A stretch of 64,000 nt of DNA from Candidatus Bathyarchaeota archaeon. Lineage in GTDB: Archaea; Thermoproteota; Bathyarchaeia; 40CM-2-53-6. The notes under the pieces were generated by a model. That model did not search any database, was not told where the DNA came from, and saw nothing but the letters and a program-made list of their open reading frames with translations. Location: positions 960,001 through 1,024,000 of the forward strand of contig CAVSBL010000002.1 of assembly GCA_963726255.1 (NCBI GenBank), in the 5' to 3' direction. Shown here in pieces: positions 1 through 64,000 of the stretch (position 1 is its first letter; each line of letters starts with the position of its first letter). Position numbers and translations under genes: made by a program.

Positions 1-2
1 CA

Positions 3-518
3 AACGGCCCAAAGGCCTCGAACGGCCCGTTCGCTGAGGCCGCAGAATTCGCCGAGATAATCTTCAACTGCACGGCTGGCGCAGCTTCACTCGAAGCCTT
101 GAAATTGGCTGGCGCGAAAAACCTGAAAGGAAAGATTCTGGTCGACATATCCAACCCCTTGGATTTCTCTAAAGGCATGCCACCTACATTGACGGTTTGC
201 AATACAGATTCGCTCGGCGAGCAAATACAGCGAACCTTCCCCGAAGCCAAGGTTGTCAAAGCACTCAACACCATCAACTGCAACGTAATGGTAACGCCAC
301 ACATCATCCCTGGAACCCACGACATCTTCATGAGCGGAAATGATCCAAACGCCAAATCCAAGGTTCGCGAGATCCTTACAGATTGGTTTGGTTGGAAGTC
401 TGTCATTGACCTCGGTGACATAAGCACAGCCAGAGGAACAGAAATGTATCTGGCGCTCTGGGTGCGGTTGATGACAGTCAACCAGACCCCCAACTTCAAC
501 ATCAAGGTCACGAAATAA
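3..518 (+). CDS. NADPH-dependent F420 reductase / NADP oxidoreductase family (5'-truncated by window edge)
   Basis: Frame open from base 3; motifs GKILVDISNPL, SLGEQIQ..PEAKVVKALNT, IDLGDISTARGTE. Confidence 0.85.
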   Translation, partial: NGPKASNGPFAEAAEFAEIIFNCTAGAASLEALKLAGAKNLKGKILVDISNPLDFSKGMPPTLTVCNTDSLGEQIQRTFPEAKVVKALNTINCNVMVTPHIIPGTHDIFMSGNDPNAKSKVREILTDWFGWKSVIDLGDISTARGTEMYLALWVRLMTVNQTPNFNIKVTK

Positions 519-680
519 GAATGACGATAGACTCTACGGAGCCAACAGAATCCCGGCTCTGATCAGGATTTGACATAGCTCGCAGCCCTCAACGCAGTCG
601 CACTTATTCCAACGTTAGCCGGTGTAACTCGGAAAAGGAAAATCCGTCTTTCAGAACGAAGCAGTAGAACACGACTCCGA

Positions 681-1142
681 CTATAGGTCGAGTTCAAGAA
701 ACAGAGCTCCTGCCATAGGGTTGTAGCGATAGGGCTGAATTTCTTTGAAACCTAAACTACGGTAGAGTCGGGTAGCTTCTTCCATTGAGCCAACAGTATC
801 CAAGCGCATACGAGAGTATCCACGCTTCCTTGCTTGTTCGATGATCGCCATTGACAGGGCTCTGCCGATTCCCTTTCGCCTGAATGCTGGGCGCACATAC
901 AACCTCTTCATCTCACAAACGTCATTAGCCAATTTTCGCAAAGCCACGCAACCAGCGACAGCATCTCGGTCAAAAGCGAGCAATAGCGCCCCCGTCGGGT
1001 GGGAATATTCTCCGGGTAGATTTGCCAACTCCTCCTCAAAATTCTGGAAGGATAGGTCGAACCCAACCGAGGAAGCATATTCCAAGAAAAGCGATTTGAC
1101 CTCTTGAAGGTGCTCTTGAGAGTCCGCCTGCCTTATTTTCAA
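681..1142 (-). CDS. GNAT N-acetyltransferase
   Basis: [21 protein letters not shown] acetyl-CoA motif A; LDT...A..LY.SLGF. Confidence 0.9.
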
Positions 1143-1237
1143 GGAACTTCAGGCCCCTTCGATATAGGACATACGCCTACAACGCAGGTTAATCAATCGG
1201 TGCTTGAATGCTTGCTCAAATCGAGGATGCCCCTGGG

Positions 1238-1492
1238 ATGACCGTCAAGGGAAGGTTCGAAGGGGCAATGACTCTACGAAAGCTCCGGGAATTCATCGTC
1301 GATCCGACCAGATTCGGAAAGTGCCTCCCAGAACCAGCAGAGCCAACCACGGAACCACCTCAGTCCATAGGGAGAAGTTTATGGCCGTATACACGTTTGC
1401 AATACTCCAAGCCGTCTGTAGCCTTAGTCGTTGACACCTATTTCACAAGGGCTCTTTCCGGCGACCGAGAACTTGCCAATCCTTGCATCTGA
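1238..1492 (+). pseudogene. Remnant resembling CoxG/SRPBCC N-terminus
   Basis: MTVKGRF...LREFIVDPTRFGKCLP resembles CoxG starts; similarity is lost after ~31 aa. Confidence 0.4.
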
Positions 1493-1672
1493 AGTCGAAG
1501 CAATAAGACTGTATTCCATCGAAAGACCCCGAAACTCCAAGTAGACTCCTCAGCCCACTTTGCATTTCCAAAGCAACACTTCCAAGTTTTCCATACTCTC
1601 GTTGCCACAGGAGTTGCATCTTCCGGGTAATGGTTAAGTTTCGGATTTGAATCAGTTCCTACGTGGTTTCAA

Positions 1673-2689
1673 GTGTCCATAGGTGATTTACGATTGGCGA
1701 GCTCACAAACGGGGCAGCGCAAAGTCTGCTCTTTCTGTCACAACTTCATAGACAGCAACGCCCTATTCTGTGACGTGTGCGGTACTCCTCAAGATATGGG
1801 TCGAGTTCTTCAGGTTCGATCTGAGATGCAGAGGAATATTGACAACCTAACCGCTTCTACACGCTCCTTGGAGAGCCGAAAGGCCGCCCTGGAAAGTGAG
1901 ATTAGGGAATTACAGAATTCCTCCGAGAAGGCAAAGTTGACTCAAAAAATAGAGCTTGAATCATTAGATGACAAGATAAAGACGCTGACGGATGCTCTGC
2001 AACCTTTAGCACGTGAGGTTGAATCACTGCGGAGCAGGAAAGAAGCACTTACAAGTGAAATCGACGTGCTTGCCACTAAGAAGCAGGAATTAGAGAAGGC
2101 TACCAGATCGGAAGCAGAGACTATCGAATCTCTACACAGAGAGAGGCTCGGGATGCAGCATCAGATCAGACGACGATCCGACAAGGCACGCGTACGTAGC
2201 CAAGCGTCAAAACCAAGAGAAATGCGTGCTGCGAATAAGCAGACTACTCACACGTTTGTTTGCAAATACGAAGGGACCGCAGACTGGAATACGGAACTTT
2301 CTAGGCTAATTGCTCAGTTTGAACTTTCACTGGACCAGCCGAAGTATTCTTTCTCGCCTGACAAAATCGTTCTCCCGGTCACAGGATCGAGAGAGAATAT
2401 CGAAAAACTGGCTACGGCGCTTAATAGCTTGGAGGGTTTCGTCAACTTGCGCTCGAAGCTCGCGGCAACGAAGAACACCCTGCGGGAATATGTCAAGGCG
2501 AGAACCATTCACAAGCAAGAACTCGATGAGCTTAACAACGTTCCCTGGTACAAGCAGAACCGAAGTCTGAATAAGCGGAAGATTGAACTTAGCCAAAGAC
2601 TGGCAGAGGATGACTCGAAGGTAAATGCTATCTCAGAAGATTTGAAGGTCTTAGAGAGCTTAGTTGGTTCTGATGTGCCTAAGAATTGA
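1673..2689 (+). CDS. Zinc-ribbon plus long coiled-coil protein
   Basis: CxxC-x10-CxxCG at N-terminus, then heptad-rich E/K/L helices. Confidence 0.7.
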   Translation: MSIGDLRLASSQTGQRKVCSFCHNFIDSNALFCDVCGTPQDMGRVLQVRSEMQRNIDNLTASTRSLESRKAALESEIRELQNSSEKAKLTQKIELESLDDKIKTLTDALQPLAREVESLRSRKEALTSEIDVLATKKQELEKATRSEAETIESLHRERLGMQHQIRRRSDKARVRSQASKPREMRAANKQTTHTFVCKYEGTADWNTELSRLIAQFELSLDQPKYSFSPDKIVLPVTGSRENIEKLATALNSLEGFVNLRSKLAATKNTLREYVKARTIHKQELDELNNVPWYKQNRSLNKRKIELSQRLAEDDSKVNAISEDLKVLESLVGSDVPKN

Positions 2690-2761
2690 GCTGTCCCTGA
2701 TGGGTTTCGACTTTAAGTTTATTGGAAGCGATTGCCAATGATTGCCATGCGGATGATTTAA

Positions 2762-3397
2762 TTGAGCAGACGCACGCCGGCTAAACGCGAGTCAATATTA
2801 GAGATTTACATGCCAATCGGGATGCGAATTCTCGTTGTGCTTTACTGGGTAGGCGGATTATCCGGCATAATGATCGGTATTCTGGCGATAAACCAGGGAT
2901 TCTATGAAACATTTTTCGACATTCAATACTTGCTCATTGGACAGGGAGTAGCGTTGCTCTCCCTTGGCAGCATCATCTTTCTCGTCGCCATCGGAATGGT
3001 CACCGGAGCAAAATGGAGCATACCCATTGCAAAACGGCTTTCTGCAGTCCTAGTTGGTTGGGCAGCAGTCGGAACTGTACTGGGCGTGTACACAGCTTAT
3101 GCCGTAACTGCCTTGGACTCCACATTTGTGCTATACGGCATGGTCGCGTGGCTACTCATCTTCGGAATAGGGGCTGGATTGCTTGGATTAAGCTACCTGA
3201 TGACTCACGGAACAACTGTAAGAAAATACTCCGAATACGTTACCACTGAAACATATGCACCACAACCCTACTCTGCCGAACCTAAACGACTTCCCGCAAC
3301 GGCAAAACGCGCTGTCATTCGTTGTCTAGATTGCGGAGCCGAACTGAAACCGGGAACATCCTACTGCCCGGCGTGCGGAGCACCCCAGGGTGTTTAA
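2762..3397 (+). CDS. Membrane protein (about 4 TM) with C-terminal zinc ribbon
   Basis: Four hydrophobic segments; CLDCG...YCPACG at C-terminus. Confidence 0.75.
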   Translation: MSRRTPAKRESILEIYMPIGMRILVVLYWVGGLSGIMIGILAINQGFYETFFDIQYLLIGQGVALLSLGSIIFLVAIGMVTGAKWSIPIAKRLSAVLVGWAAVGTVLGVYTAYAVTALDSTFVLYGMVAWLLIFGIGAGLLGLSYLMTHGTTVRKYSEYVTTETYAPQPYSAEPKRLPATAKRAVIRCLDCGAELKPGTSYCPACGAPQGV

Positions 3398-3398
3398 G

Positions 3399-5024
3399 AT
3401 GAGAAACATCAAGCTACTACTAATACTGGCCTTAGTCATCGTCGGTATCAGCCTCATTCCCGCCATCGCGGTCAAAGCCCAGACGGGAGACTTTCAAGTC
3501 AGCGCGCAACCGTCCCACGCAACGATAGGTACGGACGGAACAGCACGCTTCGTCATTAAAGTCACTTCAATAAACGGGTTCTCTGGATCAGTTCAGTTGG
3601 CTGTAACAGGCCTCTCTCAGACGGGCCAATCGCGGTCTTACGCCTCATTTCAACCTGGCACGCTCCAACTGGCATCTAACGGTCAAGCTTACGCAGTGCT
3701 CACACTAACGATTAGCACACAGTACGTTACTCTTGCCACGAACACAATCAGCACGATCAACTTCAACGTCGCCGCAACCGCGAATGGCATCACGACATCG
3801 GTACCGCTGGCAGCAGACATTTTCTATGGCACGCAATCAACCATTCAATTAGCTGACACTGCACTAACCCTTCAGCCGAACACAATTCAAACTACAGCCA
3901 CCATAACACAATCCCAGAGCGCCACCGTCCAACTAACTTTAACATCGGGCGCGACTACAAATCTTGGACAAACAGTCCTCACGGCGACCATAGTAGGATA
4001 TGATATTCCGAGTGGGCTACTTTTCACAATCACGCCCACGACCACGAACATAGTTGCAGGTCAGACTACGACTGTGACAATCAATCTCCTAATGACCCCG
4101 CAATTTCTCCAGGCAGGGGGAACCTACATATTTGCGATTGGAATAAACGCCTTGATGCAGGGTCCTCTAATTAACGCCTATACGTCATACCAGAACTACT
4201 TCGTCAGCAAAGCGGTGCCCCTAACCATCATTATCCCGCCGGCATTCAGCGTCGCAGCTAACCCAACAATTTTCAACGTGTTGGTCGGCGGGCCTTCTCA
4301 ACAATTGGGTATAATTGTTACGCCGATAACATCAGGCTTAACCGACCCCATAGTTCTATCAGTCCAAGGCCTACCTGCCGGACTGATCGCAACATTCCAG
4401 AATAATCCCCTCACCCCGAACGGCCTCCAACCATTATCTACGAACCTTGTGATTCAGGCACCTGGGAGCACATTCCCCACGACTGCTACTATAACGATCT
4501 CGGCTACGGCTGCTGGCGTAACCAACACCGCTACAGTATCATTGACACTTCAACCGCAGGGGGACTATAGCATACAGGCAGATCAGACTATACTGTCATT
4601 CACGGGAGCCGGCGAATCAAAGACTATTACGCTGACGATCACTCCGCAGAACGGTTTCAAATCGAACATCAACCTCACGACTTTGAATCTGCCAACCGGT
4701 TTCACAGATTCATTCAGCCCATCAAATCTCCAAGTACAACAATCGGGCCCTATCACAGTGATCGCAACGATCGTTGCTGGGCCTAATATTCAACCAGGCA
4801 CTTACTCTGTATCAATCGTAAGCAGTACCGGCGTTTCCGCAGCGAAAACCATACCGATTACGGTGCTTGTACGAGCCGGTGTAGGTCAAATATGGCCAAT
4901 TGTCTTGATTATGGTCATCCTGATTGCGGTGATAAGCATCATTGCCTTCATTGGCATACCAAGGGGAAGAGAAGTACGACGGATACCTGAACAACAAACC
5001 GGCGTTCCCAGCCTACCGCCATAG
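3399..5024 (+). CDS. Secreted, C-terminally anchored surface protein with repeated Ig-like beta-sandwich domains
   Basis: Signal peptide; repeated DFxxS...ITVTxxNGF.G.V.L...GLP.G units; C-terminal TM followed by basic residues. Confidence 0.8.
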   Translation: MRNIKLLLILALVIVGISLIPAIAVKAQTGDFQVSAQPSHATIGTDGTARFVIKVTSINGFSGSVQLAVTGLSQTGQSRSYASFQPGTLQLASNGQAYAVLTLTISTQYVTLATNTISTINFNVAATANGITTSVPLAADIFYGTQSTIQLADTALTLQPNTIQTTATITQSQSATVQLTLTSGATTNLGQTVLTATIVGYDIPSGLLFTITPTTTNIVAGQTTTVTINLLMTPQFLQAGGTYIFAIGINALMQGPLINAYTSYQNYFVSKAVPLTIIIPPAFSVAANPTIFNVLVGGPSQQLGIIVTPITSGLTDPIVLSVQGLPAGLIATFQNNPLTPNGLQPLSTNLVIQAPGSTFPTTATITISATAAGVTNTATVSLTLQPQGDYSIQADQTILSFTGAGESKTITLTITPQNGFKSNINLTTLNLPTGFTDSFSPSNLQVQQSGPITVIATIVAGPNIQPGTYSVSIVSSTGVSAAKTIPITVLVRAGVGQIWPIVLIMVILIAVISIIAFIGIPRGREVRRIPEQQTGVPSLPP

Positions 5025-5042
5025 AACGGGGAGACACTTTCG

Positions 5043-5240
5043 ATGGCCCACGTGGCACCCATTAGGATTAGGAAGTCAAAAACCAAGACCGGAAAAATTG
5101 TTCGCTTAACAATCCCCAAGATTTTACTTGATGACGCTGAGTTTCCACTCGACCTCCGAGAGCAGGTCTACATCCGAATAGTGCCCGATGGTCTATTACT
5201 AACTCATAATTCAAAAGGAAACGGTACGTGGAAAGTGTGA
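5043..5240 (+). CDS. Small AbrB/MazE-like protein (tentative)
   Basis: RLTIPK....D.EFP....EQVYIRI pattern of swapped-hairpin proteins. Confidence 0.5.
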
Positions 5241-6058
5241 CTGGGACCGGAGCCAATAGAGACTATTATCAAGTCTTGGGCGTTCCGGAAAATGCTACAA
5301 AAGAACAAGTGAAAGCCGCCTACAGGCAACTTGCGCTGCGATACCATCCTGACAGGAATAAGAACCCCAAAGCGCAAGAGAAGTTCAAGGAAATATCACA
5401 AGCCTACCGAGACGCATGCGAAGCCCTAGAGCATCAACGCTTTGCCATAGAACAAGAAACAACAGATTGGACACCTGGCCCAATCTTAGTACGTGAAGAA
5501 TTCATTCCTGACCTGCGCGAAGGTAGAAGAACCCTCAGCGTGGAAGGAGGAGTGAGGGGGAACGTCAACTACGCGTTGTGGGTTTCCCTGAAAGAAGTTG
5601 CAATAGGAACAAGAAAAACAATCTCGATAAGTCGAAGAATCGTCTGCAGTTTCTGTGAAGGGCTCGGCCAGAAAACTGGATGCAGACACTGCCAAGGAAC
5701 CGGGATCAGAAAGGAAGTACGATTTGTTCCGCTTACAATCCCTGCCGGAGTCGAAGAGGGCATGCAATTCAAATTGACAGGAGGCGGAAACTTCGGCGGC
5801 GACATCTTCGTTGAAATCAACGTTAAACCACATCGACTATTTCGAAGAGACGTGGATAACATCTACTGTGAAGTGCCTGTATCAACCGCTCAACTAAGAA
5901 ACGGAACCGAAATACAGATCAGGACTTTGGATGGTTCTACGGCTTTCCTACGTGTTCCGCCCAAGACGCGTAAGGGCACATTATTCGTCTTGCAGGAAAG
6001 AGGCCTACCTAGGTGGGGGTCGTCGAGAAGAGGCGACCTCATGGCCAAAATAGTTTGA
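5228..6058 (+). CDS. DnaJ-family co-chaperone (J domain, reduced Zn finger, C-terminal domain)
   Basis: DYYQVLGV...YHPDRN (HPD motif); CSFCEGLG and CRHCQGTG; GDL at end. Confidence 0.9.
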
Positions 6059-6086
6059 CGAATGCTCGCGCACCCTTGACCTTAAG

Positions 6087-6278
6087 GTGCAGGCGAGATT
6101 GAACAGATTAGGCGCATCTAAGACGGTTCTAATCTGGCTGCTCCAAGAAGCCCAGCCTTCGATCCGATATCTCACACTTACGCAGTTGCTTGAAAAATCT
6201 GACGACGACGCACAGGTTGGATCGGCGAAGGCGATGCGAGTACTGAGCAGGATTGAGCAAAGTGGAACAAATCACTGA
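6087..6278 (+). pseudogene. N-terminal remnant of a prenyltransferase/squalene-oxidase-repeat-like protein
   Basis: WLLQEAQPSIRYLTLTQLL matches the typical start of that family; ORF ends early. Confidence 0.4.
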
Positions 6279-6355
6279 CGAGATTCGCCCTGAAATCCGG
6301 ATGTTCCAGAATGCGAAAAGTCTTATCTGAAGAACCTTAACGACTGATTGAAACT

Positions 6356-7327
6356 ATGTCGGCACAAAGCCCGAAGCAGGCAGATGTTGAAATCATAGTT
6401 CGTCCGCTTCGAGAGAATGACCTTCCGGAGGCTGACCGCGTCTGCCGCCTAGCTTACGGTACGTTTCTTGAATTGCCCGACCCGATGACGGTCTTTGGAG
6501 ATGCTGAATATGTACGGACCCGTTGGCTAGCTGATTCGGACGCCGCCTTAGGCGCCGAGGTTAAAGGCGAACTTGTAGGTTCGATTTTCGCAACGAGTTG
6601 GGGCAGTTTCGGATTCTTCGGACCGCTCTCAGTGCGCCCTGACCTATGGGACAAAGGCATTGCCAAACGCCTGCTTGAAAGGACGATGGAGCTCTTCGAC
6701 AAGTGGGGAACAAAGCACATCGCTCTTCTCACCTTTGCAAACAGCGGAAAACACATTGCTCTCTACCAGAAGTTTGGCTTCTGGCCACGATTCCTCACTC
6801 CCATAATGTCCAAGGCTGTAGAGAAAAAGCCGCAATTCGTGGAACGGTCGAAGTTTTCCGAAGTGCAGGAGAAGAAACGGGCGCAGTACCTCGATGCCTG
6901 CAGCGACCTTACTGGCAAGATCTACGAAGGACTCGATGTGAGGCGGGAGATTCAGGCGGTCGCCGCTCAGAAACTTGGTGAAACGCTGTTGCTGTCGGTT
7001 AGGAAGGAACTCGTTGGCTTGGCGGTGTGCCACTGTGGTGTGGGTTCAGAGGCGGGCAGCGGTAACTGCTACGTGAAGTTCGGGGCAGTTCGACCCAGCG
7101 GGAACGTTAGGCTAAATTTCGGTTTACTGCTAGACGCATGCGAAATGCTTGCAACCGAAAGAGGGATGTCGCGACTTGTCGCTGGTATGAATGTGGCACG
7201 CCATGAAGCTTATCGCGTAATGATTGAACGTGGTTTCCACATGGATTTTCAAGGTGTGGCGATGCAAAAACCTAACGAGCCTGGGTACAATCGACCCGAC
7301 GTCTTTGTCATCGACGACTTGCGATAA
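6356..7327 (+). CDS. Tandem GNAT acetyltransferase
   Basis: GPLSVRPDLWDKGIAKRLL motif A; LYQKFGF; second GNAT-like domain. Confidence 0.85.
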   Translation: MSAQSPKQADVEIIVRPLRENDLPEADRVCRLAYGTFLELPDPMTVFGDAEYVRTRWLADSDAALGAEVKGELVGSIFATSWGSFGFFGPLSVRPDLWDKGIAKRLLERTMELFDKWGTKHIALLTFANSGKHIALYQKFGFWPRFLTPIMSKAVEKKPQFVERSKFSEVQEKKRAQYLDACSDLTGKIYEGLDVRREIQAVAAQKLGETLLLSVRKELVGLAVCHCGVGSEAGSGNCYVKFGAVRPSGNVRLNFGLLLDACEMLATERGMSRLVAGMNVARHEAYRVMIERGFHMDFQGVAMQKPNEPGYNRPDVFVIDDLR

Positions 7328-7595
7328 GAGTGCACGGGGCCTTGGGAGCGGCAGGGTGTGCTCCTTAGAGATGAGTTTGCTCTTGACTGTTTAGGTCACG
7401 TTTAGCCCCGAGTGATCTGAAGACCTCCGCGGCTTGCAAGTATCTTTTTCGATTCGTCTGGGCTCCTCTGCCGTGCTTGAAACAAAGTGGAATGGCTAGT
7501 GACTGTACAGCCCCTTCGGGAGTCTCTCTGTCCGTCGATTAGTCAGCGTCATGAGACGAGATCTGTGCCGCCTGTCCCAATCTTTATCGTCCGAG

Positions 7596-8075
7596 TCACT
7601 CCTTCTTTACCGTCTTTGAGGTGTCGAATCCCTCTGTCTCTAGCTCCTTGAAACGGGTTTCCACGAATTGAGCTACCTTCTGCTGACTGTATTCTTTTTC
7701 CCGTTTCTGCTTGTCGAGGTGTTCTCTGATGACCCTTAGCAGTTCGTCTGTGTTTACGGGTTTGATTAGGTAGTAGTCTACTCCCTTGTTGATCGCCTTG
7801 ACGGCATTCTGCAATGCGGGGTAACCGGTCAGTATGATCTTGACCATTTTCGGTGTTGTTTCCTTCAGAGCGGTTAAGAGTTCGGTGCCTTCGATATCCG
7901 GGAGGCGAATGTCGATTAGTGCGAGATTGTAGAAGTTCACCTTAGCCTTCTCGATGGCCTGTTTCCCGTTCTCTGCGGTGTCCACCACGTAGCCTGCACG
8001 CATCAAGGTGATTGAGATAGTCTTCCTGATGCTTTCCTCGTCATCGATTACAAGGATCCGGGCTGATTCCGTCAT
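7596..8075 (-). CDS. Response regulator (receiver domain)
   Basis: ILVIDDE, LIDIRLPD (phospho-Asp), LTG, YLIKP. Confidence 0.95.
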   Translation of the reverse strand: MTESARILVIDDEESIRKTISITLMRAGYVVDTAENGKQAIEKAKVNFYNLALIDIRLPDIEGTELLTALKETTPKMVKIILTGYPALQNAVKAINKGVDYYLIKPVNTDELLRVIREHLDKQKREKEYSQQKVAQFVETRFKELETEGFDTSKTVKKE

Positions 8076-11000
8076 TCTTGCGTCACCTCCGCTGCGTCAG
8101 GTCTGATTGGAAGGCGTATTGTTACGGTTGTGCCTTCACCAGGTCTGCTTTTCACGGATATGCTTCCTCCATGAGCGTCCACAACGCGTTTGCAAATCGC
8201 CAACCCCAAACCCAACCCCTTCGCTTTAGTGGTTTGGAGTGGCTTCCAGAGATTCTTCATAACCTTCTCTGGCATGCCCGATCCGGTATCTGAGAACTCG
8301 ATTTCCACGCTGCCGTCGGATCGCTTACCACTTATCGTGAGTATGCCACCTTGCGGCATCGCGTCGATCGCGTTATCCACAAGGTTGATGAAGACTCTGG
8401 TCATCCTGTCCGAATCAACTTTTATTGTCGGGCGCTCTTCCGACCTGTCATGTACTGTAACCACCCGTGGAACACTGACCTTTCCTAATGCTTCTCTTAC
8501 GATTGCTTTCGGAGTCGTCTCGATCAGATTCAATTTGATTTCTGCCGAATATTCCGTGAGGTCTCCTACGATGGCGTCTGAATAACCAACGCTGTCCTCG
8601 ATCAGTCGAAGCATCTCATCTCTCTCCTTCGCCGTCAACGCTTCTTGTTTCAGGAGGTGGACCGCTCCAGCTATTCCTTGCAACGGGTTGCGAAGGTCGT
8701 GTCCAACCATGGCCGCTGTTTCGCCTACGGCAGCCAGCCGATCAGCTTGCTGAAGGCGCTGCTCCATTTCCTTTCGCTCGGTGAGATCAATTGTAGAGAC
8801 CAAAACCTTCGAAAGCGTATCCTCGTAGCCTGGAATCACGCTCACAATCAAGCTAACGTGCTTTGTGTCGCCGGTCAAAGTTTGATTGTCAAATTCGCTC
8901 GAAAATTGTGTCTTTCCCTCACCCAAAGCGACGAGTTCTTCTCTGAATTTGTCGTGGAACTCGTGGGTGAAAATCCTGCCTAATTCACCCCTTAATTCTT
9001 CAACTGTTTTCGCGCCGTACAGCCTGAGCGTGGCTTCGTTGACATCAAGGATCTTCACCATAGTTGCACACTTGGCAAGTTCCTCCGGATGTTCAGTGAA
9101 GTATCTTCTAAGATTCTTAACCCCTCTATTTCGCAGATCGTCGAAGTATTTCTTGACTTCAGAGAAATCTTCTTCCCAAAGGGAGATTGGGCTGCTTTCG
9201 AAGAGGCGACGGTATCGTGCTTCGCTCTCAGCTAGCTTGCCAGACCTCTCCTTAACCAGCTCCTCTAGATGCGCAGAGTACTGTTTCAGTTCCTCCTCCA
9301 ATCGCTTGCGTTGGGTAACGTCGCGGAGTATTCCTTCATGGAAGATGACATTTCCCTGTTCGTTGTGAATGTATCGACCGTGGTCTTCAACCCAGACCTC
9401 GGATCCGCCCTTTTGACGCATACGGTAAACTTCAACTTCTTCCTGACCTGTATCTAGAATGTGGCTCCCCCGTTCTTCGGGTGAGAAATAGAGTTCCTTC
9501 TTGATGTCCGCAATGTCCAAGATTTCCTGCTTGCTCGAATACCCGAACATCCTCACAAAAGCAGGATTGACGTCAACAAACCGACCCTCGTGAGTGCTGA
9601 GGTATATTCCATCCAGCATCCGATCGAAGAGGGAGCGATATCGTTCTTCCGATTGACGAAGTTCATCTTCAGCCCGTTTGCGTTCGGTGATGTCGTCGAA
9701 AACGAACTCAATCGCGGCTCTCTGGTGGTAAGTGATCTTCGCCGCTCTAACCATGACGGGGACTTCAGAGCCATCCCTCTTTGTCAGGCTTATCTCATAA
9801 GGAGCTACGCGTTCGCCTCGTAGCCTCCTGGTCATGTTTTCCTTGAGCACACTTCTGGATTTTTCTGACACAGAGTTCTCTATTGGGTCAAAAGAAGGCG
9901 ATAGGAGTTCTTCGCGGGTCCAACCCAAATCTAGGACTGCTACGCTGTTGACGTATTTCAAAACTCCATCTTGGAGAATCCCGATGAAGTTCGGCGAATT
10001 CTCCACCATCGCCCGGTATCTTTCCTCGCTCTCTCGCAGTGCCTCTAAGCTTCGTTGATTCTCAAGGGCGATGGCTGCATGGTTGGCGAACAAAGCTAGC
10101 AGTTCGAGGTCCGCCTGCGTGAAGTGTCTGGCCTCCTTATTGTCTAGAACGTGGATCACCCCCGTAACTTTGCCCTGCCAGATCATCGGTGCGCTGAGGA
10201 CGGAGCTGAACGGCTGATCCTTCTCGTAGACAGCTGCACGGCCTGGCCAAGTTCGATAATCGTCAATGATCAACGGTTTCCCAGTCGTCGCCACCACACC
10301 AGCTGCACCTTCGCCATACTTCATCACCGTTCCCACAATATTCATGGGAGTATTGCGACTAACCACACAACGTACTTCTTGCTTCTCGGAATCGCAGAGG
10401 TACATTCCTCCGCTGGTCGCGCCTAGCAGCCGGGCCGCTCGTTCCACAATACTGTTCAGCAATTCTGGCAAGTCATGCCTGCCAGTAATGTCAAGCACCG
10501 TTTCTTGGAGCGCAGCCAGCTCTCCTACCCGGTGGCGTAGCGCCTCCCCGACCCGCTTGCGATTACTGACATTTTCAAAAACCGCAACGAAATTTCCCCT
10601 CGCCGGGCTGGAAACTGAGATGGCCAGACTTATCCCCAAAGATTTCAAGTCAACTTCAAAGCTCTCTGGTTTGCCCGTCAAAGCAACTCTCCCATAGATC
10701 TCAAACAACTCTGGGTTTTCCTCTTTGATCCCGGGAATCACTTCGGTGACTCTCTTGCCCACCACGTTTCTCAGACCGGTCAACCGACTAAATGCGCTGT
10801 TAACATCAAGATAGACGAAATCCTCTGGACGGCCATCGTCGTCAAGAATCATCTTGCAGTAAGCGAAACCCTCCAACATACTCTGGAATAGTGAACGGTA
10901 ACGCTCCTCGCTCTCTCGCAACAGGGCCTCGTCTTTTAGGCGTCTCAGCGCTGAGGCTGCGTGAGTGGCCAGCGTTTCGAGGAGTTTTTGGTCATTATCA

Positions 11001-11533
11001 ACGAAGGCATTAGGGAGATTGTTTTCGACATTTAGGACGGCAACAACTGTCTCGTCGATGACCACGGGTACTGCTAGCTCGGATAGCTTTGCTGGGGATG
11101 CCTCTTTCCCTGCACGTCCTTCATCGTCAACGTATGCTTCCTTTCTTCTTGTGTCTGAGACGGTCACGGTTCTTCCTGTGTTCGCAGCCATCACGGTAAC
11201 TCCAGGACCGTCTAAGGGCAACTCTAAGAAAGACGGAGTTGTCCCCCGCTTTCCCTTGAAACAAAGGCATCTTCTATCCGCATCGACCAACGAGAAGTCA
11301 GCCGAGCTGAATCCAAGTGTGAATTCCATAGCGTCAAGCGTGTACTTCACTACCTCGTCAACGTTCGTGGCGGCGCTAAGTTGCGATGCGTGTCGATGTA
11401 GCGCCATCAATTTCTCTTCGTATTCGTTGCGCTTGCTTTTGCGCTCACCGTTGCTCTTGGTCGTCAAAGCTTTCGCCTTCACGACCTTTCGTTTTCTTTT
11501 CTTCAAATATCTCAGCTCAACTTGTCCATTCAA
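8072..11533 (-). CDS. Soluble multi-sensor histidine kinase (GAF-PAS-GAF-PAS-PAS-PAS-HisKA-HATPase)
   Basis: HDLRNPL H-box, NLVDNAIDAM N-box, DTGSG, GLGLGL; repeated ESEERYR linkers; no TM. Confidence 0.95.
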   Translation of the reverse strand: MNGQVELRYLKKRKRKVVKAKALTTKSNGERKSKRNEYEEKLMALHRHASQLSAATNVDEVVKYTLDAMEFTLGFSSADFSLVDADRRCLCFKGKRGTTPSFLELPLDGPGVTVMAANTGRTVTVSDTRRKEAYVDDEGRAGKEASPAKLSELAVPVVIDETVVAVLNVENNLPNAFVDNDQKLLETLATHAASALRRLKDEALLRESEERYRSLFQSMLEGFAYCKMILDDDGRPEDFVYLDVNSAFSRLTGLRNVVGKRVTEVIPGIKEENPELFEIYGRVALTGKPESFEVDLKSLGISLAISVSSPARGNFVAVFENVSNRKRVGEALRHRVGELAALQETVLDITGRHDLPELLNSIVERAARLLGATSGGMYLCDSEKQEVRCVVSRNTPMNIVGTVMKYGEGAAGVVATTGKPLIIDDYRTWPGRAAVYEKDQPFSSVLSAPMIWQGKVTGVIHVLDNKEARHFTQADLELLALFANHAAIALENQRSLEALRESEERYRAMVENSPNFIGILQDGVLKYVNSVAVLDLGWTREELLSPSFDPIENSVSEKSRSVLKENMTRRLRGERVAPYEISLTKRDGSEVPVMVRAAKITYHQRAAIEFVFDDITERKRAEDELRQSEERYRSLFDRMLDGIYLSTHEGRFVDVNPAFVRMFGYSSKQEILDIADIKKELYFSPEERGSHILDTGQEEVEVYRMRQKGGSEVWVEDHGRYIHNEQGNVIFHEGILRDVTQRKRLEEELKQYSAHLEELVKERSGKLAESEARYRRLFESSPISLWEEDFSEVKKYFDDLRNRGVKNLRRYFTEHPEELAKCATMVKILDVNEATLRLYGAKTVEELRGELGRIFTHEFHDKFREELVALGEGKTQFSSEFDNQTLTGDTKHVSLIVSVIPGYEDTLSKVLVSTIDLTERKEMEQRLQQADRLAAVGETAAMVGHDLRNPLQGIAGAVHLLKQEALTAKERDEMLRLIEDSVGYSDAIVGDLTEYSAEIKLNLIETTPKAIVREALGKVSVPRVVTVHDRSEERPTIKVDSDRMTRVFINLVDNAIDAMPQGGILTISGKRSDGSVEIEFSDTGSGMPEKVMKNLWKPLQTTKAKGLGLGLAICKRVVDAHGGSISVKSRPGEGTTVTIRLPIRPDAAEVTQE

Positions 11534-11871
11534 TTACGGGGAGGTAAGGTCTGTAGCTTTCTCTTCGCTTCTTCAACGTACTCCAGGAGGCTGTGGTTTG
11601 CCTTCTCATCGAACTCAAGCTGGAGCTTGGAGTAGAATCTCTTGGCGATGGCTTTGCCTATGGTTTTCCCGCTTGAACCGAGTGTCTTCTCTAGAATGGA
11701 GAAGAAAACCTCTAGGCGGTTGGGTAACTCATCCTTAGTGATAGCGCAGAATCTCTCCAGATGCAAATATAACGAATCTAGCACGCCCTTGCCTAGAAGT
11801 GCAGTCATGGCCTCGTCTATGGATTCGAGTAGAGCATCATTGAACTCTTTGCTGGTTTGTGGCTGCTCCAA
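11530..11871 (-). CDS. NitrOD5-like output/accessory protein of archaeal two-component loci
   Basis: LLESIDEAM..LLG......LY.HLE...I.K.E.P...E.F...LEK.LG pattern; 4-bp overlap with the kinase. Confidence 0.6.
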   Translation of the reverse strand: MEQPQTSKEFNDALLESIDEAMTALLGKGVLDSLYLHLERFCAITKDELPNRLEVFFSILEKTLGSSGKTIGKAIAKRFYSKLQLEFDEKANHSLLEYVEEAKRKLQTLPPRN

Positions 11872-11919
11872 CGCAATCAGCGGATCTTCAAGGGATTGAT
11901 GCGTCAGCGCTTGAGAGAT

Positions 11920-12081
11920 TCATTCCTCGATCTTCACTGTTCCTCGTTTTACCAGAATCTTATCGTGGTCTTTGACAAACACTATTAGATCGCCGTTGTC
12001 AGCTCTCAGGAATTCTCTTACCGATTTCGGGAGGGTCAGTTGGTACTTTCCCGTAATAGTAGACCTACCCACGACCTCCAT
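11920..12081 (-). CDS. AbrB/MazE/SpoVT family DNA-binding protein
   Basis: STITGKYQLTLPKSVREFL...GD.IVF; ATG at 12081 preceded by GGTG. Confidence 0.85.
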   Translation of the reverse strand: MEVVGRSTITGKYQLTLPKSVREFLRADNGDLIVFVKDHDKILVKRGTVKIEE

Positions 12082-12371
12082 GGAATCACACCTGCATGGA
12101 AACAAGGAATACTTGGTCAAAGGTAGTTCGTCACCGGCAACGGGGTTGTCTGGTAACAACGGATAGGCGTAGGAATCTGGACTTTTGGAGGGGAAAAAAT
12201 CGCATTGGACGCGGTTTTGGTGGCGTTGGTGATGATGCGGTTGATCGCTTTCGTCGGTACCTCCATCGGAAATGCTTGGATATGGATTTTCTTACAACCA
12301 AAAGAACGAGGAAAAGGCCATTAATGATAGAGCAAGAAGTGAACCAGACAGGAACTTGCTGAGGAGACATA

Positions 12372-12593
12372 TTGTTGAGTGAAGAGTCTAACGAGGAAGA
12401 GGAAAAGCAGCGTGAGGAATCGCAAGAGGAAGATCAGCGGGAGCAGGAAGACGAGGAAGAGCTGAAACGGGAAGGAGCTGACGAGAGCGCCGAAAAGGAA
12501 AGGGATGAGGACAGGCGGGAACAGGATGAGGAAGAACGTGAACACGATAAGGGACGGCGGAAGCGACCACCACAAGCGGCATACTCGGCCTAG
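12372..12593 (+). CDS. Small highly charged low-complexity protein
   Basis: GAGGAG upstream; E/R-rich ORF. Confidence 0.45.
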   Translation: MLSEESNEEEEKQREESQEEDQREQEDEEELKREGADESAEKERDEDRREQDEEEREHDKGRRKRPPQAAYSA

Positions 12594-12836
12594 TATCAAA
12601 GTACATCTAATCGAACGGTCAAAAGCGCATGATACCTACGCAGGAACGTAACATGTGCGTCCCTGTTTTCGCTCTTGGGCCGTCTTCCAATGTAAAAATA
12701 ACAAACTATTCTCAAAAAGTGAGAAAGGACAGAGTGCTGCAACTAAGTAACAACACTAAGCGCTAACAAAGAAGCTGGTAAAAACGAAAGAAACATAATA
12801 AAAAGAAATAGATTATAATCGTTCGGCGTCATGGCA

Positions 12837-13118
12837 TTAGGAAGTTATCCGAGACGCTTCTCCTGCTGCCCGGATTTTCGCCTTCTTCCTTCCTTCGATA
12901 AGCTGTTTATGAACTGCCGATGGACGCCAGCCGCCCGACGGAATACCTTTGATAATCCGTCGCGCTTCCTCTAAACCCGCAACGTAGCCTTGCATGTATT
13001 GTGCGGTCGTTTTGTATTCTTCATACGGCAGGTTATCCTTCTCTGCTTCCCTCTTGGCGATAAGGTCTTCAATCTTCGTCAGCAGATTTCTCTTTCGAAA
13101 ACTTTCTCTCTCGCGCAT
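12837..13118 (-). CDS. Hypothetical protein
   Basis: Open helical ORF (QYMQGYVAGLEEARRII); no family recognised. Confidence 0.5.
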   Translation of the reverse strand: MRERESFRKRNLLTKIEDLIAKREAEKDNLPYEEYKTTAQYMQGYVAGLEEARRIIKGIPSGGWRPSAVHKQLIEGRKKAKIRAAGEASRITS

Positions 13119-13586
13119 GATCCACACGAATGAATGAGATATCAATCCGATATGAAAACGCTCGCTCCAAATCGAATTCACTCTTGACCTTCCTTCCAGG
13201 TAGTTTCGGGAGCGGAAAGCGCCTTGGAGGCTGGAAACATCAAGGATGCATTAGACCTCCTGAAGCTGCTGAATCTACCCTGGCGTGCCATCTCCTATGC
13301 CGAAATCTAAATCTAGGATGCTTGCCTATTGGTCGTGAACCATCTTGGGATGGAAAGAAAGTAAAGTTAGCCGCAAGAGAAGAGAGAAGGTTGACTTTGA
13401 CCTTACCTTGCTTCAAGGCAGAGCGAAACGGGCGGGCATTGGTCTAACCCCTGTCAGGAACAAGAGCAAGAAGAACGAGAAAAAGACCTTGGCGAAAAAA
13501 GGATGACGGTCGTGAAGTTGTCCGACCTTAATCTGTAGTGTCGCAAGACTCCTCTTAGAAGCTCCGTATTGCCCCAGCGAGAATTT

Positions 13587-13615
13587 GTGGTGGGGCCGGT
13601 GGGATACGAACCCAC
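13587..13615 (-). repeat. att-like direct repeat of the tRNA-Pro 3' end (distal copy)
   Basis: gtggtggggccggtgggatacgaacccac is 27/29 identical to 19120-19148. Confidence 0.85.
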
Positions 13616-13735
13616 CAATATCGTGGGTTCCATGAGGGTTCCACCTCGATCGACTACGATGTTAGCCGCGGCCTTGTTTCAATGTGGTGGTGGGTCTAGT
13701 GGTGCCGACCAAACCTCATTCCGTTGACCTTGGGT

Positions 13736-14131
13736 TCAAATCTTCCACTTGACGGCAGTCACTCTAGTCCCCTGGTCGTTTACTCGCTCAATTCTGAATT
13801 CACTCATCAATCGTTCGACGGCTCCGAGACCTATGCCTAGGCCGGTTGCCGAAGAATTAGGTTTGTGGAGGGCTCGGTCGATGTCTATGATTCCTGGTCC
13901 CTTGTCTTCGGCGATCACGATAATGCCTACCCTGCCACGTTCTGTGACTGCATCAATTGCTATGTTCCCTTTTCCTCGGGCGTGGTCAAGAATGTTGTTG
14001 GCGAGTTCAGAGACCGCTATTTGCACCTTGCTCTGGTCAGCCTCCGATAGACCTATCCTCTTTGCCAAGTCTCCTGCCCTCTGCGTCGCTTTCAGTATTT
14101 CAGTGCGGGTCGTAATTTCTATCTTTGCCAT
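13736..14131 (-). CDS. RsbT-like Ser/Thr kinase (GHKL), paralog 2
   Basis: IAVSELANNI N-box, DKGPGI, GLGIGLGAVERLM. Confidence 0.9.
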   Translation of the reverse strand: MAKIEITTRTEILKATQRAGDLAKRIGLSEADQSKVQIAVSELANNILDHARGKGNIAIDAVTERGRVGIIVIAEDKGPGIIDIDRALHKPNSSATGLGIGLGAVERLMSEFRIERVNDQGTRVTAVKWKI

Positions 14132-14155
14132 CGCTCGGTTCTCTCTTATGGTATG

Positions 14156-14725
14156 TCAATCGTTCACCGCAATTGCTACGGTTGCGTCGTCATACTCTTT
14201 GCTCCATTTGGTCATGATCGCGTCAGCGGCCATTTGAGGATGCTCATAGATTGAAGGATAGTCTGATAGATCGAACCTACCTGAAATTCCATCTGAGTGC
14301 ATCACTACAGCCCTAAGTGAACGGTATGGATATTCAAACGCCGTGACCTTTCTCAAGTTAACCCCGAGAATACCGTCCATGGAGGCGGGATGCATAGGCG
14401 GCTCGCTAACTATGCGTACGTCAGTGTTGCCAACCCCACAGAAGCGAAGCTTACGCTCCCTCGAGTCGATTCTGACCAACTCCGCGACAACTCCTCTTGT
14501 CTTGCTCAGATGCGTGTGAAGATCTAGGATGGTCTGTTTAAGGTCCGCTGAGGGCTTCGTCGCTATGAACTCTTTTGACATCTTGGCCACAACAGATGCC
14601 TCTTCGCCGTGGCCGAGTCCGTCTATCAAAGCCATGAGCGTATGATCATCGTGCTCATCCACGAGGTAAGCGTCGCCATTGGCACGCATTCCTCGTGCAG
14701 GCCTCGACGCGATTCCGAACCTCAT
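14156..14725 (-). CDS. rsbX: RsbX-like PP2C/SpoIIE phosphatase
   Basis: NGDAY, IDGLGHG, GVGN, MHSDGI, DDAT. Confidence 0.85.
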   Translation of the reverse strand: MRFGIASRPARGMRANGDAYLVDEHDDHTLMALIDGLGHGEEASVVAKMSKEFIATKPSADLKQTILDLHTHLSKTRGVVAELVRIDSRERKLRFCGVGNTDVRIVSEPPMHPASMDGILGVNLRKVTAFEYPYRSLRAVVMHSDGISGRFDLSDYPSIYEHPQMAADAIMTKWSKEYDDATVAIAVND

Positions 14726-14731
14726 ATCGCG

Positions 14732-15136
14732 TCACAGCCACTTTCTTACCGTAACCGTAGTGCCTTCTCCAACCTTGGTCCTGATCTCGAAATCATCCAT
14801 GAGCCTCTTGGAGCCTGACAGACCTAGTCCCAGACCACCTCCTGTGCTATGGCCTCCTTTCAACACCAATTCAAGTTCCCGAATTCCTGGTCCGTGGTCT
14901 TCAACCACGATCTCTATTCCTCTCTTTCCTTCTTTGTTCACCGATTTCATGACCACCTTTCCTCGGCTACAATATTGGAAAGCGTTTCTAGCTAATTCTG
15001 AAACGGCTGTGGCGATTCTGGTTTGGTCCATGTAGCCGAAGCCTAAGGCTTCCGCTTTCGCTTTCGCTTGAACGCGGGCATTAACTATGTCCGCCTCGTT
15101 CTTCACTTCTACTACATCACTCAATAACTCAGCCAG
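14732..15136 (-). CDS. rsbT: RsbT Ser/Thr kinase; probable CTG start overlapping the rsbS stop
   Basis: DIVNARV...QTRIATAVSELARN, DHGPGI, GLGLGLSGSKRLMDDF. Confidence 0.9.
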   Translation of the reverse strand: MAELLSDVVEVKNEADIVNARVQAKAKAEALGFGYMDQTRIATAVSELARNAFQYCSRGKVVMKSVNKEGKRGIEIVVEDHGPGIRELELVLKGGHSTGGGLGLGLSGSKRLMDDFEIRTKVGEGTTVTVRKWL

Positions 15137-15500
15137 AACGATTCCCAGCTTTGCGGAGTATTTCCAAACCTCTCTCGAGATTGCGTGCTGTGTGAATTCC
15201 TCCCATCGAAAAACCCATTTCAACGAGAGTCATGGCGACCTCGGGTCTCAAGCCTACCACGACGACGTCGGCCCCCATCACCTTTGCAGCTAAGGTAATT
15301 TCGGCTATCTGTCTCACCAAAAAGCTGTCCACTACGTCTATTGCGCTTACATCAAAAACAAGTCCTTTCGCTCTCGCTTCTAGGACTCGCTTGAGTATCT
15401 CGTTCTTGAATTCGACAGCCATTCGGTCGTGCATGGCTACTTGGGGCGAAGTAATCAAATAGTCTCCTGTCTTCAAGATTGGAATAGAGATCTTATTCAA
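15129..15500 (-). CDS. rsbS: RsbS STAS-domain antagonist
   Basis: IPILK, DVSAIDVVDSF with the conserved phospho-Ser, GLRPEVAMTLVEMG. Confidence 0.9.
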   Translation of the reverse strand: MNKISIPILKTGDYLITSPQVAMHDRMAVEFKNEILKRVLEARAKGLVFDVSAIDVVDSFLVRQIAEITLAAKVMGADVVVVGLRPEVAMTLVEMGFSMGGIHTARNLERGLEILRKAGNRSG

Positions 15501-15520
15501 ATCCGTTCACTCCACGATTC

Positions 15521-15960
15521 TTAATTTGTCGCTATCTTGGTTACCTTCCAGCCCAGCTTGGCGAATGAATACTCAAGTCCCTCGTGCAATGTGGCACGAG
15601 TCACGATGCCCGACATGTCCACGCCGAGACTCACAAGAGTAGTTGCAACATCTGGCCTGATGCCAGTTATCACAAACTCTGACCCCATCAACTTGACGGC
15701 CTGCGCAGTGCGGAGAATGTGGCTGGCAGCCTTCGTGTCGATAGCTGCAATGCCTCCAATGCTCAAGATTACGATCTCGACCTTAGTCTGCGCTATATGC
15801 TCGAGGATTGACTCGTGATTTGTTTTGCGCGAGCTGAGTCAAGGACACCGATGAGTGGGAGCATCATTATGCCCTCCCAAACCTCGACGAGTGGCGTAGA
15901 GAGCTTTCTCAGCATCTCGTCCTTTTCCGCCGATATTTCAGAGTCCGTTGCTCTTTTCAT
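15521..15960 (-). CDS. rsbR: RsbR-like STAS protein lacking an N-terminal sensor; split by a 1-bp deletion near 15814
   Basis: ATG 15960 gives LSTPLVEVWEGIMMLPLIGVLDSARAKQIT; continues in the shifted frame ESILEHI...IDT...ITGIRPDVATTLV. Confidence 0.8.
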
Positions 15961-16049
15961 ATATGCTCACCTCCTGAATCATGATTACCCGATTGCGATC
16001 CAAGAAAACACGTGCATTCGATCTTGTTTCTTTCCTCAAGATTGTTTCC

Positions 16050-16628
16050 TCATAATTTGATGCTCATGTCGCAAAAATGGCGAATTGCAGAGAGCGTTTT
16101 CTCCTCTACGGAGCCTTCCTGGCTAAGGACTAGGCCGGTCATTTGCAGAACTCTTAGACGCCCTGTGAGAAAGTGAAAGAATTGTAGGACTGATCCCGTG
16201 CTGTTGTATATCAGCAGCGTTGAGATTGAGTCTGATAATACCCACGAGTGTCCTGGAGTAATGTCCGTGCTCTCCAAGGCTTTCTCGATGGCGAGTTGAG
16301 TGGCTGAAAGGTCTTCAGGTGAATGGACGAACAGCACGTTCTTGGCCTGCAAATTGGCGCCGAAACTCTTCGAAACGAGATCGACTATGATTATCTTCGC
16401 CGTCTCAAGCGCTGTCCTCAAGTCAAATCCATTTTGTCCAAAACGGTCTAAGAGATCTGTGGCAGGCCTACTAGAGGAAACATATACTCCACCAGAGCTT
16501 GCGTGAGTTTTCAGGAAGCGAGCCAGCAAGCTGATCTCATCTGTTTCCGCAGAGATCTGAATAAGCGCGATAGACTTCGGTGGAATATTGCTGAGCAGAT
16601 CAACTCCGGCCTGCGTGAGTGTGTTCAA
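16050..16628 (-). CDS. Degenerate KaiC/RAD55-like RecA-fold protein
   Basis: GVYVS..RP, SPEDLS, DSISTLLIYN, HFCD at end; no intact Walker A. Confidence 0.7.
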   Translation of the reverse strand: MNTLTQAGVDLLSNIPPKSIALIQISAETDEISLLARFLKTHASSGGVYVSSSRPATDLLDRFGQNGFDLRTALETAKIIIVDLVSKSFGANLQAKNVLFVHSPEDLSATQLAIEKALESTDITPGHSWVLSDSISTLLIYNSTGSVLQFFHFLTGRLRVLQMTGLVLSQEGSVEEKTLSAIRHFCDMSIKL

Positions 16629-16901
16629 GGTGATCTCTTGCCATTGTCAGTTTGCATTTTCCTAGGAGAGCCTGTGACAATTCCTTCAAATCCAACGAAC
16701 GGCGGTTAATGAAATTGAATACAGGCGACCTCCTTGTGTTCGTTGCACGGAGGCAAGAGATCGTGTTGAAAAAGGGCGAAGTTAAGATCAACGACTGACA
16801 TGATTGACTACACCTAAGCTTGGAACCCTGCGTTCTCTCTCTGCCAAAACGGCTCAAAATGAGGAGAATGGTGTGCAAAACTGGCTGTTGAACCCATGGT
16901 A

Positions 16902-16929
16902 TGGCGGGGCCGGCGGGATCTGCACCCAC
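16902..16929 (-). repeat. Degenerate att-like copy of the tRNA-Pro 3' end (internal)
   Basis: tggcggggccggcgggatctgcacccac is 24/28 identical to 19121-19148. Confidence 0.7.
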
Positions 16930-17171
16930 AATTCGTGTGACTAATGCCTTCATCTCATATCTTACGCATGACATACAGCAGTCTTGAGGCACGCATTTCA
17001 GATTCCATATGCCTTGCGTCCTCAATGAAGTTGGCGGTGAGCATGTCGAAGATGAATAACCCGTTCTCTTTCAGATCCCCATGAACGGTTGCGAAAGTCT
17101 GCTCCCTAGGAGATGTCAAGGAGACGGGAGAGTACTATAGTACTGTAGAGGAGTTAATTTAGAAACATGTT

Positions 17172-18710
17172 TCATTCCAGGGAACCTATAACTTTCTCCA
17201 CTTCCACAAGGATTTCACATGATTTCACGAGCTCCTTCATCTTGTTGTGATCAGGATAAAGCGGGCGGTCGATTTCAAGATACTCGACGTGTTTACGGAT
17301 TACATTATGAGCAATTTGGGTTCCCTTTCCGAATTCATATGGTGTTTCATATTTTCTGCGCAAGTCAAGGGCTTGAGCAGCAGCCATGAATTCAATTCCC
17401 AAAATGCCATATGCATTGTCTAAAATCTGGAAATTCTTCAGGGCGGTGTTCATGCCCATGGAAACAAAGTCTTCCTGGTCGGCAGCAGCGGGAATTGACT
17501 GCATGGAAGCCGGCATACAAAGGATTCGCTGTTCTACGATCTGCATATCAGCGGTATATTGGCTTAGCATTAGCCCGGAGAACATGCCGGCGCCCTTGAT
17601 CAGGAAGGGCGGAAGCCCCACGCTGAGTGCCGGGTTATTCAGGCGGTTCATGCGGCGTTCAGAAAGTACACTTACCATCGTTACTGCAACACCTATCATA
17701 TCCATAGGCAAAGCAATGGGCGAGCCCTGGAAATTGGCACCTGAAAGCACCAGGTTTTCATCCGGGAAGAAAAGAGGATTATCCCCTACACCATTGAGTT
17801 CAGTCTCTACCTGAGCTCGGGCGAATGCAAGTGCATCATGTGCTGCACCAATCACCTGGGGTGTGGAACGCATCGAATAAGCATCCTGCACCTTCACCTT
17901 CAAACGGCCCTCAGCTAGGTCGCCTCCAGCTGTTACCTTACGGATTGATTTTGCACTGCGGACGCCACCGGGGAACCCGCGAACTCGAAGAATCAATTCA
18001 TGATACGGTTTAAGGTTGGCTTTCAGCGCCTCCAGCGACATGGCGCAGGCTATTTCAGCCTGTTTGAGCCAGTTGTTGGTATCATATATCATCAGGGCCG
18101 ACATGGCGGCAAGCACATTGGAACCATTAATCACAGCCAGACCATCACGCGCTTCCAGTCCGGGAATGGGGATACTTGCACGTTCCATCGCCACATGGCC
18201 TTCCAAAAATTCACCCTTGTAATAGGCATGCCCTTCACCCATCATAAGCAAAGCAATCTGCGCCATAGGTGCTAAATCACCGCAAGCACCTACCGATCCT
18301 TTCGTGCACACGTAAGGCGTAACACCCTTGTTCAACATATCCACCAAAGTCTGGGTAATCGCCAGGCGGCAGCCGGAATTTCCGTGGGCATGCACATTGA
18401 TGCGCCCGAGCATGGCACCACGTACCCAGTCAATGGGCATGGGATCGCCCATACCTGCAGCATGATTGTAAATCAAATATCTCTGAAAATCCTTTACCTG
18501 ATCGTCATTGAGCACGACCTCCGACAATTCACCTATTCCGGTATTAACGCCGTACATGATCTCATGGGCTTCAACTTTCTTCTCAAGCATGGCACGGCAT
18601 GAATTGATCTTTTTAATGGAATCGGCATGCAGTTCCACTTTTTCGCCATGACGTGCAACGCGTACAACATCTTCAACGGTCAATCCTGAACCGCGAATTA
18701 TCAGTGTCAT
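17172..18710 (-). CDS. hutH: Aromatic amino acid (histidine-type) ammonia-lyase with Ala-Cys-Gly MIO triad
   Basis: MYGVNTGIG, GSVGACGDLAP, GLAVING, QDAYSMR, DNP, NFQG, QEDFVSMG. Confidence 0.85.
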   Translation of the reverse strand: MTLIIRGSGLTVEDVVRVARHGEKVELHADSIKKINSCRAMLEKKVEAHEIMYGVNTGIGELSEVVLNDDQVKDFQRYLIYNHAAGMGDPMPIDWVRGAMLGRINVHAHGNSGCRLAITQTLVDMLNKGVTPYVCTKGSVGACGDLAPMAQIALLMMGEGHAYYKGEFLEGHVAMERASIPIPGLEARDGLAVINGSNVLAAMSALMIYDTNNWLKQAEIACAMSLEALKANLKPYHELILRVRGFPGGVRSAKSIRKVTAGGDLAEGRLKVKVQDAYSMRSTPQVIGAAHDALAFARAQVETELNGVGDNPLFFPDENLVLSGANFQGSPIALPMDMIGVAVTMVSVLSERRMNRLNNPALSVGLPPFLIKGAGMFSGLMLSQYTADMQIVEQRILCMPASMQSIPAAADQEDFVSMGMNTALKNFQILDNAYGILGIEFMAAAQALDLRRKYETPYEFGKGTQIAHNVIRKHVEYLEIDRPLYPDHNKMKELVKSCEILVEVEKVIGSLE

Positions 18711-18874
18711 ATTACATCTCCCGATTTCCTTATTCCCTTCACCATTTGAACAGCACTCATGATTCTCACCTCGTGTATTATGAGTACTTAGGTGCGGGTC
18801 TCGTAGTTTGAACCGTCATTTTAGCATGTGTGGCTCTGGTGATGCGGGCAACCGAATTTGAACTCTGATTGTTG

Positions 18875-19069
18875 TTATGGATGAGGCTGGTGGTGCGCAC
18901 AAGCAAGAAGCTTTGAGATGTGGGTAGTCAGCGCGTATCCGCCTGTTAGAGTACTTTTTGTGAGCTGTGATTTCTGTGGTTTCTTCTCAAGCCAAGTCAG
19001 GAACTGGGACAGAGGCTCAATTCCCTTGTCTATTGATTGCTGCCAGCCTCTCATTTTGAAAGCGGTCAT
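18875..19069 (-). pseudogene. Possible remnant of a tyrosine-integrase N-terminal domain
   Basis: LSQFLTWLEKK...LTKSTL.G.Y pattern directly downstream of the tRNA 3' end; no catalytic domain. Confidence 0.3.
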
Positions 19070-19120
19070 GGTGTGTTAGGTTAACTCATTTCAAGGATGT
19101 TGTGGCCCATTGCATTATCG

Positions 19121-19301
19121 TGGTGGGGCCGGTGGGATTTGAACCCACGACCTCTGGCCCTGAGACTTTTCATTCTTAGGGACGCCAGCGCCCCAGGTTC
19201 ACCGCACGCAACTGCGCTCTGGTATCCTGTTGGCGGAATCGTGTTCCCAGACCAAGCTGTCCAGAGAGTTGCTCTAGCAATCTCTTCTAGACGACGGCCC
19301 C
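19121..19301 (-). tRNA. tRNA-Pro(GGG) with four non-canonical introns (15/16, 20b/21, 30/31, 45/46), CCA encoded
   Basis: Exons 19301-19287, 19256-19249, 19228-19219, 19197-19183 and 19151-19121 join to a 79-nt cloverleaf with intact acceptor, D, anticodon and T stems; each intron is bounded by a bulge-helix-bulge. Confidence 0.93.
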
Positions 19302-19340
19302 GTCCGTCGCAGAGAGCAATTGAGCGCTCATAAGAACTTT

Positions 19341-20099
19341 TCATAACAAGCCAAGGGTGTCCAAGACGCGTTCCAAATTCTTAACTGAACTCTCTCGTTT
19401 GTATTCGCCTAGGGCTTTCACTATGTTCCCTTTGTTTGGGAAGACTCGTGTTGCTTGAAGCGTTCTCGACAGTCTTCCGAACAGGAAGTATTGTAGGATG
19501 GATGTGACGTTTGCGACGCGCCTTGTCGTGCTTGCACTCTCGAAGTCAACGATGCAGGGTTGGCCGGTGCTGTTGACGAGCACATTCTTGGGAGCATGGC
19601 TCAATTCTCCATGGTCGAGGCCGATCGAGTCAAGCGTGAAGCAACACTTGACGAGGCTTAAGACGAGCTTCTTCACCAATCTTCCCTTGGCGCCTGGGCC
19701 CTCGGCCCATCGGAACAAAGGCATGCCACGGAAGAGTTCCATTGCAAGGAAGTTTTTCGTTGCAGAAATAAAACGCGGTCCAGCGTCGACGCTGTTTGCC
19801 AGCCGCAACAGCCTGGACTCGTCGTTCATCGACGGGCGGTCGGCGTCCAGGCGCCGGATTTTCAAAGCTACCAGTTTCCCGTCAAGACGTGCCTGCGTCA
19901 CGACACCTACGCAGCCCTTTCCAAGAACGGGGACACCGCCAATCCGGGTAACTCCCTCGAAACGAAGAGCAAGAACCCCCATTTGGGAGAGTTCCTCTAT
20001 CCTTCCCTTTGCCGCCTTGGGATCTGTGCCTGGGTAGGTTAGTATGCGCACGTATTGGGGTTCCAGAAGCCCCTGCAGTGGAATTTCATTTTCATGCAA
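19341..20099 (-). CDS. RIO-related archaeal Ser/Thr protein kinase
   Basis: LGKGCVGVV, ALKIRR, DHGELS, IVDFESAS. Confidence 0.85.
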   Translation of the reverse strand: MHENEIPLQGLLEPQYVRILTYPGTDPKAAKGRIEELSQMGVLALRFEGVTRIGGVPVLGKGCVGVVTQARLDGKLVALKIRRLDADRPSMNDESRLLRLANSVDAGPRFISATKNFLAMELFRGMPLFRWAEGPGAKGRLVKKLVLSLVKCCFTLDSIGLDHGELSHAPKNVLVNSTGQPCIVDFESASTTRRVANVTSILQYFLFGRLSRTLQATRVFPNKGNIVKALGEYKRESSVKNLERVLDTLGLL

Positions 20100-21522
20100 A
20101 CCATACTGGCCTTCCAGAGAGGTAGGTTCTCATGGCCTTCGCAAACTCCTTATTCGAGGCGATAAGCATTCCAACATTTTCGTTTTCAAGAATTCGCATA
20201 TTCTTCCTGAAGGACTTGGCCAGCAAACCAGCAACGCCGACATCTCCTCCTCCAGAATGGAGTGTCAATGTGAGCAAGGTTTTTGCGGAAACAAACCTTC
20301 GCTTCTTTTGTACTACCCATCGAGCGTTGTCAATCCAGGGACCGGAGACTGTGCTCGCGCTCTTCGAATGCTTTGACAGGAATGAAGCACTTTCATTAAA
20401 CTTGGAAACTGGGGGGCCAATATGGTGCCGCGCACCTGGTAACTGTCCTAGCTCCAGTTCGAACAAGATCAGATTTAGTGACTTCTCATCGCTCCACGCC
20501 CACGATCGCACCATTTGGAAGTCATTATTCTTGAGAAGACTAAAGAGCGCTCTCTCCGTGCGGTAGAGCTGACTCCATAGAATGTCGACGACTGCACTTA
20601 TTTTCCCGAGCACTAAGCACAGGATTGTCGACCCACGAGCTAGAACAAGTCTCCGGTACTCGGTCCGGGTAAGCGGTTTAACTTTTGGTTCAGTGAAGAG
20701 GGCAGTGGTTGGTTTTGAGTTGACCTGCCTAGATGCAGCAACAAAATTCCACAGCTGGTCCTGTCGTACTGCGGCGGCCAAGTTACGCCCCTTGTCCACG
20801 GGATCAACGACAATTAACGGTTCCCTAAAGATTCGATGCGCTTCCTCGCGTCTTCCTTCATAGTAGTTTTCGACGTCTATGAAATCGTCCTCTTGCCATT
20901 GCGTGAAATCTCGGATAACCTGCTGGAATTTTCCGCGCGAAACAATGAGCGTTTCGCATAGCATTCCGCTGAAGCCACCAGTTTTGATATCCGCTCCATA
21001 ACTCCCTATGCCCCTCATGAAGGCCTTTAGCAGGCGAACTTCGTCGCGCTGCGCCTCGGTGAGGTGTTGCCGTATGTATTCGGTGTGGTATGGACTCCTG
21101 TCGGTGGCGCTCAACCAGTTGCCCTTCTCTACTTTGTAACAAGGGACAACGTTAACCCGAAGCTCGCGCCGCTCATCTAATTCTACAGTCGATTCTATGT
21201 ACGGATGCTCCGCATACCGTTCGACGATTTTGTGAGGTCGGAGTGCCTTGCGGGCGGGTGGCAGGCACACGTCTCGGAGCTGCGTTTTGCTCAGCTGCGG
21301 AGAGACTCTCATGAAGATGTCGACGTCAGCATAATCCCGTATCCACGTATCCTTCGCAACGGATCCATCCAGGCGGACCTCGGCTTCGAGCCCCGTCTTA
21401 ATGCACTCTTGTTCAACAGCAACCCTAACCTCTTCGGCCCGTGCCTCGACCGCGCTTTTCAATTTTGGCGGCGGGACAATCTTCTTCTTAACAGTCTCAG
21501 AAACTTCTGCGAACTCGTGCAA
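20092..21522 (-). CDS. cca: Archaeal class I CCA-adding enzyme
   Basis: GSVAKDTW...DVDIF, YAEHPY, SATDRSPYHT, GGFSG, DPVD.GRN. Confidence 0.95.
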   Translation of the reverse strand: MHEFAEVSETVKKKIVPPPKLKSAVEARAEEVRVAVEQECIKTGLEAEVRLDGSVAKDTWIRDYADVDIFMRVSPQLSKTQLRDVCLPPARKALRPHKIVERYAEHPYIESTVELDERRELRVNVVPCYKVEKGNWLSATDRSPYHTEYIRQHLTEAQRDEVRLLKAFMRGIGSYGADIKTGGFSGMLCETLIVSRGKFQQVIRDFTQWQEDDFIDVENYYEGRREEAHRIFREPLIVVDPVDKGRNLAAAVRQDQLWNFVAASRQVNSKPTTALFTEPKVKPLTRTEYRRLVLARGSTILCLVLGKISAVVDILWSQLYRTERALFSLLKNNDFQMVRSWAWSDEKSLNLILFELELGQLPGARHHIGPPVSKFNESASFLSKHSKSASTVSGPWIDNARWVVQKKRRFVSAKTLLTLTLHSGGGDVGVAGLLAKSFRKNMRILENENVGMLIASNKEFAKAMRTYLSGRPVWFA

Positions 21523-21540
21523 GGAAGTGCACTTAATCCG

Positions 21541-22113
21541 TCAGGACGATGCGGCTACCTCGTGAATCGTCGTGTATATTGGTCCCCTTGTGGTCAGGGT
21601 GCTCTTTTTCAGACGGACAGCGTTAACGGCCATCTTCCCGAACTCTTCACTTTTCATGCTTTCTACGTACGCTGCCAGTGCATCTCGGTTCACAGGGGAT
21701 CTAACGCGAGCGATGGTCATGTGTGGGCTGAAGCCCTTATCGTCCGGAGGCAGCCCGATTTGCCTAAGCTTTGGTTCTAGTTGCTGGAAAATGTGACTTA
21801 ATTCTTCCCCACCTTGTCTTATTCCCACCCAGACAACGTTGATTCGCCTAGGGTTAGGGAAAACGCCGAGGCCAGTGAACTCGGCTTCGAAGGGCGGAAA
21901 TTGAATGGAATCCATTGCTTCCTTGACTCTCTCCACGGTTGCCATTGGGACCTCCCCAAGAAAGCGAAGCGTCAAATGCATTATTTGCGGCTCCACGATC
22001 TTCAGTTGCGCACGTGTCTGCTCCAACCCCTTCTGAGCCGCGACTAATCGTTCGCGTATCGAGGGCTCATCCAAGTCCACCGCGATGAAGCTCCGTATCC
22101 GTTCTTGTGACAA
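21541..22113 (-). CDS. thpR: RNA 2',3'-cyclic phosphodiesterase
   Basis: RSFIAVD; two HxT motifs (HLTLRFLG, PHMTIAR). Confidence 0.95.
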   Translation of the reverse strand: MSQERIRSFIAVDLDEPSIRERLVAAQKGLEQTRAQLKIVEPQIMHLTLRFLGEVPMATVERVKEAMDSIQFPPFEAEFTGLGVFPNPRRINVVWVGIRQGGEELSHIFQQLEPKLRQIGLPPDDKGFSPHMTIARVRSPVNRDALAAYVESMKSEEFGKMAVNAVRLKKSTLTTRGPIYTTIHEVAASS

Positions 22114-22204
22114 GCGGTTTCCACCAGCGAAGCCTAATATTGAATGACCTAATTTAACGGTTCACGGGCATCGGGCAGAAGGCCTCGGAGACGTTTGCCG
22201 GCAA

Positions 22205-22756
22205 ATGCAGGTAAGAAGGAAAGTTATCGCGATTTCAGGCATGCCCGGTGCTGGGAAAGGGGTTGCGTCCGAAGCGGCGAAACAACTTGGCTTAGAAGTT
22301 CTCGTGCTCGGCGATGTGATCAGAGAGGAGACACAGCGAAGGGGCCTGGACCCAACACCCCAGAACATGGGTGAAGTTATGTTGAAAGTTAGGAATGAAG
22401 AGGGTCCTGCCGCTGTGGCGAGAAGACTACTCCCGAAGGTTGAAGAACGGCAGTCCAAAGTCGTCGTTGTTGAGGGGGTCAGAGGGCCTGAGGAACTTGC
22501 CGAACTCAAATCAAAATTCGAGGTTGTTACCATCGCGATTCATGCCTCACCAAAGACGCGGTTTCAGCGGCTTCTATCCCGAGGCAGAAGCGACGACCCA
22601 AAGACTTGGGAGACATTCCACGAGCGCGATAATCGGGAACTGAAAGTTGGGCTAGGCCATGTCATCGCGTTAGCGGACGCCATGGTAGTAAATGAAGGCA
22701 CGATTACAGAACTGCAGTCCTCCCTGAAAGGCATCTTAGCCAAGTTGAAAGCTTGA
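22205..22756 (+). CDS. UPF0200 nucleoside-kinase-fold protein (archaeal dephospho-CoA kinase-like)
   Basis: GMPGAGK Walker A, GDVIRE, EGVR, RGRSDD, RDNREL. Confidence 0.85.
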   Translation: MQVRRKVIAISGMPGAGKGVASEAAKQLGLEVLVLGDVIREETQRRGLDPTPQNMGEVMLKVRNEEGPAAVARRLLPKVEERQSKVVVVEGVRGPEELAELKSKFEVVTIAIHASPKTRFQRLLSRGRSDDPKTWETFHERDNRELKVGLGHVIALADAMVVNEGTITELQSSLKGILAKLKA

Positions 22757-23196
22757 TGGACCTAAGTGTCACCGTTGAAACGGTTGTTCGTCCGACCGAG
22801 GACGAAGCGAAGGTGGAACGAGCGTTGCATAACATCTTCCCATCCGAGCGAATTCAGAAAGTAGGAACGAGTGGAGCTGAGGTCGTTCTTAGAATTCATG
22901 GAGGCGAGTTTGACTTCCTGTCCAATCTGCGCAACCTCATAAAGCAGGAAGCAATCCGTAGCGCCGCAAGGTCAATTCTAATGAGTAGGACACGCGGGCA
23001 GCAGATTCTAATTCACCTTAACAAGCAAGCTGCCTTCGCTGGACGGGTTTCATTCTGTGGGCCTGAGGGCGAATCTCCCAATGGACCAATCTCAATTGAA
23101 ATAGAGTCGTCTGCCCCCGAATCCGTAGTCGACTATCTTGCAACGAACCCGTGGCAGGGTTTCAGCCGCGAGGCTGCGGGGCGACGCAGACGGTAG
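22753..23196 (+). CDS. UPF0201/DUF54 RNA-binding protein
   Basis: PTEDEAKVERALHNIFP, IRSAAR, LNKQAAFAG, GPI. Confidence 0.85.
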   Translation: MMDLSVTVETVVRPTEDEAKVERALHNIFPSERIQKVGTSGAEVVLRIHGGEFDFLSNLRNLIKQEAIRSAARSILMSRTRGQQILIHLNKQAAFAGRVSFCGPEGESPNGPISIEIESSAPESVVDYLATNPWQGFSREAAGRRRR

Positions 23197-24082
23197 CCAT
23201 GTCACTAGGGAGAAACGTGTGGCGGAATATTCTCTTGGCCTGTGCTAAGAGTGGCGCAGGGTCCTCGTACATTGCGCTGATGTGAAATAGTGCTAATTTC
23301 TTGGATTTACTTTTCTTTGCAACCCAGGCGGCCTCGCCCGCGGTTGAGTGACCATACTCCTTCGCCTTTGTTGAAGCAGCTTCCGCGAAACAACTGTCAT
23401 GAATCAAAAGGTCTGATTTGGCTGCCAATTTGACAATTGACTCGCACGGTCGAGTGTCAACCGCGTAAGTGATCTTTACTCCGCGTCTCGCTGGCCCCAC
23501 CACAAGCCCAGCAGAAACTACTTTCTTTCCGACCCTCACAGACTTCGCGGTTTGCAGCCTCTTCCATAGTGGGCCCTCTGGAATGCCTAGCTTCCGGGCT
23601 TTGGAAGGGTCAAACCGTCCTGGTCGCGGTTTTTCCACCAACGCGTAGGATAGGCAGGGCATGCCATGTTCTCCCGGAGCAGCGTGCACCTCGTACTCCT
23701 TGTCATCGACAACCCTGCCATAACGTACTTCCTTGATTCGCATTGGAAATCGTGAGTATAACTTCACGACCCGGTTAACGGACGTCACAAAGTCTTTGAT
23801 GCCTTGCGGGCCGATTATTTCCAGTTCGCTTGTTCTGCCCATGAAGGATAGTGAGTGAAGTAACCCAGGTAGGCCGAACACGTGGTCGCCGTGCATGTGG
23901 CTGATGAAGATGCGCATCTTGCGGTTGGTGCCCGCCCTGGCTTGGAGAAATTGCTTTTGTGTACCCTCTCCACAATCGAAAAGCATCACTTCCGGGCCCC
24001 TCCGTACCAAGACGCTTGGGAGGTTCCGAAACTTGCTTGGGACGCTTCCTCCCGTCCCCAGAAAAGTTACTGATACAGACAT
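23162..24082 (-). CDS. rnz: Ribonuclease Z
   Basis: FLGTGG, FDCGEGTQ, SHMHGDH, exosite GIPEGP, GHST. Confidence 0.95.
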   Translation of the reverse strand: MSVSVTFLGTGGSVPSKFRNLPSVLVRRGPEVMLFDCGEGTQKQFLQARAGTNRKMRIFISHMHGDHVFGLPGLLHSLSFMGRTSELEIIGPQGIKDFVTSVNRVVKLYSRFPMRIKEVRYGRVVDDKEYEVHAAPGEHGMPCLSYALVEKPRPGRFDPSKARKLGIPEGPLWKRLQTAKSVRVGKKVVSAGLVVGPARRGVKITYAVDTRPCESIVKLAAKSDLLIHDSCFAEAASTKAKEYGHSTAGEAAWVAKKSKSKKLALFHISAMYEDPAPLLAQAKRIFRHTFLPSDMATVCVAPQPRG

Positions 24083-24096
24083 CTTTCCAAGCCATT

Positions 24097-25173
24097 CTAT
24101 GAGTTTTGCAAGACGACGAACTGTCTTGTTAAACTGCGGTGAACCCTTGCAAGATGTTTTTCCTTCAACGCGAAACCCGCATGCTGTGCGTATCCTTCGA
24201 CATCAACCTCGACCGGGGCAGATATGCAGATATGGGCATCTTTCTTCAGCGAACTCTTCGCTCCCTCTATGAATTCATTGACCAGGGTTGTTACCTTTTT
24301 TCCCATCGTGGACGAGCCCCGGCCATACGGTGGGTCCGTCGCAATGGCGTCTAGGTCATGTCCAGGAAGGAATCGTGCATCCGCATTGAGAAAACCTTCC
24401 GCCGCAAGTTCAAAATGTTTCAAGTTTCTGCGAGCGCCCCTGAGCATTCGTAAGTCCGCATCCAGCCCCAGAACCCTGCAGCCTATCACAGCCGCCTCAA
24501 TTACTATACCGCCCACTCCGGAGAATGGGTCTGCAAAAGTTGCGCCGGGAACTGCTCGCGCCAAGTTAACCATGCATCTAGCTATCTTCGGCGGCATTGT
24601 GGAAGGGTGAAAGACAGGGCGCTTGCGGGGCCGCCGAGGCGCGATCAGCCCGGACGGCTTCGAGTAACCTGACACTCCTAGTAGAAACCTGTCCTCGTAA
24701 AGCACGCAAGCAAAGGTCAGGTCAGGGTTCTGAAGCCGCACCTGCATCCTTGGAACCATATCTTTCACCATAGACCCGACCTTACGTTCCAAGTCAACCC
24801 GCCGAATCGATTTGTTTACCCCACCCAACCGTACCGACCGAACGGCAAAGTTTTGGGCATCCCTTGCTACCTGCCCAATCGGTTGACTCCTTACGAAATC
24901 CTCAATCTGCCTCTCGTCAGACGCGCATTCGCCCAAGCTGAGACCACACCAATCGTACATCAGGCTTCTTTCAGAAACTGCCTTGAGGGCGGCGAAAGGA
25001 GCGTTTAGTGTTAGCAGCCTGTAACTCTGAGTTGGTGCGTTGAAATCTACGCCACTCGATTCCAGAATTGCTTCTACTTCTGCTGCGGGCAGTGAGGCAT
25101 GCTCGCCTGAAAGCACGAAAAAGAGTCTGTTGGCTCGAGTTGGTTCTTGGAGCGACTCCGTTAGCGAGGTCAT
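24097..25173 (-). CDS. tRNA m2G10 methyltransferase (THUMP + MTase, Trm11-type)
   Basis: LSGEH..LP.AE, RP.FHP, DPFSGVG, TDPPYGR, VHRSLTR. Confidence 0.9.
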   Translation of the reverse strand: MTSLTESLQEPTRANRLFFVLSGEHASLPAAEVEAILESSGVDFNAPTQSYRLLTLNAPFAALKAVSERSLMYDWCGLSLGECASDERQIEDFVRSQPIGQVARDAQNFAVRSVRLGGVNKSIRRVDLERKVGSMVKDMVPRMQVRLQNPDLTFACVLYEDRFLLGVSGYSKPSGLIAPRRPRKRPVFHPSTMPPKIARCMVNLARAVPGATFADPFSGVGGIVIEAAVIGCRVLGLDADLRMLRGARRNLKHFELAAEGFLNADARFLPGHDLDAIATDPPYGRGSSTMGKKVTTLVNEFIEGAKSSLKKDAHICISAPVEVDVEGYAQHAGFALKEKHLARVHRSLTRQFVVLQNS

Positions 25174-25205
25174 CGCAGAACGAGCTAAAGGAACGCGGGT
25201 CTTGG

Positions 25206-26831
25206 TTAAGTTTGATGCTTCTTGTGGCCGAGTTTTTCGCCGCAATTCGTGCAGAACTTCAGGCCTGCAGGGTTTTCCGTTCCGCAGGAAGCGCATTTCA
25301 GGCTTTCAGAAGCCCCCGCCTTATCTGCTCCCGGCGTAGGTTTCGTCTCCGGTGCCGGCCCCTTCCGTTTTCGCCAGAACAGGAAAGCAGCCACGGCCGC
25401 AAGGGCGATTACGGCTATTGCTATGAGTGGGATGTAGCTCGTTGACCAGACTGCATGTATCACCTTCGGGTTATCCATCGTAATTGAGCCTTGCGACGAA
25501 GTGCCTGTGTAATCACCCTCCCACCGAACAAAGATCTGTTGCACAGGGAAGCCCGAAGGTGTCGTTACTGAAAATGTCGCCGTGGACCCGGCCGCGTAGT
25601 AGCCTTGCCCATGCGGGTTTCCGTACGGCGAGTCGATTAACAACTGGTACTGCGTCTCATACTTCGCGACAACTGTGTGGGGTTTGTCCATGGTTAATGA
25701 AATTCCGTTCCCCGACTGGGCGGCGCCGTCCACTTCCCAGCCCTTGAAGGCGTATTGTGTCCCGGATGATCCAGGCACCGTGGTAGGAACTTGGTTTGTT
25801 TGGACGCTTGTCCCGGCCTTGTACCAACCCCCGCCAGTCACATCGGTAATTCCGGCTGGGTCCGTTACAACCGTCAACAAGTATTGAGTTTCATATTCGA
25901 AGGTATGACTGCCCGCTGAACTGACTGTCCAACTGTTCTGGGCTGCAAAGTAACGCACACCCGCGTCGCCCTGAACATACTGATCGACCGCGACGGTGTG
26001 GGTTGTGTCAACTTTGAAGGAAAGCTTCTTGATTTCAGCGCCCCCAATCGTCCCCTGTGCCTGATTGTCAATCGTTACTTGGGACGAGTATTGCGCCGGG
26101 ACTCCGTTCAACGATAGAGAGGTGTCGTAGGTATCCGGCGTCACGTCAAAGGCAGCTGACGCACTACTAAACCCTGAACAGAAGTCGTCGGCTTGAAAGT
26201 TTACGGTCCACCGCCCAATCGCAGTGACGGTGAGGGTTTTCGTTAACGAGTAAGTTGGACCTATGAAAGTGTAGAGGAAAGTCGCTGGAGAACCAGACGG
26301 GGATGAAATAATGAGTTGGCCTTCCGAGGGCCGATTCGCGCCGATCACGATCGTCGCCACGTCACCCGTTCTATACGCCGACTTGTCAGTTGAAACAGTA
26401 ATGGCCAGTGGAGGACCTACTTGAACCACCGTGAGACTAGCACTTGCACTGCCTGAATCAGCGGGATTTCCGGGCGTCGGGGCCGAGGACGAGTTGCTAG
26501 CGGAGACTGTAAACGAGTAGATTCCAGGGCAGTATAGCGGGGTGCTGCTCGTAACGATGCTGAGGCTGCTGCTCCCCGAGCCTGCTGGCGTGGAAACTGG
26601 GTTCGATGAGAACGAGTACGAGGCTCCGGACACTAGCCCAGAAAGGCTAAGCCTGTACGCTGCCTTGGTCCCGCTTGCTAGGCCGATCGAGTAGGATGCT
26701 GTGGAAGTCTGGGGCACAGCTTGCGTCGTGGGCGATATGGTTACAGTAACAGGCGATGCATAGGCGCCCGGCAGAAGCACGAAGGCTAGGACCATAACGG
26801 CGAGCAACAATACGGGCTTGGAATTACTCAT
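25206..26831 (-). CDS. Surface protein with B-repeat-like units, TM anchor and cytoplasmic zinc ribbon
   Basis: Signal peptide; QYLLTV...GGGWY..G and F..W..D units; TM-RKRK; CASCG...FCTNCG. Confidence 0.8.
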   Translation of the reverse strand: MSNSKPVLLLAVMVLAFVLLPGAYASPVTVTISPTTQAVPQTSTASYSIGLASGTKAAYRLSLSGLVSGASYSFSSNPVSTPAGSGSSSLSIVTSSTPLYCPGIYSFTVSASNSSSAPTPGNPADSGSASASLTVVQVGPPLAITVSTDKSAYRTGDVATIVIGANRPSEGQLIISSPSGSPATFLYTFIGPTYSLTKTLTVTAIGRWTVNFQADDFCSGFSSASAAFDVTPDTYDTSLSLNGVPAQYSSQVTIDNQAQGTIGGAEIKKLSFKVDTTHTVAVDQYVQGDAGVRYFAAQNSWTVSSAGSHTFEYETQYLLTVVTDPAGITDVTGGGWYKAGTSVQTNQVPTTVPGSSGTQYAFKGWEVDGAAQSGNGISLTMDKPHTVVAKYETQYQLLIDSPYGNPHGQGYYAAGSTATFSVTTPSGFPVQQIFVRWEGDYTGTSSQGSITMDNPKVIHAVWSTSYIPLIAIAVIALAAVAAFLFWRKRKGPAPETKPTPGADKAGASESLKCASCGTENPAGLKFCTNCGEKLGHKKHQT

Positions 26832-27009
26832 GCTGAAATCACGCTAGCTGTATTCGTATGCGATGGCAGACGATATAAAAGATAGGTGCCCCTCACGAAC
26901 TGAGCTTCAGCTGGCTACGCGTAGCTCACAGCATATGTCTACGGTGCGCTCCAGTTTGGGAGTGTTCAGTGCACTCGCTCTCATAGCAGATGGCGGATGC
27001 GGGGTGGAA

Positions 27010-27258
27010 CTATTCCGTGCGGATTCTGTAGTGGCTGACGAATTTTCGAAAATCTTCCATAGAGGCTTCATCTAGGTGTGCTTCCAGTGTCTGTTCGAGA
27101 TGCTTGATTAGGGATTGTTGAAGCTGTAGGAACGCTTGAGCTTCGTCCTCGTCCACAGCGTCTTTGGCTCCGACGGTTACCCAGAAATTCGCTAAGGTAC
27201 CGTACGCGTAGAGCTTCAGTAGGTCTTTCTCTACCTTCGTTCCGTTCGACATAACCAT
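27010..27258 (-). CDS. Hypothetical protein
   Basis: Compact ORF with GGGAG upstream, between two paralogous surface genes. Confidence 0.55.
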   Translation of the reverse strand: MVMSNGTKVEKDLLKLYAYGTLANFWVTVGAKDAVDEDEAQAFLQLQQSLIKHLEQTLEAHLDEASMEDFRKFVSHYRIRTE

Positions 27259-27263
27259 TCTCC

Positions 27264-28802
27264 CTAAGTCTCAGTTTCCGATTTGCCCATACGCAGGCTG
27301 GTTCCCTTCCGCTTGGCAGGCTTAGCTTTCGCGCCCCCCTTTCCTCGCCTCATCATCAGGATGGCTACAGCGACTATCGCAACCACCGCGATACCCGCGG
27401 CTAGGTAGGCTTGTGTGTAGCTAGTTGTCCATACTGCGTGTACTGTCTTCGGCTTGTCCATTGTAACTGACCCTTGCGGGCCCGTCCCGGCGTAGTCACC
27501 CTGCCACTGGGTGAACACTTGTTGCACTAAGAAGCCGACTGGCGAAGTCACAGAGAACGTTGCGGTGGAACCTGCGTCGTAATAGCCCGATCCCTGAGGG
27601 TTGCCAAGTCCTCCGGGTGAATCGACTACAAGCTGGTACTGAGTGGAGTATTTCGCCACGGCCGTATGAGGCTTGTCCATCGTAACGCTTAGTTGGCTGC
27701 CGCTCTGAGGTGACCCATCCAGTTCCCAACCCTTGAAAGTGTACTGAGTGCCGGTTGGGCCGGGGACGCTCTGAGGAGCTTGGTTCGTTTGTACAGATGC
27801 CCCCTCGTTGTACCACCCTCCACCCGTGGTTGACGTCACGCCGCTTGGGTCGGTGACTACGTTGAACTGATACTGGGTTTGGTAGGTGAATGTGTGGGTG
27901 TCTGCGGAAGAAACGGACCAAGAGTTTTGTGAGCAATAGTACCTGACTCCTGACTCCCCCGTAACGTACTCATCCATCAAAATGGTATGCGAGGAACCGA
28001 TCGGGAAGCTCAGCTTCTTCATCTGGGAACCTTGCACTGTTCCTTGTTGTTGCCCATCGATTTGTAGTGTCGAGGAATACTGAGAAGGCACACCAGACAC
28101 GGAGAGCGAGACATCATAGGTATTGGGGTTCACATCGAAGTAGGCCACTGCACTGGTATATTCTGAGCAGACTGAAGCCTCAAAAGTGGCAGACCATCTC
28201 CCAACCGTATCAGCGGTCAGCGTCTTGGAGGCTTGGCCATAAATGGCGGACGGGCCGTAAACCTTGGATGAACCTGAAGGCGGCTGAACTGTCAAACGTC
28301 CTGCCGCGGCTTTATTCACATTCATTAGAATTGTGACCTTGTCATTGAGAGTGTAAGTTGGTCTGTCGGTCGTGACAGTGACCTGAAGCGGAGGCCCAGC
28401 AGAGGTTACTGTCAGTGAAAAGGAAGAACTCGTCCCAGTATCTGCACCTGCTTGAACGTGCGTAGCAATGACGGCAAAGGGATACGTGCCAGGACAGAGG
28501 TTGTTGACCCCTGCGTCTATCGTGAGCGTGCTCGTCGCTCCCGGTACAATCGGGACACTTACAGGGTTGGGGCTAAACAGACCCTCACTGCCTGAATATC
28601 CACTCAGGCTGAGAGAATAATCATCCCCCGGGAAAGCTGGGCCAGAGACTGTGACAGTATACGAAACCGCGCCGTACTGCGACACGACCTGGGACGCAGG
28701 TGTTACGGTCACGGTGACAGGTGACGCACCTACATGCGGATAACTCAGGAGAGAGAATAGGACAATGACGCCGGAGAGAAAGGCAAGTTTCGAATATCTC
28801 AA
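27264..28802 (-). CDS. Surface protein, paralog of 25206-26831
   Basis: Colinear motifs (SPVTVT, CPG.Y.F, GVRY, MDKPHT, GYY.AGSTATFSVT); TM plus basic tail. Confidence 0.8.
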   Translation of the reverse strand: MRYSKLAFLSGVIVLFSLLSYPHVGASPVTVTVTPASQVVSQYGAVSYTVTVSGPAFPGDDYSLSLSGYSGSEGLFSPNPVSVPIVPGATSTLTIDAGVNNLCPGTYPFAVIATHVQAGADTGTSSSFSLTVTSAGPPLQVTVTTDRPTYTLNDKVTILMNVNKAAAGRLTVQPPSGSSKVYGPSAIYGQASKTLTADTVGRWSATFEASVCSEYTSAVAYFDVNPNTYDVSLSVSGVPSQYSSTLQIDGQQQGTVQGSQMKKLSFPIGSSHTILMDEYVTGESGVRYYCSQNSWSVSSADTHTFTYQTQYQFNVVTDPSGVTSTTGGGWYNEGASVQTNQAPQSVPGPTGTQYTFKGWELDGSPQSGSQLSVTMDKPHTAVAKYSTQYQLVVDSPGGLGNPQGSGYYDAGSTATFSVTSPVGFLVQQVFTQWQGDYAGTGPQGSVTMDKPKTVHAVWTTSYTQAYLAAGIAVVAIVAVAILMMRRGKGGAKAKPAKRKGTSLRMGKSETET

Positions 28803-28958
28803 AGGTAATCGAAACCTTAGCTCGAGTCAATTCGGCCTAGAATGTATTTAAGTTAGACTGGTTCACCCGGCTTTGAAGGATCAAAAACCTCCCGCGGAGA
28901 AAGGTTGGTTCAAGCCACCTCCACATAAGTCGACTGTATAGTGGATTACAGAATGTTT

Positions 28959-28985
28959 AACTGAAATATACTCCCTATTTCAGTT
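28959..28985. promoter_or_regulatory. Perfect 10-7-10 inverted repeat (candidate operator)
   Basis: AACTGAAATA-tactccc-TATTTCAGTT next to a TTTAA element, just upstream of the sRNA candidate. Confidence 0.45.
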
Positions 28986-29055
28986 GCGACGATGAGGGAA
29001 TCAGAGTTAACCTGAACATTTTGTGTTGATAAGGCATTTACCCTGAGTCGCAACT
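28982..29055 (+). ncRNA. Box C/D guide sRNA candidate (dual guide)
   Basis: 9-bp terminal stem; C box ACGATGA 28989, D' CTGA 29012, C' TGATAA 29027, D CTGA 29043; guides resemble complements of 23S H69/H71. Confidence 0.65.
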
Positions 29056-29288
29056 TGCCGAACCAGAACCTCCTAACGATGTCGCCGTACAGGTGGACTC
29101 AAGCTCCCCCGAACGACGAGGCCTACGCCGAACCGTAACGATTGCTTGCTTTGATCGATATTCTTGCGCTTGGGGCACCCTTACATTCGCTGAATGTATT
29201 TGGTTTAGTTGCGATTCTCCTTCAATGAAAGTGGGCTGGATTCGAAGTATTAATAACGGTTCGGTACCTATCGCGTTCCTTAGTGGAT

Positions 29289-29528
29289 GCGATGCCTTTC
29301 TATCTCTGCGAAAACTGTGCCCGGGACAAAATCAGACTTGACCTTACTTACGCTGGGATAAACCAGCTCTGGCTTCGGGTGTCACCAACGCCCGAAGGGT
29401 TCGGGCCACCATGCGAATTCTGTAACGCACCTAAAGCCATCTACCAAATTCAGATAGTCGGAACGAAGTTCGACACTGAGAACCAACATCTAGAGAAAAT
29501 GAAAACCGAGATGCAACAGAAAACATAG
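29289..29528 (+). CDS. Small zinc-binding protein
   Basis: CENC and CEFC pairs. Confidence 0.55.
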   Translation, partial: AMPFYLCENCARDKIRLDLTYAGINQLWLRVSPTPEGFGPPCEFCNAPKAIYQIQIVGTKFDTENQHLEKMKTEMQQKT

Positions 29529-29597
29529 TAGGCAAGATCAGCCCCGTTAGTAGGCTGCGGAGTATTTTTCATTCCGTGTGACAAACTAATGGTCTAG

Positions 29598-30053
29598 GTG
29601 ACGTCTTCGTTGGACATTATCGGGCTTCACAAGAAGGGTGAGGTTGACCTAAACCGAATGATGGCCGACCTTTCGAAGCTCCCTAACTACCATGAAGCCG
29701 GGGCAGTGGCCTGCTTTGTCGGCGTAGTTCGCGAAGACCCTGTGCGGGGATCCGACGCGAAGGTAGTTCGCCTCGAATATGAAGCCTATACGGAAGTCGC
29801 CCTCAAACGGATGCAGGCGATTCGGGATGTCGTCAAAGCACGCCCAGGAATAATTGAAGTCTCAATTCATCATGTCATAGACAGTCTGAACGTGGGTGAA
29901 CCCAGCCTCTTTGTCGCAGTTCTAGGCAAACATCGCCAAGACATCTTCTCGGCCCTTTCTGAAACTGTTGACAAGGTAAAGAAAGAAGTCCCAATTTGGA
30001 AGAAGGAGCTCACGACGAAGGACTCTTATTGGGTTACAACTGAGCCGAAATGA
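29598..30053 (+). CDS. moaE: Molybdopterin synthase catalytic subunit
   Basis: GAVACFVGVVR, LEYEAY, HR..F, KKEVPIWKKE. Confidence 0.92.
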   Translation: MTSSLDIIGLHKKGEVDLNRMMADLSKLPNYHEAGAVACFVGVVREDPVRGSDAKVVRLEYEAYTEVALKRMQAIRDVVKARPGIIEVSIHHVIDSLNVGEPSLFVAVLGKHRQDIFSALSETVDKVKKEVPIWKKELTTKDSYWVTTEPK

Positions 30054-30251
30054 AATGCGGGTGTATAACATATGCTAGACATCATTTTTTCCAGAATGAC
30101 ACCGCGGTGCCCAGCAACTTCATAGGCCTTTCTGCGGGTCGACGCGCCTTCTTCTGTACCCATTTAACCGTTAACCACTTTCAGTAGTGAAATCTTATAT
30201 TCAAACCCAAGCGAGAAAACCACAGACGCACGCTTCGGATGGTGGACGGCA

Positions 30252-31034
30252 TTGCCCATAAGCGATAGAACGAGACGATCACTGCAAGAATTCGGGCTAA
30301 CAGATTACGAGATCCGCTCATACGCCTCTCTGCTTGAAATCGGCCCCGCGACAGCTAGTGAGCTTAGCCAAGCCTCAGAGGTGCCCTATTCTAAAATCTA
30401 CGAGGTCCTGGGCTCGCTGGAGAAGAAAGGCTGGATTGAAATGGAACATGGCCGTCCGAGCAAATACTACCCCAAACCGCCTTCAGTGGCCCTTGAAATC
30501 ACGAAATCCCACCTTGAGAACTCGCTGAAGACAAACGAAGGCGTAATCCTGGATGAACTTCAGCCCATCTATGAGAAGAAGGGTGTGAGGGAACACCCAG
30601 ACATTTGGATTGTACGGGGAAACCTTAACGTTCTCTCTAAGATCAGAGAAACCGTTGAACACGTTCAGAAAGAAATTCTAGTTGCAGTTCCTGGTATACC
30701 GGACGCCACCGCGGAAATGCTCATCCCACTCGTCAGAACGATCGTAGAAAGAGGCGTCAAAGTCCAGATAATGACCATGAGGAACCCTATGACTGAAACT
30801 ATGGCCAGATTGATGAAGTTCTGTGATGTGCGCGTGCGCGAGCAAATGTTCGGCGGCGGAATAATCGCAGATGGCCACGAAGTCATCTTGCTCCTAGGGC
30901 AGGAAGGAGATGAGGCGATCGGCTTGGCCATATGGTCCGACCACATTGGCCTCGCAAAGTTCGCGAAGAACTATTTCGAGTATTTGTGGGCCGATAGTAC
31001 TCCTAACCAGAAAACGGCCAAAGGCAAACCATAG
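30252..31034 (+). CDS. TrmB family transcriptional regulator
   Basis: FGLTDYE..Y..LL, SEVPYSKIYEVL.SLEKKG HTH; C-terminal effector domain. Confidence 0.92.
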   Translation: MPISDRTRRSLQEFGLTDYEIRSYASLLEIGPATASELSQASEVPYSKIYEVLGSLEKKGWIEMEHGRPSKYYPKPPSVALEITKSHLENSLKTNEGVILDELQPIYEKKGVREHPDIWIVRGNLNVLSKIRETVEHVQKEILVAVPGIPDATAEMLIPLVRTIVERGVKVQIMTMRNPMTETMARLMKFCDVRVREQMFGGGIIADGHEVILLLGQEGDEAIGLAIWSDHIGLAKFAKNYFEYLWADSTPNQKTAKGKP

Positions 31035-31070
31035 AGAGCTTAACCTGTTTCAGGACTTCCGCCCCTGGTC

Positions 31071-31563
31071 TCATGAGGCTAGGACCGAATGCCTAAGCTT
31101 CAGCAGCGGGATGACTTGGTCGACGCGGTCGCTCGATTTTATTTCGACCGTCGCCCATTTGACGTCGCCAGTCTCCTCGGCTTCTTTCACGCAGTCGATG
31201 ACCTCTGAATCGAGGTTCTCATCTTGGAGCACTTTCTTCTCGAAGTTTGGTTCGACTGGGAAGTTGATCCACAAGTGCTCGTCGAAGTGGACCCAAACTA
31301 AGTCTGAGCCCTTTACGCGGTAAGCCGGGCACCATTCCCCTGAGACCTCGTCGATTTCAATGGACTCTTCAGTCTCGGGGAGTTCCGGAGTGCCGTTCGT
31401 AATTGCGTGAAATACTTCTTCTGTTTTGGATTGACCTTGGCAAGAAATTCCTGCATTTCTCTTCGAAGCGCTCCAGTGCCTGTTTCTCGTCAACTCTTGC
31501 CCTATTTGAATTTAATGCGTGTACTCTTTGGGAGAGTGTCCTCGCCGACTCTCTAGGCATCAT
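31071..31563 (-). CDS. DUF3788-like protein, broken by two 1-bp deletions
   Basis: Adding one A near 31457 and one G near 31386 gives a continuous ...FEEKMQEFLAKVNPKQKKYFTQLRTALRELPETEESIEIDEVSGEWCPAY... Confidence 0.55.
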
Positions 31564-31568
31564 TGATC

Positions 31569-33026
31569 CTAAGAGAAGCGTGCGTAGGCCTCGCGCAATT
31601 CCGCCATGAGCTTATCATGCCATTCCGGAAAGCCATCTGGCGATTTCGGGTAGTTCATGTAGTGTTGAATTAGCTTCCTGCTCTTTTCCGCTGTGTACCG
31701 CAACCCTCTTGCTAAAGCGAGGCGCGGAAGCGCCCAGAGGATCTTTGCGGGGCTCCCAAAGCCGACTTGTTTGAATTCGGGATGCTCCCTCCGAATGATG
31801 CTGTCGACGTCATCTTGTCCGAGGAAATGTTTCATCCCGTAATTGAGGTCATCGTTGCTCAATATCTGCAAGAAGCGCCTAAGAACCTCGGAGCTGGCCA
31901 TTCTGTAGCCGTACGTCCGAACGTATTCCGTGTTGAACTTCCAAAGACCCGTCTCGGAAGTATCATTCGCTTGCAAAGCTTCAGCAACCACTTTGCCACC
32001 TATCGTGCTAGCATATATCGCCGGTCCGATTCCACCAGCGTCGATTGGCCGTGGCATCCAGGCGGCATCGCCAACAATCATGTAACCGTTTGCTACCATG
32101 CAATCGTTCTGCCTTCGAACAGGCACTTGCCAGTTTCCTTTTTCGTTTCCCTTATCTTCTGAGCCGTCCGCAAGCTTCCAGTTCTTGATGACAGGATTCG
32201 TGCGCACATATTCATCGATTAGGGATTGCAGGGTATCATGTCGGCCCAACTCCTTGTTTCGGCGTTCGAGAATTCTCTTCTGAACACCGAGGCCTATGTT
32301 GACCTTATTCTCGCCTTTTGGAAACACCCAAGCGTACCCGCCCGGCGCGATCTCCTGGTCCAGGTGAATAATGCAGTAATCGGGGTCAAAGAAGGTCCCG
32401 TCCTTCTTGCCAACTTCAAATTTCAGAATGTACCGCCCCGTTGACTCCATGTCGTTTTCCTTGTCGATCTCCCTTTCAATGTAGCTCTTTATGGGAAGGC
32501 TTGTTCGAAGCCGCGAGGCCGACCCTGTAGCGTCTACGACCAGCTTCGCAGTTTTCTTGAAGCTGGAGTTATCCTTCGAGGATCTGCAATGTATGCCCTT
32601 GACGAAACCGTCTTCGTGTATGAGAGCATCAGCATAGGTTTCGAACAGGAACTCTACCCCAAGTTTCTCTGCGTCGTTCAATTGCCTCTGGGGGAGGAGT
32701 TTGCGGTTTAAGACGAACCCTTGGCCGTCGAACATGGCTTTCGACTTGTGGTCTGGGGAATATGCGACTACCCCGTGAATAGTCCGCTCAAGTTCAGGTT
32801 TACTGTAATGTATCCCAACTTCCGAAGCAAGGTAGTCCAGGCTGCCTTTGCTGACAGCGTCTCCGCAAACCCAACCAGTCGCGGTCTTCATTCCCGCTTG
32901 AGACCTAGGGTTTCGGTCAACGACAAGGATCCTGAGACTCTGATTAGAGCGCTTTGCAGCAGATGCTGCAGTAATCATTCCTGCAACTCCGGCCCCAGCG
33001 ATTATGACATCATAATCGGGTTCCAT
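31569..33026 (-). CDS. Geranylgeranyl reductase family (DGGGPL reductase-like)
   Basis: IIAGAGVAG, CGDAVS, PGGYAWVFPKG, VGDAA...P.DAGGI. Confidence 0.9.
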   Translation of the reverse strand: MEPDYDVIIAGAGVAGMITAASAAKRSNQSLRILVVDRNPRSQAGMKTATGWVCGDAVSKGSLDYLASEVGIHYSKPELERTIHGVVAYSPDHKSKAMFDGQGFVLNRKLLPQRQLNDAEKLGVEFLFETYADALIHEDGFVKGIHCRSSKDNSSFKKTAKLVVDATGSASRLRTSLPIKSYIEREIDKENDMESTGRYILKFEVGKKDGTFFDPDYCIIHLDQEIAPGGYAWVFPKGENKVNIGLGVQKRILERRNKELGRHDTLQSLIDEYVRTNPVIKNWKLADGSEDKGNEKGNWQVPVRRQNDCMVANGYMIVGDAAWMPRPIDAGGIGPAIYASTIGGKVVAEALQANDTSETGLWKFNTEYVRTYGYRMASSEVLRRFLQILSNDDLNYGMKHFLGQDDVDSIIRREHPEFKQVGFGSPAKILWALPRLALARGLRYTAEKSRKLIQHYMNYPKSPDGFPEWHDKLMAELREAYARFS

Positions 33027-33201
33027 CTAGAGCTGCCTCACCGAAACACGTTCTGCACTAACAAGTGGTTCTACACAAAAACGTTCAGGTTTCCAGTTGG
33101 TTTAGTTTTCCTTAAAGCAAATCTAGGATAGAACGCGCTGACTCGGCTTAATGGGAATAGGAAGAAAAGAGAGGCTTAGAGGCGAAGCCGTTACGGCTTG
33201 C

Positions 33202-34878
33202 CTACTTGCCCTTAATCATGCCGTTCTCGATCGAGAGCAGTTCTGAGCTTGGCGTGTTGAGAGCGCCTAGTGGGCACCCGCAGCCCGCCGCATGTCCCTT
33301 ACCCTTTCGTAGAGCGCCTTTGTACAGTCCTTGCTCGAGAGTCGTCTTGTGCTCCTTCTCCCATTGCTCGATGGGGATTCCGTACTTTGGTTGGATAGCG
33401 TCCCTGTACCATTCGGGAATGACGTTGAAGGCACAGAAGGGTATGATTCTCATGTCTGGGCTGAGGTAGTGGATGTCGCATCTTCGCAGGCGTTCTTCAT
33501 CATGGTTGTACTTGTCCATGAAGTGCATCATGCCGAGGAACATTGACTTGTGATGGAACGCTCCGAGTGCGCTGTAGTCGTTCTTGACGAGTGCGTTGAA
33601 GAGCAGTTTGCTGAGGGCCAAGCCCTTTGGTTGCTTACTTCGGTCGATGAACGTTCCCATCTTGGCCAGGACTTTGGCTACTACGAGGTATTTGTTCTTG
33701 CCCGCCCTGAGTTCGTCCGCCTTCTCTTCCAAGTATTCAAGTAGGCCTTCAAGGTCTACGAAGGAGGCCATTGAAACCAGTTTGTCGCCGTCCTTGAAGA
33801 CGTAAGTGCCCGCACCGCATGCGAAGTGGATTGAAAGCTCGTATCGTGGGCGTTTCGTTAGGGCTTCGACGAAGTGTGTAATGGGGACGCAGCTCGGGAC
33901 TGGGAACCAGTCTTCCCTTCGAACTTCGCCGTCTGTCTGCTCCTCGATGCGCTCAATGCAGTCTGGGATTGTTATTCGGTATTTCTCTCGCTCGGACTTG
34001 CTCAACCGGCCGGTCAATGAGACTGGTTGGAAGTTGACGGCGTGAATGGTATCCATGTTTCTTTGGCCGAATCTTATTAGCCCGCCTAATTCGTGGTCGT
34101 TGATGCTCTTGATAACCGTCGGAACCAGTACAACGCCTAATCCCGCTTTTCTGCAGTTCTCAATTGCGATGGGTGCTTCCCAATGGTTCTTCGGGTTTGT
34201 TCGCGGCGTGACGCCGTCGAAACTCATGTAGACGGTGTTGACACCTGCTTCCCTGACGCGCCTTGCGCAATCAGAATCCTGGGCCATATTGATTGCATTG
34301 CTGTTCAGCTGGATGTGCTCAACGCCTTCTTCCTTGCATATGCGGATGATTTCGGGCAAATCTTCACGGAGGGTCGGTTCTCCGCCCGTGATTTGGATCG
34401 CATTACCCGGTACAGGCCTCTCAGCGCGAAGGACTTGAACCATCTCACGAATCTTTTCCTGTGTGGGCTCATACACATAGGCGCCTTCAACACCTTTCTT
34501 GGCGTAGAAGAAGCAGTACCAGCAGGTTAGGTCACAGCGGTTTGTGATGACAAGGTTGGTTAGCCCTGAGTGGCTCAGGTGGCTCGTACATAGCCCGCAG
34601 TTTGTTGGGCACGCACATTTCTCGAGTGGGACGTTCGGGTTTTCGATTCCTTTCCCGTTATGGGAGAACTTGGCGAACTTGTAGTACATGTCGGCGGAGC
34701 CAAAATAGAGTTCCTCAATTTCGCCGTGCTCTGGGCAAGTTTTGCCTAACCAAATCTTGCCTGCACGCTCATAGACGTTTGCTGGGAGAATTCTGTTGCA
34801 ATCAGGGCAAATGCTTCTGGTTTCCCTGATTAGCTTAGTCTCAACCCTTTCCATCTGAACTGTTTCCGTATTAACCAC
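33202..34878 (-). CDS. tes: Tetraether lipid synthase (GDGT-MAS) radical SAM enzyme
   Basis: TRSICPDC...KTCPEHG; CP.NCGLC..H; CDLTCWYC; H..CG; RC.IHY...IPFC. Confidence 0.88.
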   Translation of the reverse strand: MVNTETVQMERVETKLIRETRSICPDCNRILPANVYERAGKIWLGKTCPEHGEIEELYFGSADMYYKFAKFSHNGKGIENPNVPLEKCACPTNCGLCTSHLSHSGLTNLVITNRCDLTCWYCFFYAKKGVEGAYVYEPTQEKIREMVQVLRAERPVPGNAIQITGGEPTLREDLPEIIRICKEEGVEHIQLNSNAINMAQDSDCARRVREAGVNTVYMSFDGVTPRTNPKNHWEAPIAIENCRKAGLGVVLVPTVIKSINDHELGGLIRFGQRNMDTIHAVNFQPVSLTGRLSKSEREKYRITIPDCIERIEEQTDGEVRREDWFPVPSCVPITHFVEALTKRPRYELSIHFACGAGTYVFKDGDKLVSMASFVDLEGLLEYLEEKADELRAGKNKYLVVAKVLAKMGTFIDRSKQPKGLALSKLLFNALVKNDYSALGAFHHKSMFLGMMHFMDKYNHDEERLRRCDIHYLSPDMRIIPFCAFNVIPEWYRDAIQPKYGIPIEQWEKEHKTTLEQGLYKGALRKGKGHAAGCGCPLGALNTPSSELLSIENGMIKGK

Positions 34879-35131
34879 CGTACTTGGTAAACTAAGTCGG
34901 GCGCTTCGCTTTTTCGCATATTAACCCTTTCCAAACCTGAACGAAGGTGAAAGAGGGGGCACCCAGACGGGCAATTACCCATAACTCACACATCGTTTGG
35001 GTGGAGCCACCCTCAGATTCCTTTATGGCACTTGGCGTAGCAGGTTGGATATTCTTGATCAAACTCTTCGAAGCCAACTCCAGAGAAACCGTTATTCAGG
35101 CTGACAGCAGGCTCAACGCGTGTTGATGCTT

Positions 35132-35614
35132 ATGGAGCAACAGGGCAAGTCGCCAAGCGAATCCTCGACTCGGATGGTACGAATTATGATGCCTATGGAT
35201 GCAAACGTGGCCGGTAACGTATTCGGCGGTAGTATTCTGCGAATGATCGACGAGGTGGCGTCAATCGTCGCCTTCAGGCACTCACGTAACAACGTTGTAA
35301 CCGCATCCCTTGACCGGATGGACTTCATTTCCCCAGTCTATATTGGCGACATACTTCGGATGATCGCTTCCATCAACTACACACACAGAACATCGATGGA
35401 AGTTGGAGTTCGCGTCGAAGCAGAGAACCCGCTAACCGGCGAAGTCCGCCACACAGGCACGTGCTACCTCACGTATGTGGCACTCGACAAGAACCGAAAA
35501 CCAACACAGGTGGCTATCCTGAGACCCGAGACTGGCGAAGAAAAGCGACGTTGGGCTGAAGCTGAGGAGAGACGAAAGCGCAGGCTTAAGGAAATTGGTA
35601 AGCTCAAAGATTAA
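35132..35614 (+). CDS. Hotdog-fold acyl-CoA thioesterase
   Basis: DAN..GNVFGG..L..ID, VVTAS.D...F..P, TSMEVGV. Confidence 0.92.
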   Translation: MEQQGKSPSESSTRMVRIMMPMDANVAGNVFGGSILRMIDEVASIVAFRHSRNNVVTASLDRMDFISPVYIGDILRMIASINYTHRTSMEVGVRVEAENPLTGEVRHTGTCYLTYVALDKNRKPTQVAILRPETGEEKRRWAEAEERRKRRLKEIGKLKD

Positions 35615-35697
35615 GTCGAATGCAATCCAACCTGAGCGCTATACCTGACTTCGGGAAAACTTCAAGAAGAGAAGCAGAGCTACCTTGCAGTCCGGAA

Positions 35698-35934
35698 TTG
35701 GCTGAATTGATTGGCGTAGTTATTACATTCGATGACACGGAGAACAAAGCCTGGATAACGGTCTCAGAAATGGACCTAGATCGCTTCATAGGGCACGACG
35801 CGTCTTTTCAATTCTCGAAGACCAAAGATTTCAAGGGAAAAGTCATCGGTGTTGAGACCGATTTTCTCGTAGTCAAATTTGAGGAACAACCCCTAGGGCT
35901 TGGTCAAGGCAGCCAAGTATCAATAGCCGATTAA
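35698..35934 (+). CDS. Small acidic beta-barrel protein, eL33/L35Ae-like pattern
   Basis: RFIG......KTKDFKGKVIGV....LVVKFE...GLGQGSQVSI. Confidence 0.45.
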   Translation: MAELIGVVITFDDTENKAWITVSEMDLDRFIGHDASFQFSKTKDFKGKVIGVETDFLVVKFEEQPLGLGQGSQVSIAD

Positions 35935-36074
35935 CTCCCCCCAAGCTGCTCAATTAGCTACGTGTAGTACAACCCTTAGGGGAACTTATAATTCAGGACG
36001 TGAAACCAGTAAGTGCATTCCCTCAGCCACTTGCATGCGCGGGAGCCGCCGAGGTTTAGCGTTTGATTAGAAAT

Positions 36075-36406
36075 ATGGATAAGGATTGGCGCGAGCGGGT
36101 CGTAAAGAACAATCTTGACCTAATCATACTTAGGCTCTTGCGGCGAAGCCTCAATGGGGCTACGAAGTTAACATTGCGATTCGGGACAAATACCGAGTCT
36201 ACTTGAGTGCAGGCACCCTGTATCCGTTGCTGCACTCACTTGAGGAAGATGGTTACATTCAAGGCGAATGGGAATCTGAGAAGGGGCGCGGCCGTAGAAT
36301 CTACAAGATCACTGAAGCGGGGGCCGGCTTCTTGGAGGCAGGGGAACGTGCCACACTCGAACTGGCTCGACTCATGCAAGGCCAGCCGTCGGCAACAAAG
36401 ACCTGA
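36075..36406 (+). CDS. PadR family regulator, split by a 1-bp deletion near 36143
   Basis: MDKDWRERVVKNNLDLIILRLL then shifted frame KPQWGYEV...SAGTLYPLLHSLEEDG...RRIYKIT..G. Confidence 0.8.
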
Positions 36407-36471
36407 ATCGAGCTCGCGGGGAATTCGAAAGCAATATCAAGGATGAGCGGTTTCGGAGCTGAGACCCGAAC

Positions 36472-37014
36472 TTGCCTAAGAACAGCGCGTCATCGAAGGC
36501 CATTCAAGCGTTCAAGAATCCGACGGTGCGCGTCCTGATACTCATCGTCATACTATTTGCGGCAACTTATGGTGGGGTCGAGGTTATGCGGTTGGCGCTT
36601 CACTCCGAGTCCCCGTTGATGGTTGTTTCATCGGGGAGCATGGTACCTGTCCTCAATGTTGGAGACATCATAATTGTTCGTGGAGTTGATCCACAGACCG
36701 TGACTGTGGGGACGATAATCATCTTCCACAGCCCGTACGAATACGACATGCCGATTGTGCATCGGGTAGTCGCCGTGCTCAACGAAGGGGGCTCACTATT
36801 CTTCCAGACCAAAGGCGACCATAATGGAATTCAGGATGGTTGGAAGGTGCCCGCTGCGAATCTCATGGGAGTATACGTAATGAAAATCCCTTATGTTGGC
36901 CTCATAAGCTTGGAACTGCGCGGGCCCCTCGGGGTCACTCTCATAATTCTACTGGTCGCGCTCATTATCCTAGTTGAATATAGCGAATCGAAAACTCACA
37001 AGAAGAAAAACTAG
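36472..37014 (+). CDS. Signal peptidase I (Sec11 type)
   Basis: VVSSGSMVP, GD, IVHRV, TKGDHN. Confidence 0.93.
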   Translation: MPKNSASSKAIQAFKNPTVRVLILIVILFAATYGGVEVMRLALHSESPLMVVSSGSMVPVLNVGDIIIVRGVDPQTVTVGTIIIFHSPYEYDMPIVHRVVAVLNEGGSLFFQTKGDHNGIQDGWKVPAANLMGVYVMKIPYVGLISLELRGPLGVTLIILLVALIILVEYSESKTHKKKN

Positions 37015-37065
37015 TGCATGCATTTCGCGGAGATATTCTGTGAACCTCCGAGCCTGTTTCGGTTC

Positions 37066-37335
37066 TCAATCACCTGTAGTCACAAGTTCGCCTACTATCG
37101 CGGTATGCGTTCGGAGCACACCATCCAATGTCTGGATACGTGTCCTCACGGTCCCAGTGAGGTTGTTGATGTCTGTGGCTTCAAGGTAGGCGATGATATC
37201 GAACATTCCGGTAACCGGGTGCGCCGTCTTGACTCCTTCAATCTTCGACATTTGTTCAGTAATACTTCTTGACTTCCCCGGGGCGATCTTGATTAGAATG
37301 TAAGCGCCTATCTTTCGCTTCTCAGTCATTGCCAT
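37066..37335 (-). CDS. Stand-alone Lrp/AsnC ligand-binding domain
   Basis: AYILIK..PG, VTGMFDIIA, I..LDGV.RT.T. Confidence 0.88.
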   Translation of the reverse strand: MAMTEKRKIGAYILIKIAPGKSRSITEQMSKIEGVKTAHPVTGMFDIIAYLEATDINNLTGTVRTRIQTLDGVLRTHTAIVGELVTTGD

Positions 37336-37377
37336 CTAGGGCGATGTAGTCGCGTGCTTTGCTTATTTTCGCTTCCG

Positions 37378-37974
37378 CTACACACTTGGCGTGGCTGCGG
37401 GAGCCGCTTCGTACGTTATGAGTACCTTTTCCTCAAGGGTTCCCTGAAGTTTGGTGACCGCCCTGTGAACTTCAGTTTCTTTCTTCGCTCCGGTGCAGAC
37501 AAGTTTTCCGCTTGCGAATAGGAGTATGACGACTTTCGGATCGTCCATCCTGTAGATTAGGCCTGGGAATTGTTCAGGTTCATACATTGTCCGTTTGAGC
37601 GAGTACGTGGACTTCTCTAGGTCTATGGCCCCGCCGAGGCCGGCTGACGCAACGATATTCTGAATCATAATTTCCGGCTTGCCAAGTATGACGATGCCAT
37701 TCCTCTTCAGTTCATCAACAACCTTCATCACTGCCTTCCGAGCCTGCCGCTCGGACTTTGCGCCCGTGCAAACCATCTTTCCTGAGCTGAAGATCAGTGT
37801 GGCCGTTTTCGGTTTCTTCAGCCGGTACACGAGGCCAGGGAATTGTTCAGGTCGGTACTCGACACCGGGGAAAACACGAACGATTGAATTGAGGTCAATA
37901 TTCTGGTGAAGGGTCGCGGAGGCGACGACGTTTTCGATGTTGATGAAAGCCTTCTTTACCGGCAGATTAGCCAC
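37378..37974 (-). CDS. tbp: TATA-box binding protein
   Basis: Two repeats NVVAS...YxPEQFPGL.YR...LIF.SGK.VCTGAK. Confidence 0.98.
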   Translation of the reverse strand: MANLPVKKAFINIENVVASATLHQNIDLNSIVRVFPGVEYRPEQFPGLVYRLKKPKTATLIFSSGKMVCTGAKSERQARKAVMKVVDELKRNGIVILGKPEIMIQNIVASAGLGGAIDLEKSTYSLKRTMYEPEQFPGLIYRMDDPKVVILLFASGKLVCTGAKKETEVHRAVTKLQGTLEEKVLITYEAAPAATPSV

Positions 37975-38011
37975 CTTATATACGTGGGGAATTGGGCACT
38001 CGTAACCCCCT

Positions 38012-38030
38012 TTAATATATAAGCCCTTTT
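38012..38030 (-). promoter_or_regulatory. BRE/TATA promoter of tbp
   Basis: Minus strand AAAAAGGGCTTATATATTA about 40 nt upstream of the start codon. Confidence 0.6.
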
Positions 38031-38172
38031 TAAGCTCGGCTAGGGCGACGGTGTCTCCTAGAGCTAGTTAGGTTGGAGAACGCTAACGGGGCATGTTTCT
38101 CTATGCTGATTGCGTAACGGAGCCGTTATGCAAGCCGAAACGGCATCATCTCGCCCGCGAATAGGCTACATT

Positions 38173-38730
38173 TCAACCTTCAGAAATAGCGGGGCTGAGC
38201 CGCCGACTCTTTGCGTACGCTGCGGCGGTTAGCACTGTGAATAGGCCGATTAAGAGGGGTAGGCCGTAGCTTGGGTATTCTGGGATCGGTTGAACCCAGT
38301 TAACAGTGACGAATGCGTCACCAAAGTTTCCCATATTATCGTAGGCCACGACGACTACTGTGTATGACCCAGGTTGGGCGTAGGCATGGTTCTGTACCTC
38401 ACTAACCTGGCTCTGGCAACAGTAAGGAACATCAAGGAAAGCTCCGTCGCCGAACTCCCAATGCAGCCGAGTGATCCAGGACCCTGGAAACGTTTTGGCC
38501 TGAACCCCAAACGAGTAAACTTGGGGCGGGACAGTGTCCACCTGTACTGCGTTGAAATTCACTTGCAACACCCCGCCCGTCTGGACCTGAAGGTTTGTTG
38601 TAGTCGTAACGGTGAAACTGATGCTTGTCGTCTGTTGCGGACCGTTGGCTGAGGCGGGCGCACTAAGGCTTAGCGTACCGACTAGAGCGGCTACTATGAT
38701 GCACACTGTTACCAGCGAGTTAAGCCTCAA
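38173..38730 (-). CDS. PKD-domain surface protein with PEF-CTERM-like tail
   Basis: WEFGDG, HAYAQPGSYTV; C-terminal IPEYPS-TM-basic. Confidence 0.8.
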   Translation of the reverse strand: MRLNSLVTVCIIVAALVGTLSLSAPASANGPQQTTSISFTVTTTTNLQVQTGGVLQVNFNAVQVDTVPPQVYSFGVQAKTFPGSWITRLHWEFGDGAFLDVPYCCQSQVSEVQNHAYAQPGSYTVVVVAYDNMGNFGDAFVTVNWVQPIPEYPSYGLPLLIGLFTVLTAAAYAKSRRLSPAISEG

Positions 38731-38907
38731 CTGAAATCATTGGACTTGCTGGAAACTCGGAAGATAAACCTACCCGCAAAAACCCCCAAACATGTGTCAT
38801 TTTCCAGCCGCCCCTGAAGCGAGGGTTAACAGCCCACTGCGTAGGCCCAGCGCGCACTGAAACGGAAGATGTAGGACGGTTGCCCGTCTCGAGGGTTGTC
38901 CTATCGT

Positions 38908-41514
38908 TTACTTTCTACGCCGTCTCAGAATCGCTAATGCCGCAATGCCGAGAATCATGCCAGCAATTATGGACTCCCAGGGGAAGCCTGGTATTGGTGG
39001 CAAAGCCAGTGGCGTCGAAGCGGAGGACGAAATGGAAACTATGGTTTCTTGGGATGTGGTCGAAGGTGTGCTGGTCTCCGTACTAGTCACCGCAGAGCTG
39101 GCCGCGGTTGTTGAAGAGGTAGCCGTGCTGGATGTGACAAGACTCGTCGAACTCACCGTTGACGTGCTCGAACTTGCGACTGTACTCGTTGCGCCCGCAC
39201 TTGTTGTACTAGGAGCCGTCGTACTCGGAGTCGTTGTGACTCCACCGCCGCCCGAGGTTGGTATATTCAACGGGTCAAGGTGAATTATGCCTGCCAAGGT
39301 CGAGGAGACAGGGGTACCGGTTGCATCGTATATCGGATCGCCTACTGCAAAGCCGTCTTCGGGTCCCGTCAAGAAAACCGACCGGAGCGTGAGCCCTGTA
39401 GGAGTCAACCCACCTTCGATCGGAGGATTAGGAGTTCCCAAAGGAGTGTTAGTCCATCCTCCACCGTCCCAATGGGCAAACAGGACGTTCGGTGGCGAGC
39501 CGGATCCGTCATCGCCGACGGCCCATCCATCACCATTGCCGGACCCAGTGCCAAACGTATCGACGTAGACGGATCTGAGGTTTGCAGTGTTCGGCGTTAC
39601 TTGGCTTGCGCCGCCTGACCAGCTAGACCCATCAGTCGTAATTGCCACGGTAGCCGAAGCTCCCACCACGACACCGTGAGTTGAGTCTTTGAAGTAAACA
39701 CCGTACAGATTTTGGCCGCCCGAAATCACTGGGATTGGGTTCAAAATCCAAGTTGGCACACCAAGGGTGATTGTTAGCTTAATGACAGTTCCACCATTGC
39801 CCACGGCCCACCCTGCACCCGTGCTGGATCCGGGATTGTTTATGAAAACACTGTTCAAGTCGTTTGTTGTGGGGCTCATAATCGGCGTCCAAGCACCCGA
39901 CTGATAGCGCCATATGTGTCCGCCGGTGCCCACCGCCCAGCCGTCGCCGCCCGTACCGCCACTTAACATGAATACTGACGTCGGCTCACAAGGCAACGAG
40001 CCTCCGCAGCCTGTTATTGGTTGTCCGTTCCAACTATTTCCATTCCATTTCAATGCCTCAGGCGTGGTCGGGTTTCCGCCCAATGCCCACCCCTCGCCTG
40101 AACTCAACATGAAGATGCTCATCACGTCAGCTGACGACACTGCTGCAGGTGCAGCGTTTGCCCGGTGCCATTTGACGCCATCCCAATGGATTAACGAAAT
40201 GCTGCTATCGGCAGTGCTATAGTTTCCTCCCGCCCACGCATCATTCGATCCGACCTCAAAGACTGAGTTGAGGCGTGGCGAGAGCACAATGCTCGTGCTA
40301 CCGCCCCAGCAAGGCGCCGGGACAATTGAACCACAATTCGTATTGCCAGTTTGAATTATGACCCCTTGCGTGCCAACGGCCCAGCCGTTACCACCTGAGG
40401 GGAAACTAGCCCCGAAGAGATCGGTTCCAAAACCCGTGCCAGTATATAGTGGTGGATTTAGGGGTGTCCAAATGTTCGACGACCCAATGGTAGTCGAGTG
40501 AAGAATAGTACTGTGTATTCCCACTATCCAACCCTCGCTTGTGCTGGTGAGGAATATCCCCTCGAGATCAGTACTGGTCGGAGCAGGGCTGGGAACGCCG
40601 GCCCAGAAACCTGTTGTGAAATGCCAAATCTGACCGCCCCGCCCCACAGCCCACGCGTCTATTGGGTTTCCTTGATCTACGAAAATTCCCAAGAGATCAT
40701 TCGCGATTGGGTTGATTTTCGCCGCTGTCCAAGTACCTCCGTTTAATCGGGCAACTACACCTCCGTTACCCGCTGCAAACCCTTCGAGGTTGCCCGCCGC
40801 GTCTTGGAACATGTAGACGCTGTTGTACTGGGATGTAGTTGTCCCCGTCACTGGTTGTTCCGTCCAACCTGCACCCCCTTTCGGGTTTCCACTGAATTGA
40901 AAGATAGCTCCAGCAGTCGTATTCTTGCCAACCGCAAAGGTGAGCCCTGATGGGAAAGATATGCCGCCTGGACAACCGGATCCGAATTGTGGAGAGTGAC
41001 AAACCATAAACACTGAGGTTAGATTTCTCGAGTTTGCAAGACCGAGGGAAATTTGAGTCGCAGCTATACCGTCATAATAAACAGAGATGCCTATCGTCGA
41101 ACCAGAATCGGTCCCAACGAACCACCCATCTGATCCGTCACCGTTCGCGCTGCACAGCCCGACTCCTGGAGCTCCTGGATTAGTACAGAAGTTCACAGAG
41201 TTGTATAGGCCAGATGGAAAGGTCTGCATCACCCAAGAGAAACCGTCGTATCGTGCAACGAGCGGGGCAGGCGCGGTAGTTGAGTTTCCTCCGACCGCCC
41301 ATCCATCTCCCGCACCAATCGAACCAGATCCCCCATTTCTAACATATACACTACGCAACGGCCCCCTTACATTCTCTGAGTAGTGAGTGGGGTTAATGTC
41401 ACGCCAATCGCCAGAGGTTATCAGTCCCTGGCCCGGCAGTATGTTAACAGCGAACAGAATTAGCACGAGGCTTATGGCGACTAAACCGAACCTGTAGGTC
41501 CTCATGTGCGTCAT
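38908..41514 (-). CDS. Secreted beta-propeller repeat protein with Ser/Thr linker and PGF-CTERM-like tail
   Basis: Repeated L.SVF...(D/E)GWAVG units; S/T-rich stalk; IPGFPWES-TM-RRRRK. Confidence 0.8.
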   Translation of the reverse strand: MTHMRTYRFGLVAISLVLILFAVNILPGQGLITSGDWRDINPTHYSENVRGPLRSVYVRNGGSGSIGAGDGWAVGGNSTTAPAPLVARYDGFSWVMQTFPSGLYNSVNFCTNPGAPGVGLCSANGDGSDGWFVGTDSGSTIGISVYYDGIAATQISLGLANSRNLTSVFMVCHSPQFGSGCPGGISFPSGLTFAVGKNTTAGAIFQFSGNPKGGAGWTEQPVTGTTTSQYNSVYMFQDAAGNLEGFAAGNGGVVARLNGGTWTAAKINPIANDLLGIFVDQGNPIDAWAVGRGGQIWHFTTGFWAGVPSPAPTSTDLEGIFLTSTSEGWIVGIHSTILHSTTIGSSNIWTPLNPPLYTGTGFGTDLFGASFPSGGNGWAVGTQGVIIQTGNTNCGSIVPAPCWGGSTSIVLSPRLNSVFEVGSNDAWAGGNYSTADSSISLIHWDGVKWHRANAAPAAVSSADVMSIFMLSSGEGWALGGNPTTPEALKWNGNSWNGQPITGCGGSLPCEPTSVFMLSGGTGGDGWAVGTGGHIWRYQSGAWTPIMSPTTNDLNSVFINNPGSSTGAGWAVGNGGTVIKLTITLGVPTWILNPIPVISGGQNLYGVYFKDSTHGVVVGASATVAITTDGSSWSGGASQVTPNTANLRSVYVDTFGTGSGNGDGWAVGDDGSGSPPNVLFAHWDGGGWTNTPLGTPNPPIEGGLTPTGLTLRSVFLTGPEDGFAVGDPIYDATGTPVSSTLAGIIHLDPLNIPTSGGGGVTTTPSTTAPSTTSAGATSTVASSSTSTVSSTSLVTSSTATSSTTAASSAVTSTETSTPSTTSQETIVSISSSASTPLALPPIPGFPWESIIAGMILGIAALAILRRRRK

Positions 41515-41737
41515 TTTACATCACGAACCGAACCATATATAAGCGTTGCTTAGTGGCACACATCTACACTTCATTCTTGCTCAAACTCTGTGATATATTT
41601 CCTGACAGCCTCACGGATTACAAACGACCTGGAAGGCACCTTGTCTCCCTCGACCATCTCGTCAATCGTGTCCAGCAATTGGATGGGGAGTGTGGCGGTT
41701 ATGTTCGCCATTCTGTTCGATTTCTTACCTCTCATTG

Positions 41738-44494
41738 CTATGGCCTTCTTGGAACTGGGTACATTACTGCAGGCCTTGTCCCCGGCCTTGGCGGTCTCCG
41801 ACCTAACAAAAGTAGAAGCACTACTAAGATGACCACGAGTGCCACACCGATCCCTAGAATTATCGGAATCAAGGAGCCACTAGGGGTAGGCAAAGTGAGT
41901 ACAATAGTTTGGCCGTTGCTGACGACATTAATGCTGGGACTTGCAGAATCTGAACCCTTACTGATGCTAACAACATATGATCCGAGTGGAACTGTAAAGG
42001 TAACTGTGCCCTGCGAGTCCGTTACGCCCTGTAATCCGAGTGATGCGATGGTGACGTTTGCTCCTTGAACAGGGTTTCCTGAAGTATCTACCACCTTGAT
42101 TGTAACTTGGACATTACCGGGAACTGTGACTATGGAAGTGGTGACGCTTGTAGTAGACGCGATCGTAGACGTTGACAGTGTCGACACTTGTGTGACCGTC
42201 GTAGTCTGAGTGAAGATTCCGCCAAACGGCGCGAATCTCAAGATTGTGGACAAGGGTTGCTTGAAGCCAGGCCCGCTGTAATACGCTGCACTCTTGAAGT
42301 CCGGCGAACCCCCAACTATCCAACCGTCAGTCTCGGAGGTCATATAGACTGATGTTAGGATTGGCGGGATTTCTCCAAGCAACGATGGTGAGAGTGTGAC
42401 GAAGTTCCATGCGAAGCCATCCCAATGGAGAATCGTTGCGACCAATTTGCCCGGGTATCCCACCGCCCAACCATCAGTTGGCGACGTGAAGTAGACTGAT
42501 TTCAACAGGCCGCTTGTGTGGCCGGTTGGGGTGATCCCTCCTGGAATTGAGGGTGTCGCAACTGGAGACCATTTGGTTCCATCCCAGTAGATGATTACAG
42601 GACCGTCGGTGATCGAAGGCACCGAAATGCCTCCGACTGCCCAGCCACTAGTTGGGCTAAGCATGAAGATTGACGTCAGATTAGCGTCAACGGATAGGCC
42701 CGGAGTCCCGCTCACTGTCACAACGTTCCATGTTCCGACGCCCCCCGTCACCGTGTAGTGCAATATGGTGGCATTGTTACCTACAGCCCAGCCTTCGTTC
42801 TGGTTGAGCATGAACACCGAGTTTAAACCCGGTATGGGGGTAGATGGCGGACTAGACGGTGATGGGAAAATAGCCCATGTTGCGACACCACCAGTTACAG
42901 TGTAGTGCAGGATAATACCAGAAGGAGTAGGGGTCGAACTCTGGCCGACAGCCCATCCCTCATTTGAACTAATCATGAAGACCGAATTGAGTGAGTAAGA
43001 GCCTGGTGGCGGGGTGATCGTGTTCCAGGACCCACCAGTGAAATGCAGTATTACAGGGCACGGGGCGGCTGAACACGTGGCAGTTAAGTGATCCCCGCCG
43101 CCGACCGTCCAAACATCGCCGGTGTTAACCATGAATACTGAATTCAAATTGTTCAGTGTGCCTATCGCCACGCCTTTAGTCCAAACGAATCCGTTCCAAT
43201 GGTAGATCGTTGGTTCGAATGTGGGCATGACTGAGGAGTTGCCGACCGCCCATCCATCGTTCGGGTTTACCGGCCCTGTCAACGGTGGGCCGAATGAAAC
43301 CGATGTGAAGTTGTTGATTGTCGGGCTCGTTACAGTTCCATAATTGGTTCCGTCGAAATGCAGAATGACGCCATCGGTGCCCACGCTCCAGCCATCAGCT
43401 GCACCGTTAAAGTAACCTGAGTTGAAGTTCAATGACGCGACCGGCGATGTTGGCACGAGGTTTGATGGCAACGCAGTCCAAGTACCACCGGTATAGTGAA
43501 GGATAGCTCCACTCTTGCCGAAGGCCCATCCCTCGGCCGAGGAAACCATGAAAACCGAGAACAGGTTGCTAGCGGTTGTTCCCGGGCTGACCGGACCCGT
43601 CCATATGCCAGTGCTGTAGTGAACTATGACACCCCCATCTCCGACACCCCAACCTTCCGTCGGGCTCAACATGAACACCGATCTTAGCGTGCTCGTAACG
43701 GGTGAAGTGACAGGTGACCAAGCACCACCGAAATAATGATAGATTACTCCTCCAGACCCTACAGCCCAACCTTCGGTCGAACTGACCATGAAGACAGAGT
43801 AGAAGACAATATTCTTGACTGGTGCCTGAGGCAGATTCCAACCACCGCCCAAACCGGGCACGCCGGTCCAATGCCAGAACACTCCACAAGCCGTGCCGCC
43901 GCATGGAGAACCGTTCTGCGTCTGTCCAACTGCCCACACATCTGTGGAACTCACCATGAAAGCGGACCACAATTGGCCAGCATTCACACCATTCAAACCT
44001 GCGTTCTGTACACGCCAACTAGTACCGTCCCAATGAATCGCCACAGAAGCGTTCGCATTCGGAAACAGAATTGGCGGAGTGAAGGGAAATGTGTCGTTGA
44101 ATCCGACGGCCCAACCGTCGTTCTTACTGATTGGGTTGTTGGGTGGACCGAAGGTTACGGAGGTCAAATTGTAGGCATTTTGCTTGCTCGGGAAACTCAG
44201 AAACTTAGGCGCAGGAACCAGATTCCAGGTTGAGCCGTCATAATGAAATATTGCTGGGAGAGCCGTCACAGTATCGTTGGACGGAAGAGAGTCTCCAACA
44301 GCCCAGCCTTCAGTGGGGGATAGCATGTAGAGCGAATTTAGTTGCGGGTTTGCGGGTGGGCTGATGTATGCGTCTGGGTTGATGTCCCTCCAGACTCCCA
44401 TCTGTGCAGTTGCAGGAACAGCCGATACCGCTAGGAACAACATTGAAAACGCAATAATTCCGATTGATAACTTCGTCTTTCGCATCGGGGACAA
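41738..44494 (-). CDS. Secreted beta-propeller repeat protein (paralog) with Ig-like domain and TM anchor
   Basis: Repeated SVFM.S..EGWAVG..G.ILHY.G..W units; KVVDTSGNPVQGANV; TM-RR. Confidence 0.8.
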   Translation of the reverse strand: MSPMRKTKLSIGIIAFSMLFLAVSAVPATAQMGVWRDINPDAYISPPANPQLNSLYMLSPTEGWAVGDSLPSNDTVTALPAIFHYDGSTWNLVPAPKFLSFPSKQNAYNLTSVTFGPPNNPISKNDGWAVGFNDTFPFTPPILFPNANASVAIHWDGTSWRVQNAGLNGVNAGQLWSAFMVSSTDVWAVGQTQNGSPCGGTACGVFWHWTGVPGLGGGWNLPQAPVKNIVFYSVFMVSSTEGWAVGSGGVIYHYFGGAWSPVTSPVTSTLRSVFMLSPTEGWGVGDGGVIVHYSTGIWTGPVSPGTTASNLFSVFMVSSAEGWAFGKSGAILHYTGGTWTALPSNLVPTSPVASLNFNSGYFNGAADGWSVGTDGVILHFDGTNYGTVTSPTINNFTSVSFGPPLTGPVNPNDGWAVGNSSVMPTFEPTIYHWNGFVWTKGVAIGTLNNLNSVFMVNTGDVWTVGGGDHLTATCSAAPCPVILHFTGGSWNTITPPPGSYSLNSVFMISSNEGWAVGQSSTPTPSGIILHYTVTGGVATWAIFPSPSSPPSTPIPGLNSVFMLNQNEGWAVGNNATILHYTVTGGVGTWNVVTVSGTPGLSVDANLTSIFMLSPTSGWAVGGISVPSITDGPVIIYWDGTKWSPVATPSIPGGITPTGHTSGLLKSVYFTSPTDGWAVGYPGKLVATILHWDGFAWNFVTLSPSLLGEIPPILTSVYMTSETDGWIVGGSPDFKSAAYYSGPGFKQPLSTILRFAPFGGIFTQTTTVTQVSTLSTSTIASTTSVTTSIVTVPGNVQVTIKVVDTSGNPVQGANVTIASLGLQGVTDSQGTVTFTVPLGSYVVSISKGSDSASPSINVVSNGQTIVLTLPTPSGSLIPIILGIGVALVVILVVLLLLLGRRPPRPGTRPAVMYPVPRRP

Positions 44495-44766
44495 CCACTA
44501 TTCTTGATACCGGTAGCCGTGCGGGCGGATGCTTACATAACATTAAGTATGCATTACGTGTCAAAACTCGCATCGCAATTTTCCCCTTTCTTATCGCAAA
44601 AATGACTCGATTATTCGCAGAGCGCGCTCCTGGAACACCCGATAGGCAAGGCACTAGAAGATGGCTTGTGCGTGGAAATTGACTCAGTTGTGGCAATAAT
44701 CCACGACGCGTGCAACCTTAATTCGCTCATTTACGAACTTACCTTATTGCGGGGAAGCCTAACCAT

Positions 44767-45084
44767 ATGACTTGGAAAGGGCTGAAAATCCTGAAAATTC
44801 ACATCAAGCTTTACGGGGTCTTCAGAACCGCTGCGAGGACCAGTGAAATCGACTTCAATGTCAGTGGCACAACCCCAACTGTTAGATCACTAATATCACA
44901 ACTCGTGGCCGGGAATGAATACGCAGACTTGAAACGACTATTATTGGAGACCGCGTCGGACGACCCCAGGCCAAATGCACTGATCATGGTCTCGGGAAGG
45001 GAGATTAACTCCTTGGATGGACTGGAAACCTCACTTTCCGAAAATGACGAACTGGGGCTGCTCCCCGTGGCACACGGCGGCTGA
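44767..45084 (+). CDS. MoaD/ThiS/SAMP ubiquitin-like sulfur carrier
   Basis: C-terminal LLPVAHGG; beta-grasp pattern. Confidence 0.9.
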   Translation: MTWKGLKILKIHIKLYGVFRTAARTSEIDFNVSGTTPTVRSLISQLVAGNEYADLKRLLLETASDDPRPNALIMVSGREINSLDGLETSLSENDELGLLPVAHGG

Positions 45085-45110
45085 GGAGCCACGGAACGAA
45101 AGCGACCGCC

Positions 45111-46007
45111 TCATTTCGACTTAGGTTCTATTTGGGGGATTAACGTTTCATTCATGCTTCCAGTCCTGTACCCGAACAAGTCGAAGGAAACATACTTGAA
45201 ACCGAGCTCTCGCAAAGCCTTCCCGATTGTGTCAAGCAATTCCTCATTAAATAACAGATTCCGCTCATCTTTCCCAACCTCAATTCTCGCCAAGTCTCCG
45301 TGATCTCGAACACGTAACTCCTTCACATTGGTCACGGAACGAATGAAGCTCTCGGATTTCTCCACGCGCATGAGCCTCTCCGGCGATATTGTTTGACCAT
45401 ACTGGATCCTTGATGAAAGGCAAGGCATCGAGGGTTTATCGAAATTAGGCAAACCCAGCACTCTCGACAACTCTCTGACTTCAGGTTTGCTCATACCTAC
45501 CTCCGAAAGCGGCCTCCTTACGCCTTCCTCTGTTAGGGCTGCTGCGCCCGGCCGGTGTCCGAACATGTCGTCCGCGTTGGTCCCATCCACAATAGTGGTC
45601 GCGCCGAGGTCCGCGGCCAGCTGCTTCAGTTTCCCGCTCAACTCCTTCTTGCAAAAGTAGCATCGGTTAGCTGGATTGGAAACATATCTCGGGTCATCAA
45701 GCTCCTCGGTCCGGATCACCATGTGAGTTATCCCAATTTCCTTTGCAAGCCTTCTCGCATCTTCCATCTCGGTTTGGGGAACGCTTGGAGAGTTCGCGGT
45801 CACGGCGATCGCATTATCACCAACTGCAAGTTTCGCTAGGTAAGCAACGAGCGTGCTGTCTATCCCCCCTGAAAAAGCGACAAGGATCTTGCCAAAGCCT
45901 CTAAGCATCTTCACTGCTTCCTCCATCTTCGCGCGAAGGACAGAAGACATTTCCGGAAGAAGCCCGTCGATTTGTTCCGATCCGTCAGGACCCTTTGCTG
46001 TTAACAT
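45111..46007 (-). CDS. larE: ATP-dependent sulfur transferase LarE
   Basis: AFSGGIDS PP-loop, RCYFCK, DGTNADD...RPG, PCLSSR, LRVRDHG. Confidence 0.93.
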   Translation of the reverse strand: MLTAKGPDGSEQIDGLLPEMSSVLRAKMEEAVKMLRGFGKILVAFSGGIDSTLVAYLAKLAVGDNAIAVTANSPSVPQTEMEDARRLAKEIGITHMVIRTEELDDPRYVSNPANRCYFCKKELSGKLKQLAADLGATTIVDGTNADDMFGHRPGAAALTEEGVRRPLSEVGMSKPEVRELSRVLGLPNFDKPSMPCLSSRIQYGQTISPERLMRVEKSESFIRSVTNVKELRVRDHGDLARIEVGKDERNLLFNEELLDTIGKALRELGFKYVSFDLFGYRTGSMNETLIPQIEPKSK

Positions 46008-46064
46008 TTTATGCTACGTCTCATAGCTCATTGTACTTAGGCGTTTCCACGCTGGTGAAATTTC

Positions 46065-46853
46065 TTGCGAGACATTCTTGAGAAACTGCGTAGAGGCGAG
46101 ATTTCTGTAGACGACGCGGAAAGGGCGTTGAAAATCAATGCCATTGAGAATGTAGCGAACATAGCCCGTCTGGATGTTGGAAGGGCTGTCCGGCGCGGGG
46201 TCCCAGAGATAATATTCGCTGAAGGAAAATCAACTGAGGACCTCATTCGGATTTGCAGCCGAATGATTGAGAACAGTGGCCGAGCAGTCGTTAGTCGTGT
46301 TAGCGAGGAGCAACTCATCAAGTTGAATGAGCACTTCACTGGCCATGAAATGAAAAAACTTCCTCACGCATCAACAATCGTCATCAGAGGTGTTGCTTAC
46401 AAAAAGACCGAGACCGGTGGTCGAGTTGGGATCATAACTGCCGGAACGGTTGACCTTCCTGTCGCTGAAGAGGCAGCCATGATTGCGGAAGAAATGGGCT
46501 GCGAAATTTTCCTGGAGGCGGACGCAGGGGTCGCGGGCATCCACCGTTTGGTCGAACCGCTGACGGCTATGGTAAGGAAAAATATTGACTGCCTAATCGT
46601 CGTGGCGGGACGTGAAGGCGCGTTGCCAACAGTGGTTGCGGGGCTAGTTGACATGCCTATCATCGCTGTCCCTGCCTCTTCGGGATATGGCTATGGCGGG
46701 GGCGGGCAGGCAGCGTTGATGGCTATGCTTCAGGCGTGTTCTCTCGGCCTTTCGGTTGTGAATATTGATTCGGGGATCGCCGCTGGCGTGGTGGCCGCGC
46801 AGATCGCAAACCGGGTAGCAGCGGCTCGTAACAGGGCCGAACTTAAGCCTTGA
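46065..46853 (+). CDS. larB: Nickel-pincer cofactor biosynthesis protein LarB
   Basis: R..R.GVPEIIFAEGK, AGT.DLPVAEEA, DAGVAGIHRL, AGREGALP, GYG. Confidence 0.93.
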   Translation: MRDILEKLRRGEISVDDAERALKINAIENVANIARLDVGRAVRRGVPEIIFAEGKSTEDLIRICSRMIENSGRAVVSRVSEEQLIKLNEHFTGHEMKKLPHASTIVIRGVAYKKTETGGRVGIITAGTVDLPVAEEAAMIAEEMGCEIFLEADAGVAGIHRLVEPLTAMVRKNIDCLIVVAGREGALPTVVAGLVDMPIIAVPASSGYGYGGGGQAALMAMLQACSLGLSVVNIDSGIAAGVVAAQIANRVAAARNRAELKP

Positions 46854-47793
46854 CCGTCTTCAGGAGGCCGCAGGCGGCCTTCACGACTTCAACGGACTTC
46901 TGAAAGGCTGCTGATTCATCAGAGTTCAGCTTCAGTTCGATTACGCGCTCAACACCCTGTGCGCCCAGAACCGCTGGAACATCCACATAGACGTCCCTGA
47001 ACCCGTATTCGCCGTTCAGATGCGCCGTCAGACAGAGCACCATCTTCTTGTCCTTGATTACGGTCTCCACCATTCGTGCGATTCCATGTGCGGGTGCATA
47101 GATCGTCGCCCCCTTCAGGGCGATAACCTCAGCGGCAATCTTTCTGGTATGATCAATGGCACCATTCACCTCAGCGGGTGAGAGCAAGTCGGTTATCGGG
47201 ACGCCGTTCACAGTTGAGAACCTCGGTAAGGGGACCATGGAATCTCCGTGCTCACCAATGACAACGGCTTGTACAGAACTCGTCGAAACTCTCAACGCTT
47301 TGGCGATGAAATATTTGAAGCGCATAGTGTCGAGCATTCCGCTTTGGCCGAAAACTCGGGAGGGCTCGAATCCTGTGACCTTCCAAGCCAAGTAGGTCAT
47401 CACGTCAAGCGGGTTAGTAACCATCAAGACCAGCGTTTTAGGTGCGTATTCCAGAATCTTCTCGCTTACGCCTCGGATTATAGCCTCATTCTTTTCCTGT
47501 AGGTCGAGGCGGGTCATACCCGGTTTTCTTCCCAAGCCTCCGATGACAACGACAAGTTCTGAGCCCGCGATGTCTTTGTAATCGTTCGAACCAACAATAT
47601 CCACGTCAACACCCTGTTCCGCGGCCATCTGTCCTAGGTCGAGGGCTTCGCCTTGAGGAAGACCTTGGATGATGTCAATGAGTCTTAAGTCGCCGAGCTC
47701 TCTTTGGGCCACTTGCAGCGCGACGGCGCTTCCGAGTTTGCCAGTGCCAATAATTGAGATTAGCTTTCGTGCGGGCATTCCATTCGCCATCAT
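46843..47793 (-). CDS. mdh: LDH-like malate dehydrogenase
   Basis: IIGTGKLG, GEALDL, RKPGMTRLDL, VTNPLD, GEHGDSM. Confidence 0.93.
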   Translation of the reverse strand: MMANGMPARKLISIIGTGKLGSAVALQVAQRELGDLRLIDIIQGLPQGEALDLGQMAAEQGVDVDIVGSNDYKDIAGSELVVVIGGLGRKPGMTRLDLQEKNEAIIRGVSEKILEYAPKTLVLMVTNPLDVMTYLAWKVTGFEPSRVFGQSGMLDTMRFKYFIAKALRVSTSSVQAVVIGEHGDSMVPLPRFSTVNGVPITDLLSPAEVNGAIDHTRKIAAEVIALKGATIYAPAHGIARMVETVIKDKKMVLCLTAHLNGEYGFRDVYVDVPAVLGAQGVERVIELKLNSDESAAFQKSVEVVKAACGLLKTVKA

Positions 47794-47984
47794 ACTGCTA
47801 AGGCTTGTACCTGCTTATGGTTCCATCGTTTTTCGAGAGATTGCTTTTCAGGATTGCTACTTACTAATCAAAACTTACATACTTCGATGAGAGTTGTTGC
47901 AAATTTCAGGCTTGATTAGCAAAGGCTTTTATGGCCTTGCTATCCGCTAACACCAAGTCGATTCAGAAAGGGAGGGAATGTTCA

Positions 47985-48131
47985 TTGGCCGAAATGTTTT
48001 GTGTGAAATGTAAGGAGAAGAAGACTGTGCCCGACGATCAGACCACCATGGAAAAGACTGCGAAAGGCCGCAATATGATGCGTGCAACTTGCCCGACCTG
48101 CGGCACCAAAATGACGAAGTTCACGAAGTAG
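47985..48131 (+). CDS. DUF5679-type small basic zinc-ribbon protein
   Basis: MFCVKCKEKK...KGRNMMRATCPTCGTKMTKF; GGAGG upstream, T-rich tract downstream. Confidence 0.8.
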   Translation: MAEMFCVKCKEKKTVPDDQTTMEKTAKGRNMMRATCPTCGTKMTKFTK

Positions 48132-48165
48132 AATCCATCTTAGTACACGTCTGGAGCGGGTCGAC

Positions 48166-48199
48166 CAGTTTTCCCTACTCTTTTTATTCTTCCTACTTA
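48166..48199 (+). terminator. Pyrimidine/oligo-T archaeal terminator
   Basis: ttttccctactctttttattcttcctactt downstream of the stop. Confidence 0.45.
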
Positions 48200-48281
48200 C
48201 CGCCCTTTTCAAAACATACACTCGTCAGTAACCCTTAGAGCCTACACCAATCCACGTCCCATGTCTCACGAGGACTGAAGG

Positions 48282-49127
48282 TTGGAGATTAGCTCGTCAA
48301 ACCTGAGCTTTCGAATTTCAATGGTTAACCTCGACGAGCTGAAACCACACGAAGAAGTAATAGATCCTGCCGTCGGATCACTGGCGAATGATGTTCTAAG
48401 CGAGGGCTTACTTCGAGACCCATTGGTCGTCGACCAGGAAGACTATGTAATTCTGGATGGTATGCACCGGTTCAACTCGTTGAAGTTGCTGAAGTGCCGT
48501 TTCGTACCATGCTGCCTGGTTGACTACGACAACCCCCAAATCAAGGTAGGGGCCTGGTTCAGGCTATTCACCGTAGAAGAAACCGAGATCCTCGCGGAGA
48601 AATTGCTGAAAGAGGCCGGGTTGAACTACTCAAGGAATAGCATTGACTTGGCGAGGCCGAACTACAGCCCTCAAACAATCATCCTAACCCAAGGTAAGTC
48701 AGAATTCTCATTGCCAGAACCAACGGACCCAATTCAACGAGCCAGAACGGCCGTGAACTTAGAAAGAACCATGGTCAAGGCGGGCCACGCTGTGACATAC
48801 CTGTCAGAAACTCGTGCACTTCAAGAACTCCAGTCAAACGAAATGAACTTCATCATACCGGTACCCATTTTCACCAAGGAACAAATTCGCGAATTCGGCG
48901 TAGAGGGGCTGCTCCTGCCTCACAAAGTGACACGCCACGTGATGCCTTCTCGTCCACTCGGGATAGACATTCCATTACCTATGCTCACTGACCGCACAAT
49001 TTCACTTGATGAAGCGAACCGAAAACTTGGAGAACTACTCGCGCAAAGGCATATTGACCGAAAGCCTCCCGGTTCAGTGGTGGATGGGAGGCGGTACGAA
49101 GAGGAACTACTAATCTTCACGCCTTGA
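48282..49127 (+). CDS. ParB/Srx-fold protein, SerK/SbnI-like free serine kinase
   Basis: LKPHEE, PLVVD, ILDGMHR, LLPHKVTRH. Confidence 0.65.
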   Translation: MEISSSNLSFRISMVNLDELKPHEEVIDPAVGSLANDVLSEGLLRDPLVVDQEDYVILDGMHRFNSLKLLKCRFVPCCLVDYDNPQIKVGAWFRLFTVEETEILAEKLLKEAGLNYSRNSIDLARPNYSPQTIILTQGKSEFSLPEPTDPIQRARTAVNLERTMVKAGHAVTYLSETRALQELQSNEMNFIIPVPIFTKEQIREFGVEGLLLPHKVTRHVMPSRPLGIDIPLPMLTDRTISLDEANRKLGELLAQRHIDRKPPGSVVDGRRYEEELLIFTP

Positions 49128-49185
49128 CACCCGTTCAGGTTTATATTCCCCTGACTGTTCTTAGCGGCGAAAGAGCTGACGGGAA

Positions 49186-49383
49186 ATGCCAACCGAAATT
49201 TCTGACACAGAACAGTTCGTCAGGATTTCAGAGCGGGCCACGGAATGCCGCGTAAAACGGCTGAAGGATATTGTGAAACTGAAACTCCGAACCGCAAATC
49301 AGCTCTATACGATTAAGATTGACCCGGAACAAGCAGCCGTCTTACTGAAACAAATACGATGCGAAGTCATCGAAGCTCCCTAA
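49186..49383 (+). CDS. rpl38e: Ribosomal protein eL38
   Basis: MP.EI.D.EQF......A.ECRVKR....VKLKLRT...LYT. Confidence 0.88.
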   Translation: MPTEISDTEQFVRISERATECRVKRLKDIVKLKLRTANQLYTIKIDPEQAAVLLKQIRCEVIEAP

Positions 49384-49409
49384 GCTTTTTGTCGTAGCGA
49401 GGTTCGCCC

Positions 49410-50630
49410 CTGTCCCCAGGAGAGGTCACTTACTCTTTCTTCCTCGCGGTCGGTTTTCTAGCTGTCGCTGCCGCACTCTACTCTCTAAGCCTGGGAGTAC
49501 AATTTGACCGCAAAGTCTCAAAAGCGCTTGCCAAACCTAAACACGGTTTTCGCCCTCAAGTCTGCTTAATCATGCCCTGTAAAGGAGACGAACCAGGCCT
49601 GGAGAGAAACCTAAAGGCTGCCTTACAGCAAACGTACGGAAACTACTACACTGCCGTTGTAACTGACTCAGTTGATGACCCCGCCTACGCCATCGCGAAA
49701 TCCATACTATCACACTACCCGGAAAGTGCCGCTCACCTTTACACCTCGTACACTACAATCCCTGCAAGTGGGAAAGTTGCAGCACTCCTAACCGCCCTGT
49801 CGCGAGAACGTGACAAAGCTGAAGTCTACGCCACGATCGACAGCGACGCATTAGTCTCATCCAAATGGCTTGAGGATCTGGTCGACAACCTCAAGGATGA
49901 ATCGGTGGGGGCAACGACAGGTTTTCGTTGGTACTTTCCTACGCGGGGCGGGTTCTGGTCGTATGTCGAAGCCGCTTGGAACGCCTCCGGAACAAATCTG
50001 CTCTTCAACGACCGATACAACTTCCCATGGGGTGGGGCAATGGCGGTGAGAGCGGAAACTCTGGACAAGATTGGAATTAGGGAACTGTGGTTAGGTGCGG
50101 TCAGCGATGATATGACACTCAATTCTGCGTTGAGGAGACACGGCTTCAAAATCCAGTTCCTCCCACATTGCACCGTCGCCACCTTTAATCAGACTGACCT
50201 ACGGCGTTTTCTGGGTTGGGCGACACGTCAGACAATAATAACGAGAATCTTCAACCTCAGGCTATGGAAGTACGCGGCCGCTGCATACGCATTCTTCGAC
50301 TTCGTATTCCTACTCGCCGTCCTCAGCCTCGTTTTGGGGTGGATGTTTGAGCGATTGTGGCTGGTTCCCTCGGCTCTGCTATTCGTGCCGTCCGTTTTCG
50401 GCGTATTACGAAGCGCCCAGCGCAATTCGACCTTCAGCCGTGCTATGCCTGAGTTCAAGCAAGAATTCGAGAAGACTCGATTCAAGGAAGCAATCGCAAG
50501 CCTTATTGTCCCTTGGATTATGACATACTGCATAATTAAGTCGGCTCGAACATGCGAAATCGAATGGCGAGGCCGAACCTACAAACTCACGGATATGAAC
50601 CCGCTTGCCTCACCGCGAAGCTTTCCTTAA
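49410..50630 (+). CDS. GT2/GT21 (HpnI/ceramide glucosyltransferase-like) membrane glycosyltransferase; probable CTG start
   Basis: N-terminal TM upstream of the first ATG; PCKG, DSD, WGGAMA, SDD, W..RQ, IEWRG. Confidence 0.85.
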   Translation: MSPGEVTYSFFLAVGFLAVAAALYSLSLGVQFDRKVSKALAKPKHGFRPQVCLIMPCKGDEPGLERNLKAALQQTYGNYYTAVVTDSVDDPAYAIAKSILSHYPESAAHLYTSYTTIPASGKVAALLTALSRERDKAEVYATIDSDALVSSKWLEDLVDNLKDESVGATTGFRWYFPTRGGFWSYVEAAWNASGTNLLFNDRYNFPWGGAMAVRAETLDKIGIRELWLGAVSDDMTLNSALRRHGFKIQFLPHCTVATFNQTDLRRFLGWATRQTIITRIFNLRLWKYAAAAYAFFDFVFLLAVLSLVLGWMFERLWLVPSALLFVPSVFGVLRSAQRNSTFSRAMPEFKQEFEKTRFKEAIASLIVPWIMTYCIIKSARTCEIEWRGRTYKLTDMNPLASPRSFP

Positions 50631-51780
50631 ACCGCTTCTCGTAAAACAACTAGACCTCGTCATCCTGTTCGTGACCTCAATCTGCAACGCCCGATGCCGA
50701 ACATGCTTCTACTGGCTCGAACTCAACCGCAAAGGCGACCTAACCTTTGACGAACTCACCAGACTTTCCTTAACCATGCCCGAATTCCACGACCTGTGGA
50801 TCTCGGGCGGAGAACCCTTTCTTAGAAAGGACCTTGCGAAAATCATCCAAGTATTCTACCAGAACAACCACATTCGGGACCTGCGCATTCCAACTAATGG
50901 ACTCCCGACCGTACAGACGATTCAGACCGTGAAAGAGATTCTTCAGACATGCCCGGAACTTCAAGTTGAGGTCGATATCTCGATAGATGGCTTGGGCGAG
51001 ACGCATGACAGGATTAGGGGAGTTCCAGGCAACTTCGAGAAAGCACTCACCACAATCAGCGAACTTCAAGCCCTGCGGGCCCAATGGCCTAACTTCACAC
51101 TCTACATCAATTCAGTCATAACGCAGGAAAATCAAGATGAAATTACAAGGATGGGAGAATTCTTCGAGAAGAACAATCAACTGGACGGACACTATTTCCA
51201 GATCATACGCGGAGACCCGAAGGATCCAACACTTCAAACAGTGAACCCGCAGCAGCTTAGCCATATCTATCAGGAAGTACTACCCATCAACTTCCGTTAC
51301 GTGTCTAAATCCTCTCGGAAGAAATCATTGCTGGAACTGTTAACGAGGGCGTACTGGAAGGCAGGATACGCCTTCAGCTATCAGACCCAATATAGGAACT
51401 ACGTTGAACACGCCAAATGGAAGATGCCTTGCACCGCAGGCCAGACTTCTATCGTTATCGACTACAATGGAGATGTGAGAGTCTGCGAACTTCGCAAACC
51501 CATCGGAAACCTGAGACGCTATGGGATGGATTTCCGCAGGTTCTGGGGTTCAGTTGAACGGAAACTCGAGGTTCGCCGAGTGGAGCTTGACCAATGTTTT
51601 TGCACACACATCTGTTTCATGTACGATTCAATGCGTCACAGCAAAAGAGTCATGCTCTGGGAGTTACCCGCGATATACCTGAGACAACTTCTAGGAAGCT
51701 TTCTCCGCAAACCTATCGCTCGCAAGGAACTGGCGCAACCCAGAACAAGTGTGCCTCTGACGGTCGTACCCAGCGACTAG
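50605..51780 (+). CDS. Radical SAM/SPASM protein
   Basis: CNARCRTC, SGGEPFLR, SIDG...HD.IRG, CTAG...G.V..CE, CFCTH.C. Confidence 0.9.
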   Translation: MPHREAFLKPLLVKQLDLVILFVTSICNARCRTCFYWLELNRKGDLTFDELTRLSLTMPEFHDLWISGGEPFLRKDLAKIIQVFYQNNHIRDLRIPTNGLPTVQTIQTVKEILQTCPELQVEVDISIDGLGETHDRIRGVPGNFEKALTTISELQALRAQWPNFTLYINSVITQENQDEITRMGEFFEKNNQLDGHYFQIIRGDPKDPTLQTVNPQQLSHIYQEVLPINFRYVSKSSRKKSLLELLTRAYWKAGYAFSYQTQYRNYVEHAKWKMPCTAGQTSIVIDYNGDVRVCELRKPIGNLRRYGMDFRRFWGSVERKLEVRRVELDQCFCTHICFMYDSMRHSKRVMLWELPAIYLRQLLGSFLRKPIARKELAQPRTSVPLTVVPSD

Positions 51781-51804
51781 GCAGGTTACGACGGCGTTCA
51801 CGTT

Positions 51805-52164
51805 TCAGCGGCGCGACTTCTTCGTCACTAAGTTACGTAATCTTGCGACTTTGCTCATGCTGAACTTTCTATCCGCCGTCACGAGTACGAACTTCTTTCC
51901 CGAACGAAATAGGAAAGCCATAATTTTCTCATGAACTAGAATTGAATATTCTGGTTTCCCGAAAAAATCTGCTAAATCCTCCGCTTTCTGAAAGGAGACC
52001 AACTTCGCGATTAAGTGAGGCGTCTTCTCAAGCGGCTCCATTGGCTGGACACCTTCACGCATACCCCCTTCCAGTATATGCCCGTGTCCGTCTACAATGG
52101 CAGCGAATCGGACCTGTTTGTCAAAGCGCATTATTCGATCATAAAGTCTGGGCAACTCTATCAA
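51805..52164 (-). CDS. DUF6659/roadblock-like protein
   Basis: VRFAAIVD..G.ILEGGMREG pattern common in TACK archaea. Confidence 0.6.
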   Translation of the reverse strand: MIELPRLYDRIMRFDKQVRFAAIVDGHGHILEGGMREGVQPMEPLEKTPHLIAKLVSFQKAEDLADFFGKPEYSILVHEKIMAFLFRSGKKFVLVTADRKFSMSKVARLRNLVTKKSRR

Positions 52165-52332
52165 CCGCCTTCACATTTCGGTTCTTCACAAAAAGACCTT
52201 CCGATTTCTTGGAACGAGTGAAGCGAATATTACACTTAGCGCCACTAAATCATCCTAGGAGACAACCTGCCGAGTCGTTGTAATGGATTCGGTAGTCTTT
52301 ATTTCTCTGGGTTCTGCATTCACCGCCGCTCT

Positions 52333-52426
52333 GGGCCGGTCGTCTAGCCTGGTTAGGATATCTGCCTGACAAACCAAACGTCCAGAACGCAGATGGTCGC
52401 CGGTTCAAGTCCGGCCCGGCCCACCA
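52333..52426 (+). tRNA. tRNA-Val(GAC) with 16-nt canonical 37/38 intron (52372-52387), CCA encoded
   Basis: GGGCCGG/CCGGCCC acceptor, TCTGC/GCAGA anticodon stem, GCCGG-TTCAAGT-CCGGC T arm. Confidence 0.93.
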
Positions 52427-52489
52427 TGATATTTTAGAGGATGAACGGGGCTCGCTGAATAGCCATAACACCGGTTGCTTTTCATTGTT

Positions 52490-55167
52490 TCATATGTTCT
52501 CGGTTGTGGGCGCCATTTTCTCTCGCGCGACGGCCTGCGCTGCGACCAGGCGGGCCACTGGAACTCGGTAGGGTGAACAACTGACGTAGTCTAGGCCTAG
52601 TTCGTGACAGAACTCAACCGAACTTGGTTCGCCACCATGTTCACCGCATATCCCCACTTTGAGCTGTGGGTTGCTTTTCTTTCCCGCCTCGACAGCTAGC
52701 CGCATTAACTTACCAACGCCTCTCCTGTCAAGGACTTCAAACGGGTTGGAGTTCAGGATCTTCTTGTCGAAATAATCTTTGAAGAATTTTGCTTCAGCAT
52801 CGTCCCTGCTGAATGCAAAAGTTGCTTGGGTGAGGTCGTTTGTTCCAAAGGAGAAGAAATCAGCATAATGTGCGATCTCGTCCGCAGTTAAGGCGGCCCG
52901 AGGAACCTCTATCATCGTGCCGACCTTGAACTCTATTCTCAACCCCATTTTTTCCATGACTTTTGCGGCCACTGAGGTTATTTTTTGCGCAGGAAGCGAA
53001 TTTCGTTGGCTTCCCCTACAAGGGGGAGCATTATTTCTACTCGAACTCTGACGCCTTCGTTTTGCAGTTCGGTCGCGGCCTCAAAGATTGCGCGGGTTTG
53101 CATCTCATATATCTCAGGGTGGCTTATTGCCAGCCTACACCCTCTATGGCCGAGCATTGGGTTGTGTTCGGCCAGGGTTATCACTTTCCTGAGCATCCGT
53201 TCTTTCGATTCAAGCAAGTCCGCGCCACTGCCTGTCGCTTTCAAGGAAGCAACTTCAGCCGTCAATTCATCATACCTAGGTAGGAACTCATGGAGCGGCA
53301 GGTCCAGTAATCGAATGGTGACGGGCAGGTCCTGCATGTTACGGAAGATTTCTTTGAGGTCCTCCTTCTGCAACGGCCGCAGCTTCTCCAACGCTTGACC
53401 GCGCTCCTCGTCCGTTACGGACAGGATCATTTCTTGAACTATGGGAAGCCGGTCTTGAGCGTTGAACATCCGTTCAGTTCTACAAAGTCCGATTCCACCC
53501 GCGCCAAATTCCCTCGCTACCTTGGCCCCTTCGGGTGTGTCAGCGTTAGCTCGAACGCCGAGCCTACGAGCTTCATCAGCCCAGCCCAGCAATTGTTTTG
53601 CTTCAGCGCCCAACTTCGGATCAATTGTTGGAACAACACCCAGCAGCACATTTCCAGTGGTTCCGTCGATCGTGATAACGTCATTCTTCTTTACTGTAAC
53701 CTTGCGTGTGCTCATAGTATCGGTGCTAGGATCGATTTTGATCTGTTCGCAGCCAACGACGGCTGGTTTTCCCATCCCTCGGGCTACAACTGCCGCATGG
53801 GACGTCATACCTCCCCTGCTCGTGAGGACCCCCTTGGCAGCGATCATCCCGTGAATGTCCTCGGGGGTGGTCTCCTCTCTAACGAGGATAATTGCTTCTC
53901 CCGTCGACCCTAAAGAATGAGCTTCATCGGTATCGAAAATCACCCTCCCAGTCGCGGCGCCGGGTGACGCCGGTAGGCCGGTCGCTATCGGTTTAGCATT
54001 GAAGCTTGGATCAATCTGCTTGTGCACTAGCTGTTCTAGATGCGCGGGAAGAACTCGTAGCAATGCCTGCTCCTTCGAGAGAAAACCTTCCTCGACCATG
54101 TCGACTGCAATTCGGATGGCGGCTGAAGCAGTTCGCTTCCCCGACCGCGTTTGAAGGATGAACAGCTTTCCTTTTTCGACGGTAAATTCGATGTCTTGCA
54201 TGTCCTTGAAATGTTGTTCAAGCATCTTGCACATATCGAGCAACTGAGTGTAAACGAGGGGCATCTCGTCCTTTAGTTGAGCAATCGGTTTAGGCGTCCT
54301 GATTCCGGCTACGACATCTTCGCCCTGGGCGTTGATGAGGAACTCTCCGAACAGACGCGGTTCGCCAGTCGAAGGATTTCTTGTGAAACAGACGCCGGTG
54401 CCCGAATCCGGGCCCATGTTCCCGAACACCATCGTCTGAATGTTAACAGCCGTGCCCAGCGTTTCAGGAATCTTGTTCGCCTCACGATACACCACGGCCC
54501 TATGCCCGTTCCACGAACGGAAGACTGCCGCTACAGCCATCTGAAGTTGAGTTGCCGGATCGTCGGGGAAGTCCTGCCCCGTTTCCTTTCTGCTAAGACT
54601 CTTGAACTCTTGAACAAGAGACGCCAATGCCGTCGCATCGAGTTCAATGTCCGAACTCACGCCCAACTTCTCTTTGCGTTCGCGAATGATTGACTCGAAA
54701 GCATCTCCCCCAACACCAAGCACAACTTTCCCGAACATCTGAACGAAGCGTCTGTAGGCGTCGTACGCAAACCGTTCGTTATTCGTCTGCTGAATGAGAC
54801 CGATGACGGTCTTATCGTTCAACCCAAGGTTGAGCACCGTATCCATCATTCCGGGCATCGAGATTGGTGCACCGGACCGAACTGAAACCAGCAGCGGATT
54901 TGTAGCGTCCCCGAAGATTCGGCGCGTTTTCAATTCTAAGGTCTTCAGTTTCAGGCGGATTTCGTCTTCAAGGCCATCCGGGAACTTTGACCCATGTGAA
55001 CTATAGTAGTTGCAAGCCGCTGTTGTCACCGTTATGCCAGGAGGAATTGGCAGGCCGAGACCTGCCATCTCTGCAAGGTCTGCCCCTTTGCCTCCGAGCA
55101 GGCTCCGGAGCTTGGAACTCCCCTCCTCGAATAGGTAGACGTACAAACCGCTTCTCCCCACAAACAA
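52490..55167 (-). CDS. ppdK: Pyruvate phosphate dikinase, split by a 1-bp deletion in an A run near 52981-52986
   Basis: [57 protein letters not shown]; one extra A restores [14 protein letters not shown]. Confidence 0.93.
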
Positions 55168-55350
55168 CTACCCGAAATGCAGCAGACTTACTGAAGAACT
55201 AGGATACGAAGGAATTGTGGTAATCTGGCTCGATTTGGACGCCACCTGTCAAAGTAAGTTGGCGTATTTACCGTACGTAGATATTACTTATTCCGAAGGT
55301 TTCCGCCGAGAAGTACTACCTTCCCAAGATATCAGGAGTGGAAATGTAAG

Positions 55351-57708
55351 ATGAGTGCCCTTCTACTTTGGTTCGACGAAATCAGTAAGCAAGATGTACC
55401 GCTCGTAGGCGGAAAGTCTGCAAGCCTGGGCGAAATGACATCAAAGACGAAAGTTCCAGTTCCGTATGGCTTCGCACTTACAGCCGATGCGTACAGGTTG
55501 TTCCTCGCAAAGAACGGGCTAGAATGTAAGATCGCAGATGCCCTGAAGGTCTTGACGGATTCAAACGACACGGTCACGCTCCAAAAGGTTGGTGCGGAAA
55601 TACGGAAAATGATTGAATCCGCGGTAATGCCGAAGGAACTCGAGCGAGTCATAGCAGATGGGTATGCGAAACTCAGTGAACGAGAGAAAGTCAAGAACCC
55701 GTTCGTCGCAATACGGAGTTCTGCGACTGCAGAAGACCTACCCGACGCAAGCTTCGCAGGTCAACAAGAAACATACCTCAACGTCACCGGAGTAAACAAC
55801 GTAATCCAGAGCGTAAAGGAGTGCTATGCGAGTCTTTTCACAGACCGCGCGATATTCTACAGAATCCAGAAAGGCTTCAACCATGTCGACGTAGCACTTT
55901 CCGCAATTGTGCAAATGATGTGCTATTCCGAGTCCAGCGGCGTTATCTTCACCATGGACCCAACAAACGGCGACGAGTCCCTGGTACTAATTGAGGCATC
56001 TTACGGATTAGGAGAGTACGTTGTGAAGGGCACCGTCACGCCCGACGACTATTATGTCGACAAGGCGAGCATGAAAATCATTCGAAAAGAGATACCCATG
56101 AAGACGATCATGCTTGTCCAGATCAAAGCCGGAGGAACTGAAGAGAAGAGAGTACCCAACGACCTCAAGGAGCGACAGGTAATCACTGACGATCAAGTAG
56201 TTGAACTGGCCAAGCATGCTATGACCATTGAACGACACTATGGCCATGCCATGGATATTGAATGGGGACTTGACACCCAGACCGGGAAACTCTTGATATT
56301 GCAAGCTAGACCTGAAACCGTTTGGTCCCTTAAGAAGAGCCCAATAAAGAAACCAACTCCTCTAGCCGGAGAGAAGAAGATCATTCTCAAAGGGCTGCCA
56401 TCATCTCCCGGCCTCGGATCGGGCAGAGCGCACGTAATCATGACATCGGACCACGTTAGCGAGTTTCAAAACGGCGAAGTCCTCATAACCGAAATGACTA
56501 CACCCGACTGGGTGCCGACAATGAAGAAAGCAAAAGCAATCGTCACAGACGCCGGTGGCATGACATGCCACGCCGCCATCGTCAGCCGCGAATTAGGAAT
56601 CCCATGCATAACAGGGACGAAAATCGGAACTACCACCATACACACAGGAGAAGAAGTTACAGTTGACGCAAAGATGGGCTTCGTCTACCAAGGAATAGTC
56701 CTAGAGATGCCTGAATCCGACACCAAACCTCAACCATCTGCAGATGGGTTGGCGGCTTTCAAGGATCCTACCGTAACTGGGACGAAGATCTTCGTCAACC
56801 TTGGCGAACCCGAGTTAGCCCACAGAATCTCACAGCTGCCAGTAGACGGCGTGGGCCTGCTACGGATGGAATTCATTGTAAGCGATCACGTAAAGAAACA
56901 TCCGATGATGCTTATCGAGCAGGGACACCCTGAAGAATTCGTGGACAAGCTATCCACAGGCCTTGAAACAATATGCAGAGCATTCTATCCGAGGCCGGTT
57001 GTTCTTCGCTTCAGCGACTTCAAAACGAACGAGTATGCAACACTCGAGGGTGGAGAAAAATACGAAGGCGGCATCAAAGAGGCGAACCCGCTTATCGGAT
57101 GGAGAGGGGCAAGCCGCTACACCGACCCGCGTTACCAACCAGCATTCAAACTCGAAATTGCAGCCATCAAGAAAGTCAGAAACGAATTGGGCATGCGAAA
57201 CCTTTGGTGCATGATCCCGTTCAACCGAACCGTAGACGAGTTTGTGAAAATCCGCGAGCTTCTCCGAAGCGAAGGGTTAGAACAATCGGAGGATTTCAAG
57301 CTCTGGATCATGGCCGAAATCCCCAGCAACATAATATTGGCAGATGAATTCTGCAAAGCTGGTGCGGACGGTTTCTCAATCGGTAGCAATGACCTGACGA
57401 TGCTAATACTAGGCGCGGACAGAGACAATGAGGTTTTGGCGCCACTCTTCGACGAAAGGAACCTTGCGGTCAAACGAGCAATCAAGGACCTTATCGACAC
57501 GGCCCACAGTTTCGGTAAGACCGTAAGTATCTGCGGCCAAGCGCCAAGTGTCTATCCTGAATTCGCGAAGTTTCTGGTTGAATCGGGTATAGATAGCATT
57601 TCAGTGAACCCGGATGTCATAGTCCACACGCGGAGACTGGTCGCACAAGTTGAACAGAGAGTCGTTCTAGACGCGGCGCGAAAACAATGTGCTGAAAAGA
57701 ACCGTTAG
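55351..57708 (+). CDS. ppsA: Phosphoenolpyruvate synthase
   Basis: VGGKSASLGEM, RSSATAEDLPDASFAGQQET, QARPET, GGMTCHAAIVSRELG, SIGSNDL, CGQAPS. Confidence 0.97.
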   Translation: MSALLLWFDEISKQDVPLVGGKSASLGEMTSKTKVPVPYGFALTADAYRLFLAKNGLECKIADALKVLTDSNDTVTLQKVGAEIRKMIESAVMPKELERVIADGYAKLSEREKVKNPFVAIRSSATAEDLPDASFAGQQETYLNVTGVNNVIQSVKECYASLFTDRAIFYRIQKGFNHVDVALSAIVQMMCYSESSGVIFTMDPTNGDESLVLIEASYGLGEYVVKGTVTPDDYYVDKASMKIIRKEIPMKTIMLVQIKAGGTEEKRVPNDLKERQVITDDQVVELAKHAMTIERHYGHAMDIEWGLDTQTGKLLILQARPETVWSLKKSPIKKPTPLAGEKKIILKGLPSSPGLGSGRAHVIMTSDHVSEFQNGEVLITEMTTPDWVPTMKKAKAIVTDAGGMTCHAAIVSRELGIPCITGTKIGTTTIHTGEEVTVDAKMGFVYQGIVLEMPESDTKPQPSADGLAAFKDPTVTGTKIFVNLGEPELAHRISQLPVDGVGLLRMEFIVSDHVKKHPMMLIEQGHPEEFVDKLSTGLETICRAFYPRPVVLRFSDFKTNEYATLEGGEKYEGGIKEANPLIGWRGASRYTDPRYQPAFKLEIAAIKKVRNELGMRNLWCMIPFNRTVDEFVKIRELLRSEGLEQSEDFKLWIMAEIPSNIILADEFCKAGADGFSIGSNDLTMLILGADRDNEVLAPLFDERNLAVKRAIKDLIDTAHSFGKTVSICGQAPSVYPEFAKFLVESGIDSISVNPDVIVHTRRLVAQVEQRVVLDAARKQCAEKNR

Positions 57709-57754
57709 CGCGTCAACCATCCCAAGAGGACTGGGGCTCTCACGGGCCTCTAGG

Positions 57755-57907
57755 TTAACTGTGATCCCACCACAGGTTGTGGCATCTAGCACACACGACC
57801 TGCGTGAACTCTTCAAACGCAGGCAAATACTCAGTCCGTATCTCCGAAGTGTTTCTCTGCCTCAGTGTTATTTGTCGACTCCCGCAAGCGGGACAAGCAC
57901 ACATCAT
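57755..57907 (-). CDS. Zn-ribbon microprotein A (50 aa)
   Basis: CPACGSR...CARCHNLWWDHS; paralog at 58133. Confidence 0.7.
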   Translation of the reverse strand: MMCACPACGSRQITLRQRNTSEIRTEYLPAFEEFTQVVCARCHNLWWDHS

Positions 57908-57934
57908 GTTTATGGCCGTTAGCGCTAGAATAAC

Positions 57935-57964
57935 GTAATACAATTAAAGGATTTCTGGTAATAC
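57935..57964. promoter_or_regulatory. GTAATAC-N16-GTAATAC operator candidate flanking a TATA-like element
   Basis: gtaatac-aattaaaggatttctg-gtaatac. Confidence 0.6.
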
Positions 57965-58132
57965 TTCTGCGCTGAAGAATCACTGGAGCAGTATGATAGG
58001 GACAGCCTTAGCTGAGTGAATGAAGGTAGAGAATGTTTCTGTCGCCTTCTGAAGAGGCGCATCCCTCTGACAGGCCGCGTACTCTCTCAAAATTGCAGCA
58101 TTCTTCGTCCTTGTAATCATATGAGAAATTTG

Positions 58133-58273
58133 CTACGGAGTTGTATATGGGTAGCTTTGGTCCCACCAAATGTTTACGCAGTTTGCGCATTTGATCTGGA
58201 CAGCCTCGCGAGCGTTGATGAACTCCATATCCCTACTTCCGCAAGCAGGGCAAGTGTCTGCCAACACTTCCAC
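58133..58273 (-). CDS. Zn-ribbon microprotein B (46 aa, absent from the ORF track)
   Basis: GTG start: MEVLADTCPACGSRDMEFINAREAVQIKCANCVNIWWDQSYPYTTP. Confidence 0.7.
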   Translation of the reverse strand: MEVLADTCPACGSRDMEFINAREAVQIKCANCVNIWWDQSYPYTTP

Positions 58274-58290
58274 AAACCTGAACGTGGACC

Positions 58291-58320
58291 GTAATACAAT
58301 TAAGGGATATGGTGTATTAC
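58291..58320. promoter_or_regulatory. GTAATAC-N16-GTATTAC operator candidate in a divergent promoter
   Basis: gtaatac-aattaagggatatggt-gtattac, ending 10 nt before ATG 58331. Confidence 0.65.
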
Positions 58321-58330
58321 TGACGTAGCC

Positions 58331-59209
58331 ATGAAGCGCCGTTATAGTATGACCTTGGACCCGTCCTTAATGCATAAGGTAGACTTGTTAGTCGATGGGA
58401 CGAGGTTCACCAACCGGTCGGAAACGGCTGAATTTCTCATGAAACTCGGGATAGAACAATTCCGACCCGAAAGAACGGCGTTGATCCTATGCGGCGGCCT
58501 TGAAACCAGAGTGAGGCCATTGTCCTTCTCTACACCCAAAGCTCTTCTACCGATAGGGTACCAAGCCTTGGTCGAGTACCAAATTGAATACCTGAAGCAC
58601 TACGAATTTGATAGAATAGTTCTGGCGATAGGCTACCTACAGGAACAGATCGTCCGCTACTTGGACGAACACCGCCTCGGAATACGCCTTCGCTTCAGCT
58701 TCGAGAAAGAACCCCTCGACACGGGAGGCGCCATAAAGAACGCTGAACAGATGATAAGCTCCGATTTCCTAACACTAAACGGCGACGTGATCTTTTCAGG
58801 ACTTGACCTTGACAAATTGATTTCCGCCCACAAGAAAGCCAACGCATTAGCCACCGTCGCATTGGCGAAGTCCAGGACGCCGACGAGGTTCGGGGCCGTG
58901 GAGCTCGATAGCGACAACAGAGTCGTTAGCTTCGTTGAGAAGCCACGAAAACAAACTGCCGGCGAGACGTGGGTAAACGCAGGCGTCTACGTAATTCGCC
59001 CTTCCATCTTCGCCAAGATCCCAAAGGGAAGACGGACTTCGCTCGAGTTGGATGTCTTCCCCAAGTTAATGCGGGAAGGAACAATCTTCGGATACAGACA
59101 TGAAGGATACTGGGCGGATGTTGGAACACCCGAGGACTACCTACGGGTTCAAAAAGACCTTCTCACTGGAGTCCTAAAGCCAATCACAGAAATGCCCGAG
59201 AATGCTTGA
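58331..59209 (+). CDS. Ribbon-helix-helix domain fused to a sugar-phosphate nucleotidyltransferase domain
   Basis: MKRRYSMTLD..L..KVD.LV....F.NRSE..E.L (RHH), then LILCGGLETRVRPL...PK.LLPI, EPLDTGGA, NGD, F.EKP, NAG.Y, YW.DVGTP. Confidence 0.88.
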   Translation: MKRRYSMTLDPSLMHKVDLLVDGTRFTNRSETAEFLMKLGIEQFRPERTALILCGGLETRVRPLSFSTPKALLPIGYQALVEYQIEYLKHYEFDRIVLAIGYLQEQIVRYLDEHRLGIRLRFSFEKEPLDTGGAIKNAEQMISSDFLTLNGDVIFSGLDLDKLISAHKKANALATVALAKSRTPTRFGAVELDSDNRVVSFVEKPRKQTAGETWVNAGVYVIRPSIFAKIPKGRRTSLELDVFPKLMREGTIFGYRHEGYWADVGTPEDYLRVQKDLLTGVLKPITEMPENA

Positions 59210-59226
59210 CTTTGGATGGCTACGGG

Positions 59227-60372
59227 CTACGCCAAAGCCGGTATTCTTCGCTTAAGGTCCTTCAGAATTTCGGCTGTTTGTTTCGGCGACGTGTCGGCTG
59301 AAAGTTCCTGCTTGGCTTCCCCCTCACTGCTAATGCTCTCTGGAGCACTCTCCCCAACGAGCGCTTCGAACAACTTCTGCCAATCCCTTGGGACGGCTTT
59401 GGGAGGCACGTAATCAACTAGTACGGAGGCAACAGAAGTCCATGCCCTCGCAACGTTGGCTAGGTTGTAGCCGCCACCGCCGAAAACAACGAGGCGACTA
59501 TGAGCTACCTCATGCGCCAATTCATGAACAATCTTAGCGACCTCGCAGTAGGTCTTTGTAGTGAGTTGCAAGTGAGCTAGCAGGTCGTTTGCATGCGAGT
59601 CTGCCCCACATTGCAGCAGCAGAACCTGCGGCTTGTACTTCCTCACGGCTGCAGGAACAATTTCCCGAAACAGCTCCATGTATGGCTTGTCGCCGGTGAA
59701 CGGCGGTAATGGTATGTTAATCTTGATTCCGGAAGCTTTGCCTTCGCCAATCTCCTCAGTGGATCCAGTGCCAGGAAAAAGATAGTGGCCGTCTTCGTGG
59801 AAGTCAATATCCAAAACGCCAGCGTCTGAGTAGAACCCGTACATTACGCCGTCTCCATGATGCGCGTCCACGTCTAGGTAGAGGACCTTGTCCACTGCAT
59901 ACTTCTTCTTCAGATATGCAATTGAGACGGCGGGGTCGTTGAAGATGCAGAAACCGGACGCGCGACCTGGATGGGCATGGTGCAGTCCTCCAGAGAGGTT
60001 CATCGCATGTGCTACTTGACCTGACATGACTAAATCAACCGCAGCCAGAGACGCGCCTACACCGAGCGCAGATGCCTCAAAACAACCCTTGAAAGCGGGC
60101 GTATCTCCCATATCGAGAAATCCTTCGCCTGACCTACTGACCTTCTGTACTAGATCTATGTACTCTTCATCATGGAAGAGCGCAAGTTCATCGCGGCTGG
60201 CCACACGCGGTTCACTGACCTTCACGTTCGGCGAAGAAAGTAAGCTGACTGCCCTCATCAGCTCAAAGGTCAGTTTCAGCCTAGTTGGCTTGAGCGGGTG
60301 GGTCGGCCCGAAGTCGTACTGCTGAAACGCGTCGCTGTAAACGACGCCGAGGGTCTGGGTCAATGGGTGCAA
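59227..60372 (-). CDS. Histone deacetylase family (AcuC-like)
   Basis: HPLKP.R, GGLHHA, GFC.FND, DVDAHHGDG, FPGTG, GAD.H..D.L, GGGGY. Confidence 0.93.
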   Translation of the reverse strand: MHPLTQTLGVVYSDAFQQYDFGPTHPLKPTRLKLTFELMRAVSLLSSPNVKVSEPRVASRDELALFHDEEYIDLVQKVSRSGEGFLDMGDTPAFKGCFEASALGVGASLAAVDLVMSGQVAHAMNLSGGLHHAHPGRASGFCIFNDPAVSIAYLKKKYAVDKVLYLDVDAHHGDGVMYGFYSDAGVLDIDFHEDGHYLFPGTGSTEEIGEGKASGIKINIPLPPFTGDKPYMELFREIVPAAVRKYKPQVLLLQCGADSHANDLLAHLQLTTKTYCEVAKIVHELAHEVAHSRLVVFGGGGYNLANVARAWTSVASVLVDYVPPKAVPRDWQKLFEALVGESAPESISSEGEAKQELSADTSPKQTAEILKDLKRRIPALA

Positions 60373-60490
60373 CCTGCCGAGAAGCGGCTACGTTCATTGG
60401 GTGGGGCGTTTGTTATGCGTTTAGGTTATGGTTTTCAGTAGCCCAAACTTAAATAATCCATATGTAATAACCGCCACCTGGCGTATACGA

Positions 60491-60838
60491 ATGCTACACT
60501 CCCCCAGCACTCTGAAGATTTCTCTGACTGAGAAAGCTGCTGAGAAAGTCAAGGCAGCAATAGATAAGCAAGAAAAGAAGGATGTGGGCCTGCGCCTCTA
60601 TGTTTCGGGCGGAGGCTGCAGCGGGTTCCAATACGGTTTGGCTTTCGACAACCAGACCGACGGAGACCATGTTATCGAAGCTCACGGAGTCAAGCTTCTA
60701 GTCGACGAACAGAGCGCTCAGTACGTGGATGGCTCAGAAGTGGACTATGTTGAAACAGTCATGGGTGAAGGTTTCAGGGTGAACAACCCCAACGCAACCG
60801 AAACATGTGGTTGCGGCCACTCATTCAAACCCAAGTAG
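60491..60838 (+). CDS. A-type Fe-S carrier (ErpA/IscA/HesB)
   Basis: GGGCSGFQY, NPNA..TCGCGHSF. Confidence 0.93.
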   Translation: MLHSPSTLKISLTEKAAEKVKAAIDKQEKKDVGLRLYVSGGGCSGFQYGLAFDNQTDGDHVIEAHGVKLLVDEQSAQYVDGSEVDYVETVMGEGFRVNNPNATETCGCGHSFKPK

Positions 60839-60906
60839 TCTACGGACCAATCTTCTCTTCAGCTACCTTTTGTCCACTCAGCCGCATAGCCTGCCTTCGA
60901 GTAGGA

Positions 60907-62445
60907 CTAGCACGGCTCGATTGTGGACGGCGGTTTCGAGGTTATCGCGTACGTCACCCAGGTAACTCCGGGTACCTCACCTGTGATTCGGCTGCTGAGT
61001 TCCTCGAGGACATCGGGCGTGATTCTTGCCCAGTCTGCGGTCATGCCGTCCAAGGATTTCACAATGCGAACGGTAACGATGTATCCTAACTGGCGCTGAT
61101 CGCCAAGAACTCCCACTGCCGTGTCATCCCCAACGATTGCGAACGCTTGCCAAACGGAGCCGTAAAGTCCGCGGCGGGTCAGGACATCCTCAACTATGGC
61201 GCTGGCTTCTCGGCATATGCGGAGTTTCTCGTTTGTTACCTCGCCGACAATACGAACCGCAAGACCAGGGCCTGGGAAAGGGTGTGCGCTTACTATGACG
61301 TTGGGTACGCCGAGTTCCTGAGCGATCTTGCGAACCTCATCCTTGTATAGGAACTTCAAGGGCTCAATAATTCTGAACTTCGACCATTCAGGGATCCCTC
61401 CCACATTGTGGTGCGTCTTTATTCGAGATGCTATGCTACCAGTCCCCGCACTTTCGATAACGTCTGGGTAGAGGGTTCCTTGAGCTAGCCAACGAAACGT
61501 TCCCGTCTTCGAACTCTCTTCGTCAAAGACTTTGATGAATTCTTCACCGATGATTTTCCGTTTTTGTTCAGGGTCGGTAACGCCGACAAGACGTTTTAGA
61601 AATCTTTCAGAAGCATCAACGTAACGCAGGTTTAGCTTAAGTTCATCCTTCAAAGCCTTCACAATCAGTTTCGCTTCATCCTTTCTCAAGAGGCCGTGAT
61701 TAACGAAGATGCAGGTTAACCGGTCTCCCACAGCCCGCTGCACGAGCACGGCTGTCGCAGTGGAGTCAACTCCACCGCTCACAGCGGACAAGACCTCATC
61801 ATTTCCAACTTCGGATCGAATTTGCTGCGTAGCGGTTTCAATTATCGACCGCGGGTTCCAGGTCTGCGAACACCCGCTTATTCCAACGGCGAAATTCCTT
61901 AAGATCTGTAGGCCGTTCTCCGTATGCGCAACCTCTGGATGAAACTGAACCCCGTAAAGCAGGCGAGAAGAATCACGTATAGCCGCGGTTTTGCAATTCT
62001 CGGAACTAGCAATCACCTCGAACCTGCCGGGGAGGGTTTCCGCGTAATCACCGTGGCTCATCCAAGAGACCATTGAGCCGGTAATTCCCTGAAATAGGTC
62101 AGAGCTGTCGGATATGTTCAACTGCGCCTTCCCATACTCCCGCCGTTTTGTCGCTTTGACGCGGCCACCCAGCATCTGAACCATTAATTGGAGGCCGTAG
62201 CAGATACCCAAGACGGGCAAGCCAAGCCGAAAGATTCCGGGGTCACATTTGGGAGCTCCTTCATCGTATACGCTGGCGGGGCCGCCGGAAAGAATCACGC
62301 CCTTCGCTTTCAGCTCTAGGAGTTCCTGTGGTTTTGCGGTATATGGCATCAGCTCTGAGTAGACTTCGCATTCCCTTATGCGGCGTGTTATGAGATGTGA
62401 GTACTGGCCTCCGAAGTCAAGAACGGCTATCAGTTCGTCGGGCAT
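60907..62445 (-). CDS. guaA: GMP synthase (single-chain GATase + synthase)
   Basis: LDFGGQY, GICYGLQ, QFHPEV, SGGVDS, IKTHHNVGG, HPFPGPGLA, KPPSTIE. Confidence 0.97.
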   Translation of the reverse strand: MPDELIAVLDFGGQYSHLITRRIRECEVYSELMPYTAKPQELLELKAKGVILSGGPASVYDEGAPKCDPGIFRLGLPVLGICYGLQLMVQMLGGRVKATKRREYGKAQLNISDSSDLFQGITGSMVSWMSHGDYAETLPGRFEVIASSENCKTAAIRDSSRLLYGVQFHPEVAHTENGLQILRNFAVGISGCSQTWNPRSIIETATQQIRSEVGNDEVLSAVSGGVDSTATAVLVQRAVGDRLTCIFVNHGLLRKDEAKLIVKALKDELKLNLRYVDASERFLKRLVGVTDPEQKRKIIGEEFIKVFDEESSKTGTFRWLAQGTLYPDVIESAGTGSIASRIKTHHNVGGIPEWSKFRIIEPLKFLYKDEVRKIAQELGVPNVIVSAHPFPGPGLAVRIVGEVTNEKLRICREASAIVEDVLTRRGLYGSVWQAFAIVGDDTAVGVLGDQRQLGYIVTVRIVKSLDGMTADWARITPDVLEELSSRITGEVPGVTWVTYAITSKPPSTIEPC

Positions 62446-62476
62446 TGCCTATCAGTTTGCCGCAGGTTCGATGACC

Positions 62477-63010
62477 CTACCGTATCCGCTTTAGACCTTT
62501 TGGATACCTCAATGCCAAGTCAGCGTAAGCTTCCTTGTATTTGGTCCAAAGTCGTTTGTCGGATTCTGCGACATCTCGAATGACTTTCGCGGGAACGCCA
62601 ACCGCAACTTTGCCATCAGGAATTGTTTGGTTGCTTGTCACTACTGCGCCTTCACCAACAATGCTCCAAACTCCGACGGTCCCGTAGTCGCTTATCACTG
62701 CACCCACACCAACCACTGCGTAATCTTTGATTGTGCAGTTATGGAGAAGCGCCCCGTGGCCAATTTGAACATGATTGCCGACTTCGCATTTCTCATTCAT
62801 CCGCGCATGTAGGACACAGTTTTCTTGTATACTCGTTTTCTCCCCTATCGTAATCGTTCCATAATCTCCTCTGATTCTTGCACCGGAACCGATGAAACAT
62901 TGTGTCCCAATAGTAACATCTCCCAGCACCTTCGCGTCCTCGTCAACGTAGGCGTTTGGCGCTATCCGTGGGATGCGCCCTTCAAATTCGTATATTCCCA
63001 CGCGGCTCAT
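62477..63010 (-). CDS. Gamma carbonic anhydrase family (hexapeptide repeat)
   Basis: GDV.IG, IRGD, IQENCVLH, IGHGALLH, GVPAKVIR. Confidence 0.92.
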   Translation of the reverse strand: MSRVGIYEFEGRIPRIAPNAYVDEDAKVLGDVTIGTQCFIGSGARIRGDYGTITIGEKTSIQENCVLHARMNEKCEVGNHVQIGHGALLHNCTIKDYAVVGVGAVISDYGTVGVWSIVGEGAVVTSNQTIPDGKVAVGVPAKVIRDVAESDKRLWTKYKEAYADLALRYPKGLKRIR

Positions 63011-63158
63011 CTCGGAATCTGTATTTTGAACGGCGGCTCTTAAGATACGCCTTGACGGGCTTCGCCAAAGAAATCATCTTCTGGCCTAAAGCGGACTACG
63101 TTAATGGCATGTTCCCTGTAGGGTCAGGGAGCAATAGAATCGTTACGTTGAGCTGTTC

Positions 63159-63547
63159 CTAGGAGAAGCTGCCAATCTTCGCTTCGAGTTGGCTCTTCGG
63201 CAGGAGCCCAACTACACGGTCCACTTCAGCCCCGTTCTTCATTACGAGCAGCGTAGGAATCGCCCTTATGCCAAATTTCTCAGCGGTCTCGGGGTTCTCG
63301 TCAACATTCAACTTTCCGAACACTATTTTCCCGCTGTACTCCTTTGCCAGTTCCTCCACTATGGGTGCAATCGCTCGGCAGGGTGCACACCAGGCTGCCC
63401 AGCAGTCGACGACAACTAACGGGTAGTTCTTGACTGTCTGGTCGAAGTTCCTGTCACTAACAACTATTGGTTTGTCTATGCTCGGTGTTGACATTTGTCC
63501 CATTAGTTCGTGCATCTTCTTTTGCGTATTTGCTCAAGCTCGTCCAA
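63159..63547 (-). CDS. trxA: Thioredoxin with N-terminal helix; 1-bp deletion near 63521
   Basis: WAAWCAPC; TTG 63547 MDELEQIR joins KKMHELM after adding one A. Confidence 0.9.
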
Positions 63548-63788
63548 AATCGGACCACTCGCAGCAGTTCAAGCCAAGAAGTTCCCTTTCGTTATAAATC
63601 TACCCCGCAACTAACGTGAATGACGCAGCTCGACCCTACCCCTATTCCCGACGTCAGCCGGATCGGGAATTCGCGGGATTATTATTCAGAAGAAAAGCGG
63701 CGGTCGAGCTTTGGCTTTGCGCTCTTTGGCATCCTAGTCAACCTTAAGAGGCCAACACACTGTAAAACGGGACTCAAGCGTGAGTGAA

Positions 63789-64000
63789 ATGCCCCTCGAC
63801 TTTGATTTCAGCGAAGAACAAGCACTTTTCCGTAGAACTGTTCGAGAGTATGCCAAGAAGGAGATCGCTCCGAAGATTAGGGATGCTGAAAGCAAAGGCA
63901 AATTCCCGTGGGAGCTTTACCGGAAGATGGGGCAGGCTGGGCTTCTGGGCCTAAGGTTTCCGAAGCAGTATGGCGGGCAGGAGGCGGACGCTGTCACGAT
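63789..64000 (+). CDS. Acyl-CoA dehydrogenase (N-terminus; runs off the window)
   Basis: DFSEEQ.LFR.TVREYA..EIAP....E....FP.EL..KMG..GLLG..FP..YGG. Confidence 0.9.
   Translation, partial: MPLDFDFSEEQALFRRTVREYAKKEIAPKIRDAESKGKFPWELYRKMGQAGLLGLRFPKQYGGQEADAVT

Follow-up and report, generated by a model that had tools for sequence, protein, structure and literature searches.

The window analyzed here is a 64,000-nt stretch of the genome of an archaeon of the Bathyarchaeia. Toward its end, a gene encoding a 292-aa protein lies divergent from two short ORFs that encode related zinc-ribbon microproteins, and each microprotein gene is preceded by a candidate operator (Table 1).

Table 1. Features of the locus, numbered from the first nucleotide of the window.
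Feature	Position	Strand	Description
Microprotein 1	57755..57907	-	50 aa; ATG ATG start; long-type zinc ribbon, CPACGSR...CARC.NLWWD
Candidate operator O1	57935..57964	.	GTAATAC-N16-GTAATAC; half-sites 57935-57941 and 57958-57964
Microprotein 2	58133..58273	-	46 aa; GTG start; short-type zinc ribbon, CPACGSR...CANC.NIWWD
Candidate operator O2	58291..58320	.	GTAATAC-N16-GTATTAC; half-sites 58291-58297 and 58314-58320
RHH-nucleotidyltransferase fusion gene	58331..59209	+	292 aa
Fusion, RHH head	~aa 1-48 (58331-58474)	+	
Fusion, NTP_transferase domain	aa 50-278 (58478-59164)	+	Pfam

The 292-aa protein is an NTP_transferase domain located behind a NikR-like ribbon-helix-helix (RHH) head. The Pfam match to NTP_transferase (PF00483) has an E-value of 1.1e-42 (146.7 bits; curated cut-off 21.2), and NikR_C (PF08753), the nickel-binding domain of NikR, was not found in the fusion by Pfam. 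The head is probably an RHH domain, an assignment that for this protein draws on sub-threshold scores and transitive homology. The match to RHH_1 (E 0.085, 13.3 bits) is under the curated cut-off of 20.5, but 20 of the 61 scanned relatives identified with an N-terminal profile do reach that cut-off (best 32 bits), including 12 of the 43 that also have an NTP_transferase domain. When compared with the PDB, the N-terminal profile of 14 orthologues has NikR RHH domains as its top matches, aligned in register although with marginal E-values (2bj1, 0.071; 1q5v, 0.2), and it also aligns with the NikR of this genome (E 0.003). A (Y/F)xNRS motif is common to the head and NikR. In the AlphaFold2 model, residues 1-10 are extended and followed by helices at 11-20 and 29-43 (pLDDT 75-86), a strand-helix-helix topology of ~45 residues with the strand unassigned in the monomer model. 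The fusion architecture proposed in the initial annotation is real. RHH domains characteristically form obligate dimers in which a two-stranded sheet recognizes DNA in the major groove; an oligomer of the fusion is putative.

Residues 49-279 resemble sugar-1-phosphate nucleotidyltransferases in both sequence (phmmer, E 6e-38) and fold (Foldseek, E 2.5e-24), with GDP-mannose pyrophosphorylases (7x8k, 7d72, 7whr), HddC (5xhw) and MurU (4y7u) the best PDB matches. These enzymes do not have the N-terminal RHH present in the fusion, and the GDP-mannose pyrophosphorylases are longer (360-380 aa versus 292 aa) with a C-terminal left-handed beta-helix domain that the fusion does not have. No NCBIfam equivalog cut-off is reached by the fusion (best 192 bits versus 440). 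Sugar-1-phosphate nucleotidyltransferases have a nucleotide-phosphate loop with the sequence G-G-x-G-T-R(L/M), whereas the loop in the window protein, at aa 55-60, does read GGLETR as first noted, a departure from the canonical GGxGTR, with E58 encoded at 58502-58504. Throughout the genus, Glu invariantly replaces the third loop Gly within a GGxE(T/S/P)R pattern (variants LETR, LESR, LEPR, FETR and MESR). Orthologues from other families have GGLGTR, and the catalytic loop is degenerate in many distant fusions. The EKP, NGD, GT(A/G)G and NAGxY motifs are conserved; the window protein retains EKP, NGD and GTGG, together with Arg and Lys in the loop region. The wider family may therefore include active enzymes, and the change from GGxGTR to GGxE(T/S/P)R in this genus may reflect conversion of an enzyme into a pure sensor. 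As GGLETR is genus-specific, the description of the protein as an enzyme-derived sensor is possibly limited to this genus.

The microproteins, both <70 aa, have CPACG...C..C...WW in common, with a second knuckle that is CxxC followed by N or H rather than CPxCG. Substitutions in both ORFs conform to coding-type patterns and, in microprotein 1, are in excess at the third codon position (e.g. 3, 4, 15 and 14, 8, 30). Judged by these patterns the microproteins are coding, and the shared residues are invariant. A longer ORF, with a TTG start and extending to 57943, merely crosses the operator because TTG TAT TAC translates as LYY. The core of microprotein 1 is modeled by AlphaFold2 as three strands (pLDDT 73), and metal binding is putative; AlphaFold2 is described as unable to predict the presence of a bound metal in C(P)XCG proteins (PMC11241148, available text). 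No homologue of microprotein 1 was found in a word-indexed protein database, the ESM Atlas has matches only to unnamed clusters (scores ≤0.90), and the Pfam matches of the microproteins, Zn_ribbon_Brz (E 0.02) and DUF7340 (E 7.5e-5), are both under cut-off. The C-terminal WW(D/E) signature is limited to this genus. A gene encoding PEP synthase adjoins the microprotein genes in the window.

A tandem duplication of the microprotein gene and its site is present at 4 of 20 loci in the genus, with a single copy, a decayed remnant or no copy at the others. By this distribution, the twin sites and two microproteins in the window are products of a lineage-specific tandem duplication. Synteny with the fusion gene is partial, as the microprotein adjoining the fusion is present at only some of the 20 loci and is absent or decayed at 10; in one genome (G020) the microprotein is present without the fusion gene and without the site, and the coupling is therefore not obligatory. 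Microproteins with the WWD signature (family a) and those with CPHC..YYLHI..C..C (family c) were compared as possible homologues with little support, as hhalign gave a probability of 5% and aligned only CPxC. The operator-promoter units of these two families are alignable.

The two sites match GTAWTAC-N16-GTAWTAC, as proposed in the initial annotation, and 100 shuffles of the window predict 0 such matches. They share 14 identical bases (cgtaatacaattaa), also as noted, and a difference between them is masked by the W: O1 is GTAATAC...GTAATAC and O2 is GTAATAC...GTATTAC. As the 7-mer GTA-W-TAC is itself palindromic, the sites differ only at the central base. The divergent fusion and microprotein 2 genes are separated by 57 nt, within which O2 leaves 10 nt to the downstream ATG of the fusion and 17 nt to the GTG on the microprotein side; a TATA-like AATTAA at 58298-58303 is enclosed by the half-sites. 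Between O1 and the downstream ATG of microprotein 1 the distance is 27 nt and, read on the minus strand, O1 has a purine-rich stretch and TTTAATT inside. The O1 block is invariant in 4 genomes, with variable adjoining intergenic DNA, and can be aligned with microprotein promoters in other families. Scanning the whole 2.42 Mb genome, a check suggested at the outset, revealed 135 GTAWTAC half-sites but no GTAWTAC-N16-GTAWTAC matches other than the two in the window; the only other half-sites <60 nt apart are one pair at N14. Relaxing the N16 search in this genome to one and two mismatches gave 1 and 11 hits, versus 1 and 13 in the reversed control, none credible. In this genome, the TIM and GAPDH genes have no site in their promoters, and a search at 1e-10 revealed no homologue of FBPase_3. 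A C/D-box sR4 (Rfam) at the locus was considered and rejected, being weak (18.2 bits versus 50) and poorly conserved, and a scan for sigma-70 promoters and terminators, ill-suited to Archaea, returned nothing above shuffled sequence.

Both half-sites and the AATTAA are retained in the promoters of all 20 orthologues in the genus, where the spacer and flanks vary. Among these 20 distinct promoters, the invariant columns are 6 of 7 in each half-site and 5 of 6 in AATTAA, versus 0 of 10 in the spacer and 0 of 28 in the flanks. Twelve more remote orthologues have GTAATAT-N15-GTAWTAY with unrelated spacers, two of them (L053 and L057) deviating at one base. In distant orthologues, half-site 1 (GTAATAT) is at the position expected for the TATA box of a leaderless mRNA, and its conservation there is therefore possibly due, in part, to promoter function. 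Of the 105 genomes compared within the order, 37 encode the fusion and all 37 also have the N15/16 motif, which is found in 8 of the 68 others; these counts overstate independence because the genomes are related. For sister genera that lack the fusion, the proportions of genomes with the motif are 1 of 22, 0 of 10 and 0 of 3. The conserved sites are tied to the fusion gene and placed over promoters, and the motif appears to behave, as proposed in the initial annotation, as an operator linked to the fusion protein.

Escherichia coli NikR binds GTATGA-N16-TCATAC as a tetramer, with a pair of RHH domains at each end (PMC7055735, available text). The candidate operator of the fusion similarly has two half-sites, with a separation of about two helical turns, and the N-terminal profile matches the NikR head better than any other PDB entry. 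The analogy with NikR is stronger than first claimed since, in addition to the NikR-like N-terminus, the same GTAWTAC half-site is present at NikR promoters in this order, including, at N14, that of the true NikR of this genome, which carries NikR_C (E 8.2e-27). The systems differ in C-terminal domain (nickel-binding NikR_C versus NTP_transferase), in spacing within the same genomes (N14 versus N15/16) and in ligand (nickel versus, presumably, a nucleotide or sugar). Family-wide, GTATGA/TCATAC is present in 28 of 70 non-redundant metagenome promoters, 9.4 times the expected number, and where TCAYAY copies follow one another the distance is 10 bp in 20 of 26 pairs. Base contacts in NikR are made by R3, T5 and T7, and the type of half-site tracks the residue aligned with T5. 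With Thr at this position (n=50), TCATAC-type pairs are present at 22 loci and GTAATA-type pairs at 1, and with Ser (n=6, two closely related) at 0 and 3, respectively.

Fusion-bearing genomes have 32 additional sites, of which 19 are just upstream of small Cys-rich ORFs, defined as having at least two CxxC and positioned 5-91 nt from the site (one overlaps by 8 nt), versus 1 of 1000 random positions. For 9 of the 32, no Cys-rich ORF was apparent by eye, and some of these probably occur by chance. Small zinc-ribbon ORFs appear to be the commonest other targets of the motif. In some cases (G002, G003, G009, G022 and 10 family f2 genomes), sites precede microprotein genes distant from the fusion. 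In other lineages, sites are located between FBPase_3 and TIM, and between microprotein-GAPDH and GAPDH-PGK-fusion, and there the predicted regulon extends to FBPase, TIM, GAPDH and PGK genes.

The 292-aa protein is, in our judgment, likely to be a ligand-responsive autoregulator, one member of a large, undescribed family of RHH-nucleotidyltransferase transcription factors. Three other explanations of the locus were weighed. It is rather unlikely that the fusion is primarily an active sugar-1-phosphate nucleotidyltransferase, with an RHH that autoregulates its supply in the manner of PutA and the microproteins only incidental users of a bidirectional promoter. The PutA precedent (PMC5293562, available text), the canonical GGLGTR in orthologues outside the genus, the conserved GT(A/G)G, NGD, EKP and NAGxY motifs and the retained loop-region R and K are all consistent with catalysis, but the sites that precede microprotein genes far from the fusion, the degenerate loop in many distant fusions and the invariant Glu in this genus argue for a regulator, and this genome has three further NTP_transferase matches (best 40% identity). 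An origin of the sites as the regulon of the true NikR, responding to nickel or cobalt with the fusion and Cys-rich microproteins as its targets, is quite improbable. Cross-binding by NikR is possible because the half-site is identical to that of NikR promoters; it is present between the divergent nikR and cbiM of this genome and at 29 sites upstream of nikR in 27 genomes, and the metal in some haloarchaeal C(P)XCG microproteins is reported not to be zinc but, most probably, cobalt or nickel (PMC11241148, available text). All 29 sites adjoining nikR, however, have N13/14 spacing, and NikR_C occurs in 88 of the 105 genomes, with all 25 genera represented, whereas the N15/16 motif follows the fusion. 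Some sites are also at carbon-metabolism genes, and four genomes (G021, G009, G029 and G104), all incomplete assemblies (80-95%), have the fusion and motif but no NikR_C hit.

That the motif is simply promoter sequence, TATA/BRE plus flanks, copied by duplication of the microprotein gene and with no dedicated regulator, is highly improbable. The tandem duplication does account for the resemblance of the two sites in the window, a TATA-like element is inside the conserved block and half-site 1 of the distant orthologues is where a TATA box is expected. The TATA is nevertheless flanked at a fixed spacing by identical palindromic 7-mers, between which 10 bases vary, and sister genera without the fusion almost lack the motif. 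The same pair precedes non-homologous genes, namely the fusion, three to four unrelated microprotein families, FBPase/TIM and GAPDH. Duplication together with the promoter, raised initially as a possible refutation, explains the twin sites but is an improbable explanation of the motif as a whole.

As a ligand-responsive autoregulator, the fusion is probably a gene switch, with the conserved sites suggesting control by the fusion of both its own gene and those of the zinc-ribbon microproteins. We infer DNA binding by the fusion, as well as the sign of regulation, oligomeric state and ligand. RHH domains would pair as dimers, with the enzyme-fold domains holding together an oligomer that presents two RHH dimers to the palindromic 7-bp GTAWTAC half-sites, whose centers are 23 bp apart. 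The half-sites flank a TATA-like element, joined at the microprotein promoter by a purine-rich BRE-like stretch, and we therefore propose that occupancy excludes TBP/TFB and so would repress transcription of the regulator and of the zinc-ribbon microprotein(s). Affinity for DNA might then be set by an NTP, a sugar-1-phosphate or an NDP-sugar in the enzyme-fold pocket. A search of sequencing runs for the locus identified 20 runs, apparently all DNA, and no RNA run.

Haloarchaeal C(P)XCG zinc-finger microproteins are described as <70 aa with CPxCG or CxxC knuckles (PMC11241148; see also PMC10716476, PMC6562870 and PMC2253796). Brz is a small zinc-finger regulator encoded beside its own target. 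The window microproteins differ in having no significant sequence match to these proteins and, in the second knuckle, CxxC rather than CPxCG. Likened by description, the fusion also recalls PutA, the trifunctional proline utilization protein, which has an N-terminal RHH on an enzyme and represses its own synthesis (PMC5293562, available text). PutA is bacterial, has unrelated PRODH/P5CDH domains and switches by membrane association. An enzyme-type domain also sets DNA binding in NadR and BirA, whose HTH is joined to an adenylyltransferase or a ligase. Archaeal glycolysis and gluconeogenesis are regulated by sugar-sensing proteins of the TrmB family, and the sites at FBPase, TIM, GAPDH and PGK suggest a similar control of gluconeogenic genes in the present case. 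NadR, BirA and TrmB, however, have an HTH rather than an RHH, with unrelated effector domains and no homology to the fusion.

A more speculative proposal, which we consider unlikely as a whole, is that the NikR-derived head and nucleotide-sugar-binding fold constitute a new class of archaeal metabolic regulator that senses nucleotide-sugars or hexose-phosphates in Bathyarchaeia. One operator would then serve the regulator gene, gluconeogenic genes (FBP aldolase/phosphatase, TIM, GAPDH and PGK) and fast-evolving microproteins that act post-translationally on central-carbon enzymes, for example the co-transcribed GAPDH or neighboring PEP synthase.

No description of the RHH-nucleotidyltransferase architecture, and no characterized regulator from Bathyarchaeia, was found in the literature searched. 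Sequence alone has been sufficient to propose a transcription factor for these abundant, uncultured sediment Archaea, along with its operator and a set of targets, all of them testable. Retention of the head and half-site, with a change in the sensor domain and spacing, would result in two regulators per cell, one at N14 and one at N16. Regulated microproteins, a poorly understood class of genes, are here linked to a defined candidate operator, and their function is therefore directly testable. The architecture is widespread: a single metagenome scan was enough to confirm 543 or more relatives, annotated in their sources only as 'NDP-sugar pyrophosphorylase'.

Three ORFs occupy positions 57755-59209 of the window, surrounded by genes encoding PEP synthase-type, histone-deacetylase-family, Fe-S assembly and GMP synthase proteins, and the DNA sequencing runs that contain this locus are from freshwater sediment, soil, peat and wetland. 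The initial annotation proposed an RHH-nucleotidyltransferase fusion that represses its own gene and two microprotein genes through GTAWTAC-N16-GTAWTAC operators, a reading whose underlying observation is real and which the comparative evidence largely bears out, with three corrections.

Features of the fusion locus and of the nikR-cbiM locus
Feature	Position	Strand	Description
Fusion gene	58331-59209	+	ORF, 292 aa; predicted N-terminal RHH, NTP_transferase
Microprotein 1	57755-57907	-	ORF, 50 aa counted from ATG ATG; WWD family (family a)
Microprotein 2	58133-58273	-	ORF, 46 aa, GTG start; WWD family (family a)
O1	57935-57964		GTAWTAC-N16-GTAWTAC match, microprotein 1 side
O2	58291-58320		GTAWTAC-N16-GTAWTAC match, fusion/microprotein 2 intergenic
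nikR-cbiM locus L181	G000:C2:1197095-1198537 (outside window)		nikR 141 aa, NikR_C E 8.2e-27; intergenic GTATTAC-N14-GTATTAC

The NTP_transferase domain (Pfam, E 1.1e-42) spans fusion residues 50-278 and its nearest relatives, by sequence and predicted fold, are GDP-mannose pyrophosphorylases, HddC and MurU, although the fusion lacks the C-terminal beta-helix domain of GDP-mannose pyrophosphorylases. The first 48 residues score below the Pfam cut-off for RHH_1 (E 0.085). For a profile built from 14 orthologous N-termini, the best PDB matches are NikR of Pyrococcus and NikR of E. coli, at their RHH domains (E 0.071 and 0.2), aligned in register from residue 3-4 and including the (Y/F)xNRS motif, and the fusion N-terminus aligns to the RHH of the genome's own NikR (E 0.003). 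In the AF2 model (pLDDT 86.3) an extended N-terminus and helices 11-20 and 29-43 give a predicted layout that matches RHH topology. These matches, the model and relatives that do pass RHH_1 support the N-terminus being an RHH, as first annotated. Among 1.84 billion proteins, the profile identified 157 representatives at E <=1e-3. A Pfam scan took in 61 matches, all at least 190 aa; NTP_transferase follows the NikR-like N-terminus in 43, of which 12 pass the RHH_1 cut-off, and is missing from 18, namely 17 of 206-222 aa with no Pfam domain besides RHH_1 and one of 228 aa with HATPase_c. At least 543 relatives were confirmed in a metagenome scan using distant fusion members. Database names for fusion relatives are solely NDP-sugar pyrophosphorylases, and the literature searched gave no account of an RHH-nucleotidyltransferase fusion. 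The fusion is likened to NikR, as a ligand-sensing RHH regulator, and to PutA, as an enzyme-repressor fusion, and stands out in that its predicted operator and microprotein regulon are unusually clear.

The NikR-like RHH N-terminus is shared by a second family, about 206-222 aa long, whose remaining domain has no Pfam match (P0132, P0136, P0138, P0141, P0182, P0192, P0220, P0235, P0246, P0254 and others); one member is annotated merely as 'hypothetical protein [bacterium]'. L060, a Bathyarchaeota contig assembled from a metagenome, has a fusion frame of 788 aa that continues from the upstream ORF with no stop; an extended fusion is one possibility, an artefact of assembly or frame another. Three contigs (L030, L040, L043) recorded as parts of MAGs from Acidiferrales, Acidoferrum and Methylomirabilota carry fusion N-termini 87-90% identical with the same operator and are probably mis-binned Bathyarchaeia.

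The two operator matches in the window compare with none expected (100 shuffles), and the 2.42 Mb assembly has no other N16 copy. Its 135 GTAWTAC half-sites form one other pair within 60 nt, at N14, and no further credible sites were found in this genome. O1 and O2 have cgtaatacaattaa in common and, because each GTA-W-TAC 7-mer is its own palindrome, the 'direct' O1 and 'inverted' O2 differ in the central base alone. The motif is 10-11 nt upstream of the fusion ATG in 20/20 genus loci, with half-site 1 being GTAATAT in one. In these 20 distinct promoters, 6/7, 5/6 and 6/7 columns are invariant in half-site 1, AATTAA and half-site 2, respectively, versus 0/10 in the spacer bases after AATTAA and 0/28 in the flanks. 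Conserved here are paired palindromic half-sites that flank a TATA-like element on both sides. The sites are 10-30 nt from start codons and the genes are apparently leaderless or short-leader. Inside the 168-nt gap between O1 and microprotein 2, positions 57992-58057 (+ strand) weakly match sR4, a C/D-box sRNA family (18.2 bits, E 0.52; gathering score 50), with little conservation in the three other duplication-bearing genomes.

Twelve more distant orthologues (L047-L058) are preceded by GTAATAT-N15-GTAWTAY with unrelated spacers, ending 2-11 nt before the ATG, with one deviating base each in L053 and L057. At one further locus (L059) there is no site directly upstream of the fusion; in family f8 the fusion is gene three of a GAPDH-PGK-fusion operon, with the site at the operon promoter. 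In the order, 37 of 105 genomes have the fusion N-terminus and 45 the N15/16 motif, comprising 37/37 with the fusion vs 8/68 without, as cross-read from two tables with non-independent counts, the genomes being related. One of the eight, G094, is 73% complete and its site adjoins a microprotein. In fusion-less sister genera the motif-bearing genomes number 1/22, 0/10 and 0/3, and a reversed-pattern control over the order's genomes gave 11 matches in total. The sites are tied to the fusion gene.

A rival reading is that NikR itself binds the N16 sites; four genomes (G021, G009, G029, G104) that have the fusion and motif but no NikR_C match argue against it, although cross-talk may occur. The source genome's sole N14 pair (C2:1197998) lies between nikR and a divergent cbiM (E 8.9e-54), so the NikR likeness noted initially extends to the half-site of the nikR promoter. 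NikR_C occurs in 88/105 genomes and all 25 genera, and GTAWTAY-N13/14-GTAWTAY, within about 500 nt upstream of NikR_C matches, was read from the tables at 29 sites in 27 genomes, fusion-less genera included. With such pairs preceding nikR in these genomes, N14 spacing probably marks the NikR operator in this order of Bathyarchaeia, and the N15/16 pair is assigned to the fusion; the predicted sites share an identical half-site and differ in spacing.

Promoters of distant fusions (70, non-redundant) are most enriched, TATA words aside, in GTATGA/TCATAC, GTGTGA/TCACAC and GTAATA/TATTAC. The first occurs at 28/70 loci (9.4x expectation) and equals the half-site of E. coli NikR. Two or more core matches are present in 18/70 promoters vs 17/1400 control windows and 89/3500 shuffles, and consecutive TCAYAY copies are spaced 10 bp in 20/26 pairs, the majority 41-60 nt upstream of the ATG. 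R3, T5 and T7 are base-contact residues in NikR. Of the fusions with Thr at the position aligned to T5 (n=50), 22 have TCATAC-type pairs and one has GTAATA-type pairs; of those with Ser (n=6), none and three do. Bathyarchaeia fusions have Ser or Cys there and GTAATAY half-sites. Covariation of half-site type with this beta-strand residue is suggestive, the Ser cases being few.

Both annotated microprotein ORFs are present, with the invariant CPACG, C..C and WW of the WWD family; the AF2 model of the core has three strands (pLDDT 73). Substitutions between orthologues pile up at third codon positions (e.g. [3,4,15], [14,8,30]), an excess that argues for the gene being translated and under purifying selection. 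The family is confined to the genus (13/22 other genus genomes, three with remnants, and 0/82 genomes of the other 24 genera). Synteny with the fusion holds in part: an intact copy adjoins it at 10/20 genus loci, decayed remnants without Cys or WW occur in at least three more (L007, L009, L013), and G020, an 88% complete genus member, has a short-type copy beside a PEP synthase gene (L028, G020:C23:19500-23700) with neither fusion gene nor GTAWTAY pair. Four loci, the window's among them, have a second copy, and there both copies have an operator of their own; the twin sites, like the genes, result from tandem duplication. ORF callers that accept TTG stretch microprotein ORFs into the operator (57755-57943, - strand; L003, L006, L010, L017, L019), adding spurious 'LYY...' N-termini, as the half-site TTG TAT TAC translates to L-Y-Y.

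The annotation noted the GGLETR loop of the fusion and proposed an enzyme-derived sensor. The Glu of this loop is unchanging throughout the genus (variants LETR, LESR, LEPR, FETR, MESR), whereas orthologues in the order's other families have GGLGTR, or GGLGV(N/K)/GGLGIK in f8, and the loop is degenerate in many of the distant fusions; conserved motifs are GT(A/G)G, NGD, EKP and NAGxY. Given these differences, an enzyme turned sensor may apply to the genus but is not to be assumed for the entire family. Mechanistically, two RHH dimers of one oligomer would sit on the two half-sites and shut out TBP/TFB, repressing the fusion gene, divergent microprotein 2 and duplicated microprotein 1, with binding presumably tuned by a ligand, nucleotide or sugar, that occupies the pocket of the enzyme fold.

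In relatives the regulon is wider than the fusion and two microproteins first proposed. Apart from the fusion promoters and the second WWD site already known, there are 40 motif sites, and all were examined for a 28-90 aa ORF that has at least two CxxC, starting -10 to 100 nt from the site and directed away. This was found at 19/32 sites in fusion-bearing genomes, 1/8 in other genomes and 1/1000 random positions; four more were accepted by eye (L141, L143, L160 and L179, the last two with three Cys), and four or five of the others look like chance. Family b ORFs (38-39 aa, 10-11 Cys; L141-L143, L174) occur in G002, G003, G009 and G022, members of the genus in which no WWD copy is intact, 27-30 nt from the operator and far from the fusion gene, with the motif ..CFVCG..CVCCPEDGHVCCRDWGE.DCPVCGP and a composition resembling metallothionein. 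Family d ORFs (67-85 aa) are in f6. Each f2 genome has several family c ORFs (35-40 aa, CPHC..(D/E)YY(L/I)HI..C..C; summed codon-position differences 214/178/485), while in f8 there is one. No homology of families a and c was shown by hhalign (probability 5%), but their operator-promoter units are alignable: in both, the two half-sites enclose a purine-rich stretch of about 9-10 bases and then TT(T)AA(A/T)T, and the start codon follows 22-30 nt after the second half-site. G093 and G025 also have a site between FBPase_3 (E 4e-151) and TIM, and f8 has one between microprotein-plus-archaeal-GAPDH and GAPDH-PGK-fusion; carbon-metabolism genes among the targets in these other lineages hint at a signal connected with the hexose-phosphate or nucleotide-sugar pool. 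Two conserved sites (L171, G093:C79; L172, G025:C15), which may or may not belong to the regulon, read ATAATAC-N16-ATATTAC, are palindromic inside the spacer and precede a gene for an ATP-dependent DNA ligase by 41 nt.
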